64,000 bases of DNA from the IMG/VR virus record IMGVR_UViG_3300008266_011056; one strand, 5' to 3'. The position numbers and the translations under genes were made by a program. Of the stretch, positions 1 to 64,000 are shown piece after piece. The notes below the pieces were generated by a model that saw nothing but the letters and a program-made list of their open reading frames with translations, was not told the origin of the DNA and ran no database searches. This DNA comes from an uncultured virus (IMG/VR IMGVR_UViG_3300008266_011056) (taxonomy: Duplodnaviria; Heunggongvirae; Uroviricota; Caudoviricetes). How positions within the stretch are numbered: position 1 is the first letter of the stretch; each line of letters begins with the position of its first letter.

Positions 1-316
1 AATTGTTAATTTGTTGAGTAACTTGTGTACCTAAAAGATTATTTAAATTATTAGATACACCCGCGCTACCTAGATTACCTGTTACTAAATTAACTGGGTT
101 AAATTGTCCAACTAAGGCTTTAGGTATATCTGTTATGTTTTTGTTGGCGTTTTGAGATACTAATCTAATGGTTTGTGTAGCGGTAGTCTCAGCTACTCTA
201 GAAGCAATTTTTCTAAGTGTCTCATTTGGAATATTAGAGACAACACCATTCATAGCATTAAAAACTTGATTTTCAAAAATGCCTTTTAGTTGTGAAGCAA
301 AAATAGGATTACTCAT
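1..316 (-). CDS. Partial ORF running off the window start; probably a baseplate/gp5-associated structural protein (MSNPIFASQLKGIFENQVFNAM...)
   Basis: Read by hand: ATG at 316 overlaps the gp5 stop (ATGA); frame open to base 1. Confidence 0.7.
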   Translation of the reverse strand, partial: MSNPIFASQLKGIFENQVFNAMNGVVSNIPNETLRKIASRVAETTATQTIRLVSQNANKNITDIPKALVGQFNPVNLVTGNLGSAGVSNNLNNLLGTQVTQQINN

Positions 317-1410
317 GATTTTATAAGTTTATATAAGTCAGCTTTCTCTGCAATGTAACGGTTTCGTACACCCGTTTTTGTAGCTTCACTACTTCTTGCA
401 AACATTCTCGGTATTAAGCTAATTTTATGTTGAGTGACTAAATCAACAATTTCTCTTTCTGTAATTACACTCTTATCTGCTAAAATTCTAAATGCATCAT
501 CAATTCTATCCGGGCCCCATTGTACTGCTGTCGACCATACAAGATCTTTGACTGCTGGGCCGTACTTATCTACATCGCATAGTTGAAGACGTTTTAAAAT
601 ATTTACTGCTTTATTATAGATAGTTCTTTCTATAAAATCGTGTTGATCTTCTCTAAAAGCGGCTGCATTACTAGAGGCACAGGCTCTCCACGCTCTATCA
701 AATTCAGGAGTTGCAGGAGTTAAACCAGCAAACTTATCTCTAAATTTACAGTTAGGATCTCTAACATATGACTTAACAGTACCCCCGCTTCCATCTCTTG
801 GCTTGCTAAGTCTAGGGCTACTTACAGGTAAACCAGAATACATTTGATAGATACCATACGATGCACCTCCAAAGTCTCCTGCTGCTGCACCGTTGTAATC
901 ATTTATGGTACCTGGACCGCCAGATCCTACTTCATACTTCTCTGATGTCTGTCCTAACTTCCACCCAGGTATATCTGGTGTACCTGATCTAACCGGTTCG
1001 CCTTTTTCATCAAGAACTTCTTTACCTGTTCCATCTCTAAGAACACCATCATTAGGGTTAGTATTATATTCAGGATCTGGTGTCTCTTCAAATCCTGATG
1101 TCACGGTACTAGAGGCAATCGTACCTAACATAGCAGGTTGCTGCATGTCGGTACCATCTAAAAAGAAACCAAGGACCCAAGTACCTGGTAAAGGTCCTAA
1201 AGGTGAGGATCCTTTACCTGAAGTAGCAGCTGATGTAATAGGTTGAATTGGAATTGCCCAGGGTAGATCTTTAGTATCTAAAACTTCTTTAACTTCTGTA
1301 TGATAACCAAAAATTCTTACCTTACAACGACCCATTTTTTCAGGGTCGTTTCTATCTTCAACAACCCCTATCCACCAATTAAAACCATCTTTGTTGAATA
1401 TTCTTTGCAT
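313..1410 (-). CDS. gp5: Baseplate hub gp5 N-terminal OB-fold fused to a lysozyme-like domain
   Basis: WWIGVVEDRNDP..GRCKVRIFGYH..LPWA..GTWVLGFFLDG..QQP is the gp5 OB-fold signature; C-half SEKYE..GGASYGIYQ..WSTAVQWG resembles lysozyme-like domains. Confidence 0.85.
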   Translation of the reverse strand: MQRIFNKDGFNWWIGVVEDRNDPEKMGRCKVRIFGYHTEVKEVLDTKDLPWAIPIQPITSAATSGKGSSPLGPLPGTWVLGFFLDGTDMQQPAMLGTIASSTVTSGFEETPDPEYNTNPNDGVLRDGTGKEVLDEKGEPVRSGTPDIPGWKLGQTSEKYEVGSGGPGTINDYNGAAAGDFGGASYGIYQMYSGLPVSSPRLSKPRDGSGGTVKSYVRDPNCKFRDKFAGLTPATPEFDRAWRACASSNAAAFREDQHDFIERTIYNKAVNILKRLQLCDVDKYGPAVKDLVWSTAVQWGPDRIDDAFRILADKSVITEREIVDLVTQHKISLIPRMFARSSEATKTGVRNRYIAEKADLYKLIKS

Positions 1411-2768
1411 TAGCTCTGAGTATATAATGAATCTTTAACACATTCCATAGTCATGTTATGTTCGTTAAAGTTAAGTTTATGACGAATTGCGGTAATAAAA
1501 TAGTAACCTGAGTAACTGGGATCTTCTGATTTAGAAGGATCAGCGTTATTACTATCATCTTTACCACCAAGACTTGGATAAGAAAAGTATAACATCTTTC
1601 CTACCTCTACATCGGTTCTTCCTGGTATTGTTAAATTCAATTTAATGTTAGTTAAATCCAATAAACTTGACAATCTATTTCCATATATCTCACCCATTTT
1701 TTCATTAATATTATCTTTAAAATTATCAAACAGTTTAGGATTTTTTGGGTAATAACTAATGTGTGAAGCTGAATTTCTAAAAGCATTCTTAGAGAAAATG
1801 GGTACGGCATAATCTCCAAAGCCTGCTGTATGCCATTGGTTCTTATATTCTTCAACGTAATCATAATTAATTACATCATAGGTTTTATTCATTACATCTA
1901 AAAAATACAGTCTATTAGCTAGATACCCGTTAGTATAATTTTTAATATGGTCGATATTTTCAACCATAGTAACATCTTTAGCGATAAAATATTCTCGATT
2001 TAGATGAGTAGAATCTAACATACCTTCTTTAAAGTTTGCAGCTGACTTAAAGTATGTACCTATAGTTTCTTTATTTTGTAATGTTTCTTTAAAAATATAT
2101 TCTAAAGATCCAAAGTAAAATGATTTATTAGATTCAAAAAACAAATAATTTTTAGCTTTACCTTCTTTAGGTATAGATTTAGAGGCTAACCAGGTTAAGC
2201 ATTTGAAAGGGGTCCATCCAGGAGAAATAAATTTAACTTTATTAGTTGTGGGGTTTAAAATAACTAGTGGTGTAATTATTTCGGTTTCTTCTTTCGCACC
2301 TTTATCATCAGGGTTTGCATCATAATTTCTACCCGTAGCGATGTATTGACCAAATATTTCTTTAACTACATCTGTTATTTCACCCTCAAATGGTCTGAAT
2401 AATGGTAGGTTAATATCATAAAAAAATTCTACTGATGCAAAATGTAATGTAAATAATTGCGTATTATTATCTCTTACAATAGCGCGATCGGAGATTTGAT
2501 ATACTCTAAACGTCTTTTTTATTACATGTTCGAAGGATGGTGTGACAAATTCGATATTAATTAATTCTTCACCAACTAAATTACCTAAATCAATAATATT
2601 TCTACTATCAGATAAAACAATATCACCTTTCATACATGGTGAAAAGATATCTTCGTAAATATTAAGCTCAACAAAAAACTCCTTTAAATTAATTACAACA
2701 TTTTCAGTGGTAATTAATTTTAAAGTTCTAATATCTACTGCACCTGCTCTTTGAACGCTATCTACCAT
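1410..2768 (-). CDS. Baseplate hub / tail protein (gp27-like)
   Basis: ELNIYEDIFS, YLFFE, IPGRTDVEVG and YSGYYFITAIRH motifs; lies between gp53 and gp5. Confidence 0.7.
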   Translation of the reverse strand: MVDSVQRAGAVDIRTLKLITTENVVINLKEFFVELNIYEDIFSPCMKGDIVLSDSRNIIDLGNLVGEELINIEFVTPSFEHVIKKTFRVYQISDRAIVRDNNTQLFTLHFASVEFFYDINLPLFRPFEGEITDVVKEIFGQYIATGRNYDANPDDKGAKEETEIITPLVILNPTTNKVKFISPGWTPFKCLTWLASKSIPKEGKAKNYLFFESNKSFYFGSLEYIFKETLQNKETIGTYFKSAANFKEGMLDSTHLNREYFIAKDVTMVENIDHIKNYTNGYLANRLYFLDVMNKTYDVINYDYVEEYKNQWHTAGFGDYAVPIFSKNAFRNSASHISYYPKNPKLFDNFKDNINEKMGEIYGNRLSSLLDLTNIKLNLTIPGRTDVEVGKMLYFSYPSLGGKDDSNNADPSKSEDPSYSGYYFITAIRHKLNFNEHNMTMECVKDSLYTQS

Positions 2769-3259
2769 TAGACACTACTCACTATATTTTTAAAGTCATT
2801 AACTACATTACGAATAAACTCAGGTTTTAATAAACGTATTCTTCTCTTCTTTTCATTTAACTGCTCTTCGTATTGAAAATTAGAAACTGAAGTTGCACCT
2901 GGAACAGTACTATTTACTATATAACCTTCTGAATTAATGTAATGATGAATACCAAAAATATTATCGTATTTGGTCTCACAATAGCTTTTCAAATTTTTTG
3001 TTGATAAAGGCCAGTCAAATCTAGGGTCAATTATCTCATTTAAGTGGCAAATAACCCAGTGTAATTTTGGATCGCCATAAAACTGATCTGCAATAATTTC
3101 AGGTGTCTCCCCTTCTTTTATATCATATAGCTCATACAAGGTGAGATTATTTTTAATCTCGTCACTAAGAATAACACGTAAGAAAATATTGGTAACTAGC
3201 TGAACGCTCTTATTGTCATCTAACGAATAAAACGTTTTTGGAAACTGTTCGAAATACAT
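2768..3259 (-). CDS. gp53: Baseplate wedge protein
   Basis: MYFEQFP..YDIKEGETPEIIA..YGD..HWVI..NEIIDP..DWP..NEKKRRI; synteny. Confidence 0.9.
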   Translation of the reverse strand: MYFEQFPKTFYSLDDNKSVQLVTNIFLRVILSDEIKNNLTLYELYDIKEGETPEIIADQFYGDPKLHWVICHLNEIIDPRFDWPLSTKNLKSYCETKYDNIFGIHHYINSEGYIVNSTVPGATSVSNFQYEEQLNEKKRRIRLLKPEFIRNVVNDFKNIVSSV

Positions 3260-4356
3260 TAGTACCCCTGATCGATCATCTTCTTAGTTAACAATTCGAT
3301 TTCACGGAATGTAAGACTCATGTTAATTTCTGTAGGGCTGCCATCACTAAATGAAGAGAACTGTTCACCACCATAACTTAAATCCATAGTCTCTAATACA
3401 CAGTTTGCAAATTTATGAAAATAGGTATTACGCCCGCTATTATAATTGTAAGTAATTATAAACTCTGATGGATATTTAAAGAATAACCTATTATCCGACA
3501 TCTCCGGGTGCATATGGTATTTAAATAAGCTAATTATATCTTTTGCTCTTCTGGATTCTTCAGGGCTTCTAGGAAAAAATCTATACTTAAATTGGAATGT
3601 TCTAAAATCTACCGATTCAAATACTACTTCTTTAAACGGGTTCAGAGCTACACCTGCTCCTTTTTGAGCAGCTGTAGATATATCCACACCAGAAAATATA
3701 CCTGGTAATTTTGCAGCCTGAAGACCTATAGCAGATAAAGCCTCTGCAGAATTTAAATTTTTATAAGTGTCCCCGATAGCTCCACCAATCAACCCTGCTA
3801 AGTTACCTAGCTCTTTATTTGTGTAGTTCATACCATAGCGAACTGTAGGAGGCCCGTCTACATACAAAGCTATTACTTGTTCCAGCTTGTATTTGACATC
3901 AGGTGTCAAGAAATCAGCCATAGCTTTACCTACAGCAACACCTGCAACACCACCTGCAACAACTCCCGGTATACTTACACCAGGTGCGCCTTTTTGTTGA
4001 TCTCCAGTTTTACCTACAGTATCAAATAATTTTTTTGTTAGCGCATAAACTGCACCACCAGATGTAACAGCCCCTGCCCCTACTGCACCAGTTCCTAGAC
4101 CCGATAGTTGCTCTCTAGATAGATTTGCGCTATCTGGATTGTTTCTTATTTCTTGTACTTTTTTACCTTTTACAGCCTCAGATTTACCACGCGAAACCAA
4201 TTCAAATGTTATGTAATGCTTAAGTTCATTATTATTAAGATCTACAGGGTACTGAAAAATAGGACCAGCCTGATACCTATTTTTTGATGTGCTTGCATCT
4301 TTACCTGGTTTTAGGTTGCTTATTGAGCTGGTACTAGGGCGGTCTTGTGTTGGCAT
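3259..4356 (-). CDS. gp48: Baseplate tail tube cap
   Basis: NPFKEVVFESVDFRTFQFKYRFFPRS..E..YPSEF..CVL..LTFREIE; synteny. Confidence 0.85.
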   Translation of the reverse strand: MPTQDRPSTSSISNLKPGKDASTSKNRYQAGPIFQYPVDLNNNELKHYITFELVSRGKSEAVKGKKVQEIRNNPDSANLSREQLSGLGTGAVGAGAVTSGGAVYALTKKLFDTVGKTGDQQKGAPGVSIPGVVAGGVAGVAVGKAMADFLTPDVKYKLEQVIALYVDGPPTVRYGMNYTNKELGNLAGLIGGAIGDTYKNLNSAEALSAIGLQAAKLPGIFSGVDISTAAQKGAGVALNPFKEVVFESVDFRTFQFKYRFFPRSPEESRRAKDIISLFKYHMHPEMSDNRLFFKYPSEFIITYNYNSGRNTYFHKFANCVLETMDLSYGGEQFSSFSDGSPTEINMSLTFREIELLTKKMIDQGY

Positions 4357-4361
4357 TTTGT

Positions 4362-4369
4362 TATAAATA
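4362..4369 (+). promoter_or_regulatory. T4-type late promoter TATAAATA for the gp4-gp2 block
   Basis: Exact TATAAATA upstream of the gp4 ATG at 4396. Confidence 0.75.
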
Positions 4370-4395
4370 GTGAAAATGTACTATATTTATCTCGT

Positions 4396-4842
4396 ATGTA
4401 TAAATCAACCTACAAAGGTTACTATCGTATCTCTAACCCTTCCAAGTACCGTGGAGACTTACAGGAAGTAATATACAGATCTTCGTGGGAGCTTAGGTTC
4501 ATGAAGTATTGTGATTTTAATGATGCTGTAGTGGAATGGGGTTCTGAGACAATTATTATACCTTATCGCTCACCAGTAGATAATAAGGTACATAGATATT
4601 TTGTTGATTTTTATGTAAAAATAAGAGATTCTTCCAATAAAGTAACCAAGTATTTAATAGAAATTAAACCGGAAAAATTCACAAAACCTCCTGAAATACC
4701 TAAACGTAAAACCAAAAGATTCATAGAGGAGGTTTTTAATTACGGCACTAATCAGGCTAAATGGAAAGCCGCTGGTGAATTCTGCCAAGATAGAGGAATG
4801 AAATTTTTAGTGTTAACTGAAAAAGACCTTGGAATTGGTTAG
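4396..4842 (+). CDS. gp4: Head completion nuclease
   Basis: YKG..NPSKYRGD..YRSSWE..WGSE..HRYFVDF..IEIKP..NQAKW; start moved to ATG 4396. Confidence 0.9.
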   Translation: MYKSTYKGYYRISNPSKYRGDLQEVIYRSSWELRFMKYCDFNDAVVEWGSETIIIPYRSPVDNKVHRYFVDFYVKIRDSSNKVTKYLIEIKPEKFTKPPEIPKRKTKRFIEEVFNYGTNQAKWKAAGEFCQDRGMKFLVLTEKDLGIG

Positions 4843-4855
4843 GATAAATATTACC

Positions 4856-5425
4856 ATGGCAAATCCTTTCGAAAACATTCGTCAAGCAGCAAATAATCAG
4901 CAGCTTGATCGCTCACTTAGATGGTATCGCGATAACCTTAAAGTTCTTGCGAGTACTAGACCTGAAAGCTTAATGTCCAGAGGTGGAGAGCTAGTTTCGC
5001 AAATTATACCTGGTAACATGTATATGTTTTTTTATGAAGCGAAACTTAAAGACTCTTTACCATACTGGGATAAGTTTCCTTTAATATTAGCATTTCGCCG
5101 AGTTGAGAATGGATTCTATGGAATCAATCTTCATTATCTACCCTATATGGTAAGATTTAAAGTACTAGGTGCAATGCATAATTACACAGCAAGTGAGAAG
5201 ATAGGTGATGATACAAAAGTAAGAATAAATTGGCAGATTGTAGAATCAGTATCAAAACTTGAGCCAGCAAGAGCGTGTGTAAAACATTATCTGTATGATC
5301 ATGTAGAATCACGTTTTTTAAAAATTAAATATCCTGATTGGATAACAGCATCTCAATTACCAGTAGAGCGTTTTGTAGGTGCTACTAAAGAAACGGTCTG
5401 GAGAGAGACCAGGAAAAAATACTAA
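4856..5425 (+). CDS. gp2: DNA end protector protein
   Basis: GNMYMFFYEAK..LPYWDKFPL..GINLHYLP..VKHYL; start moved to ATG 4856. Confidence 0.9.
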   Translation: MANPFENIRQAANNQQLDRSLRWYRDNLKVLASTRPESLMSRGGELVSQIIPGNMYMFFYEAKLKDSLPYWDKFPLILAFRRVENGFYGINLHYLPYMVRFKVLGAMHNYTASEKIGDDTKVRINWQIVESVSKLEPARACVKHYLYDHVESRFLKIKYPDWITASQLPVERFVGATKETVWRETRKKY

Positions 5426-6126
5426 TGAATAAAGCACATTTTAAAATTGCGGATTTTAGAGCCACTCTTTTAGCTAAAAGTCTAGCTAGAACTAATCGTT
5501 TTGAAATTCAAATTATTCCCCCTGCTGCTCTTAGACAGAGTTCAGATTTAGTAAGTTTATTTGCTGAGCAGGCTTCTTTCCCTATTCTTAATATTCAAAC
5601 TAAACCATTTAAGATATTTGGACCTGCATACCAAAAACCAATCACAAGTGATTATGGTGGTGAAGGTACATCTATTGTTTTTCATCTAGACAGAGAGATG
5701 AAAATTAAAAGGTTTTTTGATTCTTGGTTGCATTCCGTAGTAGATAAAGATAGCTATACTGTAGGTTGGTTAAATGATTATAAAGGCACTGTTATTATAA
5801 GACAGTTAGATGAAGAAGAAAATATTACGTATGAAGTTGAGTTAATAGATGCATTTCCTAGAAATGCAAATTTATTAGATCTTAATCACAACTCAACTAA
5901 TCAAACACATAGATTAAATGTTTTATTTGCATATCGTTATTGGAGAGACTTAAGCACTACAAGAGTAGCTGACGTACCCACACCTATATTTGTTAATAAG
6001 ACAGTTACTACTGCAGCTGCTAATAAGAGCGTTTCGAATAAGCCTATCCAAAGCCCTTCCCCTAGACTGGCGGATGGTTTAGATAATCAAAACGGACAAC
6101 AAGTAGGAGCAGGATCATTTGGTTAA
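5425..6126 (+). CDS. gp54: Baseplate tail tube initiator
   Basis: LARTNRFE..FDSW..IRQLD..FP..FAYRYW tail-tube fold; synteny. Confidence 0.75.
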   Translation: MNKAHFKIADFRATLLAKSLARTNRFEIQIIPPAALRQSSDLVSLFAEQASFPILNIQTKPFKIFGPAYQKPITSDYGGEGTSIVFHLDREMKIKRFFDSWLHSVVDKDSYTVGWLNDYKGTVIIRQLDEEENITYEVELIDAFPRNANLLDLNHNSTNQTHRLNVLFAYRYWRDLSTTRVADVPTPIFVNKTVTTAAANKSVSNKPIQSPSPRLADGLDNQNGQQVGAGSFG

Positions 6127-6138
6127 TTAGGAGATATA

Positions 6139-6834
6139 ATGGCTTTACCAAAATTAGATACACCAACGTATGAATTGATTTTACCTTCAACCAATAAACC
6201 AATTTCATATAGACCTTTTCTAGTAAAAGAACATAAGATTTTATTAACACTAACTGACGCTAATGAAGAAGAAGTTTCTAGAGTTGTAAGAGAATTAGTA
6301 GATGTTTGTACCTTTAATAAGTTACAAGTTAATAAACTGCCGCATTTCGATGTAGAGTACATCTTTTTACACTTAAGGGCAAAATCTATTAGTGAAATAG
6401 TAGAAGTAATTGTAAATTGTGAATGTGGAAATAAGATCGATGCAACTTATAATATTGAAAATGTTAGTATTGAAAAAGAACCTGATCACTCTAATATTAT
6501 AAAGTTAACGGATATGTATAGTATTGAGATGAATTATCCAGTATTTGATGATGTGGTAAATGTTATCGGAGATGGTAGTACAGATGATATTATTGAGTTA
6601 ATTGCTAACAGTATTAAAGGTGTTTATAGTAATGATGAATACTATGAAGCACAGGATCAGACTAAAAACGAATTAAGAGAGTTTGTTGAATCTTTTACAA
6701 AATCTCAGTTCGAAAAAATAGAGAAGTTTTTTACAACTTCTCCTAAAGTTGTACAGACTATAGAAGCAGATTGTAATGAGTGTGGTAAGCATAATGTTAC
6801 TAAATTAACCGGATTACAAAATTTTTTCGTATAA
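6139..6834 (+). CDS. gp26: Baseplate hub subunit / assembly chaperone (gp26 family)
   Basis: MALPKL..PTYEL..YRPFLVKEHKILL..DVEYIFLHLRAKS..GLQNFF. Confidence 0.85.
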   Translation: MALPKLDTPTYELILPSTNKPISYRPFLVKEHKILLTLTDANEEEVSRVVRELVDVCTFNKLQVNKLPHFDVEYIFLHLRAKSISEIVEVIVNCECGNKIDATYNIENVSIEKEPDHSNIIKLTDMYSIEMNYPVFDDVVNVIGDGSTDDIIELIANSIKGVYSNDEYYEAQDQTKNELREFVESFTKSQFEKIEKFFTTSPKVVQTIEADCNECGKHNVTKLTGLQNFFV

Positions 6835-7028
6835 CCCTTTCTCAAGATAACTTACTTAATTATTATACTTTAAATTTTGCGTTAATGCAACATCACAAGT
6901 ACTCGTTGACAGAATTAGAAAATATGTTACCCTGGGAAAGGGAAATTTACGTAGCTCTTCTGGTTGATCATGTTAAAAAAGAAAACGATAAATTAAAAAT
7001 TCTTCAACAGAATAGTAAGCACCTATAA
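6831..7028 (+). CDS. gp51: Baseplate hub assembly protein (gp51-like), absent from the ORF track; first ATG at 6885
   Basis: Hand translation ITLSQDNLLNYYTLNFALMQHHKYSLTELENMLPWEREIYVALLVDHVKKEN...HL*; stop overlaps the next ATG (TAATG). Confidence 0.8.
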   Translation: MTLSQDNLLNYYTLNFALMQHHKYSLTELENMLPWEREIYVALLVDHVKKENDKLKILQQNSKHL

Positions 7029-9202
7029 TGAAAAAAGCAATAGAAGACATAAAAAAATCTGCATCTACTGGAGATGCCGGGGAAAAACCGTTAGGTGTAT
7101 TACTTGAGGAAAAGAAGTTTGAACAGATATCAGAAAAAGGTACGAAGACCTTAGATAAGACTTTAAAGGATGAAGTTGGTAAACAGTTAGAAGATATTAA
7201 TAAAACTTTAAAAGATTTAAAAGATAGTTTTAATAAGCCGAGCAGAGGAAAAGAGGATAAAGAGACTCCTGGTGAAAGCACCAAGTTAGGGGAAAAAGAA
7301 GCCCCGGTAACATTAAAAGAAAAATTAATGTCTGCTGTTGGTGGTATTAGAGCTAGAAGAGAAGCTACAAAAGAGTTCTTAAAAGCACCTATAAAGAATA
7401 TAAAAGAATCAATAGGTGGTTTTGCATCTAGTGTTCAAAATAAAGCCTATGAAAGAATGGGTGACATAGGAGATATAATTTCTGCACCAGCGGGTTATAA
7501 TCCGGAAAAAGAACAATTTGCAAAAGACTACGGGTTACGTACCGAAGAAGGTAGAGCAAGAGATCAAAGTAAGCGTGACGAAATGCGTGAACGTATCCTT
7601 AAAGCAGGGTATGATAAAAAAGAAGCAGAAAGAAGATTAAAAGAAGCTGATGAGTATGTTTCAGATGAAACAATGGCTGAAGGTAGGAAAAGGTACGAAG
7701 CTACAAAAGGTGCTCAACAAGAGCTAGCTGGAGCTAGAGGTGATATTTCGTCTGCCAAAAAACGTGGTTTTGAGGCTACTGATACAGAACAAGCTAGATT
7801 AGAAGCTGCACAAACTAATTTAGCAGCTATTGATCCAAGAGTAAGAGAAGCAGAGCAGAATTTAAAAGAAGTAAAAGCGGAAGGTGCAAAAGCATCAGAA
7901 AAAGAAAATGATGATAATGTTGTTACCTCTCAAGAGGCTATGGCTAAGTCCATGGAAGAAAATAATGTTATTATTGCTGATTTATTAGAAACTTCTAAAC
8001 AACAATTAGACTCTGTAAGAAAAATATCTGAGTCTATTTCTCCCAAGGAACCAGTTGATTTAGATTTACAATACCAACCTATTACCAAAAAACTAGACGA
8101 ACTTATAACTACTGTAAAAGAAAAAGAATTTACCGGTGGTAGCGGTGGTGTGGGTGGTAGTTTATTAGATACTGCAAAGGATTTATTAGGTGGTAGAGGG
8201 AAAGGTGGTGCAGCAGGAAAAGCTGCTGGTGCAGCTAGTCGTTTTAGTAGGCTTGGTACTGTTGCTAAAGTAGGTGGCGCAGCATTGGCTGTTGCCGGTG
8301 GCGCTTACGCTGCCTACTCTGGTTTTTCAGAAGCATCTGATGAACAAAAAGCTGCATTAGCTGACATTGAAGCTAAAAAGAAATCTGGTGAATTAACTGC
8401 TGAACAAGCTGATGCTATGACTAAGCAGGTTAATGAGCAAGCTACCGAGAAAAAAGGTGGAGCTGTTGGTGAAGGTGTAGGTATGGCTGCCGGTGGTTTA
8501 GCCGGTATGAAACTAGGTGCTGCATTAGGTTCGTTTGCCGGACCTGTAGGTACAGTTGTTGGAGGTGTAGCAGGCGGGGCTATAGGAGCCTTCGCAGGAA
8601 GTTCATTAGGTAAGAAAGCTGGTGAACTGGGTGGTAAAGTAATGAATTATTTTACAGGCGATACAAAGCAAGAAATACCTGCAGATGCTGTTAATACAAC
8701 CACAGGTGCTGCAGCTTTTCCTCTTACACCCCCTGGTGATAAAGCTAAACCAGTAAAGGCTACTGCTGCTTCTAAAGAAGTTTTTTCTAAAGACTATACT
8801 AAAGATCCAAAGTATCAAAAGTTATTACAAGAAGAGCAAGAAGTTATTAGGGGTAGAAATGTACGTACTGCTGGTGAAGGTAGAGAGGCTTCGGAAACGC
8901 TTAGCGTGAGTCAAGTAAGGGAAGCTGAAAGAGAAGCTAAAGCTCGCTATTTACAACAAGGGGGTGGTGCACCAAATGTAGCTCCAGTAAAGAAAGAGCC
9001 TAGTAGTTTAGGTAATTTAAGTGTTGAATATAATGACCAGATACGTGAGGCCGCTCAATCTAAACCAGCCCCTGCACCTGTAATAATGAACAATACGACT
9101 AATAATAGTAGTGGTACACAGTTTGCTCCAATGAAAGCAGTACCAAGAAGTCACACTAATTCTTCTTTAGATAAACATCTAGATAGAGTATCTACTTATT
9201 AA
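7028..9202 (+). CDS. Tape-measure-like / baseplate hub tail length determinator (gp29 position)
   Basis: 724 aa helical Ala/Glu/Lys-rich protein with Gly-zipper segments, directly after gp26/gp51. Confidence 0.6.
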   Translation: MKKAIEDIKKSASTGDAGEKPLGVLLEEKKFEQISEKGTKTLDKTLKDEVGKQLEDINKTLKDLKDSFNKPSRGKEDKETPGESTKLGEKEAPVTLKEKLMSAVGGIRARREATKEFLKAPIKNIKESIGGFASSVQNKAYERMGDIGDIISAPAGYNPEKEQFAKDYGLRTEEGRARDQSKRDEMRERILKAGYDKKEAERRLKEADEYVSDETMAEGRKRYEATKGAQQELAGARGDISSAKKRGFEATDTEQARLEAAQTNLAAIDPRVREAEQNLKEVKAEGAKASEKENDDNVVTSQEAMAKSMEENNVIIADLLETSKQQLDSVRKISESISPKEPVDLDLQYQPITKKLDELITTVKEKEFTGGSGGVGGSLLDTAKDLLGGRGKGGAAGKAAGAASRFSRLGTVAKVGGAALAVAGGAYAAYSGFSEASDEQKAALADIEAKKKSGELTAEQADAMTKQVNEQATEKKGGAVGEGVGMAAGGLAGMKLGAALGSFAGPVGTVVGGVAGGAIGAFAGSSLGKKAGELGGKVMNYFTGDTKQEIPADAVNTTTGAAAFPLTPPGDKAKPVKATAASKEVFSKDYTKDPKYQKLLQEEQEVIRGRNVRTAGEGREASETLSVSQVREAEREAKARYLQQGGGAPNVAPVKKEPSSLGNLSVEYNDQIREAAQSKPAPAPVIMNNTTNNSSGTQFAPMKAVPRSHTNSSLDKHLDRVSTY

Positions 9203-9226
9203 AAAAGGGGCTTAATGCCCCTTTTC
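9201..9226. terminator. Bidirectional intrinsic terminator
   Basis: AAAAAAGGGGC-TTAAT-GCCCCTTTT between convergent genes. Confidence 0.85.
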
Positions 9227-9388
9227 TTATTTCTGTTTCTTCATTACCCTACAACCGTCTGCTTCAGTTTGCCCTTGTTTACAAGGCTTCTTTACTTTAA
9301 CTTCTAGTTTTTTAGGTTCTTCTTTCTTAGGTGGTGCTGCGTAAGCAGAAGAACTAACCGCTAGAAAAAATGCTAGTAGTAGTTTCAT
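9227..9388 (-). CDS. Small secreted Lys-rich peptide, 53 aa, absent from the ORF track
   Basis: MKLLLAFFLAVSSSAYAAPPKKEEPKKLEVKVKKPCKQGQTEADGCRVMKKQK*; GAGG RBS; signal-peptide-like N-terminus. Confidence 0.75.
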   Translation of the reverse strand: MKLLLAFFLAVSSSAYAAPPKKEEPKKLEVKVKKPCKQGQTEADGCRVMKKQK

Positions 9389-9397
9389 AGTTACCTC

Positions 9398-10312
9398 TTA
9401 GTCGTCATTGGCGAGCTTGGCGAAGAAGGATAGTGATTCATCGTCATCTTCTTCATACTCACGTTTAGGTTGCGAAGGTGCTGCATGTGGTTTAGCAGCT
9501 GCTTTTGGTTTAGGTGGTGATTCAAACTCTTCGTTATCTAGATCTTGTGCAGCAGGTAGGGAACTACCACTAGCATTAAGCACATTCATTAGTTTAGTCT
9601 TTAGTTCATCGTAAGACTTAAAGTGCTTAGGATCCAAAAACTCTTGTAGAGAATGCTGGCTGTTCCAAATCTTTTCCATCTCATCATCGTCAGCTAGTAC
9701 TGATGGTGATTCAAATTCAGACTTATCGTAGTTACGATAACCCTCTACATTACGAATCTTGAGTTTGAAGTTAGCACCCTTCCAGAAGTCAAAAGGATTA
9801 ATTGGATCCTCATCTTCAAATTGAGGCTGCATAACATCCTTGATCTTGTCGAAGATCTTCTTGCCGAACTTATAAAGGAATACTTTACCTTCGTTCTCTG
9901 GATGCGCAGGATCTTTGACTACATAGATGTTAGAAATGTAAGTCAATCTACGCTTTTGTTTACGTACGATGTCTTTGTTAGACTCAAGACCTGTAGCCCA
10001 CAATTCGGTGTTAAGCTCAGAAACAGGGTCTGGCTTACCTAATGTAGTTAGTGAATTTTCGATGTACCACTTACCTGTAGGACCCTGGAATCCATGATTC
10101 CAAATACGTGTCCAAGGAAGTTCTTCACCTTTAGGAGGGGGTAGAAAACGAATAACTGCAAATCCGTTTCCTGATTTATCTACTTCTGGTTGCCAGAAGC
10201 GATCATCTTTTTGCGATTCTTGACCTTGGGGTTGCGCGATCTTCTCAACCTCTTTCATCAATGAATCAAAATTACCACGACCCTTCTTCAGGGCAGAAAA
10301 ATCTAATGCCAT
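9398..10312 (-). CDS. gp32: Single-stranded DNA-binding protein
   Basis: DDRFWQP..GNGFAVIRFLP..WYIENSLTT..FDFWKGANFKLKI..NYDKSEF; acidic tail. Confidence 0.97.
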   Translation of the reverse strand: MALDFSALKKGRGNFDSLMKEVEKIAQPQGQESQKDDRFWQPEVDKSGNGFAVIRFLPPPKGEELPWTRIWNHGFQGPTGKWYIENSLTTLGKPDPVSELNTELWATGLESNKDIVRKQKRRLTYISNIYVVKDPAHPENEGKVFLYKFGKKIFDKIKDVMQPQFEDEDPINPFDFWKGANFKLKIRNVEGYRNYDKSEFESPSVLADDDEMEKIWNSQHSLQEFLDPKHFKSYDELKTKLMNVLNASGSSLPAAQDLDNEEFESPPKPKAAAKPHAAPSQPKREYEEDDDESLSFFAKLANDD

Positions 10313-10345
10313 GTGTATCTCCGTATAAATGTGTATAGCGTTGTA

Positions 10346-10537
10346 TTAGCGACGTTTATGTTTTAAGGTGTTGCCATCATAAACTTCACTGTAAATCTCA
10401 TCCTCTAGATCATTATAATCATCGGAATTGATAACTAAATTATATATCTTGTTCCGATGTTTATCCATCTTATTGGAACCTTTTTCGACGCGATGAATTT
10501 TCTTTTCGCGATCCCAATCTATATTCTTCTGCTTCAT
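10346..10537 (-). CDS. Hypothetical protein
   Basis: 63 aa ORF in a tightly packed operon. Confidence 0.6.
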   Translation of the reverse strand: MKQKNIDWDREKKIHRVEKGSNKMDKHRNKIYNLVINSDDYNDLEDEIYSEVYDGNTLKHKRR

Positions 10538-10550
10538 ATAAATTAACTAT

Positions 10551-10769
10551 TTACTCTTCTTCACCTTTACGTTCTACCGCAATATAAGGCCACTGCGATA
10601 TCCTCTTAGTAATCTCAGCCTGATTTTGTGCTAACTTTACCAAAAATCTTTGAGTTTCTCTCATATGATCAGCTAGATGTTGGCAATTCTCATTTAACAT
10701 ATTAATGTTTTTCTCAATTTGTATAATTCTAGTCTGTACTAGATCCAAATCGTCTTCTAAAGATGTCAT
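10551..10769 (-). CDS. Hypothetical coiled-coil protein
   Basis: 72 aa ORF overlapping the end of gp59. Confidence 0.6.
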   Translation of the reverse strand: MTSLEDDLDLVQTRIIQIEKNINMLNENCQHLADHMRETQRFLVKLAQNQAEITKRISQWPYIAVERKGEEE

Positions 10770-11343
10770 TGTATTTTTCTTTTTTTACCGTAAGAAAAGG
10801 TTTATACTTCTTAATAGTTCTCGATATATCCGGCCAGATTAAGTCTAAAGCAAGTACTTCGTCTAATGCTGCAACATAGTTATTTATGCTATCCAATATA
10901 ACTAGAGTTTCTATAGAAATGTCGTTGCGCAAGAATGCTTTAAGTATAAACGGGTGTTGCCCGGTTGTTACTTTAAATATAGTATCGTACGGTAAATTAT
11001 CTCGATCACATATATCTCTAAGTTTACATATCTCCTTATCGAAGGTATAGCTTAAAGATTCAATGCGCCGCTTCCACTCCGTATATCTGGTTTTAGCCTC
11101 AGAATCAAATACACCACCCCAGCGATCACCTGATACGAAATTTGCTACTAAAAAATCTACTACATCTTTATCACTATAGGTATCTGCAACGCGTTTAATG
11201 GACAATAGATCCTTACGTTTATTAAACGCCTGGCGTGATGCTCTGACTTTTCCTTGTTGCTTAATCACATCATACTTGTCAGTAGTAAAATGTAATCTTA
11301 ATGCTAGGTAATAACGATAAACTTCAAATGGTTCCATTATCAT
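10729..11343 (-). CDS. gp59: Helicase loader
   Basis: YRYYLALRLHFTT..YD..ISIETLVILD..KKYKPFL; 33-59-32 gene order. Confidence 0.9.
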   Translation of the reverse strand: MIMEPFEVYRYYLALRLHFTTDKYDVIKQQGKVRASRQAFNKRKDLLSIKRVADTYSDKDVVDFLVANFVSGDRWGGVFDSEAKTRYTEWKRRIESLSYTFDKEICKLRDICDRDNLPYDTIFKVTTGQHPFILKAFLRNDISIETLVILDSINNYVAALDEVLALDLIWPDISRTIKKYKPFLTVKKEKYNDIFRRRFGSSTD

Positions 11344-11603
11344 ATAGGCAGATGACCTCTTGGTTTAATCATATTTGCCTGCTCGGCCTCTACTTGTATC
11401 TTTTCACGAAGTTTTTGATTTATTAATGGACCTATGGATTCAACATCAATATCCATTTCCTGGCAGTAATTAATAACTGCATCCATGTAACCAATCTTTA
11501 GTTTATTAACTCGCTCATCAATGAAGATACTAAACTCATTAGGTGATCTAAAGCGCTTGGTAATTACTAACGCATCAGTTAGTTCAGTTATGTCGTCGGT
11601 CAT
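11340..11603 (-). CDS. gp33: Late promoter transcription co-activator
   Basis: YMDAVINYC..ID.E..LI..LREKIQVEA..N; synteny. Confidence 0.9.
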   Translation of the reverse strand: MTDDITELTDALVITKRFRSPNEFSIFIDERVNKLKIGYMDAVINYCQEMDIDVESIGPLINQKLREKIQVEAEQANMIKPRGHLPI

Positions 11604-11917
11604 ATGAAATAAATGAGCCCTAAAAAGATGAGTTGAATAGCAAAACCTAATCCAATAGTTGCTACCATAATCATGTCTTTAAGTATAGCTGAACGGAAGA
11701 AATAAAGCAATAGACCGACCCATACAATTAAGGACATATCCAGGGGAGGAGTCTTATCCGTTACAGCCGTCATCAATGCATAATAACTTGGTATATTACT
11801 TAAGCATAATATAACAATACTTATCCAGGCAAATACATCAGCAGATGCTTTAGGAAACGACTCAAAAAACTTTACTGCTTTTTCTTTCCATACTATAAGT
11901 GTTTCCATTAAATTCAC
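11600..11917 (-). CDS. Hypothetical membrane protein (about 3 TM segments)
   Basis: Three hydrophobic stretches. Confidence 0.65.
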   Translation of the reverse strand: MNLMETLIVWKEKAVKFFESFPKASADVFAWISIVILCLSNIPSYYALMTAVTDKTPPLDMSLIVWVGLLLYFFRSAILKDMIMVATIGLGFAIQLIFLGLIYFI

Positions 11918-12453
11918 GTTCTATCTCCATAAAATATATGACGTCCAATACGTGCCACTACTGGTTTACCCCAGTTAGGTTTTTTAATGTAGTCAGCATG
12001 ATAGTATAATGCCTTCTCTACAGATGGCAATCTAAAATCCTCTAACAGGACCTTTTTAGCTACTTCCATAGATTCCGCATACATCTCTTTAGATCTTACT
12101 ACAGGTCCTTTATCGCAGTACCATGAGAACTGACAAACGATCTTTTCATCAATCTTTGTCTTTTGATATACTACTTGACAGATGTCATTAGGAAATTTTC
12201 CTGACTCTGCTCTATTTAATGTGACTTGAGCTACTGCAACCTTACCTTCAAAAGGCTCAGATGCTGCTTCGAAATAAATATTCTTTGCCAAACAATTAAG
12301 TTGTCTTTCCCTTTGTGCTAATGTGGGTGGCTTATCTTTAATATTTTCAACTTGCTTAATATTTTTAATCTTGTGTTTAGTAACTGCGCTAACACCTGTA
12401 TACGTACCTAGTAATAAAACAGCTGCTAATGCAACGGTAAAAAAGCGTGTCAT
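11914..12453 (-). CDS. Cell wall hydrolase (SleB / Hydrolase_2 family) with N-terminal signal or anchor
   Basis: CLAKNIYFEA..GKVAVAQVTLNR..CQFSWYC..YYHADY..IGRHIFY; start MTRFF after a GGAG RBS. Confidence 0.9.
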   Translation of the reverse strand: MTRFFTVALAAVLLLGTYTGVSAVTKHKIKNIKQVENIKDKPPTLAQRERQLNCLAKNIYFEAASEPFEGKVAVAQVTLNRAESGKFPNDICQVVYQKTKIDEKIVCQFSWYCDKGPVVRSKEMYAESMEVAKKVLLEDFRLPSVEKALYYHADYIKKPNWGKPVVARIGRHIFYGDRT

Positions 12454-12468
12454 GTGTAATTCTCCTAT

Positions 12469-12488
12469 TAAAGGGGGCAAGCCCCCCC
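12469..12488 (-). terminator. GC-rich hairpin terminator
   Basis: GGGGG-CTTG-CCCCC followed by TTT on the minus strand. Confidence 0.55.
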
Positions 12489-12491
12489 ATA

Positions 12492-12764
12492 CTAAGCGGT
12501 AGATTTCTTAGTAACTTTTACATCTGGAAGTTGAGAAACAAAACCATTCAAAGCTTGCGCTTTATTAATAATATCTGTTTCAGTGGGGTATGATGGAAAG
12601 CCTGGATGATCAGGTGGTGTTGCACCGGCGTGGCGAGCGTTTTCTACTTTAACTTGCCAGTCGTTGGAAACTTGATCTCGCTTACTGTAATAATCTTCAG
12701 TAAGCATTTCCTTGGCCATCTTAAGAAGTTCGAGACGGATCTCGAATGGTGACATATTACTCAT
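12492..12764 (-). CDS. Hypothetical phage protein
   Basis: PFEIRLELLKMA..YP..II.KA..L..FV; strong AAGGAG RBS. Confidence 0.75.
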   Translation of the reverse strand: MSNMSPFEIRLELLKMAKEMLTEDYYSKRDQVSNDWQVKVENARHAGATPPDHPGFPSYPTETDIINKAQALNGFVSQLPDVKVTKKSTA

Positions 12765-12825
12765 TTACATCTCCTTTTGTGTGTTTGTGTGATGGTAGTT
12801 TTAGAGATCTACCAACTCAATTTAT

Positions 12826-12900
12826 TTATCGATTAGCGATATACATGGTAATTTCAAAACCAAAACGCATATCTTGAGCTGCAGGTGTAGTCCACTTCAT
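12826..12900 (-). CDS. pqqA: Pyrroloquinoline quinone precursor peptide
   Basis: Hand translation MKWTTPAAQDMRFGFEITMYIANR*; W-x-x-P and GFE-x-T-x-Y with the E-x3-Y core; AAAGGAG RBS. Confidence 0.95.
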   Translation of the reverse strand: MKWTTPAAQDMRFGFEITMYIANR

Positions 12901-12976
12901 ATTTTTCTCCTTTATGGCGGCACTATTGCCGGTCCATATTATCTATTGAACATATGAAGTGAATCTACTAAAATAT

Positions 12977-12984
12977 TATTTATA
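12977..12984 (-). promoter_or_regulatory. T4-type late promoter upstream of pqqA
   Basis: Exact TATAAATA on the minus strand, about 75 nt upstream of the pqqA ATG. Confidence 0.7.
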
Positions 12985-13006
12985 CTACCGTACTGAAAAT
13001 CATTAA

Positions 13007-13360
13007 GGTAGCTGATTGGGTAATAAGGACAGCTACCGAAACCCCATCTAGCAATTTAAGCTGCTAGAGCGTAGTACTCGTCATTTGCGATTACTTATTT
13101 GCTTCATTAACGTCGATCGCCTGACGTGTTGTCCACTCCCCTACTCTTGACCCTGTCGAAACCATGTCTGGCCCCTCAAAAGAAGACTTTACCTTATTAC
13201 GAATATCTCGTTCAGGTGGAAGAGGTCCACACCCTAAACGATTCCATTCACTCTCAGTATAGTAGTACATATCTACTGGCATACAATCTCCTTTTGGTGG
13301 ACCAGGCGGGAGTCGAACCCGCGTCCAGAACCCTTTTCAGTTTGCATCATACAACAATTA
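13007..13360 (-). ncRNA. ssrA: Two-piece (circularly permuted) tmRNA: acceptor piece about 13360-13295, intervening segment 13294-13175, coding piece 13174 to about 13007; tag ANDEYYALAA
   Basis: Acceptor end GGACGCGGGTTCGACTCCCGCCTGGTCCACCA lies upstream of 5' end GGGCCAG..GGTTTCGAC; the 7-bp stem has the G3:U70 pair; tag ORF at 13088-13056. Confidence 0.93.
13091..13282 (-). CDS. Small ORF starting in the tmRNA intervening segment
   Basis: AAGGAG RBS directly after the CCA; MPVDMYYYTESEWNRLGCGPLPPER...; reads on into the coding piece. Confidence 0.5.
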   Translation of the reverse strand: MPVDMYYYTESEWNRLGCGPLPPERDIRNKVKSSFEGPDMVSTGSRVGEWTTRQAIDVNEANK

Positions 13361-13367
13361 AAAATAT

Positions 13368-13559
13368 TTATTTACTAAACTCTTTGTTTAAACTATAGTA
13401 AGCCCAAGCACCCATAAACGTATTCGGTTTACTCTTGTACCTATCGATATTCTCTAAACAAACCCTACATTGCGCGTCATCCTCATACAGACGTAAAATT
13501 AATTTATCTTTATCTGGAAAGTCTGATTCACGTATATTTCTACAGGAGCAAATTATCAT
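13368..13559 (-). CDS. bfd: Bacterioferritin-associated ferredoxin-like [2Fe-2S] protein
   Basis: MIICSC..CRVC matches the Bfd C-x-C...C-x2-C pattern, with a shorter spacer. Confidence 0.7.
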   Translation of the reverse strand: MIICSCRNIRESDFPDKDKLILRLYEDDAQCRVCLENIDRYKSKPNTFMGAWAYYSLNKEFSK

Positions 13560-13586
13560 AACCTATTCTCATCCGACCACAATAAG

Positions 13587-13615
13587 ATTTTAACGTCAAG
13601 GCAACAGAAAATCAA
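13587..13615 (-). promoter_or_regulatory. Sigma70-like promoter
   Basis: TTGATT-N17-TAAAAT upstream of bfd and the tmRNA. Confidence 0.65.
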
Positions 13616-13628
13616 TACTTTTGGTAAA

Positions 13629-14180
13629 TTAAACGTAATGTGCGTAAGTACCGATTATATATTTTGGTTTGTCTTTAGGTGGCATTCCTGCATGAGGATA
13701 CATCCAAAGTGGTGGAAAAATTAACATTCTACCTGCAACTGGACTAATTTCAATATCAAAATCAGGGAATACTGTTTTACCCTCTTCATTATCATCTAAG
13801 TATATAAATCCAACTAAGTAACGTCTTGCGCTATTATAATCAGCTACATCTACATGATAGTCGAAGTAACGTTCTTCGTTTTCATACTTCTTAATACGAA
13901 TTTCTTCTAATGCTTGAATCTTAGGTGGATCTCTGTAGTTAATATGATTAAAGTATTGATCGAATGCCTTTATAGAAACATCCGTAAGATACTCTACTAT
14001 AGGTTCCCAACCAGGGGTCTTATTAATGTTAAGTTGATCGAACTTATAACCTACCGTTCTCTTTTCTTCCCATTGCTCTTTTTCCTTCTCAAATTGCTCA
14101 ATCATTTTTTCACAATGTTGTTTAGGTAACACATTGTCAATTGTTAAAATTAAATCAGTTAGTTTTGTATCTTGTTTCAT
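13629..14180 (-). CDS. 2OG-Fe(II) oxygenase (prolyl-4-hydroxylase-like)
   Basis: H-x-D (YHVD), YLDD..G.T.F, FPP..YPH, KY. Confidence 0.85.
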   Translation of the reverse strand: MKQDTKLTDLILTIDNVLPKQHCEKMIEQFEKEKEQWEEKRTVGYKFDQLNINKTPGWEPIVEYLTDVSIKAFDQYFNHINYRDPPKIQALEEIRIKKYENEERYFDYHVDVADYNSARRYLVGFIYLDDNEEGKTVFPDFDIEISPVAGRMLIFPPLWMYPHAGMPPKDKPKYIIGTYAHYV

Positions 14181-14820
14181 ATAAATCCCTATAATGTAAT
14201 AAATCGTTCACCCAGTTATCTCTTTTTTCTTCAAATAACTGAGGTGGTTCCCCTTCAACACCAATAATTACTACCAGACGGTTGACTGGTATTTTATATA
14301 ACTCTTCATACATTATAGCATATGCTGAGCATTGCATAAAGTAGTTACTAATATATTCCTTCTTTTTAAGTTTACTAGATGATTTAAAATCAATTACAGC
14401 AAGCTTACCATTATACTCTGCAATACAATCAACCGTACCTGCTAGACGTAAATAGTCAGAATACATTCTCGATTCAAGACAATGTATGTTATTAATGTTA
14501 TGAATATAAGGTAACAGGCTTTGAAATAACTCTTTTTCAATAGGTGTTTTGTAACTTAACTCTTCATTGTTAAGATACGTCTCACAAAGTTTATGCATCT
14601 TTGTACCTCTAGAAGATGCTCGTTGAGTTATAATCTGGGCCTCAGCATGACCTATCTTATTGCGCCATTCCATAATACCTTGCCTGGAATGTTCAGCCAA
14701 TACGGTAGTCACCGAAGGATATTTGCTACCCTTCGGTGTAACATAATAACGTGTACCGTCTTCGTTTACTTGTTTGAGAGTGATTTGTTCACGATCAAAA
14801 CTTACATGATTAAAATGCAT
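14155..14820 (-). CDS. PD-(D/E)XK exonuclease (T4-like phage exonuclease)
   Basis: YPSVTTVL..RGT..H..AGTVDCIAEY..IDFKSS..YFMQ..AYA. Confidence 0.85.
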   Translation of the reverse strand: MHFNHVSFDREQITLKQVNEDGTRYYVTPKGSKYPSVTTVLAEHSRQGIMEWRNKIGHAEAQIITQRASSRGTKMHKLCETYLNNEELSYKTPIEKELFQSLLPYIHNINNIHCLESRMYSDYLRLAGTVDCIAEYNGKLAVIDFKSSSKLKKKEYISNYFMQCSAYAIMYEELYKIPVNRLVVIIGVEGEPPQLFEEKRDNWVNDLLHYRDLYETRYKTN

Positions 14821-14823
14821 TAA

Positions 14824-15459
14824 TTAATGAGATAAGACTTCTATTGCGTGATTATAATGTTTAATTCTATCCTCTAACCCTAGTGTACCGCCATTGATTT
14901 TTTTAGTCATAGTTAAAATATCACCTGAGTCCGCAAACTGATTTAATTTATTTACATGCCAGAACCAACATGCTGAGTGAATAGCATAATATGGATCAAA
15001 TAACATATCTGGGTCAGTAAGTAAGGTATCATCTTGGAATAAAACTTTTGAACAAGCACGGTAATTATCTTTACCAGTTAGTTGCAAAATTCCTCTACCA
15101 CGGTACTTCCAACCATCGCCAGAAGCTTCTGGTCCATTACCCATGCGATCAGCATAAGCTTTGTTAGCAATCTTCTGAGGCTGTCTCTCATATTGCTTTG
15201 CTACATCTGGAGGAAATCTTTTTGGCCAGGTACCTGTTAAACCTTTAGCACTATAATTAAGACCCTCTTCCAATCTTGTAAATTCTGCCGATTCGTGCGC
15301 ACATTGAGCAATAAATGCAGCTACTCTTTTTCTAGAATTAATACCATATTGAGGTAGAGCGTCTACTAACGACTCATACCAATCGCGAATGTTTTTTAAT
15401 TTAGGTAATAATTCTTTCAGTTGTGCTTCTGTGAAATTAAAATCAAATCCGTTACTCAT
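14824..15459 (-). CDS. GH19 (chitinase-class) endolysin
   Basis: AAFIAQCAHES..E..YRGRGILQLTG..NY..SACWFW..TKKINGG..GL.DR. Confidence 0.9.
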   Translation of the reverse strand: MSNGFDFNFTEAQLKELLPKLKNIRDWYESLVDALPQYGINSRKRVAAFIAQCAHESAEFTRLEEGLNYSAKGLTGTWPKRFPPDVAKQYERQPQKIANKAYADRMGNGPEASGDGWKYRGRGILQLTGKDNYRACSKVLFQDDTLLTDPDMLFDPYYAIHSACWFWHVNKLNQFADSGDILTMTKKINGGTLGLEDRIKHYNHAIEVLSH

Positions 15460-15471
15460 TTATTCCCCTTC

Positions 15472-15723
15472 TTATTTTTCTTGTATAGGAGCATTTTCTA
15501 CGCAGTACCCCCCTTTAAAAATATAAACGTTTGAATCAACTCGAACTTGCTCATATAATTCATTATCTACACATTTATAAGGATCACGGTAAGATGAAAA
15601 AAAGGTGTATGCTCCATAACCTACCCCACCTAGTAACATTATAATAGGTAAGTATTTTAAATACTTGACTATCTCCGGTAACGCAGATAGTATCTGGGGT
15701 AGGTTTTTTAGGAGCTCCTTCAT
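15472..15723 (-). CDS. Single-pass membrane protein
   Basis: One TM segment; directly upstream of the endolysin. Confidence 0.6.
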   Translation of the reverse strand: MKELLKNLPQILSALPEIVKYLKYLPIIMLLGGVGYGAYTFFSSYRDPYKCVDNELYEQVRVDSNVYIFKGGYCVENAPIQEK

Positions 15724-15932
15724 TTACGATTTTTAGATGCAACCGAGTCTTTCAACATACCTTTAATAATTAATAATACGCGGTTTTTTTCTCTCTCTGT
15801 CAAATGTTTAACTAAAATAAGTTTATCATCGTAACTATTTGCACCTTCTAAAAACTCCTTAGGTACGGTCAATTTCTTTTTAGGTTTAAGTTTATTTAGT
15901 TTCTTCTTAAAATCCTCTGGTGACTCGTCCAT
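15720..15932 (-). CDS. Hypothetical basic protein
   Basis: 70 aa ORF with AAGGA RBS. Confidence 0.6.
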   Translation of the reverse strand: MDESPEDFKKKLNKLKPKKKLTVPKEFLEGANSYDDKLILVKHLTEREKNRVLLIIKGMLKDSVASKNRK

Positions 15933-15950
15933 TTTTCCTTAAGTGATAGA

Positions 15951-16694
15951 TTACGTTCCGTATTTTTCTTCATATTCCATCCTTGCTAAAATATACTCTT
16001 TAACTAAAGCCGAACGAACAATATCACCTACTTCGAATTCTACAACATTAAATGATGGCATCATATCCGCGATGGCCATAAATTTCTTCAGACCGGACAT
16101 ATCAGTTTTCTTATATAAATCCGTCTGTCTGAAGTCCCCGCATAGGATGATTTTGGAACGATTACCTACACGAGTCATTATACTATTTAGCTCCATATCA
16201 GTCATGTTCTGGCATTCATCTACGATAATAATAGAATCATCCAATGTAATCCCGCGAACAAATGAAGTTATCATAAAAGCAGCAGATTGCTGCTCCTGAA
16301 GACGTTGAAATGCATCTTTTCTAGAGAATAGATCTTCGCAGATTTCTACATACGGTTGCTGATAAACCTCGGTCTTTTCTTTTTCATCTCCAGGTAAATG
16401 TCCAATATCTCTGGACGGGACCGCTGATCTTACAATAACAACTTTTTGATAGGGGGTTGAACGATCTAGAACTTCTTCTAGGGCTTTGTAAAGTGCAATA
16501 TAAGATTTTCCTGTTCCTGCGACTCCATGTAATAAAATGGCTGATGAATTTTTATAAAGCTCAAAAAACTTTCTTTGATTATTAGTTAAAGGTTGTATTG
16601 TTCTTAGGTCATCAATTCGTAGTTTCAATTTATTTGATACTAATGAAACTTTTGGTTGATTATCTACGTTTAACTGAGCTTGCTTTCTTGCCAT
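15951..16694 (-). CDS. phoH: PhoH-like ATPase
   Basis: GVAGTGKS P-loop, GHLPG, RGITL, DECQN, TRVG, GDFRQ.DL, DIVRS. Confidence 0.95.
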   Translation of the reverse strand: MARKQAQLNVDNQPKVSLVSNKLKLRIDDLRTIQPLTNNQRKFFELYKNSSAILLHGVAGTGKSYIALYKALEEVLDRSTPYQKVVIVRSAVPSRDIGHLPGDEKEKTEVYQQPYVEICEDLFSRKDAFQRLQEQQSAAFMITSFVRGITLDDSIIIVDECQNMTDMELNSIMTRVGNRSKIILCGDFRQTDLYKKTDMSGLKKFMAIADMMPSFNVVEFEVGDIVRSALVKEYILARMEYEEKYGT

Positions 16695-16705
16695 GGAACC
16701 CTCGT

Positions 16706-16746
16706 AAAAAAAGAAAAGGGATCTACGTCAAATAGACCCCTTTCTT
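16706..16746 (-). terminator. Terminator-like hairpin directly upstream of phoH
   Basis: AAGAAAGGGGTCTA-TTTGACG-TAGATCCCTTTTCTTTTTTT. Confidence 0.7.
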
Positions 16747-16774
16747 GATATGGTTGAAAAGAAGATATTTACTG

Positions 16775-17029
16775 TCATCGTCTAGATAGCTTATCTGAAA
16801 GATTACTTTTATAATTCGCGGCACTAATCTTAGATAAGACTTCTTGAAATCCACTATCAGGTTTACGAATACCTAAACGCACTGAATCGCCCATTGCAGC
16901 AGCTTGACCTGATTCATGGTAGCGTTCTAGTTGTGGATTATTTTTTATAAACTCATCATAAGAAGAAATACCAAAGTAATGTTCTTCTACTTGATTAGTT
17001 TGTTTGTTAAGAAACGTATATCTCGGCAT
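16775..17029 (-). CDS. Hypothetical phage protein (FmdB-like N-terminus)
   Basis: MPRYTF..NP.LE..DSGFQEVL.KI pattern. Confidence 0.6.
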   Translation of the reverse strand: MPRYTFLNKQTNQVEEHYFGISSYDEFIKNNPQLERYHESGQAAAMGDSVRLGIRKPDSGFQEVLSKISAANYKSNLSDKLSRR

Positions 17030-17035
17030 TAGGAA

Positions 17036-17443
17036 TTAACCCATAGTCGGAGGGGGAAGTGGTGTAATTCGATTTTTAATAGATTTAGGGTCTATTTCAG
17101 ATCTAGGATCATGATCAGCAGAATAAATGTCTTCTATAACTTCACCGTCTGCATTTCTTAAAGCAAAGATACAATAATAAACAGTATTTTCAGCCAGCGA
17201 AAGAAATCTATGTCTGAGATTTTTATCAATTACAATGTAGGTAGGTGCTTCAAAAATTTTAGGTTCGTGACCCTGAATTTCAACTTGTACTTTACCCTGT
17301 GCTAATAATGTAACATGATCATACTCGTGTGTATGACCTAAATTATATTCTTTTAAACCTAGTTTAAATTCTCTTAAAAATACATTTCCAAAATATCCTA
17401 ACTTACCAGGATCTACATCCATATCGGCTGTTTTAATAACCAT
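17036..17443 (-). CDS. Cupin-fold protein
   Basis: GHTHEYDHVTLLAQG..H.F metal-binding pattern; start moved to ATG 17443. Confidence 0.7.
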   Translation of the reverse strand: MVIKTADMDVDPGKLGYFGNVFLREFKLGLKEYNLGHTHEYDHVTLLAQGKVQVEIQGHEPKIFEAPTYIVIDKNLRHRFLSLAENTVYYCIFALRNADGEVIEDIYSADHDPRSEIDPKSIKNRITPLPPPTMG

Positions 17444-17454
17444 ATTAAACCTTT

Positions 17455-17991
17455 CTATAAATACCACTCAGGAACATTTCTTCGTTTCCATGAAGCAAAT
17501 TTTTGTTTATCACCTAGATAGTAATTTCTATAAGATTGAATACTATCACCGTCTACCTTGTATTTATCTGGCATGGCAGGTGTAGGATCCGATAACCAAC
17601 CAATCCTAGGAATGTTATTAGGTAACATACTAAAAATATGTTTCATCCTTGTAGATGAATGAGTTTTTCCATATCTAAATTTATACTCATCTAATAAATC
17701 TAACCAGAGATAATACAACCAATAATAGTGAGCCGATGATGCTCTCACCCAAATACCTGAAGGATGCTTGACATGAGAAGCTTTCCAAATTACATCTTCT
17801 CTTTCATCAGGTAACAACCAACGTTGAATTCTTCTATTATTCTTTGTTTTATCATAGTAAGGCTCACCATCTAATACTCTATGAGCTGTTGACATAAGCT
17901 GACCATATTCTAAGATCATCTTAACCACATGCTTGTCAACATGCTGCATGGCACATAGCGTAGTATTGTTACTAAGATAAAATATATTCAC
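17455..17991 (-). CDS. Pyrimidine-dimer DNA glycosylase-like (DenV superfamily) protein
   Basis: MNIFYL..DKHVVKMILE..QL.STAH..H.KHP..W..EY..RYGK.H..P.AMPD. Confidence 0.7.
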   Translation of the reverse strand: MNIFYLSNNTTLCAMQHVDKHVVKMILEYGQLMSTAHRVLDGEPYYDKTKNNRRIQRWLLPDEREDVIWKASHVKHPSGIWVRASSAHYYWLYYLWLDLLDEYKFRYGKTHSSTRMKHIFSMLPNNIPRIGWLSDPTPAMPDKYKVDGDSIQSYRNYYLGDKQKFASWKRRNVPEWYL

Positions 17992-18254
17992 TATTGTCTT
18001 TCTACATTATCTAAAATATTTTGAGCTACAACTTTAAATTCATCCGAGAAGAAAGATGATTTTAAAGAATTTTCTAAACAAAGTACAGCTATTTCGGGAT
18101 CTAAAAATTCAATATTATGTTCTGTATATTTAAAATCGTCTGCACTGTATGTATTAATAGCTATTAAGATTACAAAAATTTCATCTTCTGAAAACAATTT
18201 AAGTCTAACTATTGACTTATTGTTTCTAGACGGAAATTTAAGTATTTCAGCCAT
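17991..18254 (-). CDS. Hypothetical protein
   Basis: ORF coupled to both neighbours. Confidence 0.6.
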   Translation of the reverse strand: MAEILKFPSRNNKSIVRLKLFSEDEIFVILIAINTYSADDFKYTEHNIEFLDPEIAVLCLENSLKSSFFSDEFKVVAQNILDNVERQ

Positions 18255-18454
18255 TAGAAAATATTCTCACAGATGTATACATTAAAAGTAATACTATCAT
18301 CACCCTCAATAGTACTAAGAACTCTAGATTTAGCTTGCTCTACTTCACTTTCAGATTTAAACACTCCTACATGATATTTCTTTTTAGCGCGATTGAGCTT
18401 ATCTACTACGCAGTATTCTAAATTATACAGAGTTCTCATTATTCTGTCTTTCAA
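18254..18454 (-). CDS. Hypothetical protein
   Basis: ORF in operon; start may be 18439. Confidence 0.55.
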   Translation of the reverse strand: MKDRIMRTLYNLEYCVVDKLNRAKKKYHVGVFKSESEVEQAKSRVLSTIEGDDSITFNVYICENIF

Positions 18455-18662
18455 AATGATCTAGAAAATCTTGACTTACCTCTGGTAAACCTTCAACAGG
18501 ATCCCACCCCACAACTTCTAGCCTACCATCAATATAGTAGCCTACACCCCGTAAAAAATTTTCTACCTGTTTTAATACATCAGGTAAGGTAACTGCGTCA
18601 GTCTCTACTGCCACCCTTGAATAGGGATCAGTATCTTCATGAACAAAATAAAAACGGCTCAT
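18423..18662 (-). CDS. Hypothetical protein
   Basis: FLRGVGY motif typical of small phage proteins. Confidence 0.6.
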   Translation of the reverse strand: MSRFYFVHEDTDPYSRVAVETDAVTLPDVLKQVENFLRGVGYYIDGRLEVVGWDPVEGLPEVSQDFLDHFERQNNENSV

Positions 18663-18762
18663 TTCTTCATCCTTCTTAAATTTACTTCATTAATATTAAA
18701 ATGCTTCTCAGACTCAGGTATATCAGATGATACAGACCAAGAAGGTGACATAAAGTATTCTT

Positions 18763-19254
18763 TTATGTGGTTGAAGAAGCCCGAGAAGCTTTTGCTTTTT
18801 TTGGTGCGGGTTTCTCCACCTCTTCTGTAGGAGGTAATGCGTAAGGAAATGCTTCGCGTACTAAATCTTCTTTAATAGTTTTATACTTTTTAGTTAGCTT
18901 TCTATCTTTAGCTAAAATTAAAGCTTCAGCCTCTGTCCAATGAAGGCCTTCTAACATATTAATAAAGAGACTTTCTTTTTTAATTTTAGGTAGATTTGTC
19001 TTTTTATCTAACCAAATGTAAAACCGTCTAACTTCTTTTAGCAAGCTAGTATGGCTCATACCCATAGGTACATCCAGTTCTTTCTTATAAGGAGGTTCAC
19101 CTTCTGGTAAATCCATAACTAAGTTAGGGTCATAGTTAATACGTAAGACAGATATAAGATCAGGTCTTTTATATTGACGTAGAAGAGCGATCTTTTCTTC
19201 ACGGCTCTTTGCTTTATCAATATCCTCTAACATTTCAGATACAAGTTTGTTCAT
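18763..19254 (-). CDS. Conserved T4-like phage protein downstream of RNase H
   Basis: LPEGEPPY..E.LFI.MLEGLH..EAE..KD motif; coupled to rnh. Confidence 0.75.
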   Translation of the reverse strand: MNKLVSEMLEDIDKAKSREEKIALLRQYKRPDLISVLRINYDPNLVMDLPEGEPPYKKELDVPMGMSHTSLLKEVRRFYIWLDKKTNLPKIKKESLFINMLEGLHWTEAEALILAKDRKLTKKYKTIKEDLVREAFPYALPPTEEVEKPAPKKAKASRASSTT

Positions 19255-20141
19255 TAAAATTCCTCAATATGTTCAATCATAAGTTTCATCTTATTCTTGA
19301 TAAAATAATCTAGAAGTAACTCTCTACCTCTAGTAGGTGTATTTACAAACGTATTTATAATAGTGTTTTGTAGATCATCTGGTATTCTTGTGAGATCTAC
19401 TAATGCTTTATTACGATCAAAATTACGTTTAAAATTCTCATCTTGAGGCAAAGTACTCGAATCACTAAACCATTGATCTAATTTAACTTGCATTATCTTC
19501 TTCTGACGTTCATTTTCAACTATAGAAGTATCATCAGAAAGAACGTTAGGAATACCGTCACCCTTATCACCCCTAATAATATGCTCAAATAGGTATTTTT
19601 CAGGGGTGATTTCAGACGAAATAAACTTCTTAGTTACAGGTGAAAACTGTTTAACGTGTTTAAATTTCTGTAGTTGAATAAAGTCGTGATCACCCGATAA
19701 AATCAGCAAAGGTTTAGGTTCAGGAAACATACCTTCCCCTAAGTCATTCTCTTCTGACCATTTAACTAATGTAGCTATAATGTCATCTGCTTCAGCGGTC
19801 TCTACTTCTATTACTTTGTAGGGAAAAAATGTCTTTACTTCTTCTTTAATGAGATTAATAGTTTCAAAGATCATAGGCCAATCTAAGCCAGATTCTTCTC
19901 TAGCTTTTTTACGATTAGCTTTATAATACGGAAATACTTTTTTACGCCAGTAGTTCTTATTGTCGCAAGCAATAACTAATTCACCATAATTACCTTCGAA
20001 TTTTTGTTTTAAGCTTCGAATAGTATTGATGATCATATGTCGAAGTAACCCGACATCCAAACCGATATCTTCCCCACGCCTATTACCAATTTCAGCCATG
20101 AGGTTAGAAATCACTACCTGCGAATAATCAAGAATTATCAA
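19254..20141 (-). CDS. rnh: RNase H / 5'-3' exonuclease
   Basis: IILD..ACD..YWR..FPYYK..R..EADDII..SGDHDF.QL..GDKGDGIPN; probable TTG start at 20141. Confidence 0.93.
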   Translation of the reverse strand: MIILDYSQVVISNLMAEIGNRRGEDIGLDVGLLRHMIINTIRSLKQKFEGNYGELVIACDNKNYWRKKVFPYYKANRKKAREESGLDWPMIFETINLIKEEVKTFFPYKVIEVETAEADDIIATLVKWSEENDLGEGMFPEPKPLLILSGDHDFIQLQKFKHVKQFSPVTKKFISSEITPEKYLFEHIIRGDKGDGIPNVLSDDTSIVENERQKKIMQVKLDQWFSDSSTLPQDENFKRNFDRNKALVDLTRIPDDLQNTIINTFVNTPTRGRELLLDYFIKNKMKLMIEHIEEF

Positions 20142-20382
20142 TTGAGTTTTCCTCAGGCCGGTAAGAGTATTCACGAATAGCTTCGAAGGCTTGTTGAAAC
20201 TTATCAAGAGCTAGTTCCGTCTCTTGACCTAAGCTTTCTGATAAAAAGTATAGAATATCTGTCTTAGCATCCTCGGAAGGGATAGTAGCAATACCAGCTG
20301 CTACTGCCTCCATAGTTTTACGAATACTATCAATACGAATGAGATTAGTCTCTAGTTCAATAAGTGTGCTGTATGCTATCAT
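20128..20382 (-). CDS. Hypothetical protein
   Basis: ORF coupled to neighbours. Confidence 0.55.
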   Translation of the reverse strand: MIAYSTLIELETNLIRIDSIRKTMEAVAAGIATIPSEDAKTDILYFLSESLGQETELALDKFQQAFEAIREYSYRPEENSIDNS

Positions 20383-21440
20383 TTAATCGCTCTCAAAATA
20401 ATACACTCTTCATTAATACGTCCGTTAACGTCTGATCCTTTAGTTGTAAGATTTTCCATTATCTTACGTAGTTGTATTTTTGTAGCTTGTAGTACAATAG
20501 GTAAAAAAGCTTCGGGTCTACGAACTACTTTTTGTTCACATAATTCCGGATCATAATTTTGTAACGTAGTGCCTTTAACTTGAATACCTAAAGCCGAATC
20601 AGTACGATAAACAGCCAGCTTTTTATACTTAGAATTATATACCCATACCTGTGATGCACCTACCATTTCGGCAGGATGAATAGAGGTTACTCTTGCTTCT
20701 GTATCTTCTTTCTTATACTTCATTTTTGCTACTTGTTGTGATGCAGGCTTGACTTTTTTAACTCTAGGTTTACGATTAGCTTTTTTAAATTCTGAATAGC
20801 GGTTCACATCGTCAACAAACTCATTGACTAATTTTACTAACTGAGATAGTTTACGTTTACCTAGATTAGAATAACCTTCTTTAAGATCACCCTCAGTGGC
20901 TTCATAAGCTTGAGCAAATTCAACAGTCTTTTTATCCGCCCACTCAATTATATCGCTACCAAACTGCTTTGGAATATTCTTTGTTTTTAAATCATTATAA
21001 AGATTAAACGGTGTACCTTGTTTAATAAAGTCATCCAATGCACCTTCTAGATCACCCAAATACTCTTTTACTTTTTCTTTTAAATGGTCTTGAATAGTTG
21101 GTCTAGGTGTATCTACTACTTCAACTTCTTTAGTAGGGTACTTCATTACTAGCATATTAGTAATGTATTGATTAAACTTTTTATCGTGTTCTTCACGTAA
21201 GTTGTATCCGTTGTTTTTTATACGTGCTAACCAACCGTATGTGGATACAAAAAAGGAATCAGGGACGTTATCAAAAGCTTTTACTGCCTGCCCTGTTTTG
21301 TCTGAATTTTTAAGATATGTACGCATGAATGCACGTGCATCTTTCTTATCATTGTTCATGTTATAGAAAGAGAATGCATGCGCAAGATGTGACGTATAGT
21401 CATCTGAAGTTACATCAACTTTTGGTTCCGTTAATTTCAA
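20379..21440 (-). CDS. Conserved hypothetical T4-like phage protein
   Basis: 353 aa; EGYS..K.RKPR..SI.P..GA..WVYN.K..VKGTT..NGRIN. Confidence 0.75.
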   Translation of the reverse strand: MKLTEPKVDVTSDDYTSHLAHAFSFYNMNNDKKDARAFMRTYLKNSDKTGQAVKAFDNVPDSFFVSTYGWLARIKNNGYNLREEHDKKFNQYITNMLVMKYPTKEVEVVDTPRPTIQDHLKEKVKEYLGDLEGALDDFIKQGTPFNLYNDLKTKNIPKQFGSDIIEWADKKTVEFAQAYEATEGDLKEGYSNLGKRKLSQLVKLVNEFVDDVNRYSEFKKANRKPRVKKVKPASQQVAKMKYKKEDTEARVTSIHPAEMVGASQVWVYNSKYKKLAVYRTDSALGIQVKGTTLQNYDPELCEQKVVRRPEAFLPIVLQATKIQLRKIMENLTTKGSDVNGRINEECIILRAIK

Positions 21441-21717
21441 TTGACACCTCTTTTACACTATCATAACGAAAGGATCGCCAGCCTTGCTTATCAAGATCGT
21501 AAACAGGGCAGACATCTTCATTTACTTCTTTAACTCGTTCTGTTTTCTTTTCTACCTGAGGTACAAGCTCTGAATTTAACGTACATCTCATGGTACGCAA
21601 CTCACCGTCTTTTTTATTAAACTTAACCGTTACTTCACCATAACGTAAATGGTCGTTAAGCCATTTTATAAAGACCTTGCGCTCTTCCTCATTAAATCCT
21701 TCCCAGAACACACTCAT
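21415..21717 (-). CDS. SH3 beta-barrel (WYL_2-like) protein
   Basis: V.F.KKDGE.R.M.CTL..VYDL.K.GWRSFR. Confidence 0.75.
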   Translation of the reverse strand: MSVFWEGFNEEERKVFIKWLNDHLRYGEVTVKFNKKDGELRTMRCTLNSELVPQVEKKTERVKEVNEDVCPVYDLDKQGWRSFRYDSVKEVSIEINGTKS

Positions 21718-21728
21718 ACTACCCCCAT

Positions 21729-21757
21729 ATTATATAATAATTAAAAAAGTAAATCAA
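21729..21757 (-). promoter_or_regulatory. Sigma70-like promoter
   Basis: TTGATT-N17-TATAAT. Confidence 0.7.
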
Positions 21758-22677
21758 GATTTACTACGGAACACTTTATCTAGTATTTCCTTAGGGATTT
21801 CGTAAATTCTAGATTTTTCAATATCTACTCTATTATCTAACTCTTTACTCCATTTAGACTTACGGTTATATTTTCGTTTTTGTTTCGGTTGAAAATCCAC
21901 TGTAATATCTTCAATAGCTTCACCATTTACTTCTCTTAACGTCATATTAGCAGCAATGAGAAGTAAGATAGCTAACGGGTCAAATACAATAACAATAAGA
22001 ATGATAACCCATCTTACGGCACGTTCTAGTAAATTTTGATCAGGGTTATCACCATACATTAAAGCTGCGATGTACTTAATTGGCCCTACTTCAGCTTCTA
22101 CTTTACGGGCTTCTTTAGCTAGTGGTGCTCGCTCTTCACTAAGTGCTTTTATTTCTTTCTGCGCTTGTTGAATATTTTCATTAAGTTGTGATCTTTCTTT
22201 TTGTTGTGCTTTTCTAATTTGTACCGCTCTCTCAGCACCTTTCGTATCATTAGAACGAGCCATGACATTATCTACAGCCTCATCTAATTGGCGAAGAATT
22301 TTTCTATTAGTCTCTATATTTTCTTTTTGAACATTTATTTTTTCATCTATCATTGCTACTTGTGCAGCAACGTCTCCAATGGGTACACTCTGATCCATAT
22401 GAGCTTTCGATAAGTAACCGAAGATACCCATAGTAGTTATAAGAGAAAGTATTAATACTGCAACTGTAAAGTAGTACTTAATAGTACGTGGAGCGGTTTT
22501 CCAATTACGATACAACCAGGAGGCTGTGACTAGTTTAGCTAATTCCAAACTACCACCCATAACGGCAATTGCCCAGGGTGTAGTTGGAAATATAGCTATT
22601 AAACCTATAATTGAAAAATAAGCCGCAATAGCTGAGATAGCCAGGGCTGAAAGAAGAGTAAGAATTACAGTAATCAT
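21754..22677 (-). CDS. Membrane protein with a long coiled coil
   Basis: Three N-terminal TMs, coiled coil, C-terminal TM with VFDPLA. Confidence 0.75.
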   Translation of the reverse strand: MITVILTLLSALAISAIAAYFSIIGLIAIFPTTPWAIAVMGGSLELAKLVTASWLYRNWKTAPRTIKYYFTVAVLILSLITTMGIFGYLSKAHMDQSVPIGDVAAQVAMIDEKINVQKENIETNRKILRQLDEAVDNVMARSNDTKGAERAVQIRKAQQKERSQLNENIQQAQKEIKALSEERAPLAKEARKVEAEVGPIKYIAALMYGDNPDQNLLERAVRWVIILIVIVFDPLAILLLIAANMTLREVNGEAIEDITVDFQPKQKRKYNRKSKWSKELDNRVDIEKSRIYEIPKEILDKVFRSKS

Positions 22678-23072
22678 AATTTAACGTGGGAACGGTTCAC
22701 TTTAACTGATATCCACGTATTATACCATAAATCCTTATTTTCAAGAACTGATCTGGTAAATTGCTCTTTTGCTTCCAGATAGTTTGTAGTACCTTTGTTT
22801 TTACATAGATGAATTATTTCACGTGTAAAGTTTTCTTTTCCAAGTCTTTCAACATCTCTTTGTAATTCATCTGAAGAAGACCAATACGTTTTCCAGTCAG
22901 ATTCTGCCTTATAACGTTTTCTAACTTTGTTAACTTGTCTACGCTTTGTTGCCCAAAAGAACTTTTTACCGATGTATTTTCTACCATCGGTTTTGTTCGT
23001 AATAATATACACAAATCCATAATATTCTCCAGGTTCAAGAAACGGCTCACCATTATAAAACCAATCAATCAT
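22674..23072 (-). CDS. GIY-YIG family nuclease
   Basis: GFVYIITN..GRKYIGKK..W..Y.SS..F.REI..E..YN. Confidence 0.75.
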   Translation of the reverse strand: MIDWFYNGEPFLEPGEYYGFVYIITNKTDGRKYIGKKFFWATKRRQVNKVRKRYKAESDWKTYWSSSDELQRDVERLGKENFTREIIHLCKNKGTTNYLEAKEQFTRSVLENKDLWYNTWISVKVNRSHVKL

Positions 23073-23224
23073 TCATCATCAGACTCGTCGTCTACCTCAT
23101 CTTCTATTTCCCCACCACAATAGGGGCAATAGTAAACCTCGTATTGTTCTTGAATTGATGCGTCATTATTATTTTTTATTTTAAAAATGGCATCGCAATT
23201 ATAGCATTCGTATTGCTTAGACAT
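23069..23224 (-). CDS. Small zinc-ribbon protein with acidic tail, 51 aa, absent from the ORF track
   Basis: MSKQYECYNCDAIF..YCPYCGGEIEDEVDDESDDE*; ATGA coupling to the next gene. Confidence 0.8.
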   Translation of the reverse strand: MSKQYECYNCDAIFKIKNNNDASIQEQYEVYYCPYCGGEIEDEVDDESDDE

Positions 23225-23657
23225 CCGTAATTCTTTCCGTCCCTATTCCGCACTTATGTAAGAAATTTAACCCGTCTTCATTTCTATAAACATGTTTATA
23301 ATATACATTTTTTATACCTGCTGTGTAAATTAGCTTTGCGCATTCTAAACATGGTGCATGTGTAATAAACATATCTGAACCTTCACCTGATTCTTGACTA
23401 CGAGCTAATTTAGCTATAGCGTTTGCTTCAGCATGAATAACTTCAGGTTTAGTCTGCAACTCTTCTTTACCATTCTCGTATCTTCTAGTAACAATCTCAC
23501 AATTATTATCCCAACCTGAAGGTGTACCGTTGTAACCGATACTTATTACTCTATTATCCTTTACAATAATAGCCCCTACTTTAAGTCTTCTTGCATAAGA
23601 TAACTTAGAGTAAGTTTCTGCAACCTCAAGGTGGGATTGTATTACTCTCTTGTTCAT
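23217..23657 (-). CDS. cd: dCMP deaminase
   Basis: VGAIIVK..GYNG..HAE.NA..PCLEC. Confidence 0.93.
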   Translation of the reverse strand: MNKRVIQSHLEVAETYSKLSYARRLKVGAIIVKDNRVISIGYNGTPSGWDNNCEIVTRRYENGKEELQTKPEVIHAEANAIAKLARSQESGEGSDMFITHAPCLECAKLIYTAGIKNVYYKHVYRNEDGLNFLHKCGIGTERITDV

Positions 23658-23898
23658 CAACAGCTCCCCACTTACCTACTGGACACGAAGTACTTTTTAT
23701 AATTACTTTTGCCGGCATAAAGCAATAACATTCCCCGCATGCTTTAACTATCTTGCTAAAGGCCTCACACTCCATACAAATTTTATATCGCTCTTTTGCA
23801 AATCGAAAATACCCTTTAAGTATATAATTCTCTTCATTCTCACGACGAATACGAGTTTCTTCGTCTTGTATTTCCTCTTCAGGTTTTATTTTATTCAT
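23626..23898 (-). CDS. Cys-rich hypothetical protein
   Basis: C-x2-C..C-x2-C-x-C..K..CP.GKW. Confidence 0.65.
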   Translation of the reverse strand: MNKIKPEEEIQDEETRIRRENEENYILKGYFRFAKERYKICMECEAFSKIVKACGECYCFMPAKVIIKSTSCPVGKWGAVDEQESNTIPP

Positions 23899-23906
23899 AA
23901 TTTAAA

Positions 23907-24896
23907 TTAAGCCGCTTTACCCCATACATCAGTCCAGTCTCCTGACAAGGCGCCTTTGGCATAGTCGGTCGCTCTGTTTTCAAAGAAGTTAGTATGTGTT
24001 GGTGCATTGATCATTTCTTCAACCCAAGGTAGAGGATTCTTTTTAACTTTAAAGATACCTTTCAACCCTAGAGAAATAAGTCTACGATCGGCAATATAAC
24101 GAATATATGTTTTAACATCACTAGCAGTTAAATCAGGCATATCACCCATAGAGAATGCTAAATCAATAAACCGATCTTCAAGCTCAACCATTTTTTCTGC
24201 AATAGTATAAATTCTAGATTTTAGATCATCGTTCCAGATCTCTCTGTTTTCTTCTACATAGGTACGGAACAATTTAATCATGGACTCTGCATGTTGAGTC
24301 TCATCTACAATGGACCAGGTGACAATCTGACCCATGCCTTTCATTTTACCGTGCCTAGGGAAGTTAAGTAGCATGATAAAGGAACTAAATAGTTGCATCC
24401 CTTCGGTGAAAGCAGAGAATACTGCAATATGAGTAGCAGTACTAGCAGCATTGCCATTCTGTGAGCTAATATCAAGAATGTAATCATGTTTGTCTCTCAT
24501 TTCTGCATACTGAAAAAATTCATTGTATGTGGTATCAGGCATCCCAAGTGTTTCAATAAGATGTGAGTACGCAGCAATATGTAGAGCTTCTCTCGCTGCA
24601 AACCCTGCAAGCATCATTCTTACTTCAGGCTGCGGGAAGTAAGGTAAATAGTTTTTAACATAACCACCTGCTACATCGATATCTCCTTGTGTAAAGAAAC
24701 GGAAGATATGAGTAAGAAATTGTTTTTCCGATGGTGATAGTTTTTTCTTCCAATCCTTAACATCTTCCAGCATTGGTACTTCTGTATGTAACCAATGGCT
24801 CTGTTCGTGCTTTAACCAAGCATCGTATGCCCAAGGATATGAAAATGGTCTAAAGAAGTTTCTTTCGTCTGTTAGTTTACTTTTTGTTTTTGTCAT
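23907..24896 (-). CDS. nrdB: Class I ribonucleotide reductase beta subunit
   Basis: FFTQGD, EALHIAAY, EGMQLFSSF, DETQH, NFFE.R.T.Y. Confidence 0.97.
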   Translation of the reverse strand: MTKTKSKLTDERNFFRPFSYPWAYDAWLKHEQSHWLHTEVPMLEDVKDWKKKLSPSEKQFLTHIFRFFTQGDIDVAGGYVKNYLPYFPQPEVRMMLAGFAAREALHIAAYSHLIETLGMPDTTYNEFFQYAEMRDKHDYILDISSQNGNAASTATHIAVFSAFTEGMQLFSSFIMLLNFPRHGKMKGMGQIVTWSIVDETQHAESMIKLFRTYVEENREIWNDDLKSRIYTIAEKMVELEDRFIDLAFSMGDMPDLTASDVKTYIRYIADRRLISLGLKGIFKVKKNPLPWVEEMINAPTHTNFFENRATDYAKGALSGDWTDVWGKAA

Positions 24897-24903
24897 TGTT
24901 TTC

Positions 24904-25227
24904 CTAAACTGTAAAACTTGAACCACATCCACACGTTGCTTTGACGTTAGGATTTTTTATTTTAAACTCTGCACCCATAATAGATTTTTCGTAATCAATT
25001 TCTGCTTCTGTTAAGTATTGCATAGACATAGAGTCTACTATAACACCTACTCCATCTCTTTCAAAGATAAAATCATCTTCCGCTGCAGGTTGTTCTTCTA
25101 ATGTAAATCCATACTGAAACCCAGAGCAACCTCCACCTTGTACGAAGATTCTTAGCTTTAGATTAGGGTCTTCTTCTTCAATAATTTCTTTAATTTTTTT
25201 AACTGCTGAATCGCTGATGGTGATCAT
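24904..25227 (-). CDS. erpA: A-type Fe-S carrier (ErpA/IscA)
   Basis: [28 protein letters not shown]. Confidence 0.93.
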
Positions 25228-25924
25228 TTTGCTTTGCTAACCTTAAAAATTTGAAGATGTTAAAATACATCCAACCTATATCAAACTCAAACCATTTTAA
25301 ACTAAGCTTTGGATTACTAGGATCAAGATGATGATTATTATGAAGTAACTCACCACCAACCAAAACATCAATCGGCATAACATTTCGAGATTCCTCTCTC
25401 GTATCGCCGTTTCTATATCCCCAGCTATGTCCCACGCCGTTGACCACACCAGCTGCCCAAAACGGTATCCAAGCGATTTGACACAGCCAAAGTCCAAACC
25501 CAACAAAGCCAAACAGAATAATATTAATACAAAGCAAAACAAGTACACCAAGATAAGTATACTTACTGTAGACATTCTTCTCTAACCAATCCTCCGGTGT
25601 ACCTACACCATACGTGTTGACCATAGCTTTATCTTTAGCCGCACTATTATATAACCAAGCACCTTTAAACAACACTGTTAATAAACCATAATGAACAGGT
25701 GAATGAGGGTCCTCTTTTTTATCACAATAACGGTGATGTAATCTATGAACTGCAACCCATTCTTTAGTTACCATACCAGTAGTCATCCATAACCACCAGC
25801 GCATAAAGTGAGATAGAACGGGATGAAAAATTAATGCTTTATGTGCCTGGCCTCTATGTAAAAATAAAGTAACGCAGATAATAGTAATATGGGTTGTCAA
25901 AAGCAGGTAAATTAACTCACTCAT
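25199..25924 (-). CDS. Membrane fatty-acid (delta-9-type) desaturase
   Basis: His boxes LHR..AH, HRLHH and [13 protein letters not shown]. Confidence 0.92.
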
Positions 25925-26300
25925 TATAATTGTCTTTATAATCTTTTATCGCTGCTTTAATCGCATCTTCTGCAAGAATAGAACAGTGAATTTTGACTGG
26001 TGGTAATGCAAGTTCCGTAGCAATTTGAGTGTTTTTAATTTGCGACGCTTCTGCCAGAGTTTTTCCCTTAACCCATTCAGTGACCAGTGACGACGAAGCG
26101 ATCGCCGAACCACAACCGTACGTCTTGAATTTCGCATCTTCTATTACACCTTCTTCGCTTACTTTAATTTGCAACTTCATAACGTCACCACAGGCTGGTG
26201 CACCTACCATACCCGTACCAACTCTTTTTACTTCTTTTGCAAAAGTTCCTACATTACGTGGATTTTCATAATGATCTAAAACTTTTTCTGAATATGACAT
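25917..26300 (-). CDS. iscU: Fe-S cluster scaffold
   Basis: YSEKVLDHYENPRNVG, APACGD, GCGSAIASS, LPPVKIHCS. Confidence 0.97.
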   Translation of the reverse strand: MSYSEKVLDHYENPRNVGTFAKEVKRVGTGMVGAPACGDVMKLQIKVSEEGVIEDAKFKTYGCGSAIASSSLVTEWVKGKTLAEASQIKNTQIATELALPPVKIHCSILAEDAIKAAIKDYKDNYNE

Positions 26301-26301
26301 T

Positions 26302-26547
26302 TTAATCGTGAATAAAAGATTCAACCTCTTGTATTGTTTGTAATCCAACCATCTTTTTTAAGATAGTATTATCTTCTATCATAATCATGGTTGGTACTGA
26401 ACGTATTCCATATTCTGTAGCTAGTTCCATATTCTCGTCAATATCAATTACCTCAATAGGAATACTTGTTTCTATTCTATTTAATATTTCCTTTAACGAC
26501 TTACATGGCTTACACCATTCTGCCGTGAATCGTAAAATTTTTTTCAT
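26302..26547 (-). CDS. Thioredoxin
   Basis: WCKPC active site, SVPT. Confidence 0.9.
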   Translation of the reverse strand: MKKILRFTAEWCKPCKSLKEILNRIETSIPIEVIDIDENMELATEYGIRSVPTMIMIEDNTILKKMVGLQTIQEVESFIHD

Positions 26548-26562
26548 ATGTTCCTCTATAAT

Positions 26563-28356
26563 TTAACCTTCACATGCTAAACAAACATCACCTTCAGTTA
26601 ATGCTTTCAAATCTATTTCTTGTATAGCTTGTCTTTCTATCTTTTTAGCTACCTTATCTGCCTTACCAATTTTTTCTGAGCGGCAGTAGTATAATGTTTT
26701 TAACCCTTGCTTCCATGCTTGAAAATGTACTGCATGTAGGTATTTAACATTTACATCGGGTCTAAAGAATAAATTAATGGATTGCGCTTGGTCAATGTAA
26801 TGTTGTCTGTCAGCTGCGTGCTCCACGACCCATCTTTGGTCAATCTCCATAGACGTTTTGAATACATCTTTGGTCCAGTCGTCGATAATGTCCAGGTGCT
26901 GTACCGATCCATCGTTAGCAATGATACTTGACCAAATTTCATTATAGTCGAGTTTTGGATCATCATTACACCTATCCTTGATAATTTTATCTAGATATTT
27001 GTTTTTGTTTAAGAACGCCCCTGAGAGTGTATCCTGTCTATATGCATTTGCTCGATAAGGTTCAACGCTAGGTGAAGTGTTGCCCATGATGATAGAAGAG
27101 CTAGCATTGGGTGCAATAGCCATGAGATGGCTGAAGCGGAGACCAGTACCTGCAGCATCCGGCGCTTCCCCACGCTCATTACCAAGTTGTCGGTTTGCAT
27201 CATCTAGTCCTTCACGTATATACCTAAAGATTCGTCTATTTTGTCCAACTGCCATTGGACTTTCAAAAGCAATATTATTGCGTTGTAGATAAGCGTGGAA
27301 ACCGAGAGCACCAACCCCAATACTACGCTCACGGGATGCAGAATATTTTGCACGGGCGATTGCATCAGGAGCATTGTCAATAAAATACTGTAACACATTA
27401 TCAAGCATCTCAGCCGTGTCTCTGAGGAAAAGAGGGTCATTTTTCCATTCATCAAAATACTCCAAATTCACAGATGATAAACAGCATACAGCAGTACGTT
27501 CTTTATCTGTTGGTAAAATAATTTCTGAACAAAGGTTAGATTGCTTAATACTTAGCCCTAACTTCTTCTGAAACTCAGGCATCTTATTATTACTAGTATC
27601 GATAAAATGCAGATACGGTTCACCGGTTTGCATTCTTACTTCTAAAATTCTTTGCCAGAGCTCTCTTGCCGAAACTACTTCTTTTACTTCACCGTTATGT
27701 GGGTCAACAAGTTGCCAAGAATCATCTGCTTCTTTATCCTGCATACATCTTTCGATTAATTCCATAAAAGAATCAGGGATGTTAATACCGTGATGAAGAT
27801 TTAGCGCACGCATATTAGGGTCACCCGTTGGCTTACGCATATCTAAGAACAAGAGAATATCAGGGTGAGAAATGTCAAGATAAGCAGCGTAAGAACCCCT
27901 CCTTGTACGACCTTGTCTATATGCCAGTGAAGATGCATCGTAAGTACGTAAGTGAGGCATAATGCCAACGGACTTATCATCAGCAGAGCGAATACCCAAT
28001 CCAATACCTACCCCTCCCCCTAGCATTGAAAGCCAATTGACTTCTGACAATGTGCTGACCAAGCCTTCCGCGCTGTCGTCCAAATAGGGTAAGAAGCAAC
28101 TAATAGGCAAACCACGACTACTACGGCCGAAAGAAAGAATAGGAGTAGAGTAGCTAAGCCAGTGCTTAGAACTATACTCATAAAGGCGCTGAGCGTGTTC
28201 TTGATTACTACCAAAAGCTTTTGAAACATATGCGAATCTTTCCTGTGGTGATTTTTCGTCTTCTCGCATGTAAGACTCTTGCAATCTTTTAACACCTAAT
28301 TCATCGAATAAATTATCGCGAGAATAGTCTATCTCTATACCTAAAAACTGGGCCAT
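26563..28356 (-). CDS. nrdA: Class I ribonucleotide reductase alpha subunit (short, no obvious ATP cone)
   Basis: ISCF, SNLCSE, APNASS, KTLYY, C-terminal CLAC. Confidence 0.97.
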   Translation of the reverse strand: MAQFLGIEIDYSRDNLFDELGVKRLQESYMREDEKSPQERFAYVSKAFGSNQEHAQRLYEYSSKHWLSYSTPILSFGRSSRGLPISCFLPYLDDSAEGLVSTLSEVNWLSMLGGGVGIGLGIRSADDKSVGIMPHLRTYDASSLAYRQGRTRRGSYAAYLDISHPDILLFLDMRKPTGDPNMRALNLHHGINIPDSFMELIERCMQDKEADDSWQLVDPHNGEVKEVVSARELWQRILEVRMQTGEPYLHFIDTSNNKMPEFQKKLGLSIKQSNLCSEIILPTDKERTAVCCLSSVNLEYFDEWKNDPLFLRDTAEMLDNVLQYFIDNAPDAIARAKYSASRERSIGVGALGFHAYLQRNNIAFESPMAVGQNRRIFRYIREGLDDANRQLGNERGEAPDAAGTGLRFSHLMAIAPNASSSIIMGNTSPSVEPYRANAYRQDTLSGAFLNKNKYLDKIIKDRCNDDPKLDYNEIWSSIIANDGSVQHLDIIDDWTKDVFKTSMEIDQRWVVEHAADRQHYIDQAQSINLFFRPDVNVKYLHAVHFQAWKQGLKTLYYCRSEKIGKADKVAKKIERQAIQEIDLKALTEGDVCLACEG

Positions 28357-28373
28357 ATTTTACCTAATTGTTA

Positions 28374-28640
28374 TTATTTTACTTCGTCGTATATCTTCTT
28401 TTGTTCAGTATACCATTCGTTCCAAAGTTCTACTTTGAGTTTACATTCCTGGTATGTTCCATAATTTTGTGCAATGATAGAAATAGCATCTGATAGTTTT
28501 GTTGTTTCAGGTGGTATTTCTTTAAGTTCAGGGCATGACGCCTTCAATGATTGTGGTGCTTCGGGAAATTTTGGTTTAACTGGAACCGGTTGTGTTGCGC
28601 ACCCGGTCAATAAAATAGCAGATAATAGAAGCAATCTCAT
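28374..28640 (-). CDS. Outer-membrane spanin lipoprotein (Rz1-like)
   Basis: Lipobox LLTGC, Pro-rich, Cys pair; coupled to the upstream Rz-like gene. Confidence 0.8.
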   Translation of the reverse strand: MRLLLLSAILLTGCATQPVPVKPKFPEAPQSLKASCPELKEIPPETTKLSDAISIIAQNYGTYQECKLKVELWNEWYTEQKKIYDEVK

Positions 28641-29083
28641 TTCTGCCCTCCTGCTGGAACACTGTTTCTTGCTGCAGCGTTAATTAATGAAACGGCTTCC
28701 GGTGTTAGTTCACACTTTGAATCAATAACTTTAGATACTTCTTTGATCTTTTCTTGAACTACCACCTGTACGTCCTTTACAACTTTAACTTTATCGACAA
28801 ATTTATATTCAATTTTACTATTAGCGTTATTAGCTTTTTCTTCAGCTAGTGCTACTTTTGCTTCCATTTCTTTTACCAATGCCTGCCATTTCTCTTCATT
28901 ACTTATAGCCCCTTCCATATAGATACCGGCAACTAATAAAAGTATTGAGAAAATTTGAATCGGTAGTTTGTATTTATTAATGAACGGAATAAACCCAAGA
29001 GCAAAACCTACTACTAAACCAATAACACCTGCTAGGGTTATTAAATGAAAAACCCAGAAAGGAAGAAAATTAAGAATCCACAT
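28637..29083 (-). CDS. Inner-membrane spanin (Rz-like)
   Basis: N-terminal TMs, coiled coil, C..P..N.AA tail. Confidence 0.7.
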   Translation of the reverse strand: MWILNFLPFWVFHLITLAGVIGLVVGFALGFIPFINKYKLPIQIFSILLLVAGIYMEGAISNEEKWQALVKEMEAKVALAEEKANNANSKIEYKFVDKVKVVKDVQVVVQEKIKEVSKVIDSKCELTPEAVSLINAAARNSVPAGGQK

Positions 29084-29741
29084 TACCTTCTACCATTTCG
29101 CTAGCCATTGGAAATATTTTAGCAATGACTTCTGCACATTTTCTAGCGATTAAAATATGCTCTTTTTGAGTGCCATTTGCTGCTCTTAATTGTATATAGT
29201 GTATCCAAGACCTCAATGTTCCATTCATGTATAGTTTCGAGATAGTGAGTCCTTCTGGGAGAACTACCCGAGCCTGTTCTTTTGCTAAACCATTTTTAAT
29301 AGCCCACTCATAAGCTTGTCTAGCTCTCAATATAACAGATGCTTGTTCCTCTTCCCACCTCTCTTGTATATATTCATCCTCTATCTCAATACTATTTTGA
29401 CGATTTTTTTCATCTTGAAGTCTCGCCTCACGGAATACAAAATCTAATTCCTCTGTAGGATTAGCATAACGCTGGCTAAATTCTTGAAATGAAAAACTTC
29501 TATGTCTAAGCATCTGCCTTGCGATATCTCTTGTAGTAGTAATCTCAAGACATACTGAAACCATTTCTAAAGGAGACCAATGCTTATGTTTAATAAGATA
29601 CTTAATAAGCTTTTCAGATGTTTGACTATTCATCTGATTAGACGGGTTAGACACTCTTGCACAAAAAGCTATCAGCTCAGTTGTGTTCTCCACAAAATAC
29701 ATATCAGGTTGAGAATAAGAAATTAATTCAACGTTGCTCAC
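29070..29741 (-). CDS. thyX: Flavin-dependent thymidylate synthase
   Basis: HWSPLE, RQMLRHRSFSFQEFSQRY, KEQAR.VLP, LRSW.HY..LR; probable GTG start. Confidence 0.95.
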   Translation of the reverse strand: MSNVELISYSQPDMYFVENTTELIAFCARVSNPSNQMNSQTSEKLIKYLIKHKHWSPLEMVSVCLEITTTRDIARQMLRHRSFSFQEFSQRYANPTEELDFVFREARLQDEKNRQNSIEIEDEYIQERWEEEQASVILRARQAYEWAIKNGLAKEQARVVLPEGLTISKLYMNGTLRSWIHYIQLRAANGTQKEHILIARKCAEVIAKIFPMASEMVEGNVDS

Positions 29742-29745
29742 TTCC

Positions 29746-29865
29746 TCAATCACATCTACCTCCAAGTTGTAATATTAAATCTTTCATCAAAGCTTTTGCA
29801 GTAGAATTACCAGGTATCCATACATAAATCTTTTTAAGAGATCTAATCAATTCATTCTGATCCAT
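29746..29865 (-). CDS. Small hypothetical protein, 39 aa, absent from the ORF track
   Basis: MDQNELIRSLKKIYVWIPGNSTAKALMKDLILQLGGRCD* fills the primase-thyX gap exactly. Confidence 0.55.
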   Translation of the reverse strand: MDQNELIRSLKKIYVWIPGNSTAKALMKDLILQLGGRCD

Positions 29866-30876
29866 CTAACACCGCTTCCATGACATAAGTTTTGCTTTTG
29901 CTGTCAAACCTTCAAATGTATTACTATTAATAATTTTAACGGGGTCTATACCACCAAGAACCATCTCATTAATATCTTTATACTGGAGTGTTTGTGGCCA
30001 TACTACTACTTTATAATTATTAGTTATAGCCTTGTCAATTAACTTGCATATTTCAGTATTACGAGGTTGATTATCAAAGATTAATACTAATTTTTCTTTA
30101 GGTAAATTAATCTTCCCTACTGTTTTAAGATCAGAACTACCTATAGCTATGCTATTAGGTAAAAAAAGACTATCAATAGGACCTTCTACTACGTAGACTG
30201 TTTTTTCTTTATCGACTGAGTCGAATCCGAATATGAGCGGTACTTCTTCTTTGACTTTGATGGTAACATAGCGTAGAGCTTCCCCTCTGAGTGCTCTACA
30301 GGTAACTCCAGATAATTGGCCGTGTTCGTCATAAAACGGTAGTACCAGTCTGGGTTCTTGTCCTTTGATGCTAGCTTTATACTTATCATTTAACTGAACA
30401 ATATTTGCAATGTTGTCTATAAAATATAATTGTTTAAATTTTTCTTTTGGTATATTTCTCTTTATACAATACTGCACTGCTTCATTAGTGTCATCTAACT
30501 TGTCTAACCTGTCAAGGATTTTATCTAGTAATGCTTCTTCTGCTTCAACAAATTTAGGTTCTTCAAAGGTAAACTGTAACCTTACATTTGAATTTACATG
30601 CCCTTCACTATATCTTTCCAAAGCATACTCGGAATGTATAAGAGTATCTACTCCTTTTAAAAATGTACCAAACTGCATAGATGCACCACAGTTGTAGCAT
30701 TTATACATTAAGTCAGTCTTAAAGGCAAAGAAGTAGCCTCTCGCTTTATTTTTCTTCTTGGCTGAATCACCGCAAAGAATACAGCGACAATTATAAACCT
30801 GATCCTTTTTCTTTTTGAACAAAGGAAGACGGTTACTAATTAACAGTAGATATTTTTGGTCGAGAAAAACCGACAT
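29866..30876 (-). CDS. gp61: DNA primase
   Basis: CILCGDS..CYNC zinc finger; VEGPIDSLF; FDNQPRN; KDINEM. Confidence 0.95.
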   Translation of the reverse strand: MSVFLDQKYLLLISNRLPLFKKKKDQVYNCRCILCGDSAKKKNKARGYFFAFKTDLMYKCYNCGASMQFGTFLKGVDTLIHSEYALERYSEGHVNSNVRLQFTFEEPKFVEAEEALLDKILDRLDKLDDTNEAVQYCIKRNIPKEKFKQLYFIDNIANIVQLNDKYKASIKGQEPRLVLPFYDEHGQLSGVTCRALRGEALRYVTIKVKEEVPLIFGFDSVDKEKTVYVVEGPIDSLFLPNSIAIGSSDLKTVGKINLPKEKLVLIFDNQPRNTEICKLIDKAITNNYKVVVWPQTLQYKDINEMVLGGIDPVKIINSNTFEGLTAKAKLMSWKRC

Positions 30877-30898
30877 AATTAAGCCTCCTAGAGACTCA

Positions 30899-30927
30899 AT
30901 TATAAGTTATCACTTAAACATAATCAA
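30899..30927 (-). promoter_or_regulatory. Sigma70-like promoter for the primase-thyX-nrd operon
   Basis: TTGATT-N17-TATAAT. Confidence 0.7.
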
Positions 30928-30936
30928 TTAAAAAGG

Positions 30937-31296
30937 TTAGAATAAACTATCTAACTTTACATGCGCAAGTACATAACCAACTACAACTGCACCACCCATA
31001 ATCATCCAACGCCATTTTTCAATAGATTGAATTTTTTCAGATAATGCTTGATGTTGTAATGTACTATTAAGAGCCTGTTTGTCTAGTTTGTCGACAAGCA
31101 GGGTATGCTTTGCGTCAATATTAGCGTGAATATCATCACGTAAGTCACTTATTCTATGATGAAGCGTAGAATAATTTGCATCAATTTTTACTTCTAGTTT
31201 TAAAACGTCAGCCGAAATATCCTCTACTTGGCTTTCAAGGACAGAAATTCTAGAGGCAGTATCCTCGGGTCTTGTTCTTGCCATTTCAGTTGCCAT
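30937..31296 (-). CDS. Coiled-coil protein with C-terminal TM
   Basis: Heptad pattern followed by EKWRWMIMGGAVVVG. Confidence 0.65.
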   Translation of the reverse strand: MATEMARTRPEDTASRISVLESQVEDISADVLKLEVKIDANYSTLHHRISDLRDDIHANIDAKHTLLVDKLDKQALNSTLQHQALSEKIQSIEKWRWMIMGGAVVVGYVLAHVKLDSLF

Positions 31297-31487
31297 TACT
31301 TCTTCTTAGACTGACGGGGTTTTTTTGACTTAGCTGGCTTCTCAACTTGAGTAACCGCGTCTGTAATTTGAGAATTTACTTCTACTTTAATTTCTTCTGG
31401 TGGCGAAGGTAACGGAACCGGCTCAACGGCCGGTTCTACTATTTCCTTCTTTTTACCCTTAAATAGGTTTAAAAGGAATTGAAACAT
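31296..31487 (-). CDS. Hypothetical protein
   Basis: ORF coupled to neighbours. Confidence 0.55.
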   Translation of the reverse strand: MFQFLLNLFKGKKKEIVEPAVEPVPLPSPPEEIKVEVNSQITDAVTQVEKPAKSKKPRQSKKK

Positions 31488-32007
31488 TGTCTAGTCTCTT
31501 TCTTCTAATTAATTTAGGTTTCTTTTTTACACCTAGAGTTTCTGGGGTAAATCCCGCAATACCTGGGGTAGCGGCTGCATTGTTTGCAGGAGCATCTTCC
31601 AAAAACTGTTTAAAGGTTTTAGTATTATTTTTACTAAAAAACTGCTCGCAAATCATGATTTCGTCTACATGATTAATATTTATTCTATTTAGAAACTGTG
31701 TCTCTAAATCTATAGGCTCTTGAGTACTATTATAATTTTCTTTTATTAAAGCCAACGCTGCAGCAAAAGTAGCTATCTTCTTAGACTCAACAGGAACCTT
31801 TTCTATAATTCTTTTAATTCTAAAAATCATTCTATGTAGTATTGAATACGAATCCCTTTCTTGGACAGTATTCAATTGACTCATTTTTTTAAGCTCTTTA
31901 CCCTTGGCATCAATAATACCAAGTGAGTAGGCATCCGTTTCTTCAAACGGAGTTACTAACATTTTTAAAATTCTATAAGCAATAACTGAATCTACAAAGC
32001 GTCCCAT
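31459..32007 (-). CDS. Conserved T4-like hypothetical protein
   Basis: YRILKMLVTPF...AY.LGIID..G..ALALIKE. Confidence 0.7.
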   Translation of the reverse strand: MGRFVDSVIAYRILKMLVTPFEETDAYSLGIIDAKGKELKKMSQLNTVQERDSYSILHRMIFRIKRIIEKVPVESKKIATFAAALALIKENYNSTQEPIDLETQFLNRININHVDEIMICEQFFSKNNTKTFKQFLEDAPANNAAATPGIAGFTPETLGVKKKPKLIRRKRLDNVSIPFKPI

Positions 32008-32397
32008 TTATATTTTACCTAACGCATTAGCAACTTTATCGTCTAGTGGTATTTCGTAACCCTGCATTTCTACTTCAGAAGATCTAGCTGTAAAACCTAC
32101 CGGCATATAACTTAAAAATACTAGGAAAGTTTTTAACTGCGACCAGTGTTTTACATCAATTTTAAAAAATAACATTTTTACTGTTGATGCGCCAAACAAA
32201 TTATATAATACTACTATATGATTTAAAATAAGTCTTTCCTTTAAACCGGAACCGGCCTTATATTTTTTAAATAGTCTTTTTAGATATCTAAATCTTTTTA
32301 AATCATCATTAAATTCAGCTATTCCACTACATGATGGATTATCATAATGTTTCATAGCGTACAATACAAAATTATCTTCGGTCAATTCAAAACTCAT
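32008..32397 (-). CDS. Conserved T4-like hypothetical protein
   Basis: NF.LYAMKHYDNP.C..EF..DLKRF.Y.KRL..ERLILNH. Confidence 0.75.
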   Translation of the reverse strand: MSFELTEDNFVLYAMKHYDNPSCSGIAEFNDDLKRFRYLKRLFKKYKAGSGLKERLILNHIVVLYNLFGASTVKMLFFKIDVKHWSQLKTFLVFLSYMPVGFTARSSEVEMQGYEIPLDDKVANALGKI

Positions 32398-32398
32398 A

Positions 32399-32839
32399 TT
32401 AGATTAATTGAGCAGTTCCCCCAATCATATACCACTTGTCGCTGGTATATAAAAGTGTAGCTGTGTTTCCTGCAGAAGTAAATAATACATTTGCATTACC
32501 AGCAATATTTCCCCTTAATGTGTACGAACCACCTGAAGTACTACCCATTACGAGTATCTTCAAGGCATTTGGTGTTCCATTAGGGATAGTAACATTACCT
32601 CCAGATGCATCTGATGTCAAGACTGTAACAACATTACCTAAATCTATACTACCAGTAGATTCTAGTGCTTGTGAGCTAGAACCTAAATTAACATTACCTT
32701 TAAGGTTAACATTATTAGCGTTTGCGAATAATGTAGAGATAGGTAATCTTTTACTAGTATTGCTTTGTACCAGATATAAGAGGTCGCTGCCACCTACGGT
32801 GGTGGCAGCTGTTAGTTCACTAACTTTTGAATCAGCCAT
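32399..32839 (-). CDS. Probable virion structural / fibre protein
   Basis: MADSKVSELT start; beta-rich, Gly/Ser/Thr-rich. Confidence 0.55.
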   Translation of the reverse strand: MADSKVSELTAATTVGGSDLLYLVQSNTSKRLPISTLFANANNVNLKGNVNLGSSSQALESTGSIDLGNVVTVLTSDASGGNVTIPNGTPNALKILVMGSTSGGSYTLRGNIAGNANVLFTSAGNTATLLYTSDKWYMIGGTAQLI

Positions 32840-32841
32840 TA

Positions 32842-33348
32842 TTAACTATCTGGTAGTACGGTGTCATCAGCAGCATCAGTTTGTAGATGCCCGGTAACAT
32901 TTGCATTAAAGTTTTTAGACATAGCTACTAAGACTTCTGACTTACGCCTATAACTACCATTGGCATCTGTATAATCCGTAAAATGGATCCACCCGGTATG
33001 TGATGCGTTTGCTGCTGCATTAGCAACACCAATTTCAGTTCTATCTACACCGTAAACTCTCTGAATTGTATAAACATTTTCAGAAACAGCAACATTACTA
33101 ATGTACTTTGGGCCCTGTTGAATATAAGCAGTAGCCCCTGATACAGCCTTACCATTACTTGTAAGCTCTAATGATGTATCAGATGCAATAGTTGCAACTT
33201 GATACTTTGAACCTGTAATTGTAAGATAGTCACCCTCTTTAATGTTTGATGTAAATGCTGTACCCGAACCATTAACACGGGTGTTTCCAGCATATGCAGT
33301 AACGGTACCTGTCGCAGCAACGTTATCTAAATTGCCCCATGAAGACAT
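32842..33348 (-). CDS. Probable virion structural protein
   Basis: MSSWG.., V.GSGT.FT, H.GW..R.KSE.LVAM. Confidence 0.55.
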   Translation of the reverse strand: MSSWGNLDNVAATGTVTAYAGNTRVNGSGTAFTSNIKEGDYLTITGSKYQVATIASDTSLELTSNGKAVSGATAYIQQGPKYISNVAVSENVYTIQRVYGVDRTEIGVANAAANASHTGWIHFTDYTDANGSYRRKSEVLVAMSKNFNANVTGHLQTDAADDTVLPDS

Positions 33349-33358
33349 TTAATTCTCC

Positions 33359-34051
33359 TTATTCGTCGTCTCTTTTACCTTTGGCGCCCATGTTTTCGAC
33401 TTTTCGCGAAGTTCCATGATGAATATACTTTCTACGAATACCAGTTTCCTTATCGGTCACTACATATTCGGCATGGAGCTTACCATCCTTTGTCATATAT
33501 TTAGGCTCAGAGACTTGGTGACCTGCAGCTTTGTGAGTTGCAACTTTTGACATAATATCGCTTCTGGTCACTTGTTCAACAAACAAATTAGTGTCTTGCT
33601 TATTGAAAGCATAGTTAGCTAACTCAATAGCTTGATCTTCACCTACAATTTCTTTAGCTGCTAATAAGTAGTCACCAAACATATATGACTCTTTAATATC
33701 TACCACGATTGGTGTAGCTAAAAGAATCTCATCTGCATCATCCATCACATCTACATCTTCTTTAGCTAAGAATTTCTTCGAGCGCGCTTCATGCATACGC
33801 TTTTTCTTTTTATCCTCTTTTTCATCATCCATATCGTTCTCATCTTCCATCTCATCTTCTTTTTCTTTCATCTTTTCTTCAGCAACTTTTTTACCTTTGC
33901 GAAGCATCTCAAAATCTTTAGCTGTAATTTTATCCTTCTCAGGCTCATGAACATCAATCTTCTGCTGATTAGGATGTAATGGTTTTTTTGCTTCTAGAAT
34001 TTCTCTAGCTGCATCCTGAAGACTTTTTGAAATTGATCTTAAATCGTACAT
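33359..34051 (-). CDS. Hypothetical charged protein, possible internal head protein
   Basis: Glu/Lys-rich with several hydrophobic-x-E sites. Confidence 0.55.
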   Translation of the reverse strand: MYDLRSISKSLQDAAREILEAKKPLHPNQQKIDVHEPEKDKITAKDFEMLRKGKKVAEEKMKEKEDEMEDENDMDDEKEDKKKKRMHEARSKKFLAKEDVDVMDDADEILLATPIVVDIKESYMFGDYLLAAKEIVGEDQAIELANYAFNKQDTNLFVEQVTRSDIMSKVATHKAAGHQVSEPKYMTKDGKLHAEYVVTDKETGIRRKYIHHGTSRKVENMGAKGKRDDE

Positions 34052-34062
34052 TGTTATTCCTC

Positions 34063-34605
34063 TTAATCTAATTTTGAAACTGGGGTAGAAGACCAGTACT
34101 TACATGACCAATATCTTGCTTTCCATTTTGGACCAGGATCGCTGCAATTATGTCTGGCTCTAAAACTTTTTCTTCTTTCAGGATCATCTCTTTTAATAGA
34201 AAGATTAGGATCCCCAAAGCTTACTTTTACTGTGTTACCTTTGTCATTCTTAACGTAAACTGCTCTCTTTTTTGGACCACCTGGTGTAAGAAACGGCTTG
34301 TTAAGCTTCTTACCCTCATTATCCTCTTCGGATAACTCTCCCCAGTCCTCATAAAGATCATTTCCATCTGATGTAAATACATCTTCAACTATACCATCAT
34401 CCTCACCACAAAAATAAGTATTGTAGATAATTGACTCTTTCATAGCAGCCATGTTATCTACTAAATTTGGATATGGTCTACCTGCAGCTTTGGCACGACG
34501 TTTAGCTTCTGCTTTCTGAGCTGGTGTCATTTTACCACCCTTACCCCTATTAGGATTAGGCTGATCCCAAACTGCTTCGCTCTGTAAATATTCTTTAAAT
34601 TTCAT
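34063..34605 (-). CDS. Probable internal virion protein
   Basis: N-terminal MKFKEYLQSE; C-terminal RRKSFRARHNC..ARYWSC domain. Confidence 0.6.
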   Translation of the reverse strand: MKFKEYLQSEAVWDQPNPNRGKGGKMTPAQKAEAKRRAKAAGRPYPNLVDNMAAMKESIIYNTYFCGEDDGIVEDVFTSDGNDLYEDWGELSEEDNEGKKLNKPFLTPGGPKKRAVYVKNDKGNTVKVSFGDPNLSIKRDDPERRKSFRARHNCSDPGPKWKARYWSCKYWSSTPVSKLD

Positions 34606-35222
34606 TGTGTGAATGACTTTAATGTTTCTTCTGCTTTATTAAGGCCCCAATGTTTAGCTTTCCAATCATTTTGAGCCATGCCCTGTAAGTACTGCCATTG
34701 GTCTTTATTATTAATTAGATACTTAGCAAAATCTAACCAATCAGTACTTAATATTTTATTCTCAAAATATAATTTTGCTTCTTGAGCTAGCTGATAAGAA
34801 GGATAGTCATTTTCAAAATGCATTACCTCAATAGCTTCATTCTCAGTATAATACTCTAATGCAAAATCTATACCCCACTTGGGCTTAAGCATTAAGTATT
34901 TATTAAGCTCGCGAAACCTGTGAACATGATTTAAAAGTTGACATCTTGCTTCACCTTGAAATTCCCATCTATGTAGAATTAAAGCATGATCAACTTTTAA
35001 ACCATCACTACCACCTTCAAACCATACTTTTTGATCGCATGTATGATTAAGGCAGGAATTCATGTTAATGTTATTTTCTCTATAGTATTCTTGCTCAAGG
35101 TATGATAACTCAAAACCATCATTATCAAAATATCTAATATACTGCTCATTTATTACATCGTTACTTACTCGATTACATAAATGTAAAAAAGGCCTCAAGT
35201 TACTATCTGTAACTGTAAACAT
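34602..35222 (-). CDS. Hypothetical protein
   Basis: 206 aa; FDNDGFEL..LE and PKWGIDF motifs. Confidence 0.65.
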   Translation of the reverse strand: MFTVTDSNLRPFLHLCNRVSNDVINEQYIRYFDNDGFELSYLEQEYYRENNINMNSCLNHTCDQKVWFEGGSDGLKVDHALILHRWEFQGEARCQLLNHVHRFRELNKYLMLKPKWGIDFALEYYTENEAIEVMHFENDYPSYQLAQEAKLYFENKILSTDWLDFAKYLINNKDQWQYLQGMAQNDWKAKHWGLNKAEETLKSFTQ

Positions 35223-35224
35223 TA

Positions 35225-35647
35225 TTACTCAGTTCTGTCTTGATTATCGATAGGACCGTTAGTTAACCATACACTACAGGATCTTGTACCTGCGCATTTA
35301 AAATGTAATATATTACAATAACCTAGATCGGCTTTTTCTGCAGTTGCCATCGTATCTGCCGCATCTTCCTTACCTTTCATACCTACTTCTATACATCTTC
35401 TCATTTTGTCTGAGATATCAAATGCAGCGCAATTTTCACACTTCATAGACATAGCAGTTTTTTCATCTATGCCCCAAATTTTAGCGGCTTTTTTCCAATA
35501 GTCACCTGGTACGTCTGGATTAGCAGGCCCATAATGATATTCATCTATAGCATGTTGTCTATTAGCAACATTCACATCTAAGTTTTGAGTTGCTACAGGA
35601 CAACTTTCTTCAAACAGTTCCTGTCTTAAATGTTTAAACTGTTTCAC
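35225..35647 (-). CDS. Cys-rich protein with capsid-targeting-like N-terminus
   Basis: MKQFKHLRQELFEE; CENC..GYC..FKC..C..W. Confidence 0.6.
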   Translation of the reverse strand: MKQFKHLRQELFEESCPVATQNLDVNVANRQHAIDEYHYGPANPDVPGDYWKKAAKIWGIDEKTAMSMKCENCAAFDISDKMRRCIEVGMKGKEDAADTMATAEKADLGYCNILHFKCAGTRSCSVWLTNGPIDNQDRTE

Positions 35648-36621
35648 TTTTTTGACCTGTAGTGAGCTAATCTTTTTTGTTCAATAGAACGAATCTTTGG
35701 CATCATTTTTAATACTAGATTATTTTGGAAGGTCTTCATTCTCTTCACTTGCTGCTCAACTCTAGACTTTTCAGAAGCTGATAATTGTGATTTATCTCTT
35801 CCACGTAAAAGACGCTTGTACAAAGCTCTACGGGCGGCTAAGATCGCTCTTTTCTTTAAGGTTTCAGAAGTAGAGGCACGACGCAATTTCATACGTAACG
35901 CTACACCTCTTTTGCCTTTGGTTCTAGAAAAAGCTTGTCTCTTTTTCATGCGAGCTTGAGCGGAGAGAGCTTCTTCTATTTCTTCTTTATCATCTTCAAC
36001 AAGCTCATCATCTTCGTAATAATCTACAATATCTTCCCATGTAAGATCATTTACCATTTTATCTAAGTCATCTTCGGTTAAATTATCTTCCTCATCTGAT
36101 TCAGTTTCTTCAGTATTAAGTTTTGACATACGCTCTAAATGAGCTTCATGATCTTTTTTCTGCTTTGCTTCAAAATCTTCACGGGCTTTTTTATTCTTAG
36201 CAATAACGTCTAATAATCTTTTGGCTCCTGCATCTGGATCATAACCTGACTTTTTAAGACCTTGTTTAAACTTTTCATGCGCAGACATTGGCATTTTTAC
36301 AGCTTCTTCTACCTCACCAACATCCGAAGCTGGTACATGCGCGTAGGGTAAATCAGCTAATACCGGGTCATCGTGAATAGCTAATTTTCGCATTTCTTCA
36401 ACATGTACTTTCATGTAGTCTTCATGTTGATTAAGTACACCCAATGCCTCTAAAGCATCATGGGCAGCAGACATATGATAGGTAAAATCATGTATCATAT
36501 GAGGGGTAGCTTTACCTAACTCTTTTGCTTTTTTTTCAATAAACAAGTAGTTGTCAGTAGCCTGCATGGCGTTTTTTAGCAACTCATGCTGCTTATTTAA
36601 TTCTGGATTTTCTAATTTCAT
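35644..36621 (-). CDS. Hypothetical protein, probable internal head protein
   Basis: Acidic middle, very basic C-terminus after EEALS; ATGA coupling to dps. Confidence 0.6.
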   Translation of the reverse strand: MKLENPELNKQHELLKNAMQATDNYLFIEKKAKELGKATPHMIHDFTYHMSAAHDALEALGVLNQHEDYMKVHVEEMRKLAIHDDPVLADLPYAHVPASDVGEVEEAVKMPMSAHEKFKQGLKKSGYDPDAGAKRLLDVIAKNKKAREDFEAKQKKDHEAHLERMSKLNTEETESDEEDNLTEDDLDKMVNDLTWEDIVDYYEDDELVEDDKEEIEEALSAQARMKKRQAFSRTKGKRGVALRMKLRRASTSETLKKRAILAARRALYKRLLRGRDKSQLSASEKSRVEQQVKRMKTFQNNLVLKMMPKIRSIEQKRLAHYRSKK

Positions 36622-37046
36622 TTGATTATAGACCTTAACATCCAACTATGTTTTTCATGAGCTTGAATTCTGTCTTGTAGATAATTAGCAATACCTTCTT
36701 CACCAGCGTCAGTAGCATCTTTATAAGCTGTCATTAATGTAGCTAACAATTTTAAATTCTCTGTAAATAAATTGCGCATCATCTCTAGACCGTTAGGAAT
36801 AACATCCGACTCTGTAATAGATGTTAGTTCTTGCATACGTCTTAAAGTACCCGGTGCGTATTCATCTAAAGTACGAATTAGTTCAGCAATGGTATCTACC
36901 GACCCTTGCACGTCCTCATACAACTCACCTAGAAAATCATGATATTGAACGAAATCAGGACCCTCTACATTCCAATGATAAAATTGAGCTTTTAAATAAA
37001 AAGTAAAAGCATCTGCTAAAGTTTGTTTTAAAGTATCTTTTAACAT
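36618..37046 (-). CDS. dps: Dps / ferritin-like DNA-protecting protein
   Basis: HWNVEG..F..H....E.Y..D.IAE..R..K..WML ferroxidase motifs. Confidence 0.93.
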   Translation of the reverse strand: MLKDTLKQTLADAFTFYLKAQFYHWNVEGPDFVQYHDFLGELYEDVQGSVDTIAELIRTLDEYAPGTLRRMQELTSITESDVIPNGLEMMRNLFTENLKLLATLMTAYKDATDAGEEGIANYLQDRIQAHEKHSWMLRSIIK

Positions 37047-37050
37047 AGTA

Positions 37051-38253
37051 TTATACGTTCAAGTATTGTTTAAATTGCATACGTCTCATAGTATCGGGTT
37101 TCATAGCAATACCAGCTTGCACTGTTTTATGAGTAGGGGCACTGTGGGATGGAGTAACTGCGTGACCGGTTGGTTCACCTAATAAGCCACCGTTACGAAT
37201 TGTTTCAATCATTTTTCTAAATTGTGCGAAAGCATCAGCACACATATCAAAGTTCTTAGTTTCAATACCATCGAACTCAAGTTGCATTCTTTGCTCTACT
37301 AATTCACGTCTTTGATCTTCGTTCATTAGAAGTAAAGGAATTTTTCTTTCGTTATTAGAAACAAATGTTCTATACGTAACTGGTACCTTAGCTTCCATTA
37401 CATCATGTAGCCATCTTTTCTCTACGGTACCATCTAAGTACTTTAATGTTACATAATTCGAACCCCGGAAAACAACTTTGGCATCCTTACCCTCTATTGT
37501 ACGAACATTCTCATATAATTTAAAGGTATTACCGGAAACATAATCTTCACGTATCTTTTTCTTCTGTTGTTTTTCACCTGGTGTCATAGATTTCATTTTA
37601 TTTACTCCTTCTATTTCACCCCATTGATACTTAGATACTTTTAAATGTGGGTCGTAGATTTCGTGAAGTCCCATACCTGATCTAACATCGTGAAATAATT
37701 CTTTTGCATGTCCCTCATGGGCTGCAAGTTTACTTGGTAGACCTTTTCTAAAAGATGCAAAGTCATTATTAGTGGCATGTGTGCGCATATCAGTACCGGA
37801 TACACCTTGCTTCCTTTCACCAGTATTAACTGTTTTAATGGATTTAAAATTATAATACCCGTGCTTACCTTCTTTACCATTGTAAGCTTTAAGACGATTA
37901 TACTCTTCAGCTCTGTCTGAACCACCTGCAATAACTACATGCTCATAACCTTTGCTATGCAAATCAGAAAGATGATGGAAGATAGTAGGTTTTTCTTTTG
38001 AAGAGGTGGTAATATTTGTACCGGGAAACGCACGCTTTAAATGTTTAGTTTTTTGCTGTGCAGTAAGAGGATTTTTCTTTGCATCCTGAGAATGAGATGC
38101 AATTACCAGATGATCGGCATTATGCTGTTTAGCAATTTTTTTAAGACCCTCTACGTTCTCTTCGTGACCGGAAGTAGGAGGGTTCATGCGACCAAATAAG
38201 ATGGCGGCTGTTTTAGCTTTTTCAGCTTCTTTTAAGTATTCTTTGAAGGCCAT
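37051..38253 (-). CDS. Cytidyltransferase-like (HIGH superfamily) nucleotidyltransferase
   Basis: FGRMNPPTSGH, KNPL, GSDR, SGT.MR. Confidence 0.8.
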   Translation of the reverse strand: MAFKEYLKEAEKAKTAAILFGRMNPPTSGHEENVEGLKKIAKQHNADHLVIASHSQDAKKNPLTAQQKTKHLKRAFPGTNITTSSKEKPTIFHHLSDLHSKGYEHVVIAGGSDRAEEYNRLKAYNGKEGKHGYYNFKSIKTVNTGERKQGVSGTDMRTHATNNDFASFRKGLPSKLAAHEGHAKELFHDVRSGMGLHEIYDPHLKVSKYQWGEIEGVNKMKSMTPGEKQQKKKIREDYVSGNTFKLYENVRTIEGKDAKVVFRGSNYVTLKYLDGTVEKRWLHDVMEAKVPVTYRTFVSNNERKIPLLLMNEDQRRELVEQRMQLEFDGIETKNFDMCADAFAQFRKMIETIRNGGLLGEPTGHAVTPSHSAPTHKTVQAGIAMKPDTMRRMQFKQYLNV

Positions 38254-38293
38254 TGGATATATTAAAAACGTTACAATTGGATTATTTATCTTT

Positions 38294-38914
38294 TTATTTT
38301 GCTGGAGAAAAGTAGTCTTTATCTGAATGTTTCGGTGAATAAGGCTTGTTATCCGAATAATCAGTAGAACTTCCTTTGTGTGAATAAGGCTCTTTTTCCA
38401 TATATGCGTTATGCTTTACAGAGTAGGAAGGGGATTTTTCCTCATGATCTTTAACAGAAATATGCATGATCGCACCACCCATACCATGCTTCTTTAAAGC
38501 GGACGTCATATGTTTTCTCGCATGTTCATGAGATTTAAACATCTTTTCAAGGTCAAATCTATGAACTTTACCTTCGTGCTCAACATGAGCAACCAAATGT
38601 GGATTGCTTGGATGTTGTACAGGTTCTTGTGCATGTGTATGAGGCGAAGCAGCTGCTGCGGTAGCTAGGGCAGTAGCAGCAATAGCTTGTTTGATACCTT
38701 CGTCTAGCTCTTCATCCATCTTACGTCTACCTTGCGTCATATTAATTTTCCAATGAGCAAGTTGCTTTTGGCGCTTAGTAGCTGTGTCAGATGATCTGAT
38801 CTTTTTTAATTGAGTAATAGATTTACCCTTTAAACCATGTCTAGCCATATCCCCTTTATCTTGAGGATTACGACCATCCATAAAATTTTCTCTAACTTGT
38901 TTAAATGTCTTCAT
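38294..38914 (-). CDS. Probable internal virion protein
   Basis: MKTFKQVREN start; internal LDE site. Confidence 0.55.
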   Translation of the reverse strand: MKTFKQVRENFMDGRNPQDKGDMARHGLKGKSITQLKKIRSSDTATKRQKQLAHWKINMTQGRRKMDEELDEGIKQAIAATALATAAAASPHTHAQEPVQHPSNPHLVAHVEHEGKVHRFDLEKMFKSHEHARKHMTSALKKHGMGGAIMHISVKDHEEKSPSYSVKHNAYMEKEPYSHKGSSTDYSDNKPYSPKHSDKDYFSPAK

Positions 38915-40179
38915 CTTACCTCTATCCAACGTAAAGACGCTTTAGTATCAGCGTTATTAGCTAATTTATATCCTATAACAGCTAGAACTTGACTGTTATT
39001 AGAGTGGTAGTTTTGATATATTGTATCCGCAATAGAAAATGAACCTGTTATCTGACTAGAACCAGATCCTACACCGGTAGCTCCAGCCGCAAAAGCGTCT
39101 GCAATAACACTATATTTTACATTAGCAGCCCACCCAGCTTTAAGTGTAGGGGCTTTAACGTACTGGCAAAAACTGTAACCAGGGACATCCGACCAGGTAG
39201 GTGTAACACTAAAAATAGAATCAGAATTAGGGGCAATAATTACTTTATAATTCATATCGTTGGTAGCAAATATATCCCACTCTTTTAAGCGAGCAAATAC
39301 TTTATTTTTCTTACCAACAATAGTATCTTTTAATTTAATAGCTAATATACATTGACCATCTGTAGCATTATTAATGGTAGTTACAGTTCCATCTGTACTC
39401 ACTGATCTAGAAAACCCAACTTCTCTCTCGGCTCCTTCACAATAAACTCCTGCACAAATAAATTGCATAGTTGTGCTAGATGATGATGTACCTGTGTTTC
39501 GTATTTCCCACCTGACCGGTAAACTAGGTTGCATCATGTAAGGCTCGGTCGTATTATTGGCGTGTAAGAACTGATGTACGAAGATTGGTTGGCCATCTAT
39601 AACAAACCCTACTCTTACTCTACCTACACCTAACCATTGATAATCACATATAAAAATTTGACACTTAGTAAAATCAACAGTAATACCGCTCTTATTATTT
39701 TCATTCATAGAACCATCTAAACGGTCCAGGTTCCATGCAGTTTTCGCTACTATTTCATTATCAACACCTTTTTTACGAATAACCATTTCAGGTGTAGTAC
39801 CATTCATTCTAAAAAATATTCCATTATCATCATCAAACAAACCAACCATCTGAGATACATTAGCCTTTGGAGTATCCATTCTAAATGTCATTAAACATTT
39901 GTTGGACGTGCCTGAAATGTAAGGATGATATTGTTTGGATTGAAGGAGTGCTCTATCCCCTGAAGCGGTTGTGACAGATCCTAGAACTTGTGTATTAGCA
40001 AAGTCAGGAGTGACTGTTCCTGAACCTGTGGTTAAATTTTCTGTAACTGTAATTGCACCCTCATCATAATGAAATCTATAGTCACTTAAAACTCTAGGAA
40101 CGCTGGTTCTAAGTCCACCGAATGCGTCCAGATTTGCGCTATCATCGTATCTAATCTTATCATCAAACAAATACGTCAT
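38911..40179 (-). CDS. Beta-rich hypothetical protein, possibly structural or lectin-like
   Basis: DAFG.LR..G.FDD.NG.FF..QWLGVGRVR.GF..LPVR.EI. Confidence 0.6.
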   Translation of the reverse strand: MTYLFDDKIRYDDSANLDAFGGLRTSVPRVLSDYRFHYDEGAITVTENLTTGSGTVTPDFANTQVLGSVTTASGDRALLQSKQYHPYISGTSNKCLMTFRMDTPKANVSQMVGLFDDDNGIFFRMNGTTPEMVIRKKGVDNEIVAKTAWNLDRLDGSMNENNKSGITVDFTKCQIFICDYQWLGVGRVRVGFVIDGQPIFVHQFLHANNTTEPYMMQPSLPVRWEIRNTGTSSSSTTMQFICAGVYCEGAEREVGFSRSVSTDGTVTTINNATDGQCILAIKLKDTIVGKKNKVFARLKEWDIFATNDMNYKVIIAPNSDSIFSVTPTWSDVPGYSFCQYVKAPTLKAGWAANVKYSVIADAFAAGATGVGSGSSQITGSFSIADTIYQNYHSNNSQVLAVIGYKLANNADTKASLRWIEVR

Positions 40180-40982
40180 ACTATTCTCCATCCATCTCTG
40201 TAAATTAAAGTTACTGATCCGTTGTTTATTCTTATTTCAAACCCATTAGGGTCATTATCTACCGTACCAATAACTTTTATAGGTGTTAATTGAGCATGTC
40301 CTGATTCATCCTTAATTATTACTTCTCTACCGTTAACTATAGTAGAAGGATCAGGTAAAGTAATATTAGCTTTTACAGAACAATTTACACCTACATAGTA
40401 ATCACGCCTTGTAATAGTGTAATCACCTGTGACAAGCTTGGTTGGCATGTCCAGATTTATAACATCACCAGCACCACCACCGGGCCCTGCTAAGGATATT
40501 TTACCTACCCACTCTTCTAAGAACTTTATTTTTTTCTTAACATCATTTAAAGATCTTATATCGATATGAGGATCTGGCTGCTGATATGAATCCGCTTTTT
40601 CTTCCAGCTTAACTTCTTTTGTTATATGACTTGCAACTTTATCTATTAGCGTTTCGGAGGGTGGCTTGGTTGTGGGGGGTTGACTGGTTTCGACTGCTTG
40701 CTCGGTTTGTGGTTGTACCAACTCATTTGTTTCCTCCTTGTATACATTTAGAACTTCATCTAAAGTGGGTGGCTTAGGAAACTCAATATGTTTTTTCTCA
40801 GGTAAAGGTCTTGTATGTGAAGCTTCAACTATATCATTTAATGCATTACCTCTAACCGACTCAAGTATTTCATTTTGCAATTTCTCATACTTATCCACTT
40901 CTTCCAGCAAGGTGTTGTCAATAGGCTGGTTCATAGCCTTAGCCCATTTAACAAACATCTGCTTTTCTTTTATAGTCTTCAT
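40176..40982 (-). CDS. Probable structural / fibre-like protein
   Basis: GPGGGAG hinge followed by DYYVGV..ITLP..IIKDESG..W. Confidence 0.55.
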   Translation of the reverse strand: MKTIKEKQMFVKWAKAMNQPIDNTLLEEVDKYEKLQNEILESVRGNALNDIVEASHTRPLPEKKHIEFPKPPTLDEVLNVYKEETNELVQPQTEQAVETSQPPTTKPPSETLIDKVASHITKEVKLEEKADSYQQPDPHIDIRSLNDVKKKIKFLEEWVGKISLAGPGGGAGDVINLDMPTKLVTGDYTITRRDYYVGVNCSVKANITLPDPSTIVNGREVIIKDESGHAQLTPIKVIGTVDNDPNGFEIRINNGSVTLIYRDGWRIV

Positions 40983-41311
40983 CTAGTTACTTCAGGGTAT
41001 ACTGTAACGATACCTTCATAAACACGTTCAACAACATTAGCTGAGCTGATGATCTCTACATCATAAACATGTCTACCAGGTTTTAGGTTTGCAGTAACGG
41101 CATCTGACAAGAAGAGTGTTACGTTACCTGATAAAGGGGTTCCAATAGTTGCGGTGAATGCGGTAGAGTTAGCAGAATAGTATGAACGTCTCATTTGAGA
41201 ACGTGCTGTATAACCGGTTAAATCTCTAACTGAATTTGAGTTATCTTTTACTGTAACATTGGCAGAGAACGTAGCTCCCTGGTCAATGAATAGATTATAT
41301 GCGATTGACAT
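40979..41311 (-). CDS. Virion structural protein (Ig-like, baseplate/neck-associated)
   Basis: IDQGATF..DLTGYT...QMR..G..VYDVE..RV.EG..V.P.VT. Confidence 0.65.
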   Translation of the reverse strand: MSIAYNLFIDQGATFSANVTVKDNSNSVRDLTGYTARSQMRRSYYSANSTAFTATIGTPLSGNVTLFLSDAVTANLKPGRHVYDVEIISSANVVERVYEGIVTVYPEVTR

Positions 41312-41375
41312 TTTGGTACCTTAGTATGGATTTTCTATTGCCTTGCCTGTAAAATTCCAATGTGGACCGATCAAG

Positions 41376-42566
41376 TTAAGTCTCTCTGGCTAAGAAATTA
41401 GCACGACTGAATTCCTGGCGATCAACAAGTTTAGTTGGTCTATTGTTTCTTACTACCACATATCCTTCGGGTTTAGACGAGGTACCGTTAATGGTATGTT
41501 CGTATTTGGGTTTGGCTGATAGCGCATGAACTAGTTCGTCTTTAGCACCCTGTAAATGTTTATGCATATTTAGTACATGCGTAAAGCTTGCTTTATTCTT
41601 TTCAATATGGCTTAACTGATCATTCATTGTAGCTGTTTTTTGATCAATTGACTTTTGCGTTTTAACCTTAGATATGTCTTTAAGGTGTCTTGATTTAACA
41701 TGCTCCATGTAGTCTTCAACACTAGGAGCTTTGCTATCTCTAATTGATTTGTTGATAAAAGTAGAGAGGTGGTCTTCGTGACCTTGAATATGTTTAAAGG
41801 CTTTAGATGTATTCTTATCTTTAAAGAAGTTTGTAGCAGCACCCATATGATGTCTAAAGTTCATACTCTGCTCAGTTGACATCTTAGCACCTTCAACATC
41901 GTTTCTGTTATCTATCATGTGCACATCTTGATGTTTTCCAAAATGAGAAAGATCAGGGGCGTAATCAGGTTTTAAATTCTCAAACTTATTACCGTGGTAC
42001 GCTGTATGTACGACAATACCCACTTTAGACTTTTCAATATTCTTACCTTCATCTGAACCGTGCGATGTCGAATAGGTAATAGTGTTAGGTGTAAAGTGAT
42101 ATTTACCACCGTGGCTGACAATATCACCACGAGGGTTAGACGAAGACTTGACACCTGAATGCATTAGGTCGCCTTGGAAGATACCTTTTTTAGGTGTAAC
42201 TTTTGGAAGATGTTGTAAAGCGGTTTTAAGTTTTTGTACTAATCCAGGTTGATGACCGTGATTAGCTTCTATGTCTTTTTCAGAGAAATTTAACTTAGGG
42301 TTCTTGTTCCAAGCAGACTTTGTAGTTACAAAGAACTTACCGGTTTCAGGATGATGACCGAATACAACGGATGGTGATCCATCGTACTTAGTCATGATAG
42401 TGGTTTTATTTTTCTTATCGGATAGTTGCTCATGCACATCATTTAAATTATGGAAAGCATGAGTAAATCCATCTTCACCATAATGAATAATATGATCTTC
42501 TGCGTGCTCAAGATGAGTCAAACGCTCTTCTGAAGCTGCTTCTGTTAGATATTGTTTGAAATTCAT
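41376..42566 (-). CDS. Ligase-like nucleotidyltransferase with capsid-targeting-like N-terminus
   Basis: MNFKQYLTEA; HLEHAED; KYDG, QGD, EGYVV, KLV motifs. Confidence 0.6.
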   Translation of the reverse strand: MNFKQYLTEAASEERLTHLEHAEDHIIHYGEDGFTHAFHNLNDVHEQLSDKKNKTTIMTKYDGSPSVVFGHHPETGKFFVTTKSAWNKNPKLNFSEKDIEANHGHQPGLVQKLKTALQHLPKVTPKKGIFQGDLMHSGVKSSSNPRGDIVSHGGKYHFTPNTITYSTSHGSDEGKNIEKSKVGIVVHTAYHGNKFENLKPDYAPDLSHFGKHQDVHMIDNRNDVEGAKMSTEQSMNFRHHMGAATNFFKDKNTSKAFKHIQGHEDHLSTFINKSIRDSKAPSVEDYMEHVKSRHLKDISKVKTQKSIDQKTATMNDQLSHIEKNKASFTHVLNMHKHLQGAKDELVHALSAKPKYEHTINGTSSKPEGYVVVRNNRPTKLVDRQEFSRANFLARET

Positions 42567-43753
42567 TTAAGGAACGTTTCCTTTAATTTATCAATCTGTT
42601 TGCTTTTTATAAGTTGCTCTGCGAGATTAAACTTGTCTACCGCTGATTGAGCTACTCTATTATTAGGCCAAATAGCAGCACGTGCGTTGGAGAATCCGCC
42701 TTGATTAAGACCCTGTCCTTCTGATTTATATACCATTAAAACAGGTTTATATATTTCATCATTTTGTGATCTTTTAAGCATATTAGGTTCCAGAATAGGG
42801 TTAAGCTCAAAATGATATTGACCATCTAATGTGTAGTAGCCTTGTTCATACTTAAATTTAATATCCCCATCTACTAAGGCGTGAACATTGTTAATACCAA
42901 AAGAAGAAGAAGGTGAATAATCTTTACCAAATTTTACTTTGTAACCTACGTACTCATTAGTAATAGGGTTACCGAAATATGAACCTTTTTTTAAATCATT
43001 AAAATTAAATCTACCGTTTTGATCTGGTACAAGACCAAGATTTGCAAATATATTTTCAACACGTGCTACAAAATTTTCAAAAATAGGCTTACCCCTTACA
43101 TCATGTCTTGTTTTTATCCCTAAGTCACCAGCCCAGCCACCATACTGTTGAAAATTAGCAGGACCTGCACCCTTTTTCAATGACAGGTAAATTACTGGTT
43201 TATTTTGATAGTAAAAAGCAGCATCAGCTTTAGGGGTAGCTGGTACCTTTTTAAATTCGTCAACCTTATATATTTCTTTACCTAGCTTTATTGCAATAGA
43301 CTCACCATTTCTTTTTAGTTGAGCTAACTCAGAAGAAGTTTGAATAATTTGTGCTGATTCAGCTTGCACACTCTTATCAATCTCCGTTAATACATCATTA
43401 CGTCTGAATAATATATAATAACCTGCTGACAGTATAACTAATTTCTGTTTATTAATAATACCAGGGTTAGAAACTAACTTCAAAAACTCATCTAAAAAAT
43501 CACCTCTAAATTCCCCTTTAAACCCGGTAAGTAATCCTGTGATACCTTCTACTTTAATATCTTTTATAGAACTAGAACCTACTCTAAAAGCAACACTCTT
43601 ACCGAAAAAAACTACCTTAACCGGTACACGATACGATTCAATTTGAGACAAAGCGCTATCTAATTCTCCGAGCTTCTTTCTCAGAGAAGTGATAATTGTC
43701 TTCCTTGGAGATAGTGCCGCAGCAATACTATCAATATCGATTTTCTTTTCCAT
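42563..43753 (-). CDS. Putative PD-(D/E)XK endonuclease
   Basis: TPKAD..IYLSLK..FQQYGG. Confidence 0.5.
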   Translation of the reverse strand: MEKKIDIDSIAAALSPRKTIITSLRKKLGELDSALSQIESYRVPVKVVFFGKSVAFRVGSSSIKDIKVEGITGLLTGFKGEFRGDFLDEFLKLVSNPGIINKQKLVILSAGYYILFRRNDVLTEIDKSVQAESAQIIQTSSELAQLKRNGESIAIKLGKEIYKVDEFKKVPATPKADAAFYYQNKPVIYLSLKKGAGPANFQQYGGWAGDLGIKTRHDVRGKPIFENFVARVENIFANLGLVPDQNGRFNFNDLKKGSYFGNPITNEYVGYKVKFGKDYSPSSSFGINNVHALVDGDIKFKYEQGYYTLDGQYHFELNPILEPNMLKRSQNDEIYKPVLMVYKSEGQGLNQGGFSNARAAIWPNNRVAQSAVDKFNLAEQLIKSKQIDKLKETFLK

Positions 43754-43758
43754 TACAA

Positions 43759-43766
43759 TATTTATA
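43759..43766 (-). promoter_or_regulatory. T4-type late promoter at the head of the 43753-30937 block
   Basis: Exact TATAAATA, just downstream of a terminator. Confidence 0.75.
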
Positions 43767-43770
43767 CTAT

Positions 43771-43793
43771 AAAAAACCCCTCTTTCGAGGGGC
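43771..43793 (-). terminator. Intrinsic terminator
   Basis: CCCCTC-GAAA-GAGGGG followed by TTTTTT. Confidence 0.85.
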
Positions 43794-43813
43794 TTGTAAT
43801 TGAAAATCTTACA

Positions 43814-44077
43814 TTATCTGTCGTAGTCAACAATATGAATTAGCTTATCACCCATCCATGGAGAGCCGTTCTCATGAGGTTCTAAGTTTTCATTCATGTG
43901 TTTAAATTCATCATATGTGATCTCACGAATGCCGATAATATCTTCACCAATATGTTTCTGTGAAAACTCAGGAGCTTCTTCACATACTACTGTATCACCT
44001 GCATGTTCTGCTTCTTTACAATCAATAACGTAACGGATACGGAAGGTACTAATTGTCTCTACTAGGTATAAAGGCAT
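43814..44077 (-). CDS. Hypothetical protein
   Basis: YLVETIS.FR.RY..EFSQ.H.GE. Confidence 0.65.
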   Translation of the reverse strand: MPLYLVETISTFRIRYVIDCKEAEHAGDTVVCEEAPEFSQKHIGEDIIGIREITYDEFKHMNENLEPHENGSPWMGDKLIHIVDYDR

Positions 44078-44081
44078 AATA

Positions 44082-44106
44082 AAAACCCAGCGGTTTCCCG
44101 CCGGGT
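44082..44106 (-). terminator. Intrinsic terminator
   Basis: CCCGGCGG-GAAA-CCGCTGGG followed by TTTTT. Confidence 0.75.
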
Positions 44107-44116
44107 ACCAGTTAGA

Positions 44117-44365
44117 TTACTGGAACATCTGGCTACCACCAACAGCGTAAGCTGCAGCAACCATAGCCCGTGAAGGCTTGCCAAGACGGTAAGCTGTCTT
44201 ACCATTCTTAGCGGTGTTGCTATAGATGGAGTAGCCCTGAGCACGAAGCTCAGAAACACGAGCAGCTACCGAGCTCTCGGTAGAACCGAACAAGCCAGCG
44301 ATCTGACCTGCGGTGAACTGCTTACCAGAACGAAGAACGTTCAACACTTTAGTTTGCAATGACAT
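44117..44365 (-). CDS. Winged helix-turn-helix DNA-binding protein
   Basis: KVLNVL..FT..QIA..ARVSELR..GY.I..YRLG; ATG 44365 with AGGAG RBS. Confidence 0.75.
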   Translation of the reverse strand: MSLQTKVLNVLRSGKQFTAGQIAGLFGSTESSVAARVSELRAQGYSIYSNTAKNGKTAYRLGKPSRAMVAAAYAVGGSQMFQ

Positions 44366-44434
44366 AGTCACTCCTAAAAGCCCCGCCACAAGAAAAGTAA
44401 CGTAGGCGGCGGTCATTCCTACGTTACCGTTAGA

Positions 44435-44761
44435 TTAAGCTGCTGCGAGTTCTTTAATACTCTCTAGCTCTTTATCTTCTTCAACTTCTGAGATTTTAAT
44501 TATAGGCGCTTTCTTGGTTACTGTCAACTTCTTTTGGGACATTACATACCCGATATCGAAGTGAAAAGCTTTGAATTCGTCTAACGTAAGAAGATACTTA
44601 CACGCTTCTTCTTTAGTCATTTCGTTAGGAAGGTCGATTAGTTGAATATCTGTATCGCCCTGTTTTTGTAGATTTTTGATACGTAGGATTTTATCAGAGC
44701 AAAAGCGAACCTTTACTTGATCCTTACATCTTGAAACACCTGCTACTGTGAACTTGCTCAT
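44435..44761 (-). CDS. Hypothetical protein
   Basis: F.VAGVS..KVRF..DI.L..LP..MTK; GGAGG RBS. Confidence 0.7.
   Translation of the reverse strand: MSKFTVAGVSRCKDQVKVRFCSDKILRIKNLQKQGDTDIQLIDLPNEMTKEEACKYLLTLDEFKAFHFDIGYVMSQKKLTVTKKAPIIKISEVEEDKELESIKELAAA
44499..44527 (-). promoter_or_regulatory. Perfect sigma70 consensus promoter inside the upstream gene, driving the HTH gene
   Basis: TTGACA-N17-TATAAT. Confidence 0.75.
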
Positions 44762-44778
44762 ATTACCTCCATTATAAA

Positions 44779-45036
44779 TTAAACACCCAAACCTTGCCCT
44801 GCCATAAGATAATTAGTTACCTTAGTAACCATAAAGTCTTTAGATGTAGCTTTTAGCAAGATACTGGTAAAGGTATCTTTCTTAAGAGGGTCACCTGCCG
44901 ACTTCTGAATAATACCAATACAGGTATTACGAAACGTATTGATATCTTCGTTACGATATGCTTCGAAAAGCGATTCCATACCTTCAGTACCAATAGTATC
45001 TACTTTTACACGTTGTCTTGAGTTTGTCTGTGTCAT
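44779..45036 (-). CDS. Hypothetical protein
   Basis: AAGGAGG RBS; promoter-like TGGCAT-N17-TATAAT at 45084-45056. Confidence 0.7.
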   Translation of the reverse strand: MTQTNSRQRVKVDTIGTEGMESLFEAYRNEDINTFRNTCIGIIQKSAGDPLKKDTFTSILLKATSKDFMVTKVTNYLMAGQGLGV

Positions 45037-45087
45037 ATTTCCTCCTTAGATGTTCATTATAGACCAAACAGGAGATAAATGCCATAG

Positions 45088-45237
45088 TTACTTTAAATCT
45101 TCGACAGTAATTTTACCTTCATCAATTAACGCATTGGCAAGTTCAACTGCCCCTTTTAATTTACCCGCTTTGTAACATAGTGAACATGCTAGAAGTAGTA
45201 ACAAAATTTCTGTAATGTTAAGCCAAGAATAATCCAT
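45088..45237 (-). CDS. Small membrane protein, 49 aa, absent from the ORF track
   Basis: MDYSWLNITEILLLLLACSLCYKAGKLKGAVELANALIDEGKITVEDLK*. Confidence 0.65.
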   Translation of the reverse strand: MDYSWLNITEILLLLLACSLCYKAGKLKGAVELANALIDEGKITVEDLK

Positions 45238-45888
45238 TTAGTCCTTAGAGTAAGTTACATATGGAAGCCATTTATAAGTTTTCTTTAAAAGTAACTTACG
45301 AATGTATGACCAATCTTCGTGTTTAAAAGTATTACGATAATAATTATATGAGTCTAATTTACGTCTTTTACTTATTGAGGATAAAACAAAGTAGGGATTG
45401 AAGTAGGGGTAATGAAACTTTATTTCCATGGCGATATCATGTGCATAAGCATCAATCTCATCTAAACATGAAAGGTAATTCTGCTCGTCGTCAATGCTAC
45501 CTTGTTGAAGCGATCTTAGGTCAATAGGTTCATATTCAAAATTATTTTCTCTGAATTGATTTTGATACTTATGAATTAATTCATGCTGGCAAGCTTGGGA
45601 AATATGAAACTTAAATTTATCCCATTCTCTTTCCTCGAGATAGAATCTCTTATTCGTTGAAAAGTGAAGTACTATGTAACATCTGTCGTTATTTGAATCG
45701 TAAATACCTCCTACACTGTAATCAAATACATCGTAGTTTTTAAACGTTTCATATTTAAAGGTTATTGGTAGATTTTGTTTTTTAAATTCGCAATTTAACA
45801 CCGCTGTAATGCGACGAAATGTATTAACACCCAACAGGGAGTACTTTATGTTGCTAAGAGCACCATCTATTGCGAACCCTAAAAACAT
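45238..45888 (-). CDS. Putative zinc metallopeptidase-fold protein
   Basis: HELIH (HExxH) followed by Y..DEIDAYA. Confidence 0.6.
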   Translation of the reverse strand: MFLGFAIDGALSNIKYSLLGVNTFRRITAVLNCEFKKQNLPITFKYETFKNYDVFDYSVGGIYDSNNDRCYIVLHFSTNKRFYLEEREWDKFKFHISQACQHELIHKYQNQFRENNFEYEPIDLRSLQQGSIDDEQNYLSCLDEIDAYAHDIAMEIKFHYPYFNPYFVLSSISKRRKLDSYNYYRNTFKHEDWSYIRKLLLKKTYKWLPYVTYSKD

Positions 45889-45899
45889 TATACATCCTT

Positions 45900-47297
45900 T
45901 TAAACCTTTATACCAGAAAAGTCTTTTGGTTTCGCCTTTAGAAATTTAGCAAAATTAATCTCTGGCTCATCATCGTCAACAGCAAAACCTGGTCCTGAAT
46001 CAGCTAGTTTCTGAGCTGTCTGTTCAAGATCATATAACTTCATCTTAGCACGATCTACACCAATAACAAAACGTTTATGGAACGAAGGATCATTGTAACG
46101 ATTCTTCAACTGCTTTACCATAATCTGATTAAGTTGCTCTAGTTCTTCTGTAGTTATAAGCGCAAACATAAAGTCTGCTGTTGCAGGTAGTCCGAATGAT
46201 TCGGATGTATCTGTCAGATCTACATCAGTATTCGAAAAACCAGATCTCGTCGTCTGAGTAGCTGACACGATAGGTAAGTTAAATTCTACAGCAAGACCAC
46301 GCAACTCTTCTGCTATGGCTTTAACATATGTATAAGAATTTACACTTCCACCTGGTTTAAATCTTGACGATGTACAAATGTTCAAGTAGTCAATAAATAT
46401 AATCTCAGGTACAAAAGATCTCTTTAGAGCTAACTCGTTAAGTAAAGATTTAAAGTGTCCTGAGTGTGCTGAAGAAGTCGGGTATTCTTTTATAATTAAC
46501 TTACCGTGTGACTTATCTGAAATCTTCTTTACTCTACTTTCAAACATCTGTTTAGGTAGATCTTTTATTTGATCCATCTCGATATTAAGTAGATTTGCAT
46601 CAATACGTTCGGCAATACGTTCTTCTGCCATTTCCATAGTAATGTATAGAACATTCTTACCTTGACTCAACGTACTTGCAGCTACGTGGCACATAAACAA
46701 AGATTTACCGACACCCGTACCTGCTAAAGCAATATTAAGTGTCTTGTTAGGCAAACCACCTTTTGTAATCTTATTGAAAAGATCAAGATCAAAAGGTACT
46801 CGTGTCTCTACATTATGATAAGAGTCATACCGGTTAGATACATCCTCAAAATAATCGTGGCCCACAGAAGAATCAAAACATACTCCTAATGCTTCTTGTA
46901 GTAATGAAGGTATACCATCTTTATTTGTTGTCTTATCGGTACCTTCCAATACACCAATAGATTTTAAAATAGCATTGTATACAGCCTTGTCTCTGCAAAA
47001 CTTCTCAGTCTCAGATACTAACCAGTTAGTATCGATATCTTGGTAATCTTGAAGTTCTTTAATTAAGTTACTTGCATCTGAATAGGCTTGCTCTTTAACA
47101 TTAGTATTTTGTAAGGATAACTCCAGGATTTCAACAGTAGGAGTCTTATTATACTTCTGTATAAATTGAGAGATTAAATCAAAAACAGATCGATCAGTAA
47201 GATCTGTAAAATATTCTTTAACTAAGAACGGTAATACTTTGCGTGCATAAGGTTCGTTATGAACCAGATTTTTCAGAATGGTTGTCTCTAGTCTCAT
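45900..47297 (-). CDS. gp41: Replicative DNA helicase
   Basis: AGTGVGKS, EMAEE, IDYL, ATQTTR, SESFGLPATAD, KNRY. Confidence 0.97.
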   Translation of the reverse strand: MRLETTILKNLVHNEPYARKVLPFLVKEYFTDLTDRSVFDLISQFIQKYNKTPTVEILELSLQNTNVKEQAYSDASNLIKELQDYQDIDTNWLVSETEKFCRDKAVYNAILKSIGVLEGTDKTTNKDGIPSLLQEALGVCFDSSVGHDYFEDVSNRYDSYHNVETRVPFDLDLFNKITKGGLPNKTLNIALAGTGVGKSLFMCHVAASTLSQGKNVLYITMEMAEERIAERIDANLLNIEMDQIKDLPKQMFESRVKKISDKSHGKLIIKEYPTSSAHSGHFKSLLNELALKRSFVPEIIFIDYLNICTSSRFKPGGSVNSYTYVKAIAEELRGLAVEFNLPIVSATQTTRSGFSNTDVDLTDTSESFGLPATADFMFALITTEELEQLNQIMVKQLKNRYNDPSFHKRFVIGVDRAKMKLYDLEQTAQKLADSGPGFAVDDDEPEINFAKFLKAKPKDFSGIKV

Positions 47298-47619
47298 TTG
47301 CTTCCAGGGCTTCTCTAAGAACATCTTCTATAATTATAGATAACAAACCTTTAAACTCCTCACTTTGTATTTCTTCTGAGGTGATAACAGCAGGTCTATG
47401 AATAAGATGGTAATCTAGACTAATATTACCTTCTTCACTCTCTACAAATTCAATCTCTTTAAACTGTACGATAGTGTCTTTGTAGTAACCGTCAATAATT
47501 TCTACACCCCAGCTCTCATCTTGAAACCAGGGTTTAAATAACTTGTTTCTATACCCCTTATTAGGAGTAATGTCCCCGTCCTCGAAGAAATTAACCTCAT
47601 GTGTAATTCTTCTACCCAT
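47257..47619 (-). CDS. Hypothetical protein at the T4 gene 40 position
   Basis: Lies between uvsX and gp41. Confidence 0.55.
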   Translation of the reverse strand: MGRRITHEVNFFEDGDITPNKGYRNKLFKPWFQDESWGVEIIDGYYKDTIVQFKEIEFVESEEGNISLDYHLIHRPAVITSEEIQSEEFKGLLSIIIEDVLREALEANETRDNHSEKSGS

Positions 47620-48683
47620 TATGTCTCTACCTTATCATACTCTGCGTTAATATCTTCCCATTCCTCAGATAGATCACTGCCTATCAAATCCGATGAAGAG
47701 ATTTGGTACTTACTAGATACAAAGTCGGAAAACTCTTGCTTCTTTAAAATAGGTAACCAGAAGTCCTTAGTCATTGTATCTTTCAGTCTATACTTTGCTT
47801 CATCTCCTTTACGTTGATACCAACCGTTGGATGGTTTAGTTACAAACCCACCCTCTAAAGCTACATCCAGGAGACCAGACCATCTACTAATACCACCTTC
47901 AAAACTTACATCAATAGCAATTTTAGATTTCTCTTTTACATAACGTGATTTCTCAACGTTAATAATAAAGCTATAACCGATCAATTCAGAACCATCTTTA
48001 TCCTGCTGACGACCGATAATGTAAATATTATCAGCGGAGTAGTAAACACCCGTACCACCAGAAACAATATCTCTAGGATATAAACCAATCTCTTTATAGG
48101 TATGATTAACCACTACCATAGGAATATCCTTCATGGTCAAATGTGGTGTTACCATTCTGAATAATGACTTGAGTTGCTTAGCCCTTGACATATCAGCTAC
48201 TGACTTACCGTCAATAGCATCTTCTACTTCTTTTCTAGATGCTAAATTACCAACAGAATCAACGATGATGATAACGTGATCCCCGCGCTCAATATTGCTA
48301 AGTTGAGCCATTGAGTCGTGCTTAAGTTGCTCAATATCGGTGATAGGAGTATGGACCACTCTCTTCGTATCAATGCCAAAGCTATCAAAGTAAGACTGAG
48401 GAGACCCAAACTCGCTATCATAAAAAAGAATAGCTGCATCATCGTATTTTTCCAGGTATGACTTTGCTAGTAGTAATGCAAAGGCGGTTTTAAAATGCTT
48501 AGAGGGTCCAGCAAACACTGTTAACCCAGGAGTAAGGCCGCCGTCAAGACGGCCCGAAAGTGCAACATTGATCATCGGAACTGACGTTTGTATCAGGTCC
48601 TTAGAATTAAAAAACTTGGAATCAGATAGTATATCTGTCTCTTTAATAGTAGTATTTTTTTTCAACTTGTCCAAAAGACTCAT
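47619..48683 (-). CDS. uvsX: RecA-like recombinase
   Basis: GPSKHFKT, YDSEFG, DSVGNLAS, GGTG. Confidence 0.97.
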   Translation of the reverse strand: MSLLDKLKKNTTIKETDILSDSKFFNSKDLIQTSVPMINVALSGRLDGGLTPGLTVFAGPSKHFKTAFALLLAKSYLEKYDDAAILFYDSEFGSPQSYFDSFGIDTKRVVHTPITDIEQLKHDSMAQLSNIERGDHVIIIVDSVGNLASRKEVEDAIDGKSVADMSRAKQLKSLFRMVTPHLTMKDIPMVVVNHTYKEIGLYPRDIVSGGTGVYYSADNIYIIGRQQDKDGSELIGYSFIINVEKSRYVKEKSKIAIDVSFEGGISRWSGLLDVALEGGFVTKPSNGWYQRKGDEAKYRLKDTMTKDFWLPILKKQEFSDFVSSKYQISSSDLIGSDLSEEWEDINAEYDKVET

Positions 48684-48715
48684 AATAACCTCGTATGTAT
48701 TTTGTATTATCTTGT

Positions 48716-48744
48716 ATTATAGAGTATAAAGTTCTGTATATCAA
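48716..48744 (-). promoter_or_regulatory. Sigma70-like promoter for uvsX-gp41
   Basis: TTGATA-N17-TATAAT. Confidence 0.7.
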
Positions 48745-49178
48745 TTGCACCAGCTTTGTTTCGCTTCACCGTAATACTCTCTTGCATAACCATTTTGAAT
48801 AAGCATTTGACGAAGGCTTTGCCCGTCTAAAATTACATCACCTAACACTCTACCACCAAACTTATCCCAGTCCATTAATAGCACTTGACGCTTTAACGAC
48901 TTAGCAACAGCGTTTTTAGTAAACTCAGACGCTGCCTTACCTTTCGCGTCTTCAGCGGGGCATTGTGCGCGATGACCTTTTTCTGGAGTATCAACCCCGA
49001 ACACTCTCACTGCGAGTTCTTTAGGTAGTGGGTCAGGAAGCCAGTTAGCCTGAAACGCTACGGTGTCTCCATCTTTAACGCGTGTAATGGTTACATCATA
49101 AAGTACGCCTGGTTTCTGTTTACCTTGAGCAAATGTAAGGAGGGGTAAGAATGCTAGTAAAAGTAATAATTTTTTCAT
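48741..49178 (-). CDS. Thermonuclease (SNase) family protein with signal peptide
   Basis: DGDT, R..GVDTPE, DKFGGRVL; MKKLLLLLAFLP signal. Confidence 0.88.
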   Translation of the reverse strand: MKKLLLLLAFLPLLTFAQGKQKPGVLYDVTITRVKDGDTVAFQANWLPDPLPKELAVRVFGVDTPEKGHRAQCPAEDAKGKAASEFTKNAVAKSLKRQVLLMDWDKFGGRVLGDVILDGQSLRQMLIQNGYAREYYGEAKQSWCN

Positions 49179-51685
49179 ACAAATAATCCTTCTAATGTGG
49201 CTTGTTCTTTTATATTCCACCCAACACATTTTAATAATGAATTAAGCGGTTCTAGAAACGACTTTTCAAACATAGTTTCATAATCTACATATTCACGAAG
49301 TCTAAGTTCTTTTGGAATAACCGAATTGAAAGTAATTACATGGGTACTGTAAGGATTCGGCTCCTTCAAATAAACGAACTTAATTTTGTCACCTTCTTGA
49401 ATAAACTGATATTGTTTTTCAAGTTCTCTACTACGTATTAAATGATTATATATCAAGGCACCCCTCACATGAATCGGAGTACCTTTTCGGAAGATACTAG
49501 TCTTATCGCTATACTCTTTCAACCCATTAACACTTCGTGGAAAAGATATCTCCTCTGGTTCTAACTTTCTCCACTCACTTTCCAGTTTATTTACAAAAGC
49601 TCTTAGCGTTTCTTCATCTTTAGTTAGAACAATACTTACCGCTTCTTTAAGAGCTTTACGTACAGGAGCGGGTGTCGATGACCGAACAATCTCCATACCC
49701 AACACTTTGAGTTTAGGTGGGTCGTAAACAACACCCTCTGCATTGTGTACGTTTAATGCATAGCGTTTTTTAGCAATCCAAACACCCCGATCAGCGATTA
49801 CTTCTCTTTTGAACTTGATTTTCTTTTGGTAGGCGTTGAGGTAGTTTGAGACTTCGTCGCAGGTTGCGTTGATAGTAGGCTCGATTCTGGTACTGCAATA
49901 GTGGTCAATTTGTTCCACAAGTCCGGTCGTTGGTCCATCTTTGCCGACATTTTTGACATAATTACCCAAGGTAAAATAGGTAGAATCAGTATCAGAATAA
50001 AAAGAATAATCAATTCCATTTGTTTTACACTCCTTATTAATAAATTCGTTAAGTTTGTTGGCGACCGATCTAATAATAAATTGACCGGTCATGGTAATAC
50101 CTTCAGCCACTCGTATATCATAGTATCTAAAGTAAATGTTACCCATGGCACCGTAAAGCGAGTTCATCAAAATCTTCGCTGCCATCTGTTTAGAATTTAA
50201 ACTAGATACCTCTTTTAGATATTTTTCATCTTTTGTTTCTTCGTACAACGTCTGCATCTCTAACATGAGCTTCTTAGCTTTCTGCCGTTCAGCAAAATAA
50301 AATTCAATCAGCTCAGGAAAGATACCTTTCTTTTCTCTACTAAAACATTGACCGTTAGCAGTCATTGCATAGTTTTTCTCTTTTAAATTATCAGTTATGA
50401 ACTCTCTATCGAGTAATTTTTGTATCGATCTTTCGTCATCTGCTAAGTACTTTTGACCGTTAATTAATGTCTCAGGAGACATATTCCAGGACATAATTAT
50501 GGAAGGATACAGCGAAGTAGCGTCAAAAGATACTACCCAATCATACTGACCAGGTACAGGTTCTTTAACGTACGCACCCATAATCTGTCTATCACTTTCC
50601 GGGTCCACTCCTGGTGGATTATGTACTATGATGTCTCGCTTTAACAACGCATTATACAGTATACAGTCCCAGGTGCGAACTGAAGAGAAGATATCTAAAA
50701 AGTTACACTTAGCATCATACGCCATAGTCAAGATAAGATTAATAAGCTTCATCTTATCTTCTAGTTCATCAACTAGTCTTACGTCTGTAATATTATAGTC
50801 TACGAATAATTCCCAATCTTTTGTATAGAATTCTTTGAATGATCCATAGTTATGTTTGATCTTCTGCTTACCTAACTCTTCTTTAGAGATATAATCTAGA
50901 GAATAAGACTCTTGAACCTTATATGAGAATTTCTTATATAGATCCATGTAATCCAGCACTGAGATACCATGCCAGTCGCAAGCCATCACTGTCCTACCTC
51001 TGGAGAATGGGACTTCTCTAAACTGGACCATCCCCCAGGGTGAGCATTCGCTAAGTGAATCCTTACCTAATACTCGTTCAATTCGGGAAGATAAATATGC
51101 AATATCGAATAGTTGAACGTTCCATCCAGTTATAATATCTGGATAATCCTTTTTAAGATGGTCAATAAACTTACGTAATAAATCGAATTCATCATTACAT
51201 TGAATATATTCTGAATCTTCGGTTTTGCACAAGTAGGGTTTACAACCAAAAGACAAAGATCTCTTGGTATTAAAATCTTGTACGGTAATCAGCAAGATCT
51301 CTTCTTGAGCAGTTCGAGGGTCAGGAAAGCCATACTCAGTAGATGTTTCTATATCAATGGTCACAATTTTCATATGTGACGTATCAAACTTTATAATACC
51401 TGGAAAAAGTTTGCTAATGAATTGATATACGAAATTAGTATTTCCATAGATTGGAAAGTTACTAACTTCCTTATAATTCTTAATGAAATCTCTAGCTTCG
51501 TTGAGACTGTCGAATCTTATTCTTTCGAGATTCTCACCTGTAAGAGATTTATATTTTGTCTCTTTACCTGAACGAACGAAGAGTGAGGGCTTGAAAGGTA
51601 TTTTTTCATTTATGCGTTTACCGTCGTGAACACCACGAAAGTAAACGAAATTGCCGCGAGTAACAATATTGGTATAGTATAGCAT
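49175..51685 (-). CDS. gp43: Family B DNA polymerase
   Basis: Exo DIET, FDATSLYPS, K..MNSLYG, YSDTDS, KKRY. Confidence 0.98.
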   Translation of the reverse strand: MLYYTNIVTRGNFVYFRGVHDGKRINEKIPFKPSLFVRSGKETKYKSLTGENLERIRFDSLNEARDFIKNYKEVSNFPIYGNTNFVYQFISKLFPGIIKFDTSHMKIVTIDIETSTEYGFPDPRTAQEEILLITVQDFNTKRSLSFGCKPYLCKTEDSEYIQCNDEFDLLRKFIDHLKKDYPDIITGWNVQLFDIAYLSSRIERVLGKDSLSECSPWGMVQFREVPFSRGRTVMACDWHGISVLDYMDLYKKFSYKVQESYSLDYISKEELGKQKIKHNYGSFKEFYTKDWELFVDYNITDVRLVDELEDKMKLINLILTMAYDAKCNFLDIFSSVRTWDCILYNALLKRDIIVHNPPGVDPESDRQIMGAYVKEPVPGQYDWVVSFDATSLYPSIIMSWNMSPETLINGQKYLADDERSIQKLLDREFITDNLKEKNYAMTANGQCFSREKKGIFPELIEFYFAERQKAKKLMLEMQTLYEETKDEKYLKEVSSLNSKQMAAKILMNSLYGAMGNIYFRYYDIRVAEGITMTGQFIIRSVANKLNEFINKECKTNGIDYSFYSDTDSTYFTLGNYVKNVGKDGPTTGLVEQIDHYCSTRIEPTINATCDEVSNYLNAYQKKIKFKREVIADRGVWIAKKRYALNVHNAEGVVYDPPKLKVLGMEIVRSSTPAPVRKALKEAVSIVLTKDEETLRAFVNKLESEWRKLEPEEISFPRSVNGLKEYSDKTSIFRKGTPIHVRGALIYNHLIRSRELEKQYQFIQEGDKIKFVYLKEPNPYSTHVITFNSVIPKELRLREYVDYETMFEKSFLEPLNSLLKCVGWNIKEQATLEGLFV

Positions 51686-51734
51686 ATTTTAGATTATATA
51701 GGATATTTATGTACTAAACAATAGAGAAGGGTAA

Positions 51735-52529
51735 ATGGATCCGCTAACACTTTTTGCCTTAGCAAATGGTGCGGTGCAAGCAGTAAAAAAAGGATGTGAA
51801 TTATATAAAGAACTCTCCGGGGTAGCCGGGGATGTAAAAGGGGTACTAGACGATTTAGAGTCACAGTTTAACTCTCGTCATAAAGATAAACCCCCTACTA
51901 TAGCTGAGAAGAACCAATACGTAGAAGAAAAAAATCGAATAATAGAATTAAGTAAAAAACAACCTAACGACATTTACACTACCATTGGAGAAGAGTTAGG
52001 TGTTTACTTTGAAAATTATGCTAAGTGCACCGCTATATTTGAAGAAGAAGAAAAACATGCTCAAGAAGTTTATACAGGAGAAACAAGTCTAGGAAAAAGA
52101 GCTTTACAACGTGTTTTAATGCAAAGTAGGCTTACGGCTATGCAAGCAGAGTTACGTGAGCTTATGGTTTACAACTGCCCTACAGAATTAGGTGATCTAT
52201 ACACCCGTGTAGAGAAAATGATGGAGAAGATGAAAAAGGAACAGGCAGTTGCATGGACTAAAAAAAGAGCTGCAGATAAAATTGCTGCAGCGAAAAGAAA
52301 GAAAAGATTAGAGCATATAAAATGTAACGCGTACAAATACGGCATAGCTTTCGTTCTTACAATGTACTTAAGCTGGCTTGTGTGGGCAGTAGTTCAGGTT
52401 AGAATTGAAAATAATCCTGAACTAGGTATTTGTCTACTCCCAAAAGGAACTTGGCCATACCAGCACTACAACAACTTAAAGTGGGTCGACTGCGAACCCG
52501 AATACTTAATTTTAAAGGAACGAAAATGA
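51735..52529 (+). CDS. Hypothetical coiled-coil protein with C-terminal TM
   Basis: 264 aa; helical pattern and one TM. Confidence 0.7.
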   Translation: MDPLTLFALANGAVQAVKKGCELYKELSGVAGDVKGVLDDLESQFNSRHKDKPPTIAEKNQYVEEKNRIIELSKKQPNDIYTTIGEELGVYFENYAKCTAIFEEEEKHAQEVYTGETSLGKRALQRVLMQSRLTAMQAELRELMVYNCPTELGDLYTRVEKMMEKMKKEQAVAWTKKRAADKIAAAKRKKRLEHIKCNAYKYGIAFVLTMYLSWLVWAVVQVRIENNPELGICLLPKGTWPYQHYNNLKWVDCEPEYLILKERK

Positions 52530-52984
52530 ATATCTTGCTCTTTGCTATATTGTTCTTAATGTCAATATTAAATGCCGGCGCTGAACCATTAAGACTAAAG
52601 GTTACACCAGTAGGTAACGAACAATTTATATCATATGATGAAAATGATTGGTACTTTGTAGCTAAAGAATCTAACTATAACGTTTATCTTGCAAAAGGTG
52701 AAGTAGAAAATAAAAACGGATACTTTATGATACAATCACTTACATCTTATGATGGTCATGAAATCTATAGCTATATGGAAAAACCTGTAAAGAGAGTTTA
52801 TACTTACGGTGCGTTAGATTGTGCAAATAAACAACTCTACTTACTAGGTAGTTTATATTCTGCAGAAGATGATACAGTACAATATCTACAGTACCATGAA
52901 ATGGGTACTTGGATAGCCGATCTTGCAGCAGAAGGTACTGCTAGAAACGAGGTTTACAAAGCAATTTGTAATACATCTATATAA
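52526..52984 (+). CDS. Hypothetical secreted/periplasmic protein
   Basis: ATGA-coupled start MNILLFAILF signal peptide; Cys pair. Confidence 0.65.
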   Translation: MNILLFAILFLMSILNAGAEPLRLKVTPVGNEQFISYDENDWYFVAKESNYNVYLAKGEVENKNGYFMIQSLTSYDGHEIYSYMEKPVKRVYTYGALDCANKQLYLLGSLYSAEDDTVQYLQYHEMGTWIADLAAEGTARNEVYKAICNTSI

Positions 52985-53414
52985 TGGTTGCGAGGATAGG
53001 ATTCGAACCTATGACCTCTGGATTATGAGTCCAGCGCGCTACCTCTGCGCCACCCCGCGACTGACTATCACCCGGTTCGACTCTGTAGTTATCTTCTACA
53101 GAGTCGGGTGTAGATACTTCTAAAACAATCCCCTCTTCTATACAATAAAGTTGATGAGGAGTCAAAGGGGGATTATGTACTATATCCCCCTCCACTGCTT
53201 CTTTTGAATACCGGTCGGCTGTATCTGTATCGATCCAGGTAACTATAAACTTACCTTTAAGAATGTACCAGGTTTCTTCTTTTTGAGCATGAAAATGCAT
53301 TGAGAATTTAGCACCTGTTTTAAAGTGCATAAATTTACTACAGTATTTATCGGAGGTAACCCATATATCTTCGTACCCCCAACCTTTTTCAACTTTACCG
53401 CTTAATCGCGCCAT
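52977..53414 (-). CDS. Cupin (mannose-6-phosphate-isomerase-like)
   Basis: KGWG.E..SMHFH..K.ETW..H..EVST.D..DNYRV..GDSQ. Confidence 0.8.
   Translation of the reverse strand: MARLSGKVEKGWGYEDIWVTSDKYCSKFMHFKTGAKFSMHFHAQKEETWYILKGKFIVTWIDTDTADRYSKEAVEGDIVHNPPLTPHQLYCIEEGIVLEVSTPDSVEDNYRVEPGDSQSRGGAEVARWTHNPEVIGSNPILATII
52985..53059 (-). tRNA. Initiator-type tRNA-Met (CAT)
   Basis: CGCGGGG..CTGGA-CTCATAA-TCCAG..GGTTCGAATCC..CCTCGCA-ACCA; C1:A72 mismatch; encoded CCA. Confidence 0.9.
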
Positions 53415-54127
53415 GGAAACTTACCCTTATACTTTTCTTCCATCTTAGCATTACCCTGTAGGAAGAACTCTGGCTGTACCGAACCTTGATTACCACCACA
53501 ACGATAATTCAAAGTGTATTTACTAGTACAACCGAAGTTTTTATGCTTAAAGTGATCTTTAAGGATAGTAAAGAAGCGCCTATCAGCACCCCAACCATGA
53601 TGCCACAGATAACCTACCTGGTTAAAGAACTCTGTCTTATAACAGTAAGAGCTAGTATCAACTAAAAACGCATCATCATTTACCCATACAGGCCATCTAC
53701 CTAAAGATTCACAATTATCATCACAAACATAATTACCATGCTCATCATGAATACGTCTTAGTGAATAAACATAATCAAAATTAAAACGTTTCAATTCATC
53801 TAAACAAATTTCAACGTGATCTGGTTGATACCAGTTATCTTGATCTAAAAAAAGCATATAATCATGGTTAACTAGATGACTGAAGCCAGCCATAACTCTA
53901 TGACCATAAAAACCATCACCACCGGTATTGTAAGGTAAATAACATACATCAATACGGTCATCATTAAACTCAGAAACAATAGTTTCTACTTCATGTTTAA
54001 ATTTTTTACCGTCACATACAAGTAAAAGGTCTACATCTACCGTTTGATGCAGTACCGATTTAATTGCATTACTTACAATTTCATTCCCTGTCGTAGGGAT
54101 AATAACAAGAGCTTTATCTAGTCCCAT
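53402..54127 (-). CDS. GT-A / GT2 glycosyltransferase
   Basis: VIIPT..SVL.Q..CDG..FLDQD..D. Confidence 0.8.
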   Translation of the reverse strand: MGLDKALVIIPTTGNEIVSNAIKSVLHQTVDVDLLLVCDGKKFKHEVETIVSEFNDDRIDVCYLPYNTGGDGFYGHRVMAGFSHLVNHDYMLFLDQDNWYQPDHVEICLDELKRFNFDYVYSLRRIHDEHGNYVCDDNCESLGRWPVWVNDDAFLVDTSSYCYKTEFFNQVGYLWHHGWGADRRFFTILKDHFKHKNFGCTSKYTLNYRCGGNQGSVQPEFFLQGNAKMEEKYKGKFPWRD

Positions 54128-54786
54128 AATCCTTGATAATACTTTCCAAATAGTCTTAAACCGTTAGAGATACGATCTTGCATCTCTTGACGGGCTTTCC
54201 AATCACAGGTGCGATTACCTAAAATTTCCATACTCTTTAAATTAGGATCTTCTGTATCTATAAACTTTATTTCACCCAATTCACCAGACCAAAATTGCTC
54301 ATCCCAGTCTTCGTTTAATACACATTCAAAGGCAAAAATCATCTCGTTAAGAACCCAATCCCAACGACGATGAGTTATATCCCAAGAATCTTTCTCATAT
54401 TTTTCATGATCCTCAAATTTCAATTCTAATTGAGATGACCAATCTTCGTGGCCAACTATGCGAAGTTCTTTAGGAACATCCTCTAAATCAACTTGTGGTG
54501 AACCATGCTTAGTATCCCTAAGCTGAATAAGCATTGGTAAAATAATTAAAGCAAGCGTATGATCCATTGACCAGGTATCATACTTATCAATCTTTATTTT
54601 AATCTTACGTTTTTTCTTACTTTCTACCCAATGGCAGAAACGAGTAAGCCCTGGAATATTTTTATCTAACCAGGTGCCAAAGTCGTGAACACGGTCGTCA
54701 TTAAATCTGTCCATCCAGAAAAGAAGCTTCTCAGCTATCTGATATGGTCCAATCCAATTACGATACGGGCCTATCGTTACTTTCAT
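54118..54786 (-). CDS. Conserved hypothetical phage protein
   Basis: DTWSMD.TLA.II.PML..W..VL.EMI.AF..GL.LFGKY...LWD. Confidence 0.75.
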   Translation of the reverse strand: MKVTIGPYRNWIGPYQIAEKLLFWMDRFNDDRVHDFGTWLDKNIPGLTRFCHWVESKKKRKIKIKIDKYDTWSMDHTLALIILPMLIQLRDTKHGSPQVDLEDVPKELRIVGHEDWSSQLELKFEDHEKYEKDSWDITHRRWDWVLNEMIFAFECVLNEDWDEQFWSGELGEIKFIDTEDPNLKSMEILGNRTCDWKARQEMQDRISNGLRLFGKYYQGLWD

Positions 54787-54958
54787 CTCGTTCCTTTTTA
54801 GTAGCGTTTCTAACTATTAAATTACCGTTTTCCATATCGAAGTTAATAGTATCACCTTCACGCCAATCGTTTTCTTCTAAAAATTCAGGACTGAATTCTA
54901 GAATCCAGTCCCCAGAGCCATCTTCAGCTTCTATAAGTTTACCTGGTGGGTTTTTCAT
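54758..54958 (-). CDS. AbrB/MazE-like small DNA-binding protein
   Basis: ILEF.PE.LE..W.EGD.I pattern. Confidence 0.55.
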   Translation of the reverse strand: MKNPPGKLIEAEDGSGDWILEFSPEFLEENDWREGDTINFDMENGNLIVRNATKKERDESNDRPVS

Positions 54959-55152
54959 TAGTAACCTAGCTTCTTTGAATCAAATACTAATTCTTTATCA
55001 GGAGTTGTTTCTTTAATAACATCCAACATCATTTCGACTATGTAGAGCTCGTCCTCTTTACCTTTCTTCCTAAGGTAATACATACAATCATTAAGATAAG
55101 AAATAATCTCACGTCGATAAGAGTTACGAATATTAGCTCTTGCTTCTTTCAT
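54958..55152 (-). CDS. Hypothetical protein
   Basis: GAGG RBS; coupled ORF. Confidence 0.6.
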   Translation of the reverse strand: MKEARANIRNSYRREIISYLNDCMYYLRKKGKEDELYIVEMMLDVIKETTPDKELVFDSKKLGY

Positions 55153-55161
55153 AAAATAACC

Positions 55162-55683
55162 TCAATCAAAATTATACAATGTAGGTCTATTATTATCTAC
55201 TGCTTTAATTAAATTATCCACCGTTACTTTAAAGTCACCTGTATGTAAGATACCGATACCACCGGCGCTAAACCATTCTTCTATGTTAGACCGTTTATCA
55301 TCTATCAGTATATCACCTGGTTTAGCCCATTTCTGCTTGTCTCTAGAATAAGGACCGTAATTAACTTTAAAACCTGGAAAGTACTTATCTAACCACATCT
55401 TCTTATCTAGTGCAGCGGAAGGCATGGTAGTTGCTCGAGGTACAGCTGTAAGAAACTCTACTTTAAACCTTGTTGAGAAACTTTTAGCTGCCGCAACGAG
55501 CATAGTTGATTCTTCAATTAAAGGTAACTTAAAGTAAAAATTTTCTACAGAAGTAAGTGTATCCCATTCTTCGGAAGAAAGATCTTTTTCATTCCAGCCG
55601 ATCTCACGACCTAAAAGGTCAGAAGCGAACTTATTGAAGTCCGCTACCACTCCATCCATATCTAAGTAGATGGTGCGTATCAT
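55162..55683 (-). CDS. HAD 5'(3')-deoxyribonucleotidase
   Basis: DMDGV, LT, K..W, ILIDD. Confidence 0.88.
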   Translation of the reverse strand: MIRTIYLDMDGVVADFNKFASDLLGREIGWNEKDLSSEEWDTLTSVENFYFKLPLIEESTMLVAAAKSFSTRFKVEFLTAVPRATTMPSAALDKKMWLDKYFPGFKVNYGPYSRDKQKWAKPGDILIDDKRSNIEEWFSAGGIGILHTGDFKVTVDNLIKAVDNNRPTLYNFD

Positions 55684-55871
55684 CTTTCACTCCATTTAGT
55701 TTCATTCAAAGGTTGAGGAACAACTACACATACAACATCAACTACAGTTTCTATTCTATCCCAGAATACATGATTAGTAGGAACATAGTAACAAACTTGT
55801 TGTGGGGTTGTAGTAGCTACTGCGGCCGAAACAGCAGTAGCAGCTACGGTTTTAGAGAGCACTAATGGCAT
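55680..55871 (-). CDS. Hypothetical protein
   Basis: ATGA-coupled ORF. Confidence 0.5.
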   Translation of the reverse strand: MPLVLSKTVAATAVSAAVATTTPQQVCYYVPTNHVFWDRIETVVDVVCVVVPQPLNETKWSER

Positions 55872-55887
55872 AATATAGAAAAAGAGT

Positions 55888-56187
55888 TTACTGCACGCAG
55901 ACCATTACTTCGTTACGAACCATACCTGTTAAAGGGTCACGAACGGGTACCAGACAGTTATAAGTCTGCTGAAAATAGTTCTGTATGGGAGTATGGTACA
56001 CCGTCCTAGGAGGAAGTGTAGCAAGGCCACCAGGACCGTAGACCTGAGGTGGATAGGCGTAAGGTTGTTGTGATTTAGTAATCACAGAACCAAGAACTAC
56101 ACCACCCACCAAAGGTAAAATCCAGTCACTGGCTACAGCATTTCCTGTAACACCAGCAAACAATAACGTAACAATTAACTTTTTCAT
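55888..56187 (-). CDS. Secreted Pro-rich hypothetical protein
   Basis: Signal peptide, Gly-zipper-like segment, C-terminal Cys pair; AAGGAG RBS. Confidence 0.7.
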   Translation of the reverse strand: MKKLIVTLLFAGVTGNAVASDWILPLVGGVVLGSVITKSQQPYAYPPQVYGPGGLATLPPRTVYHTPIQNYFQQTYNCLVPVRDPLTGMVRNEVMVCVQ

Positions 56188-56211
56188 AACATCTCCTTAG
56201 TTAGTAAAGAT

Positions 56212-56240
56212 ATTATAGATGCAAGCATACCAAAAATCAA
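56212..56240 (-). promoter_or_regulatory. Sigma70-like promoter
   Basis: TTGATT-N17-TATAAT. Confidence 0.7.
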
Positions 56241-56428
56241 TCGTTACTTTTTATTAACTTTTTGATAACTTTTAATGCTTCTTTACGCATTAAAAACGAG
56301 CGTGTATCTGATGGTTTATGGACCTTAATATATTCCACACCATCAATAAAAGTAACTGTATTGTAATCTTCACAAATCCACTCTTCTGTATTAAGCGGAT
56401 TTTGCAATCTTACTTTTAGCTTTTTCAT
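56237..56428 (-). CDS. Hypothetical protein
   Basis: Coupled ORF with IDGVEY. Confidence 0.6.
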   Translation of the reverse strand: MKKLKVRLQNPLNTEEWICEDYNTVTFIDGVEYIKVHKPSDTRSFLMRKEALKVIKKLIKSND

Positions 56429-56736
56429 GGAGTAACAATACCACCCTTTTTAACTACTTTAAGACCAGAACCAAAGTTTTCATTATACTGATCATAAAGG
56501 TCATCTACAGGATCTTCCACCCACATTACAAAAGTTTTCTTAAGTATAACTGAATGAGTTTTAGAGATTGTACCGAATGGAAAGAGAGCTACCTGAAACT
56601 TACTGCTGTCAGAATCGGGAGGCATGGGGATAACATTGACACGGACAGGTGTTTTGAGCTTGTAGTTATCACTATCTACATCTTCAATGTCAGTAATAAG
56701 TTCTTCACCTGTTGTTAGTTTGATATACTTTATCAT
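56425..56736 (-). CDS. Sm-like-fold T4-like conserved protein
   Basis: IKL.TGEELI..P..Y...FGSG. Confidence 0.6.
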   Translation of the reverse strand: MIKYIKLTTGEELITDIEDVDSDNYKLKTPVRVNVIPMPPDSDSSKFQVALFPFGTISKTHSVILKKTFVMWVEDPVDDLYDQYNENFGSGLKVVKKGGIVTP

Positions 56737-56905
56737 TTAAAAACCTTTCAATATAGTCATGAGCTACTTCTTCATCATAAAACATTTTTATGTGAGTACT
56801 AATTATACGCTCATTATGAAAAAAAACCAATATCTGATCATCAAAGGAACTGGCTTTGATTAGCCAGTCCCCCAACATTACGGTCTGTAATGTTGCCAGA
56901 TACAT
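56705..56905 (-). CDS. Hypothetical protein
   Basis: Coupled ORF. Confidence 0.55.
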   Translation of the reverse strand: MYLATLQTVMLGDWLIKASSFDDQILVFFHNERIISTHIKMFYDEEVAHDYIERFLNDKVYQTNNR

Positions 56906-57415
56906 TTACTGAGAAAGTTCCTCAGTTAAAAGCTGCTTCTCACTTTTAGTGGTAATAATATCTTCTTCGCTCTTAACTTCGATCTTACGAGGCTTCTTAT
57001 GCTCAGGAATGATTCTCTCCAAAGCAATTTTAAGCATACCGTTAAGTAGTGCTGCATCTTTGAGCTCAATTTGGTCATCAATAGCAAACACTCTAGTAAA
57101 TGCACGGTTGGCAATACCCTTCCATAAGAAGTTGTCACCATCATCCTTAGCATTACCCTTGACAATAATTTTATTATCCTCTAGAGTAATTTCAATATCT
57201 GATTTAGCAAAACCAGCAACGGCTAGCTCAATCACATATTTGTTTTCATCTGCCTTACGAATATTGTAAGGCGGATAGTTAGGGATGTTTTTGGCAATCT
57301 CGTCATGCATTTTAGCCATGCGATTAAAATGATCATCGAAACCAACAAAGAACTTATCAAAGTCCTTAGTTAATGAGCCAAAATCTTTAGGTGTAGTTTG
57401 TAACAACCAGTTCAT
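56906..57415 (-). CDS. hsp20: Small heat-shock protein (IbpA-like)
   Basis: NYPPYNI, IELAVAGF, GIA.RAF.R.F, NGML, PEHKKPRKI.V. Confidence 0.95.
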   Translation of the reverse strand: MNWLLQTTPKDFGSLTKDFDKFFVGFDDHFNRMAKMHDEIAKNIPNYPPYNIRKADENKYVIELAVAGFAKSDIEITLEDNKIIVKGNAKDDGDNFLWKGIANRAFTRVFAIDDQIELKDAALLNGMLKIALERIIPEHKKPRKIEVKSEEDIITTKSEKQLLTEELSQ

Positions 57416-57633
57416 TATTTTGCCTCCTTATTAAAAGTTTTTTCAACTACTGCTTTTGCTGCAGCACCAGTTACATCATACCAAGTTTTTGTAACTTGTT
57501 TTGTAAAAGATGTTTGAGCATCAACAAATTGTTGAAGAGGCTTGCGAACTGTTTCTTCTTTGATGAAGGTGTTTAGCCAAGCAGACTTGCTTGACTGAAT
57601 GGCATCGATAGCCATGTCAGCGTAATACAACAT
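57415..57633 (-). CDS. Small amphipathic helical protein (phasin-like)
   Basis: MLYYADMAIDAIQ..FVDAQT.F; ATG 57633 with AAGGAG RBS. Confidence 0.6.
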   Translation of the reverse strand: MLYYADMAIDAIQSSKSAWLNTFIKEETVRKPLQQFVDAQTSFTKQVTKTWYDVTGAAAKAVVEKTFNKEAK

Positions 57634-57742
57634 AGTTTTCTCCTTGTTAAGCGAGTTGTAGTCAGTAAAACCTATCCAATTGGCATAGGTCGGACAGTTT
57701 TGATCTCCTTGTCCAGGGAGGTTCCCCATCCCGAGGAATCCG
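57634..57742 (-). promoter_or_regulatory. Structured 5' leader with ROSE-like RBS-sequestering hairpin
   Basis: CTCGCTT-AAC-AAGGAG hairpin with a bulged G; two further hairpins and a pseudoknot upstream. Confidence 0.6.
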
Positions 57743-57755
57743 ATATTATATATGC

Positions 57756-58187
57756 TTATTCTTCGTAATCCAGTTTCTTCTTACCAATATTATACTTAGT
57801 TTGAAGTTCCCAGTCATCCTTATCCTTGAAGGCAATTACTTTAATCTGCGATAAAGGTGCAAGATCTGAGAAGTTATTTGGGTTTAAAATTTTTACTAGA
57901 CCCCAGTCAGACAATAATTTTGCAATAGTATTACGTCTTTGTAAATCGTTATCGGTTAAATCTGTACTCTTACCGTCTAATGCAAATAATTCCTTAAAGT
58001 GTACAATGTAATATTTACCTTGCTTATGTAATATATGACAGGATTGATATAAAATTTTATCTTTCCTAGATGCAACCCCTATTCTAGTTAGCGTTTCACG
58101 TACTTTAAGAAAATCATCTGGCTGCACTAAAGTTACTTCTAATGGCGTGTAGCCTGGAATATCTACACGAAAAAAATCATTTGACAT
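57756..58187 (-). CDS. regA: Translational repressor
   Basis: DDFLKVRETLTRIG..LYQSCHILHKQG.YYIVHFKELF.LDG. Confidence 0.97.
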   Translation of the reverse strand: MSNDFFRVDIPGYTPLEVTLVQPDDFLKVRETLTRIGVASRKDKILYQSCHILHKQGKYYIVHFKELFALDGKSTDLTDNDLQRRNTIAKLLSDWGLVKILNPNNFSDLAPLSQIKVIAFKDKDDWELQTKYNIGKKKLDYEE

Positions 58188-58632
58188 CACTTCCACCCTT
58201 TTTTAATTTTTGTTTTAAATGATCTATCTGTGAATCGGATAGAATAGAAAGGGCTTGGCGAGCTTTTTCAGTGCTGTAACCATAGTAATCTTTAACTATA
58301 TCTATCGCTTCAATTCTCTGAGCCTTGATCCATTTATTGAATCTCTTACGTGGCCTGATGATATTTATAAGAAAATCAAATTGCAGTTTCTTATCCAGAT
58401 GCGGTCTTGAATTCATCTCGTTTGCTTGAATTACCGTATCTGAACCGAAGGATAGACCTTTATTAATAACGTACGAATTGTACTGTTTTTCTGACCATTC
58501 ATCTACAATAAGATTATCTTTGCCAAACGAGATAGCATTGATAAAATCAAACGGAGAAATAGCAGGTGGTTTTTCTTCCACTTGCTTGATAACCTCTACT
58601 GGTTTTCCGAATACATCATTAATATCGGTCAT
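58177..58632 (-). CDS. gp62: Clamp loader small subunit
   Basis: Y..Y.IN..LS..NEMN..QFDFL..RKRF.KW..YYGYS..KA. Confidence 0.93.
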   Translation of the reverse strand: MTDINDVFGKPVEVIKQVEEKPPAISPFDFINAISFGKDNLIVDEWSEKQYNSYVINKGLSFGSDTVIQANEMNSRPHLDKKLQFDFLINIIRPRKRFNKWIKAQRIEAIDIVKDYYGYSTEKARQALSILSDSQIDHLKQKLKKGGSDVK

Positions 58633-58814
58633 GCTCGAAGCACCCAGTCTTCCGCTTTATCCTCTGCCTCTTGTAAACGATCACAAAAATATTCCATTGA
58701 CGTTTCAAAGTAACTATCAAAGCATGTTACTCTGTAAGCATCACCTCTGGCTAATACTAGGGCCGTTCTTTGACCGTCATCAGACGTATGTTTGCTGATT
58801 TCTTTAACACTCAT
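58629..58814 (-). CDS. Hypothetical protein
   Basis: AED.AEDWV; coupled ORF. Confidence 0.6.
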   Translation of the reverse strand: MSVKEISKHTSDDGQRTALVLARGDAYRVTCFDSYFETSMEYFCDRLQEAEDKAEDWVLRA

Positions 58815-59743
58815 TTTACCTCCACCGATGCCATTATTTCAGTTAGACATGCAATTAAGTTAATCTCTTGGTCGCTCACAAATGCAGATTTATACTGATA
58901 GTCTGCAATAGTAAGTACCAGGTTAGGAACTTGATTAGTTAGTGGTAGAACATTATCGTATATTTTTCTGAATAGGGTAGCAGGATCATTGTCCATGTTG
59001 TTAGCTACCCATGTTCGCATTTTTTTCCAATCTTTTTCTTTTAGTGAACTAATCAGTTCCTCAATATTAGCATCACCTGTGCTAGTTAGTATACCTTCAT
59101 CAATAGCACCTATTTGAGAATAACGTTGCAACTCATTTAGTGTCCTGCGGAAGTCAGGGAAAAATTTCTCTACTACTCTAGCTACTACTACTTTACTATA
59201 AGTTACATTCTCCTTAGCGAGAATATTAGTTACTCTTTCAAAAAACTCTGCAGCAATTTTTTGCTTTTCATTTTTAGGAATCTTAAATTCTACTACAGCA
59301 CATCTACTATGAAGTGCAGGTATAATTCTATTTTTTAGATTACAAGTAAGAATGAACCTACAATTATTAGCGAACTCTTCCATAAACCGTCTCAAAGCCG
59401 GTTGAGTGGAGTTAGGATTTAAATAATCTGCTTCATCTAATATAACAACCTTAGTATTACCCGTGAACGAGATTGTAGATGCAAAGTCTTTAATCTTAGT
59501 TCTAAGAACATCAATACCAGATTCTTCTGATCCATTAATAATGATGTAATCTGTCTTTAGTTCTTCGCATAATGCACGTGCAATTGTTGTCTTACCTGTA
59601 CCTGCAGTACCAGTTAGAAGTAAGTTCTGTATTTCACCTGACTTTGCAAATTGATGAAATATAGCTTTTAAATTTTTAGGTAAGATACATTCAGAAATAG
59701 TTTTGGGTCTATATTCCTCTACCCATAAAAAATGTTTTTCCAT
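58811..59743 (-). CDS. gp44: Clamp loader large subunit
   Basis: LWVEEYRP, GTAGTGKTT, DEAD, SRC. Confidence 0.96.
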   Translation of the reverse strand: MEKHFLWVEEYRPKTISECILPKNLKAIFHQFAKSGEIQNLLLTGTAGTGKTTIARALCEELKTDYIIINGSEESGIDVLRTKIKDFASTISFTGNTKVVILDEADYLNPNSTQPALRRFMEEFANNCRFILTCNLKNRIIPALHSRCAVVEFKIPKNEKQKIAAEFFERVTNILAKENVTYSKVVVARVVEKFFPDFRRTLNELQRYSQIGAIDEGILTSTGDANIEELISSLKEKDWKKMRTWVANNMDNDPATLFRKIYDNVLPLTNQVPNLVLTIADYQYKSAFVSDQEINLIACLTEIMASVEVK

Positions 59744-59745
59744 AA

Positions 59746-60417
59746 TTAAAGAATTGAATCAGGTTCACAGGCAATCCAATACTGAAGCTGTCTTGACATA
59801 TGCTTGAAGTATAAAAATTTAGCTTTACCTTTAGGAATCTTTGATACTGATACTTCATATGCATCAGGAATCACTTTAAGATTTTCAACAGCAATAAAGA
59901 CATCAAATGGTTCAAAGCATGTACCTACTTCTTTCTTAAAGTTAGAAGAAGTAGGGTTCTTTCTATCACCTACAGATAAAACTACTGACTGATCTCTACT
60001 GGTAACTGAGATAGATGGCGCACTAGTAATAGAAGCGGCTTTCATAATCATCTGTACATCTTCAGCTGTCAAAGTAAACCTATAAACGTCTACTTGATCG
60101 ATAGTACCTGTAGGTGCCGCAACTACTGTCTCGGGATCTGAATAAAAATATTCGAACTTACCAGCCGGGCTACTAATAGACACGGACTTATCGTTAAATT
60201 CTACTTCTTGATTTTCAACAATAGTCATCATTGCTAGTAACGAGTTTAGTTCGTAAATAGCAAATTCGTTAGGTATTGTTTCTTTGATCTGAGCTTTTGC
60301 AAACACACTTCTTGACGCTGAGATAGTACTAATCATATCCCCAGGTCTAAAAAGCATGTTCATATTAATTGAAGCAAAGTTTTTTAGTAATGCGAGTGTC
60401 TCGCTACTTATTTTCAT
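59746..60417 (-). CDS. gp45: Sliding clamp
   Basis: MKIS.ET..LKNFA.IN..F.IY.L..ENLK..Y.V..YWIA.E. Confidence 0.92.
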   Translation of the reverse strand: MKISSETLALLKNFASINMNMLFRPGDMISTISASRSVFAKAQIKETIPNEFAIYELNSLLAMMTIVENQEVEFNDKSVSISSPAGKFEYFYSDPETVVAAPTGTIDQVDVYRFTLTAEDVQMIMKAASITSAPSISVTSRDQSVVLSVGDRKNPTSSNFKKEVGTCFEPFDVFIAVENLKVIPDAYEVSVSKIPKGKAKFLYFKHMSRQLQYWIACEPDSIL

Positions 60418-61121
60418 AATGTATCCTCTTCGGGTATTTGAAATTCTTCCATTGGTAGGAAAACGCAATTTCTGTCACGGTAATATTGTTTGTTATAATA
60501 ATACGTAATGTGTTTGTCACCTTCTTTAATTAAAGACTTATCCCATAAAACGAGAACCTCTTTGTTGAGAAGATCCCCTATCACCGAAATACCTGTAATG
60601 GTAGAAAGTAAGGGGTTAGGAGATGCCTTGATCAAACCGGCATTGAATGCAACAGTATTATTATAATCTAAAAAGTGGCATTTATCTAGCGGAAATTTTC
60701 CTGTCGATGCTAGAAAATTTGTAGATGATTTGTCGCCTACCAGATACTTGTCCTGGATTGGCTCTACATCAGGTACATTAAGAACAAAACTATTATCTAT
60801 TTCAAAATCTATATTGTACCTGGCTTTAAAATCCTGTTCTAGTCTAAGAGTTTCGAAAGGAACATTAGGGTCGGCTTTAAAGTTGTCGAATCGAGAAATA
60901 GTTTGATAACTATCATCAATAGCTGCTTCGTATTCAAACTTAAACGCAGCAATACAATCCTGCATATGCATGAACTCTTTAAGCCCGTTGAATACCATCA
61001 TGTCGTTTCTTACAACGAGGGAAATTTTGTGTCCGGTAGATTTGTAGATACCGGATAGGACGGGTAATACGTTTAAAGTTTGACTGAGCTTACCGCTCGA
61101 TGTCATGAAAATTCTAATCAT
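60414..61121 (-). CDS. Hypothetical protein, possibly GT-B glycosyltransferase-like
   Basis: Lies in the sugar-modification cluster; weak resemblance only. Confidence 0.45.
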   Translation of the reverse strand: MIRIFMTSSGKLSQTLNVLPVLSGIYKSTGHKISLVVRNDMMVFNGLKEFMHMQDCIAAFKFEYEAAIDDSYQTISRFDNFKADPNVPFETLRLEQDFKARYNIDFEIDNSFVLNVPDVEPIQDKYLVGDKSSTNFLASTGKFPLDKCHFLDYNNTVAFNAGLIKASPNPLLSTITGISVIGDLLNKEVLVLWDKSLIKEGDKHITYYYNKQYYRDRNCVFLPMEEFQIPEEDTL

Positions 61122-61145
61122 AATTAAAATACCACAAAAAGTAAA

Positions 61146-61871
61146 TTATATAAGTTTATGCTCAACTACTCCATTATATTTGTCAATACAGTACTGTCTC
61201 TCCTTTGCGTCTAGCTCTCTTAAGTCAGGTCTCCTAAATGCTGAGTCGCCATGATCTCTAAAACAAACTAAAATTTCATTAAGTAGAATTGGATCACCGT
61301 AATGATAATAAGAACGATAGAAATATTCACCATCTACTATCCATACTAAGTTTTCATCCATCTCTAACGCACATTCTCGTCTAACAGTATAGTTGGATGG
61401 ATTACCTGTTGTGTTATCACCATTCACATGCTTATTACCATACCATGGAAGCCTAGCATCGTAATATTTTGATTTATCTTCTGAGCAGTGTATAAAACCT
61501 GAAATTAACCACTTGTTATTAGGATTGTTTTTAAAATTTTCGTTTATAATATGCAGAGCATTTTGATTAACAAAAAAATCATCCATGTAAAGTAGTTTTA
61601 AAAGTTCTCCTTTAGCATATTTAATTCCATGATTGACATTATTAGCTGCATTCTTTACATTAGAAGTATTCCTAACGTATGTTATATCTAAAACTTTTTC
61701 AAAAACTTTAACAATGTCTAAATTTGAGTCATCCGTGCTTTGATCTGAAATAACTACTTCAAAATCTTTAAATGTTTGCTCAGATAAGTTTGAAAGATAC
61801 TGAATAAGAAACTTTTCATTCAAGTTATCTTTCATTCTGTATACAGGGCATACTATAGAAAATCTAGGCAT
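61146..61871 (-). CDS. GT2 glycosyltransferase
   Basis: SIVCPVY..QT..DFEVVISD.STD..N.GI..AKGE..MDD. Confidence 0.9.
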   Translation of the reverse strand: MPRFSIVCPVYRMKDNLNEKFLIQYLSNLSEQTFKDFEVVISDQSTDDSNLDIVKVFEKVLDITYVRNTSNVKNAANNVNHGIKYAKGELLKLLYMDDFFVNQNALHIINENFKNNPNNKWLISGFIHCSEDKSKYYDARLPWYGNKHVNGDNTTGNPSNYTVRRECALEMDENLVWIVDGEYFYRSYYHYGDPILLNEILVCFRDHGDSAFRRPDLRELDAKERQYCIDKYNGVVEHKLI

Positions 61872-62578
61872 TAAACTACCTCAGCTTTAGAAAAGTAGTT
61901 GGTGTAAAATTCATGGTAAAGTCTATCTCGTGTAGTAATATGCTCTCTACCAAACCCTTGTGCTTTGTCGCTTTCAGGTATACGTGTCTGGATTTGTAGT
62001 TTACGAGTTAAAGTCTGCTCATTAAACGGTGACCAACCATACCAAAGAATTTCAAGTTCATCTGTAGTGGGGTCTGTATCGTAATGTCTACCTAACGGGT
62101 ATTTTATATTTTTTTGTTTATGAATACACCTTGGTCTTCTATTTTTAAAACCAGGGGTAGAGTTATACTTAATACCATGAGGTTTTTGTTCTACTAATGA
62201 TAAGTTATGATTAGGCTGCGTCAATGGATCTTTATCTACCATAGTATGACAAGGCAGGATAAAAGAATCAGCCGACGCTTTGTCTAAAATATCAAAATTA
62301 CCTCTAATAAATTCAGTAGTGTTTAGACAAATACGCCAGCCATCAATATTTTTTTCAATATCCATTACTTCTTCGTCAATCAACCTAGCATCAAACATTT
62401 CATTTCTAGACGGGATGATTGTCCAGTCAGGACATATCTGTTTGATGATTTCAACTGACCGATCTGTAGATGCGTAGTCAATTAAGATACCGTGATAAAA
62501 GTATTTCTTATGATGATTTAACCACCAGGGTAAGAGATACTCTTCGTTATAAAAATGAGTAATAATAGTTCTGTACAT
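61871..62578 (-). CDS. GT2-like glycosyltransferase
   Basis: FYNEEYLLPWWL.HH..ID..STD.S..EF..G.H. Confidence 0.75.
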   Translation of the reverse strand: MYRTIITHFYNEEYLLPWWLNHHKKYFYHGILIDYASTDRSVEIIKQICPDWTIIPSRNEMFDARLIDEEVMDIEKNIDGWRICLNTTEFIRGNFDILDKASADSFILPCHTMVDKDPLTQPNHNLSLVEQKPHGIKYNSTPGFKNRRPRCIHKQKNIKYPLGRHYDTDPTTDELEILWYGWSPFNEQTLTRKLQIQTRIPESDKAQGFGREHITTRDRLYHEFYTNYFSKAEVV

Positions 62579-62580
62579 AA

Positions 62581-64000
62581 TTAATTTTCTAATATCTTTA
62601 CTTCAGGAAAATATCTAAGAAATATAACGTCTTTACTCTTACGGTTCAATACTTTAGTTCGTATCTCATCAAAGAAGTTCCATGCCAGAGGCACAATACA
62701 TACTTTTGTTTCTTCCTGCAATATAGCATCTGGATGTTTAATTAAAATCTTTGACCCGGGTGAATACAGACCTTGCTTAAGAGGATTATCATCTACAATA
62801 TAATCTAAGTTAAACTTTGCAAAATTTAAGAATGTATTACCTTTAGCTGCTGCACCATAACCAATCATCTTGTAACCGTCTCTCTTTAATTGTAGAATCT
62901 TATCCGAAGTAGCTTGAGCTATTTCTTTACAATTTTTTGCATACCTTAACATCTTAAAGTATGTTAGATCCTCTTCAGGGGTATATGAAGCCTCGGAAGA
63001 TTCTTTACCTAAGACGAAAACAAAACTAGTACCGTGTACAGGTGTTCTCTGTATATCAATAAGTTTTAACCCTGCCCTTTTAGCTAATGCATGAAATGAT
63101 TTCTCACTAAAGAAAGAGATATGCTCATGATAGATAGTATCGAATTCGTTATTCCTTACCATATTAGCTTGAGAAGTCTGAATGAAAATTCTACCATTAT
63201 CTGACAAATTATTCTTACATATCTCTAAAAACTCTTTAGGGTAAGTATTATGTGCAAATACGTTTTGTGCAATAATTATATCAAACTTAGTATTCAACTT
63301 ACCTATAGAATCTTCTGTAAGATAGTCACAGACGATATTATGGTTTTTAGAGCTTAGTGGATATAAGTTCACAGCAGGGTCAATGCCAAAAGTACTATAT
63401 CCCTTTACTTTAAATGAATCTAATTGCGTGCCATCATTACAAGCAATATCAAGAACAGTCTTACCATCAACGTATTGCTTAGAAAAATCTACAAACCAAT
63501 CAAAATAATCTTTAAGTGTCTTTGTTGTACCACTAACGTACAGATAATTTTTAAATAGTAAATCAGGGTTAACTGAATGAGTAAGTTGTATGTGAGTACA
63601 GTCGTGGCAGTAGTTGATAGCTAGAGGATACACCCATTCAGCTTCGTTAATATAATTTAAGTAGCTATTAGCTAGAGGTTGATTATTGAGATCCAGTATT
63701 TTTTCTAGATTTGTACCATTACAACATAAACAATGTGTAAGCTCTTCACAGTTATTGTGGTCAACACTAATAATATTACTAACCTCTTCTTTAGAAGATT
63801 CATTCCAACGTCTATGAGACCCGGCTACGTAATGTATACCCATTATTTCATTGTCGTCGTTTTTAAAATAACAACAACCATAGTTTTGAGAGTCTGTCTT
63901 CCAGTTTAAGGTTTTAATATTATTATCTAGAATGTGTTTTCTAATTCTATAACCTACCTCAACGAAACCTTCAGCTTTATTTGTATTAACTTCTTCCGGG
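62581..64000 (-). CDS. NDP-sugar C-methyltransferase-like protein with an extra N-terminal region; frame continues past the window end
   Basis: C-x2-C..QPLAN..C-x2-C, DIACNDG, NVFAH, FDTIYHEH, YGAAAKGNT, LAWNF; no in-frame stop from 63843 to 64000. Confidence 0.85.
   Translation of the reverse strand, partial: PEEVNTNKAEGFVEVGYRIRKHILDNNIKTLNWKTDSQNYGCCYFKNDDNEIMGIHYVAGSHRRWNESSKEEVSNIISVDHNNCEELTHCLCCNGTNLEKILDLNNQPLANSYLNYINEAEWVYPLAINYCHDCTHIQLTHSVNPDLLFKNYLYVSGTTKTLKDYFDWFVDFSKQYVDGKTVLDIACNDGTQLDSFKVKGYSTFGIDPAVNLYPLSSKNHNIVCDYLTEDSIGKLNTKFDIIIAQNVFAHNTYPKEFLEICKNNLSDNGRIFIQTSQANMVRNNEFDTIYHEHISFFSEKSFHALAKRAGLKLIDIQRTPVHGTSFVFVLGKESSEASYTPEEDLTYFKMLRYAKNCKEIAQATSDKILQLKRDGYKMIGYGAAAKGNTFLNFAKFNLDYIVDDNPLKQGLYSPGSKILIKHPDAILQEETKVCIVPLAWNFFDEIRTKVLNRKSKDVIFLRYFPEVKILEN

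Follow-up and report, generated by a model that had tools for sequence, protein, structure and literature searches.

Why would a phage carry a gene for the peptide precursor of PQQ and none of the genes required to turn this peptide into the cofactor? The question is raised by an ORF of only 75 bases, including the stop codon, in DNA of an uncultured virus (IMG/VR record IMGVR_UViG_3300008266_011056); the window, i.e. the whole stretch that was analyzed, comprises 64,000 nucleotides. The ORF lies on the minus strand at 12826..12900, consists of 24 codons plus TAA, and translates to MKWTTPAAQDMRFGFEITMYIANR. An initial annotation, made from the letters by themselves, had described it as a phage-encoded pqqA with an AAAGGAG ribosome-binding site, and both elements were found in the sequence: the Shine-Dalgarno sequence occupies 12907..12913 on the minus strand and is separated from the ATG by a 6-nt spacer. 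The assignment to PqqA, for which a profile search had been proposed, was borne out by both curated models, namely Pfam PF08042 (38.9 bits, cut-off 21.1, E 7.8e-10, model positions 1-19 of 19) and the NCBIfam equivalog TIGR02107 (39.1 bits, cut-off 20, E 4.8e-10, positions 1-21 of 21). A six-frame profile search of the 165-kb genome revealed one pqqA above cut-off (36.7 bits, E 1e-9), while a degenerate DNA pattern of the PqqA core matched once in the window and in none of 100 shuffled versions of it. The ORF is a genuine member of the PqqA family and not a chance frame.

The features that a substrate of PQQ synthesis needs are all in place. The Glu-x3-Tyr pair is intact (E16-I-T-M-Y20), as is the W-x2-P motif of the leader (W3-T-T-P6), which we take to have a role in PqqD binding, and the length of 24 residues lies within the range of about 20-30 typical of the family. 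The same layout of W-x-x-P and Glu-Tyr was present in 119 viral and 138 bacterial homologues among the matches listed. According to the literature, the conserved Glu and Tyr of PqqA are the residues that are cross-linked and become the PQQ skeleton (Coutinho et al. 2020; PMC9851590).

The window belongs to a complete IMG/VR record of 165,076 bp with direct terminal repeats and a G+C content of 35.8%. T4-type core genes flank pqqA on both sides (gp32, gp59, gp33, DNA polymerase, portal, major head, and tail sheath). Among them, gp32, gp59, and the gp33 late coactivator, assigned with Pfam, are close to it; the window also encodes a clamp loader, RegA, DNA polymerase, UvsX, a helicase, ribonucleotide reductase, and baseplate genes, and the portal, terminase, prohead protease, scaffold, major head, and tail sheath genes are located elsewhere in the genome. 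In the major head protein, Pelagibacter phage Mosig (66.4%), whose host is SAR11, and Melnitz (66.0%), whose host is an OM43 methylotroph, come nearest among cultured phages. Near-identical DNA was found in sequencing runs of 15 studies (one of them possibly the source) described as freshwater, lake water, reservoir, or 'fungus metagenome', and an independent lake run (X4) yielded contigs identical to the window, including one of 679 bases that spans 12447-13125 across pqqA. Hence, pqqA sits in a bona fide phage genome and not in a fragment of host DNA.

The initial annotation had noted no pqqB-E genes in the window, and this absence extends to the complete phage genome. Curated models of PqqE, PqqC, and PqqB found no match there, although the PqqC result is a weak negative, since the positive control of that search matched in no control genome. 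For PqqD, only a sub-threshold stretch of 10.4 bits inside a 563-aa frame was obtained, and the model of PQQ-dependent alcohol/methanol dehydrogenases had no match in the complete genome. Furthermore, a Pfam scan of 212 phage ORFs (15, 88, and 109 in three sets) revealed no PqqF/TldD-type protease, no radical SAM enzyme, and no SAM-cycle enzyme. Thus, the association with pqqBCDE that is counted among the marks of the family was not found in the phage; it is not a strict requirement, since the bacterial genomes G003 and G004 also have pqqA copies far from pqqE. With no pqqB-E, methanol dehydrogenase, radical SAM, or SAM-cycle genes of its own, the phage would supply the peptide only.

Is the gene likely to be expressed, and when? 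An exact TATAAATA late promoter had been claimed upstream of the ORF, and this T4-type late promoter motif is indeed present on the minus strand at 12977..12984, in intergenic DNA, 76 nt ahead of the pqqA start codon; promoter prediction gave no sigma-70-type site at this position on that strand. The number of copies is no argument for a promoter, since the window holds fewer than expected (6 versus 12.2 in shuffles); the argument is their placement. The genome as a whole contains 12 sites versus about 34 expected from base composition, an approximately 3-fold depletion, and nine of the 12 lie on the coding strand, where 110 of the 121 ORFs with at least 150 aa are also found. Seven of these nine sites are intergenic. 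Four of the seven stand 25-51 nt before virion-gene ORFs that are led by a Shine-Dalgarno sequence and named by PHROGs: tail sheath (phrog_23, E 1e-134), prohead (phrog_1064, E 2e-6, a weak match), head scaffolding (phrog_237, E 7e-82), and major head (phrog_138, E 2e-163). The fifth precedes pqqA, at a greater distance from the ATG than at the four virion genes, and the remaining two are found 5-11 nt before ORFs lacking a Shine-Dalgarno sequence (an HNH endonuclease and an unannotated ORF). The phage also encodes a gp33-like late-transcription coactivator (11340..11603, minus strand; PF16805, 69 bits), which indicates that a T4-type late transcription apparatus is present. Since TATAAATA is depleted and, apart from pqqA, stands before the genes for tail sheath, scaffold, and major head protein, it seems to behave as a late promoter of this phage, which makes late transcription of pqqA credible, and the copy before pqqA is probably functional. 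Across the viral pqqA loci listed, the motif is not enriched (upstream of the gene in 5 of 117 versus 3 in the opposite-strand control), which fits with most of those phages not being T4-like.

The genes around pqqA follow each other on the minus strand in the order PhoH, GH19-type hydrolase, PD-(D/E)XK nuclease, 2OG-Fe(II) oxygenase, a 63-aa ORF, tmRNA, TATAAATA, pqqA, a 90-aa ORF, cell-wall hydrolase, a 105-aa ORF, gp33, gp59, and gp32. The tmRNA, directly upstream of pqqA, is of the permuted two-piece type with the tag ANDEYYALAA (12994..13404, minus strand; RF01850 137.4 bits, RF04321 139.8 bits; called by ARAGORN at 12965-13387) and matches the betaproteobacterial model. In Melnitz, the tmRNA gene is reported to carry a glutamine riboswitch at its 3' end (Melnitz paper); no such element was found here, at either gathering or permissive thresholds. 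On the other side, 61 nt after pqqA, the 90-aa ORF (12492..12764, minus strand) has its own AAAGGAG ribosome-binding site and no Pfam or PHROG match, and a relative of it also follows pqqA in viral contig L090. No terminator was called between the two genes, which are probably co-transcribed. The next gene downstream, the cell-wall hydrolase (11914..12480, minus strand; PF07486, 88.2 bits), adjoins pqqA also in L065, L006, L038, L028, and L068. L065 is syntenic over a longer distance (nuclease, permuted tmRNA, pqqA, cell-wall hydrolase, gp33, and gp59), and its tmRNA lies upstream of pqqA with a gap of about 67 nt. The proteins encoded in its flanks share 37-50% identity with those of the window, and its PqqA equals that of the window at 12 of 22 core residues (counted from the two strings); as L065 shares the gene order despite this divergence, the tmRNA-pqqA unit would be old in this subgroup. 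Contigs from a freshwater metatranscriptome (X20) that fall on 9000-17000 cover the tmRNA and 12613-12764, with no usable coverage of pqqA and with neither level nor strand readable, and a further RNA run (X22) gave no contigs on 9000-17000.

These data led us to favor, with a probability of about 0.72, a functional phage pqqA, whose peptide would be made late in infection and converted to PQQ by host enzymes, sustaining a PQQ-dependent energy supply. The gene would be transcribed late from TATAAATA, possibly also by read-through from the tmRNA, together with the 90-aa ORF and the cell-wall hydrolase. The peptide would be bound by host PqqD and cross-linked by host PqqE, after which a host protease, PqqB, and PqqC would finish PQQ, one peptide being consumed per PQQ. 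After the shut-off of host transcription, the precursor, being short-lived, would be exhausted while the enzymes persist, and we propose that this is the reason why the phage supplies only the consumable component. Periplasmic PQQ-dependent dehydrogenases would stay loaded, and energy would last while virions are built. The whole chain, i.e. late expression, PqqD capture, PqqE cross-linking, PQQ completion, and the benefit to a dehydrogenase, is what we infer from the gene content and arrangement. If the host is a Methylophilaceae methylotroph, which we consider most likely, the dehydrogenase served would be methanol dehydrogenase, and we assume that the peptide of the window is then compatible with the PqqD and PqqE of that host. 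As stated in PMC9851590, methylotrophs carry several pqqA copies (five in Hyphomicrobium denitrificans), transcription of pqqA and pqqE tracks the rate of PQQ synthesis, and, in a study cited there, cell-free host extract alone converted purified PqqA to PQQ. The introduction of the same paper mentions only limited gains from over-expression of pqq genes, which makes precursor limitation of PQQ output uncertain.

A tblastn search of the peptide against phage genomes, another check that the initial annotation had put forward, found PqqA-like frames in 12 of 50,697 phage records. Nine of the 12 belong to Methylophilales/Methylophilaceae phages (Melnitz with four records, Venkman, MEP301, MEP401, MEP402, and P19250A), and the other three are one unclassified Caudoviricetes and two 'Acinetobacter phage' records. 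The frame is unannotated in most of these records, and that of Melnitz has an ORF on the opposite strand annotated at the site instead. One PqqA match above cut-off each was found in Melnitz (31.6 bits) and in the records of L065 and L067. When IMG/VR was scanned with a degenerate pattern, at least 120 viral stretches with a PqqA-like ORF were retrieved. A readable match was given by 119 of the 120 listed loci (L088 being the exception), all of them ATG-started ORFs of 23-25 codons, with the Met 1-3 codons before the Trp and with 4-5 residues following the Tyr, and in most of the 119 an AGGA/GGAG-like run, judged by eye, stands 5' of the ATG. No relatives of PqqB, C, D, or E were detected in the flanks of the 120 listed loci, of which 80 had substantial flanks. 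Among the 20 longer pqqA contigs of those listed, 19 had PHROG matches beside pqqA and 13 showed clear phage hallmarks, while none of the four ORFs beside pqqA in L075 matched PHROGs. The gene occurs in at least three phage contexts, i.e. Erf/Sak-RecE recombination modules, terminase/head genes, and T4-like replication genes.

The peptide of the window carries Gln at core position 7 (A-Q-D/E-M). Nine of 88 viral peptides among the matches listed have this residue, and none of 138 bacterial ones does; the comparison is like-for-like, covers listed matches only, and includes related copies, and is therefore an indication and not a test. The carriers among those listed are the window, Melnitz, L007, L067, L020, L041, L047, L090, and L098, with L007 and L067 having the same Gln-7 sequence. 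This distribution suggests that a Gln-7 pqqA circulates among phages. Since the subtype was seen only in phages among the matches listed, the pqqA of the window probably came to this phage by descent or by exchange with other phages, and not as a fresh copy of a host gene.

Which bacterium, then, would provide the enzymes? A tighter pattern scan of bacterial sequences gave at least 126 stretches, mostly from Methylophilaceae, together with other Burkholderiales and Methylophaga. The PQQ-using betaproteobacterial host deduced in the initial annotation agrees with these data: the nearest listed PqqA peptides belong to Burkholderiales in GTDB (including Methylophilaceae) or to Methylophaga, and the tmRNA fits the betaproteobacterial model. 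The host enzymes on which its proposal depended were found as well. PqqE was above cut-off in five of five candidate host genomes, and the closest listed bacterial PqqA, in Rhodoferax locus L195 (20 of 22 core residues), heads a pqqABCDE operon with all four enzyme genes above curated cut-offs. Two streamlined methylotroph genomes (1.2-1.3 Mb) have three dispersed pqqA copies each, which points to a high precursor demand, and the other three candidates have one each. None of the five candidate host genomes had a beta-type permuted tmRNA above cut-off, so that the tmRNA singles out no host among them.

The benefit might lie elsewhere than in methanol oxidation: PQQ would be made, but in a non-methylotrophic PQQ user, such as a Rhodoferax- or Limnobacter-like member of Burkholderiales with glucose or alcohol dehydrogenases, or for another role, e.g. 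redox protection. We regard this as unlikely, even though the PqqA peptide itself speaks for it. The nearest bacterial peptides among those listed come from two Rhodoferax MAGs, unclassified Burkholderiales MAGs, and Limnobacter and agree with the window at 19-20 of 22 core residues, versus 15-16 of 22 for the common Methylophilaceae type, and the C-terminal type of the window (FGFEITMYIANR) was not found in a sample of 201 genomes of the Ca. Methylopumilus family. The PqqA-like frames in the two 'Acinetobacter phage' records, and the quite different peptide types in viral contigs such as L065 and L008, are also in line with other hosts. However, the phage genome, with 35.8% G+C, is close to the loci of Methylopumilus and an OM43-like genome, i.e. 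streamlined Methylophilaceae (35-36%), and not to the other candidate loci (49-62%). Moreover, its phosphate porin has relatives in 49 of 61 sampled genomes of the Ca. Methylopumilus family (best identity 45%) versus 3 of 61 genomes of the family of the Rhodoferax MAG (best identity 30%), and in a second sample of the latter family 0 of 41 genomes had one at E<=1e-20. Genes for the porin and PstS, adjacent in the phage, lie within about 3-10 kb on one contig in several Methylophilaceae genomes. PstS was also considered as a host tracer and set aside as uninformative, as its identity is 55-60% in both candidate families. Finally, Melnitz, the nearest cultured relative bearing pqqA, infects a methylotroph and shares Gln-7, and its peptide differs from OM43-type peptides though its host is OM43; a PqqA unlike that of its own host makes the peptide type an unreliable guide to the host. 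The tracers partly disagree, since the peptide type favors other Burkholderiales, and on the strength of G+C content, kinship with Melnitz, and the distribution of the phosphate porin we put the chances of a Methylophilaceae host at roughly two in three.

The same peculiarity of the peptide could be read in an opposite way, as that of a decoy that occupies host PqqD and PqqE and shuts down or redirects PQQ synthesis. The subtype with Gln-7 and the IANR tail is phage-specific among the matches listed, was not found in the probable host family, and need not be an ordinary substrate. We consider this very unlikely, since one would expect Glu or Tyr to be lost in a decoy, whereas both cross-link residues and the leader motif are intact. 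Furthermore, among the matches listed the tail VTMYVMNK occurs in both groups, in 61 of 88 peptides from viruses and 61 of 138 from bacteria, and the two cores most often met in viruses are also the two most frequent in bacteria, which fits substrates.

Still less probable is that pqqA has no role in infection and is carried along neutrally, as a piece of bacterial DNA acquired together with the neighboring RNA gene. It is true that the gene lies in a variable accessory region beside the tmRNA and that in other phages it lies near tRNA genes, typical landing places of foreign DNA (within about 1.5 kb in Melnitz, L007/L067, L047, L062, and L029; no RNA gene was found near pqqA in 8 of 15 sources scanned). 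However, the codons bear signs of purifying selection. Over 110 distinct viral CDSs encoding 59 distinct peptides among the matches listed, pooled pN/pS was 0.25; because the search pattern had fixed nine residues, the ratio was recomputed on the 13 free codons, where it was 0.38, with a pS of 0.62 that is close to saturation. The mean entropy of the listed CDSs at codon positions 1, 2, and 3 was 0.49, 0.33, and 1.09, respectively. Between the window and its nearest listed relatives, silent changes outnumber replacements (3/1 for L007, 5/1 for L098, 7/2 for L047, and 8/2 for L090), whereas the 66 bases on each side of the gene are unalignable between them. Six contigs of lake run X4 follow pqqA as far as the stop codon and diverge beyond it, so that the gene appears to occupy several contexts in one lake. 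The start codon and the ORF length are kept in all 119 readable viral copies listed, and pqqA occurs on several phage backbones that are unrelated to each other; the SAR11 phage Mosig lacks it, with no PqqA-model match at E<=1 in its complete genome. Taken as a whole, the viral pqqA genes compared here are under purifying selection, as judged from these substitution patterns.

The transcript leader has some structure of its own. Just upstream of the ribosome-binding site, a G+C-rich hairpin (CGGCA-ATAG-TGCCG; 12918..12931, minus strand) is possibly a stabilizing 5' stem-loop, and a comparable short leader hairpin was predicted in 9 of 10 relatives folded, L065 having instead the tmRNA 3' hairpin with a U run. 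The fold of the pqqA leader has a z of -4.1 and includes CACTTCATAT (12952..12961, minus strand), whose 10 nt are perfectly complementary to the start region of pqqA (ATATGAAGTG). Such a length was reached in only 2 of 2000 shuffled upstream regions and is the greatest among the 253 loci listed, yet the pairing is not conserved in relatives, and we set it aside as a functional element that would hide the start codon. The idea that the locus functions solely at the RNA level, whether as a structured element or as the trailing part of the tmRNA precursor, and that the open frame is incidental, could draw on this unusually stable fold of leader and ORF and on the anti-start pairing, but it is hardly credible given that both tmRNA models end at or before 12994, that variation is concentrated at third codon positions, that relatives do not conserve the pairing, and that two protein models match the ORF.

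Returning to the functional phage pqqA, its features might be combined into a broader picture, in which T4-like phages of PQQ-dependent bacteria keep their own Gln-7 lineage of PqqA, a subgroup of them carries tmRNA and pqqA as a late module, and the peptide is a tuned substrate. We offer this only tentatively and would not expect it to hold in full. If true, the phage peptide would be more than a spare copy, competing with or outperforming host PqqA at PqqD/PqqE or working across several hosts, and the coupling of tmRNA and pqqA would reflect shared high-level expression or processing.

PQQ is the cofactor of the enzymes with which methylotrophs, abundant in fresh waters and in the sea, take the first and energy-yielding step in using methanol. 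With 75 bases, pqqA illustrates how small an auxiliary gene can be when it tops up an ingredient that is consumed stoichiometrically; since genes of this size fall below gene-calling thresholds, viral effects on C1 cycling may be undercounted. The placement of the late promoter, in turn, makes a concrete prediction about the timing of pqqA expression.

As a kind, phage-borne pqqA has already been published (in 2020) and is evidently common. Among the papers that our literature search covered, no other report of a phage-encoded PqqA was found beyond Coutinho et al. 2020: the Melnitz paper is silent on a phage pqqA and names PQQ solely as an addition to the medium, the MEP phage paper mentions neither PQQ nor a phage pqqA, PMC11118758 deals with bacterial PqqA co-expressed with defence systems, PMC12801897 and PMC9564219 refer to PQQ only in passing, and pqq is absent from the main text of a Methylophilaceae transcriptome paper (PMC3728764). 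What appears to be new here is the evidence for a late promoter, the conserved tmRNA-pqqA linkage, and the apparently phage-specific Gln-7 subtype not found in the probable host family.

The closest precedent comes from Lake Baikal, where T4-like phages with Methylophilaceae as their predicted hosts were reported to encode PqqA (Coutinho et al. 2020, bioRxiv 10.1101/2020.04.02.019802, PMC7678222). These viruses share with the window a freshwater origin, a T4-like nature, a G+C content of about 35%, and a PqqA read as an auxiliary gene of methanol oxidation. However, the Baikal populations are reported to carry also methanol dehydrogenase, radical SAM proteins, and SAM-cycle genes, none of which is present in the genome of the window, and the passages of that paper covered here make no mention of a promoter or tmRNA linkage of pqqA, whereas the window has both. 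Cultured Methylophilales phages contain PqqA ORFs of 23-24 codons that are 64-75% identical to the peptide of the window. Melnitz, the nearest relative among them, has the Gln-7 subtype and a major head protein 66% identical, but its pqqA lies between tRNA-Arg and tRNA-Leu, upstream of the baseplate hub, with no ATAAATA within 150 nt upstream; the other cultured phages bearing pqqA are, unlike the window, small and have different backbones. Methylotrophic bacteria, too, have stand-alone pqqA genes far from pqqBCDE, with three copies in Ca. Methylopumilus universalis and in an OM43-like MAG. However, these are of the host's own type, whereas that of the window is of the Gln-7 subtype, seen only in phages among the matches listed, and has a T4-type late promoter and a phage tmRNA upstream. 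A functional parallel is psbA of cyanophages, a phage copy of the fastest-used host component that prolongs energy supply through infection. The two differ in what is replenished, since psbA encodes a protein subunit that is damaged and replaced, while the pqqA peptide is itself the starting material from which four or five host enzymes build a small-molecule cofactor.

Next to pqqA, the phage itself encodes a permuted two-piece tmRNA with the tag ANDEYYALAA (window 12994-13404, minus strand), which was recognized by the betaproteobacterial model with a score of 137 bits. Since no permuted tmRNA of betaproteobacterial type scored above the cut-off in any of the five candidate host genomes (0/5), the phage supplies a type of tmRNA that is absent from these bacteria. 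The same arrangement, a permuted tmRNA and then pqqA, is common to the window (12826-13404, minus strand) and L065 (2141-2570, plus strand), a syntenic viral contig of 10 kb whose PqqA shares only about half of its residues with that of the window. In L065, pqqA follows the tmRNA after about 67 nt, a terminator-like hairpin with a U run separates the two genes, and the T4-type late promoter motif TATAAATA was not found between them. Across the complete genome of the phage under study (G000), this motif occurs at 12 sites versus about 34 expected, and these sites are concentrated upstream of virion genes; the roughly three-fold depletion suggests that late promoters at other places are selected against.

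The pqqA leader in the window folds with a z-score of -4.1, and an upstream segment (12952-12961) pairs perfectly over 10 nt with the start codon region (12894-12903, minus strand). This pairing was the longest of its kind among 253 loci, and it is not conserved in relatives.

Helper genes for iron and redox functions also cluster in the window (24907-26547 and 36621-37046, minus strand), coding for an IscA/SufA-like Fe-S protein, a fatty-acid desaturase, an IscU-like NifU_N scaffold, thioredoxin, and ferritin, all except the last adjoining ribonucleotide reductase genes. Fe-S clusters are required by PqqE, the host enzyme that cross-links PqqA, but helper genes of such kinds are common in aquatic T4-like phages.

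Further genes were found on contig C1 of G000, in the stretches L263 and L264 outside the window. A likely anti-defence gene on the plus strand (C1:129914-130381, L263:8914-9381) encodes a protein that matches the Pfam family Tad3 (E = 8.8e-40), an inhibitor of type I Thoeris. A queuosine/preQ0 set in L263 (GTP cyclohydrolase I, QueF, QueC, and 6-pyruvoyl-tetrahydropterin synthase; C1:126096-133934) hints at modification of either a DNA base or tRNA. Adjacent plus-strand genes encode PstS and a phosphate-selective outer-membrane porin (C1:143594-146032, L264:5594-8032); relatives of this porin are present in 49 of 61 Methylophilaceae-family genomes, several of which have PstS and porin genes about 3-10 kb apart. 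Unusual auxiliary genes for a phage are those for a DOPA 4,5-dioxygenase-family protein and for the alpha subunit of a Rieske ring-hydroxylating oxygenase (C1:147460-151279, L264:9460-13279).

Outside this genome, pqqA on the 72-kb viral contig L062 is preceded at a distance of about 2.1 kb by a plus-strand glutamine riboswitch aptamer (307-357, 61.9 bits) and followed after about 1.4 kb by three tRNA genes. PqqA-like frames with 58% identity were found in two records named "Acinetobacter phage MD-2021a" (hits H11 and H12; CAKLQF020000010.1 and CAKLQH020000055.1); phage pqqA may extend beyond phages of methylotrophs. In Melnitz, a phage of an OM43 methylotroph, the pqqA frame lies unannotated on the plus strand (L001:3967-4072, corresponding to MZ577097.1 76100-76205), and the "hypothetical protein" annotated antisense over the same bases is probably a miscall.

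Follow-up and report, generated by a model that had tools for sequence, protein, structure and literature searches.

A probable small-protein gene nested in the intervening segment of a phage two-piece tmRNA gene

The window (the whole stretch of 64,000 nt analysed here) belongs to the complete 165-kb record of a T4-like freshwater phage from a lake, and carries a circularly permuted two-piece tmRNA gene on its minus strand (Table 1). Two Rfam tmRNA models match it with scores above their curated thresholds, RF04321 at 13056-13356 (139.8 bits, cut-off 47) and RF01850 at 12994-13404 (137.4 bits, cut-off 84). The T-arm, the 3' acceptor strand and the CCA (ACCA at 13298-13295) lie upstream of the 5' acceptor strand, and the two acceptor strands (13174-13168 and 13305-13299) form a 7-bp stem whose third pair is G.U. 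This pairing defines a spacer of 120 nt, 13294-13175; the ARAGORN domain borders, determined on L120, a copy identical to the window, give 120 nt as well. The RNase P cut is placed by prediction, on the basis of known tmRNA and tRNA processing. RNA contigs from two studies, which come from relatives and are contigs only, end at 13164/13165, near the predicted 5' end. The first codon of the tag, the resume codon GCA at 13088, specifies alanine, and the C-terminus of the tag is hydrophobic. No SmpB was found in the phage genome, so the tmRNA would rely on the SmpB of the host. A glutamine riboswitch, of the kind described at the 3' end of the Melnitz ssrA in the available text of PMC9004378, had no Rfam match at E ≤ 1 in 12500-13700.

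Table 1. Features of the tmRNA locus and of the ORF within it, in window coordinates
Feature	Position	Strand	Basis
Circularly permuted two-piece tmRNA gene	12965..13387	-	ARAGORN borders
Tag reading frame GCA...TAA, ANDEYYALAA*	13056..13088	-	ARAGORN
63-codon ORF MPVDMYYYTESEWNRLGCGPLPPERDIRNKVKSSFEGPDMVSTGSRVGEWTTRQAIDVNEANK and stop TAA (13093-13091)	13091..13282	-	ORF list, homologues
5' acceptor strand GGGCCAG	13168..13174	-	Pairs with CTGGTCC, 13305-13299
Predicted RNase P cut	between 13175 and 13174	-	Mature 5' end of coding piece
Intervening segment (spacer), 120 nt, not in mature tmRNA	13175..13294	-	CCA to 5' acceptor strand
Closing helix, 3' strand AGTCTTCTTTTG, within the ORF	13177..13188	-	MFE fold and relatives
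Codons 1-26, module under protein-level selection, MPVDMYYYTESEWNRLGCGPLPPERD	13205..13282	-	Codon comparison with L202
Closing helix, 5' strand, predicted 12 bp, includes the Shine-Dalgarno sequence	13285..13296	-	MFE fold
Shine-Dalgarno AAAGGAG, 5 nt ahead of ATG	13288..13294	-	Sequence; kept in L202, L207
Acceptor piece: 5' pairing region, T-arm GGACGCGGGTTCGACTCCCGCC, 3' acceptor strand CTGGTCC, ACCA	13295..13356	-	Rfam alignment and sequence

The initial annotation had described a Shine-Dalgarno sequence and start codon, AAAGGAG-N5-ATG, directly 3' of the acceptor CCA, opening an ORF that fills the spacer of about 120 nt, crosses the predicted RNase P cut at 13174 and stops at 13091. All of these coordinates were borne out: AAAGGAG (13294-13288) is followed by ATTGT and by the ATG at 13282-13280. 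The spacer accounts for 36 of the codons and the coding piece of the tmRNA for the other 27 and the stop; only TC separates the stop from the resume codon. Since the RNase P site is 81 nt ahead of the stop, the geometry is such that maturation would separate the ORF from its stop codon. An ATG ORF covering as much of the spacer was seen in none of 200 dinucleotide shuffles (made from the identical spacer of L120), a coverage that is more than chance.

Alignment of the intervening segments of relatives, the comparison proposed along with that annotation, showed the ribosome-binding site, the start codon and the peptide to be conserved, with nearly all of the changes in codons 1-26 synonymous. 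Against L202, which has the same nested layout, these codons show 15 synonymous codon differences and one non-synonymous, and their 18 nucleotide differences are distributed 2/0/16 over codon positions 1/2/3 (sd=16, nd=2, pS about 1.0, pN 0.032). The tmRNA-encoded tail has three synonymous and nine non-synonymous differences from the same relative (5/6/7 by position), and the acceptor piece flanking the ORF is identical at 59 of 60 positions. The comparison with L207 gives 7, 2 and 16 differences at first, second and third positions. The Shine-Dalgarno sequence reads TAAGGAG in L202 and AAAGGAG in L207; all three nested lineages retain it and the ATG, and indels in the linker come in multiples of three. 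The locus thus shows the general marks of a gene, namely a Shine-Dalgarno sequence at canonical spacing, an ATG start and more synonymous than non-synonymous change. Judged from these comparisons, protein-level selection acts only on the first ~26 residues, and the other 37, of which 27 are encoded by the 5' portion of the mature tmRNA, form a passenger tail.

Codons 1-26 belong to an unnamed family of phage small proteins with the core YYY[ST]ExEWxRLGCGPLPPER, which corresponds to residues 6-25 of the window ORF; an alignment of 44 sequences shows no variation at the E, W, R, L, G, C, G, P, P, E and R of the motif. All 17 homologue candidates matched at E ≤ 0.01. In six the nested ORF recurs, with 76-98% identity, ten (P0007-P0010 and P0012-P0017) have only the N-terminal motif in common and unrelated C-termini, and the last, P0011, derives from a related tmRNA, its frame lacking the motif. 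When 1.84 billion representatives were searched with a profile, 50 proteins scored E ≤ 0.001; 46 had lengths of 40-90 aa, and the other four were 104, 124, 142 and 765 aa long. Free-standing members end at ordinary stop codons, and the commonest of them carry a C-terminal module, GNPxIDGKxxKGYN, that is absent from the window ORF and the other nested forms. In its place the window ORF has residues encoded by the linker and the tmRNA; other subgroups of the family are also without the module. Run on the phage's own genome, the family profile finds the nested ORF (E=5.4e-29) as its sole copy. Selection in codons 1-26, together with the free-standing homologues, supports the earlier suggestion that a small peptide is expressed from the tmRNA precursor.

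Searches for a function returned little. Neither the window ORF nor four family members matched a Pfam family at E ≤ 1, PHROGs had no family for five of six proteins (the single match had E=0.094), and no sequence in PDB fell below E=0.98. The best PDB match, CKS2 (E=0.98), rests on a likeness of nine residues, SEEEWRRLG, and was taken as chance. The matching clusters of the ESM Atlas were all named just 'hypothetical protein', which was also the only name returned by a cluster look-up; one cluster member, P0020 (433 aa), lacks the family motif, looks transposase-like by reading of its sequence and was taken as a clustering artefact. Three candidates for longer fused forms of the family were considered, none at E ≤ 0.01. 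The AF2 prediction, two short helices at pLDDT 67, is weak, and a Foldseek search of PDB gave no usable match (best E=5.3). With no Pfam, PHROGs, PDB or Foldseek match and a weak model, any function is therefore a guess. A homing endonuclease or other mobile-element ORF was rejected, as there was no Pfam or PHROG match (LAGLIDADG, GIY-YIG, HNH) and 63 aa is too small.

From these sequence comparisons together, the ORF is probably a true small-protein gene under selection, lodged in the spacer that is removed from a phage two-piece tmRNA. The primary transcript of the tmRNA would then also be the mRNA for the small protein. The Shine-Dalgarno sequence, lying in the 5' strand of the closing helix, would leave the polymerase ~100 nt ahead of its pairing partner, so that ribosomes could load during transcription; a ribosome would cross the spacer, continue for 81 nt into the coding piece and stop at the conserved TAA, which lies 2 nt ahead of the resume codon. 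Folding of the RNA and its cleavage by RNase P and 3'-end enzymes could follow. Translation of the full ORF and maturation would be mutually exclusive on any single molecule, and protein output would as a result be tied to tmRNA transcription and limited by processing. In the MFE fold, AAAGGAG is paired in the 12-bp helix both in the precursor and in the excised spacer, pairing that would hinder initiation once the RNA has folded, and L202 carries a compensatory change in this helix (A..T to T..A). The spacer as a whole is strongly structured (z = -5.06), and spacers that have no ORF also conserve both the closing helix and the four letters that follow the CCA ([ATG]AAG).

The family is linked to tmRNA genes, and for this reason a role of the protein connected with the phage tmRNA or with translation is our leading guess; set against a merely permissive slot, its chances are about even. 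In the permissive account, the spacer loop simply tolerates small genes, the protein has no tie to tmRNA or to rescue, and the neighbourhood reflects inherited gene order plus local rearrangement. We regard this as a serious possibility that falls somewhat short of probable. It draws support from the variety of spacer contents. Close relatives have unrelated ORFs in the same slot (54 aa in L134, 78 aa in L123, 60 aa in L150 and 64 aa in L175), the one in L123 matching phrog_4098 (E=1e-10), and sister tmRNAs such as that of L135 have ORF-free spacers. A second, unrelated family, a membrane peptide of 22-24 aa, likewise occurs in two places, within the spacer in L047, L111, L073 and L251 and upstream of the tmRNA at 24 free-standing family loci and in L207. 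Four unrelated spacer ORFs share the ending VSL* because the closing helix encodes it, and for no other cause. Against a purely permissive slot stands the distribution of the family. Eight of its 55 loci are inside a tmRNA spacer and 30 just upstream of a tmRNA, so that 38 of the 55 are in or directly before a permuted one, and the available text of PMC9004378 puts any tmRNA in only 2.3% of phage genomes. The 30 loci, among 47 free-standing ones, have a same-strand permuted tmRNA 94-1080 nt downstream; of the 34 free-standing loci whose downstream sequence extends for 1 kb or more, nine show no tmRNA. Among the loci of this phage's tmRNA-bearing relatives, the family is near the tmRNA in just two of 80, both identical to the window. 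The proximity to tmRNA, the low background rate and the single nested copy in this phage argue for a link, as far as sequence goes, and are no proof of one; gene order inherited within one broad phage clade could account for the linkage, with no functional meaning.

Whatever the role of the protein, the nested layout is general among the spacers of phage permuted tmRNAs. In a dereplicated survey of these, 12 of the 21 spacers of at least 110 nt contain a sense ATG ORF covering at least 80% of their length, compared with 0.72 expected from shuffles and with no antisense case among the 21. A motif resembling a Shine-Dalgarno sequence occurs in the first 12 nt of 17 of 23 ORF-bearing spacers versus one of 64 others (Fisher p=3e-12). 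Eleven of the 23 ORFs stop at a conserved TGA 1 nt before the cut, one does so 15 nt ahead of it, and the other 11 continue beyond it; since so many end ahead of the cut, a non-stop design is not a rule. In the L071/L072/L017 type the frame stays open across the T-arm.

For the window ORF, which does run past the cut, a self-sensing loop of the ArfA type may be considered, in line with the self-regulating loop suggested in the initial annotation and as a refinement compatible with the reading of the ORF as a nested gene. RNase P and 3'-end processing would free a 120-nt mRNA with a Shine-Dalgarno sequence, an ATG, 36 codons and no stop; ribosomes arriving at its end would be rescued by the (phage) tmRNA, and the peptide would receive the ANDEYYALAA tag and be degraded. 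It would build up only with trans-translation exhausted, or only from unprocessed precursor. Consistent with this are the position of the cut site, 81 nt ahead of the stop, the location of selected codons 1-26 wholly within the spacer, with a tail past the cut that is free of coding constraint, and the finding that the stop lies past the cut in all three ATG lineages led by a Shine-Dalgarno sequence (WIN, which is the window ORF, L202/L206 and L207). As this arrangement has been kept despite saturated synonymous sites, it is an old state and no recent accident. On the other side, free-standing members have ordinary stops and the conserved GNPxIDGKxxKGYN that nested forms lack, 12 of the 23 spacer ORFs stop before the cut, the Shine-Dalgarno sequence is still paired in the predicted fold of the excised spacer, and there is no similarity to ArfA or to any Pfam family at E ≤ 1. 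We therefore think such a loop unlikely, and give equally little weight to the broader proposal of a bifunctional precursor whose spacer would encode an accessory rescue factor with its synthesis gated by maturation and trans-translation in ArfA-like feedback. Least of all do we favor a chance ORF or conserved RNA element, in which AAAGGAG would be a purine-rich helix strand and the frame an accident: the structure of the spacer and the conservation of [ATG]AAG and the closing helix where there is no ORF are as it would predict, but it is made very improbable by the 16 of 18 differences at third positions, the motif in free-standing proteins with different flanks, the 0/200 shuffles and the bias of the Shine-Dalgarno-like motif toward ORF-bearing spacers.

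The tmRNA itself resembles known permuted ones in the order of its parts (acceptor piece, CCA, intervening sequence, coding piece), the G.U at its third pair and its tag, which is of the alanine type and ends in ALAA, and, as in the case of Melnitz, it is carried by a T4-like phage of streamlined aquatic bacteria. Such genes are described, in the available portions of PMC9004378 and PMC11915505, from Caulobacter and other Alphaproteobacteria, some Betaproteobacteria, Cyanobacteria, and marine myophages such as Melnitz. In that text the intervening sequence counts as discarded RNA, with a tRNA-Ala gene and a repetitive element as the only contents noted (PMC11915505, as far as its text was available); unlike these, the segment described here would hold a conserved protein gene with its own Shine-Dalgarno sequence and start codon. 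We found no published description of a protein gene in the spacer of a two-piece tmRNA. Coding frames in segments removed from structural RNAs do have precedents, according to the available parts of the sources, in the S23p ORF of the Coxiella 23S rRNA intervening sequence (PMC4990558) and in homing-endonuclease genes in group I introns of tmRNA genes (PMC11915505). In contrast to those cases, neither an intron nor a mobile endonuclease is involved here, and the closing helix supplies the Shine-Dalgarno sequence and, in many relatives, the stop codon too.

Two further kinds of known system are comparable. Dual-function small RNAs that also encode a peptide include SgrS/SgrT, RNAIII/hld and SR1/SR1P; the tmRNA precursor would be similar in combining an RNA function and a small-protein product on one transcript, and would differ in that the mature RNA no longer contains the coding part and a given molecule would serve one function or the other. 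BrfA is a small rescue protein made from a stop-less mRNA and repressed by trans-translation, and ArfA has an active N-terminal part and a dispensable C-terminus. The mRNA of ArfA, also a small ribosome-rescue protein, likewise loses its stop codon, and trans-translation represses its expression (PMC10107115, in the part available). The window ORF is like ArfA in being small and parted from its stop by (predicted) RNA processing, in having its key part at the N-terminus, followed by a tail that appears dispensable, and in its direct connection with tmRNA. It differs in showing no sequence similarity that would place it in the ArfA family (no Pfam family at E ≤ 1), in being cut, as predicted, by tRNA-processing enzymes inside a tmRNA precursor, and in having free-standing relatives with normal stops.

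If the gene is what it appears to be, the spacer of the two-piece tmRNA, hitherto regarded as throw-away RNA, serves here as a gene slot, and the locus offers a natural system for studying possible competition between translation and tRNA-type processing on a single transcript. The YYYSExEW family and the 22-24-aa membrane peptide, known as they are only from a tmRNA context, would be candidate modulators of ribosome rescue in infection. Were the precursor truly bifunctional, the YYYSExEW protein, the 22-aa membrane peptide and the two-piece tmRNA would make up a previously unrecognised phage trans-translation cassette. The locus also carries a warning for annotation, as gene callers and RNA finders each catch half of such loci.

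Among GenBank phages, a collection from which the window's own record may be absent, blastn with the tmRNA region retrieved short conserved pieces alone, in four records, and neither megablast with 11 kb nor tblastn with one free-standing family member gave a match. RNA runs contain the stretch at shares of 0.04-0.07 only; their contigs, which come from relatives 90-95% alike, cover 13005-13165 and 13294-13326, parts of the mature tmRNA, with the spacer outside the coverage, and they are thus uninformative on expression of the ORF. The stretch is present in freshwater DNA metagenomes, at shares of 0.33-0.96 in 14 runs, and a DNA contig of run X2 carries a single change within the ORF, GAG to GAA at 13253, which is synonymous.

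The frame that opens in the intervening segment of the permuted tmRNA gene is a real gene. Its layout agrees at every coordinate with the initial annotation: directly behind the acceptor CCA, at the opening of the spacer, the sequence reads AAAGGAG, ATTGT, ATG, and the ORF fills the ~120-nt spacer, crosses the predicted RNase P cut site before 13174 and stops at 13091, with 2 nt between its TAA and the resume codon. The window comes from a virus record that is complete, carries terminal repeats (165,076 bp, G+C ~35%) and has T4-like gene content, and exonuclease, endolysin-like protein and 2OG-Fe(II) oxygenase genes lie around the tmRNA locus. The tmRNA scores 139.8 bits with the Rfam tmRNA_permuted model and 137.4 bits with beta_tmRNA; no SmpB gene was found in the phage genome.

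Positions of the tmRNA gene, the spacer ORF and other features in the window
Feature	Position	Strand	Source
gp32-type ssDNA-binding protein	9398-10312		phrog_224, E=9e-120
Ribosomal S15 leader match (most likely chance)	12788-12883	+	Rfam
24-aa ORF, MKWTTPAAQDMRFGFEITMYIANR	12826-12900	-	PF08042
Permuted tmRNA, tag ANDEYYALAA	12965-13387	-	ARAGORN
Resume codon GCA	13088	-	sequence reading
Spacer ORF, 63 codons	ATG at 13282, TAA at 13093-13091	-	
5' acceptor strand GGGCCAG, third pair G.U	from 13174	-	sequence reading
tmRNA spacer, 120 nt	13294-13175	-	sequence reading
T-arm, 3' acceptor strand CTGGTCC, ACCA	end at 13295	-	sequence reading
25-codon ORF, MMQTEKGSGRGFDSRLVHQKEIVCQ	13273-13350	-	
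ATAAATA motif	13371-13365		
63-aa ORF, MIICSCRNIRESDF...CRVCLENI	13368-13559	-	

A search of 5.8 billion proteins with the spacer ORF gave 17 candidates, all of which matched. Six (P0001-P0006) are the same ORF in related tmRNA genes, 76%–98% identical over 84%–98% of the query, with C-termini reading GPDMVSTGSRVG, which is tmRNA sequence. Ten further proteins of 51–67 aa (P0007-P0010 and P0012-P0017) have in common only an N-terminal block, YYY[ST]ESEWNRLGCGPLPPER[DN], and their C-termini are unrelated; P0011 is one frame in a related tmRNA and lacks the motif. We refer to the proteins sharing this block, including codons 1-26 of the spacer ORF, as the YYYSExEW family. Its profile has 44 members, namely 39 of the 46 distinct locus-derived sequences and five database proteins (L206, L209, L226, L233, L235, L237 and L243 are omitted as near-duplicates or because reading from the first ATG adds a long N-terminal extension). 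Among 1.84 billion representatives it matches 50 proteins at E<=0.001, 46 of them 40–90 aa long and the rest 104, 124, 142 and 765 aa.

Three nested lineages have alignable DNA: the window type (L200/L201), L202-L205 with the variant L206, and L207. When these relatives' spacers were aligned for conservation of ribosome-binding site and peptide (dN/dS), as the initial annotation had suggested, the SD, the ATG and codons 1-26 all proved conserved; the SD reads AAAGGAG, TAAGGAG and AAAGGAG, the ATG follows 5 nt on, and linker indels are multiples of three. Codons 1-26 of the window and L202 show 18 differences, distributed 2/0/16 over codon positions 1/2/3 (15 synonymous and one non-synonymous by codon); synonymous sites are saturated (pS ~1.0) and pN is 0.032. 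The 27 tmRNA-encoded codons of the same ORF, used as an internal control, have three synonymous and nine non-synonymous changes (codon positions 5/6/7), and the adjoining acceptor piece is identical at 59/60 positions. Set against this control and the acceptor piece, the substitution pattern indicates that codons 1-26 are constrained at the protein rather than the RNA level, and were so while the gene was nested; the tail, by the same comparison, is a passenger. A freshwater DNA-run contig carries a single substitution in the ORF, also synonymous (13253, GAG to GAA). Family membership and synonymous-biased change thus support one part of the initial interpretation, a small peptide made from the precursor; the interpretation as a whole is supported in part.

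Aligned against viral contigs, the family yields 58 loci, from which three (L255-L257) were set aside, being copies of one 459-aa protein in which the motif is weak (E=6e-4). Eight of the remaining 55 small ORFs (four distinct sequences) are nested in permuted tmRNA spacers and 47 are free-standing. ARAGORN places a same-strand permuted tmRNA 94-1080 nt downstream of 25/47 free-standing members, and Rfam adds tmRNAs at five of the 14 loci where the downstream sequence spans at least 1 kb and ARAGORN makes no call, for a total of 30/47 (25/34 of those with at least 1 kb downstream). Altogether, a two-piece tmRNA contains or directly follows the family ORF at 38/55 loci; the window phage has the nested copy only. 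A tRNA ends within 70 nt upstream of 28/47 free-standing members (25 tRNA-Met, three tRNA-Ala), so that, nested or free-standing, the family ORF starts shortly after a tRNA-like 3' end, at a distance of a few to a few dozen nucleotides.

In the free-standing locus L219 the order is promoter-like site, tRNA-Met, family gene, two tiny membrane-peptide ORFs, second promoter-like site, tmRNA. The first membrane-peptide ORF is hydrophobic and 27 aa long; the second (MNQDYSFAIGVVVVAIVFLLIL type; L219:1653-1801, + strand) represents a family of 22–24 aa. An HMM of the latter finds 29 ORFs at E<=1e-3, its five seeds included, and none in the window (best E 0.69). Free-standing family loci hold 24 of them, between family gene and tmRNA wherever inspected; one lies just upstream of the L207 tmRNA, and four are inside tmRNA spacers (L047, L111, L073, L251). 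In L251 the membrane peptide occupies the spacer and the family gene lies upstream, and L207 shows the opposite arrangement, which indicates that two unrelated small genes alternate between positions before and inside the tmRNA.

Our survey of permuted tmRNAs drew on a T-arm/CCA pattern scan (at least 118 stretches), neighbours of a downstream 90-aa gene (80 loci, 55 with a tmRNA) and the YYYSExEW loci. ARAGORN identifies at least 161 permuted tmRNAs in these 257 sequences; among the matches listed, 132 distinct spacers were merged to 105 by 8-mer sharing. A spacer was called ORF-bearing if an ATG ORF covers at least 80% of it, with expectations from 200 dinucleotide shuffles each. Among the matches listed, spacers of 110 nt or more carry such ORFs in 12/21 cases in sense and 0/21 in antisense (0.72 expected), those of 80-109 nt in 9/39 and 2/39 (2.9 expected), and those of 40-79 nt in 3/34 and 0/34 (3.5 expected). 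For spacers of at least 60 nt in the same matches, 23/87 are ORF-bearing. Broken down by source, ORF-bearing spacers make up 14/51 in the pattern scan, a set not selected for ORFs, 5/29 in the neighbour set and 5/14 in the family set. Starts lie 5-15 nt behind CCA (21/23 at 9-15 nt), and AGGA, GGAG or GAGG occurs in the first 12 nt of 17/23 ORF-bearing vs 1/64 other spacers (Fisher p=3e-12), again among the matches listed. The first 8-12 nt pair with the last nucleotides of the spacer, e.g., AAAGCACA...TGTGCTTcTGAT|GGG, and 62/87 spacers among the matches listed have TGA at -4 to -2 ahead of the cut site. Of the 23 ORFs, 11 use that TGA as their stop, one terminates 15 nt short of the cut site and 11 continue into the coding piece. 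Because the closing helix itself encodes VSL*, four unrelated ORFs share this ending.

Close relatives with a nearly identical tmRNA backbone differ in cargo or lack it; L134 has a clean 54-aa ORF and L135 none. The 186-nt L123 spacer holds a 78-aa ORF (L123:2132-2365, + strand) matching the C-terminal end of phrog_4098 (E=1.1e-10), a family of unknown function, which makes it a second spacer ORF that has relatives beyond tmRNA genes; 13 other spacer ORFs tested have no significant Pfam or PHROG match. Freshwater metagenome contigs from runs X15 and X2 (window 12950-13420) link the conserved acceptor piece to the conserved coding piece over other spacers. Their joints skip 101-120 nt, and two of six have 55 or 74 other letters between, which shows spacer replacement among co-occurring relatives.

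A divergent motif copy, WYYTENEWSRLGxxGPLPPERN, is present in the L071, L072 and L017 spacers, all from the pattern-scan set. No ATG, GTG or TTG precedes the motif in the L071 and L017 spacers; the open frame extends from ~70 nt ahead of the spacer across T-arm and CCA and closes shortly before the resume codon, with in-frame GTG (-70, -28) or ATG (-64) codons directly behind a TAAATA motif. By eye, L071 and L072 again differ mostly synonymously. If translated, these copies would start inside the tmRNA acceptor piece.

The segment 13305-13165 is predicted to fold at -53.5 kcal/mol (z=-5.06; 0/200 shuffles as stable), with a 12-bp helix that extends the acceptor stem and pairs 13296-13285, SD included, with 13188-13177; in L202 one pair of the helix is swapped from A..T to T..A, a compensating change. 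The gene itself, the selection on it, its SD and where it lies with respect to the processing sites are established; co-transcriptional loading, read-through and later cutting are inferred. The SD would be transcribed ~100 nt ahead of its pairing partner, which could give a ribosome time to load ahead of helix formation; while reading it would hold helix and acceptor stem open, and would terminate at the TAA adjoining the resume codon, after which folding and cutting by RNase P and 3'-end enzymes could follow. If cutting came first, the remaining message would have 36 codons and no stop, and it is for this reason possible that the tmRNA could tag the product of its own cut spacer, the loop envisaged by the initial annotation; arfA, in the account of it in PMC10107115, is a known parallel. 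In favour of the loop, the selected part of the ORF lies wholly within the spacer, the tail is unconstrained, and the three nested lineages that start at an SD-led ATG all have the stop beyond the cut site despite saturated synonymous sites. Such a loop as design is, however, countered by free-standing relatives with normal stops and a conserved C-terminal module absent from nested forms, and by the roughly half of all spacer ORFs that stop within the spacer.

Library and fold searches (Pfam, PHROGs, PDB, ESM Atlas, AF2/Foldseek) gave no lead on the function of the YYYSExEW protein, and its sole handle is context, the tmRNA linkage of 38/55 loci; tmRNA of any kind is reported in PMC9004378 for 2.3% of phage genomes. 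A role tied to phage tmRNA or translation and a merely permissive location of the gene stand at about even odds.

In the full-text literature searched (main texts, with few subscription journals), including portions of Melnitz (PMC9004378), the 2025 tmRNA database (PMC11915505), the 2014 tmRNA website and Sinorhizobium small-proteome papers, we found no mention of a tmRNA intervening sequence that encodes a protein. In the portions covered, PMC11915505 notes as contents of this sequence a tRNA-Ala gene and a repetitive element only, and the Sinorhizobium paper concerns the tag frame. The arrangement belongs with two known kinds, ORFs nested in the precursors of stable RNAs and RNAs with a dual function, and is of clear interest for tmRNA, phage small-protein and genome-annotation work. 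As far as can be seen, the new points are the YYYSExEW family, the way it and the membrane peptide alternate between sites upstream of the tmRNA and inside it, the near-exclusive occurrence of an SD-like motif together with spacer ORFs, and a read-through state of long standing in the family.

Directly upstream of the tmRNA, the 63-aa ORF with a CxC...CxxC pattern has no Pfam match at E<=1 and no PHROG match at E<=0.001. Its stop codon overlaps the ATAAATA motif, a possible match to the T4-type late promoter consensus. The 25-codon ORF runs through the acceptor piece, its TAG overlapping the spacer ORF start (ATGCCAGTAG); having no SD, and a sequence fixed by the tmRNA, it is probably incidental. 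Downstream, the S15 leader match (21.5 bits vs a gathering threshold of 39.5, E=0.021), on the strand opposite pqqA, is most likely due to chance. The 24-aa ORF, 65 nt beyond the tmRNA by ARAGORN borders, matches PqqA (38.9 bits vs a cut-off of 21.1), and the same peptide gene occurs in 12/80 relatives' loci. Phage PqqA was reported in 2020 in a paper on Lake Baikal phages of Methylophilaceae, T4-like and with a G+C content of 35% (PMC7678222), which does not mention tmRNA; that report and the PqqA match together suggest that the window phage infects a methylotroph.
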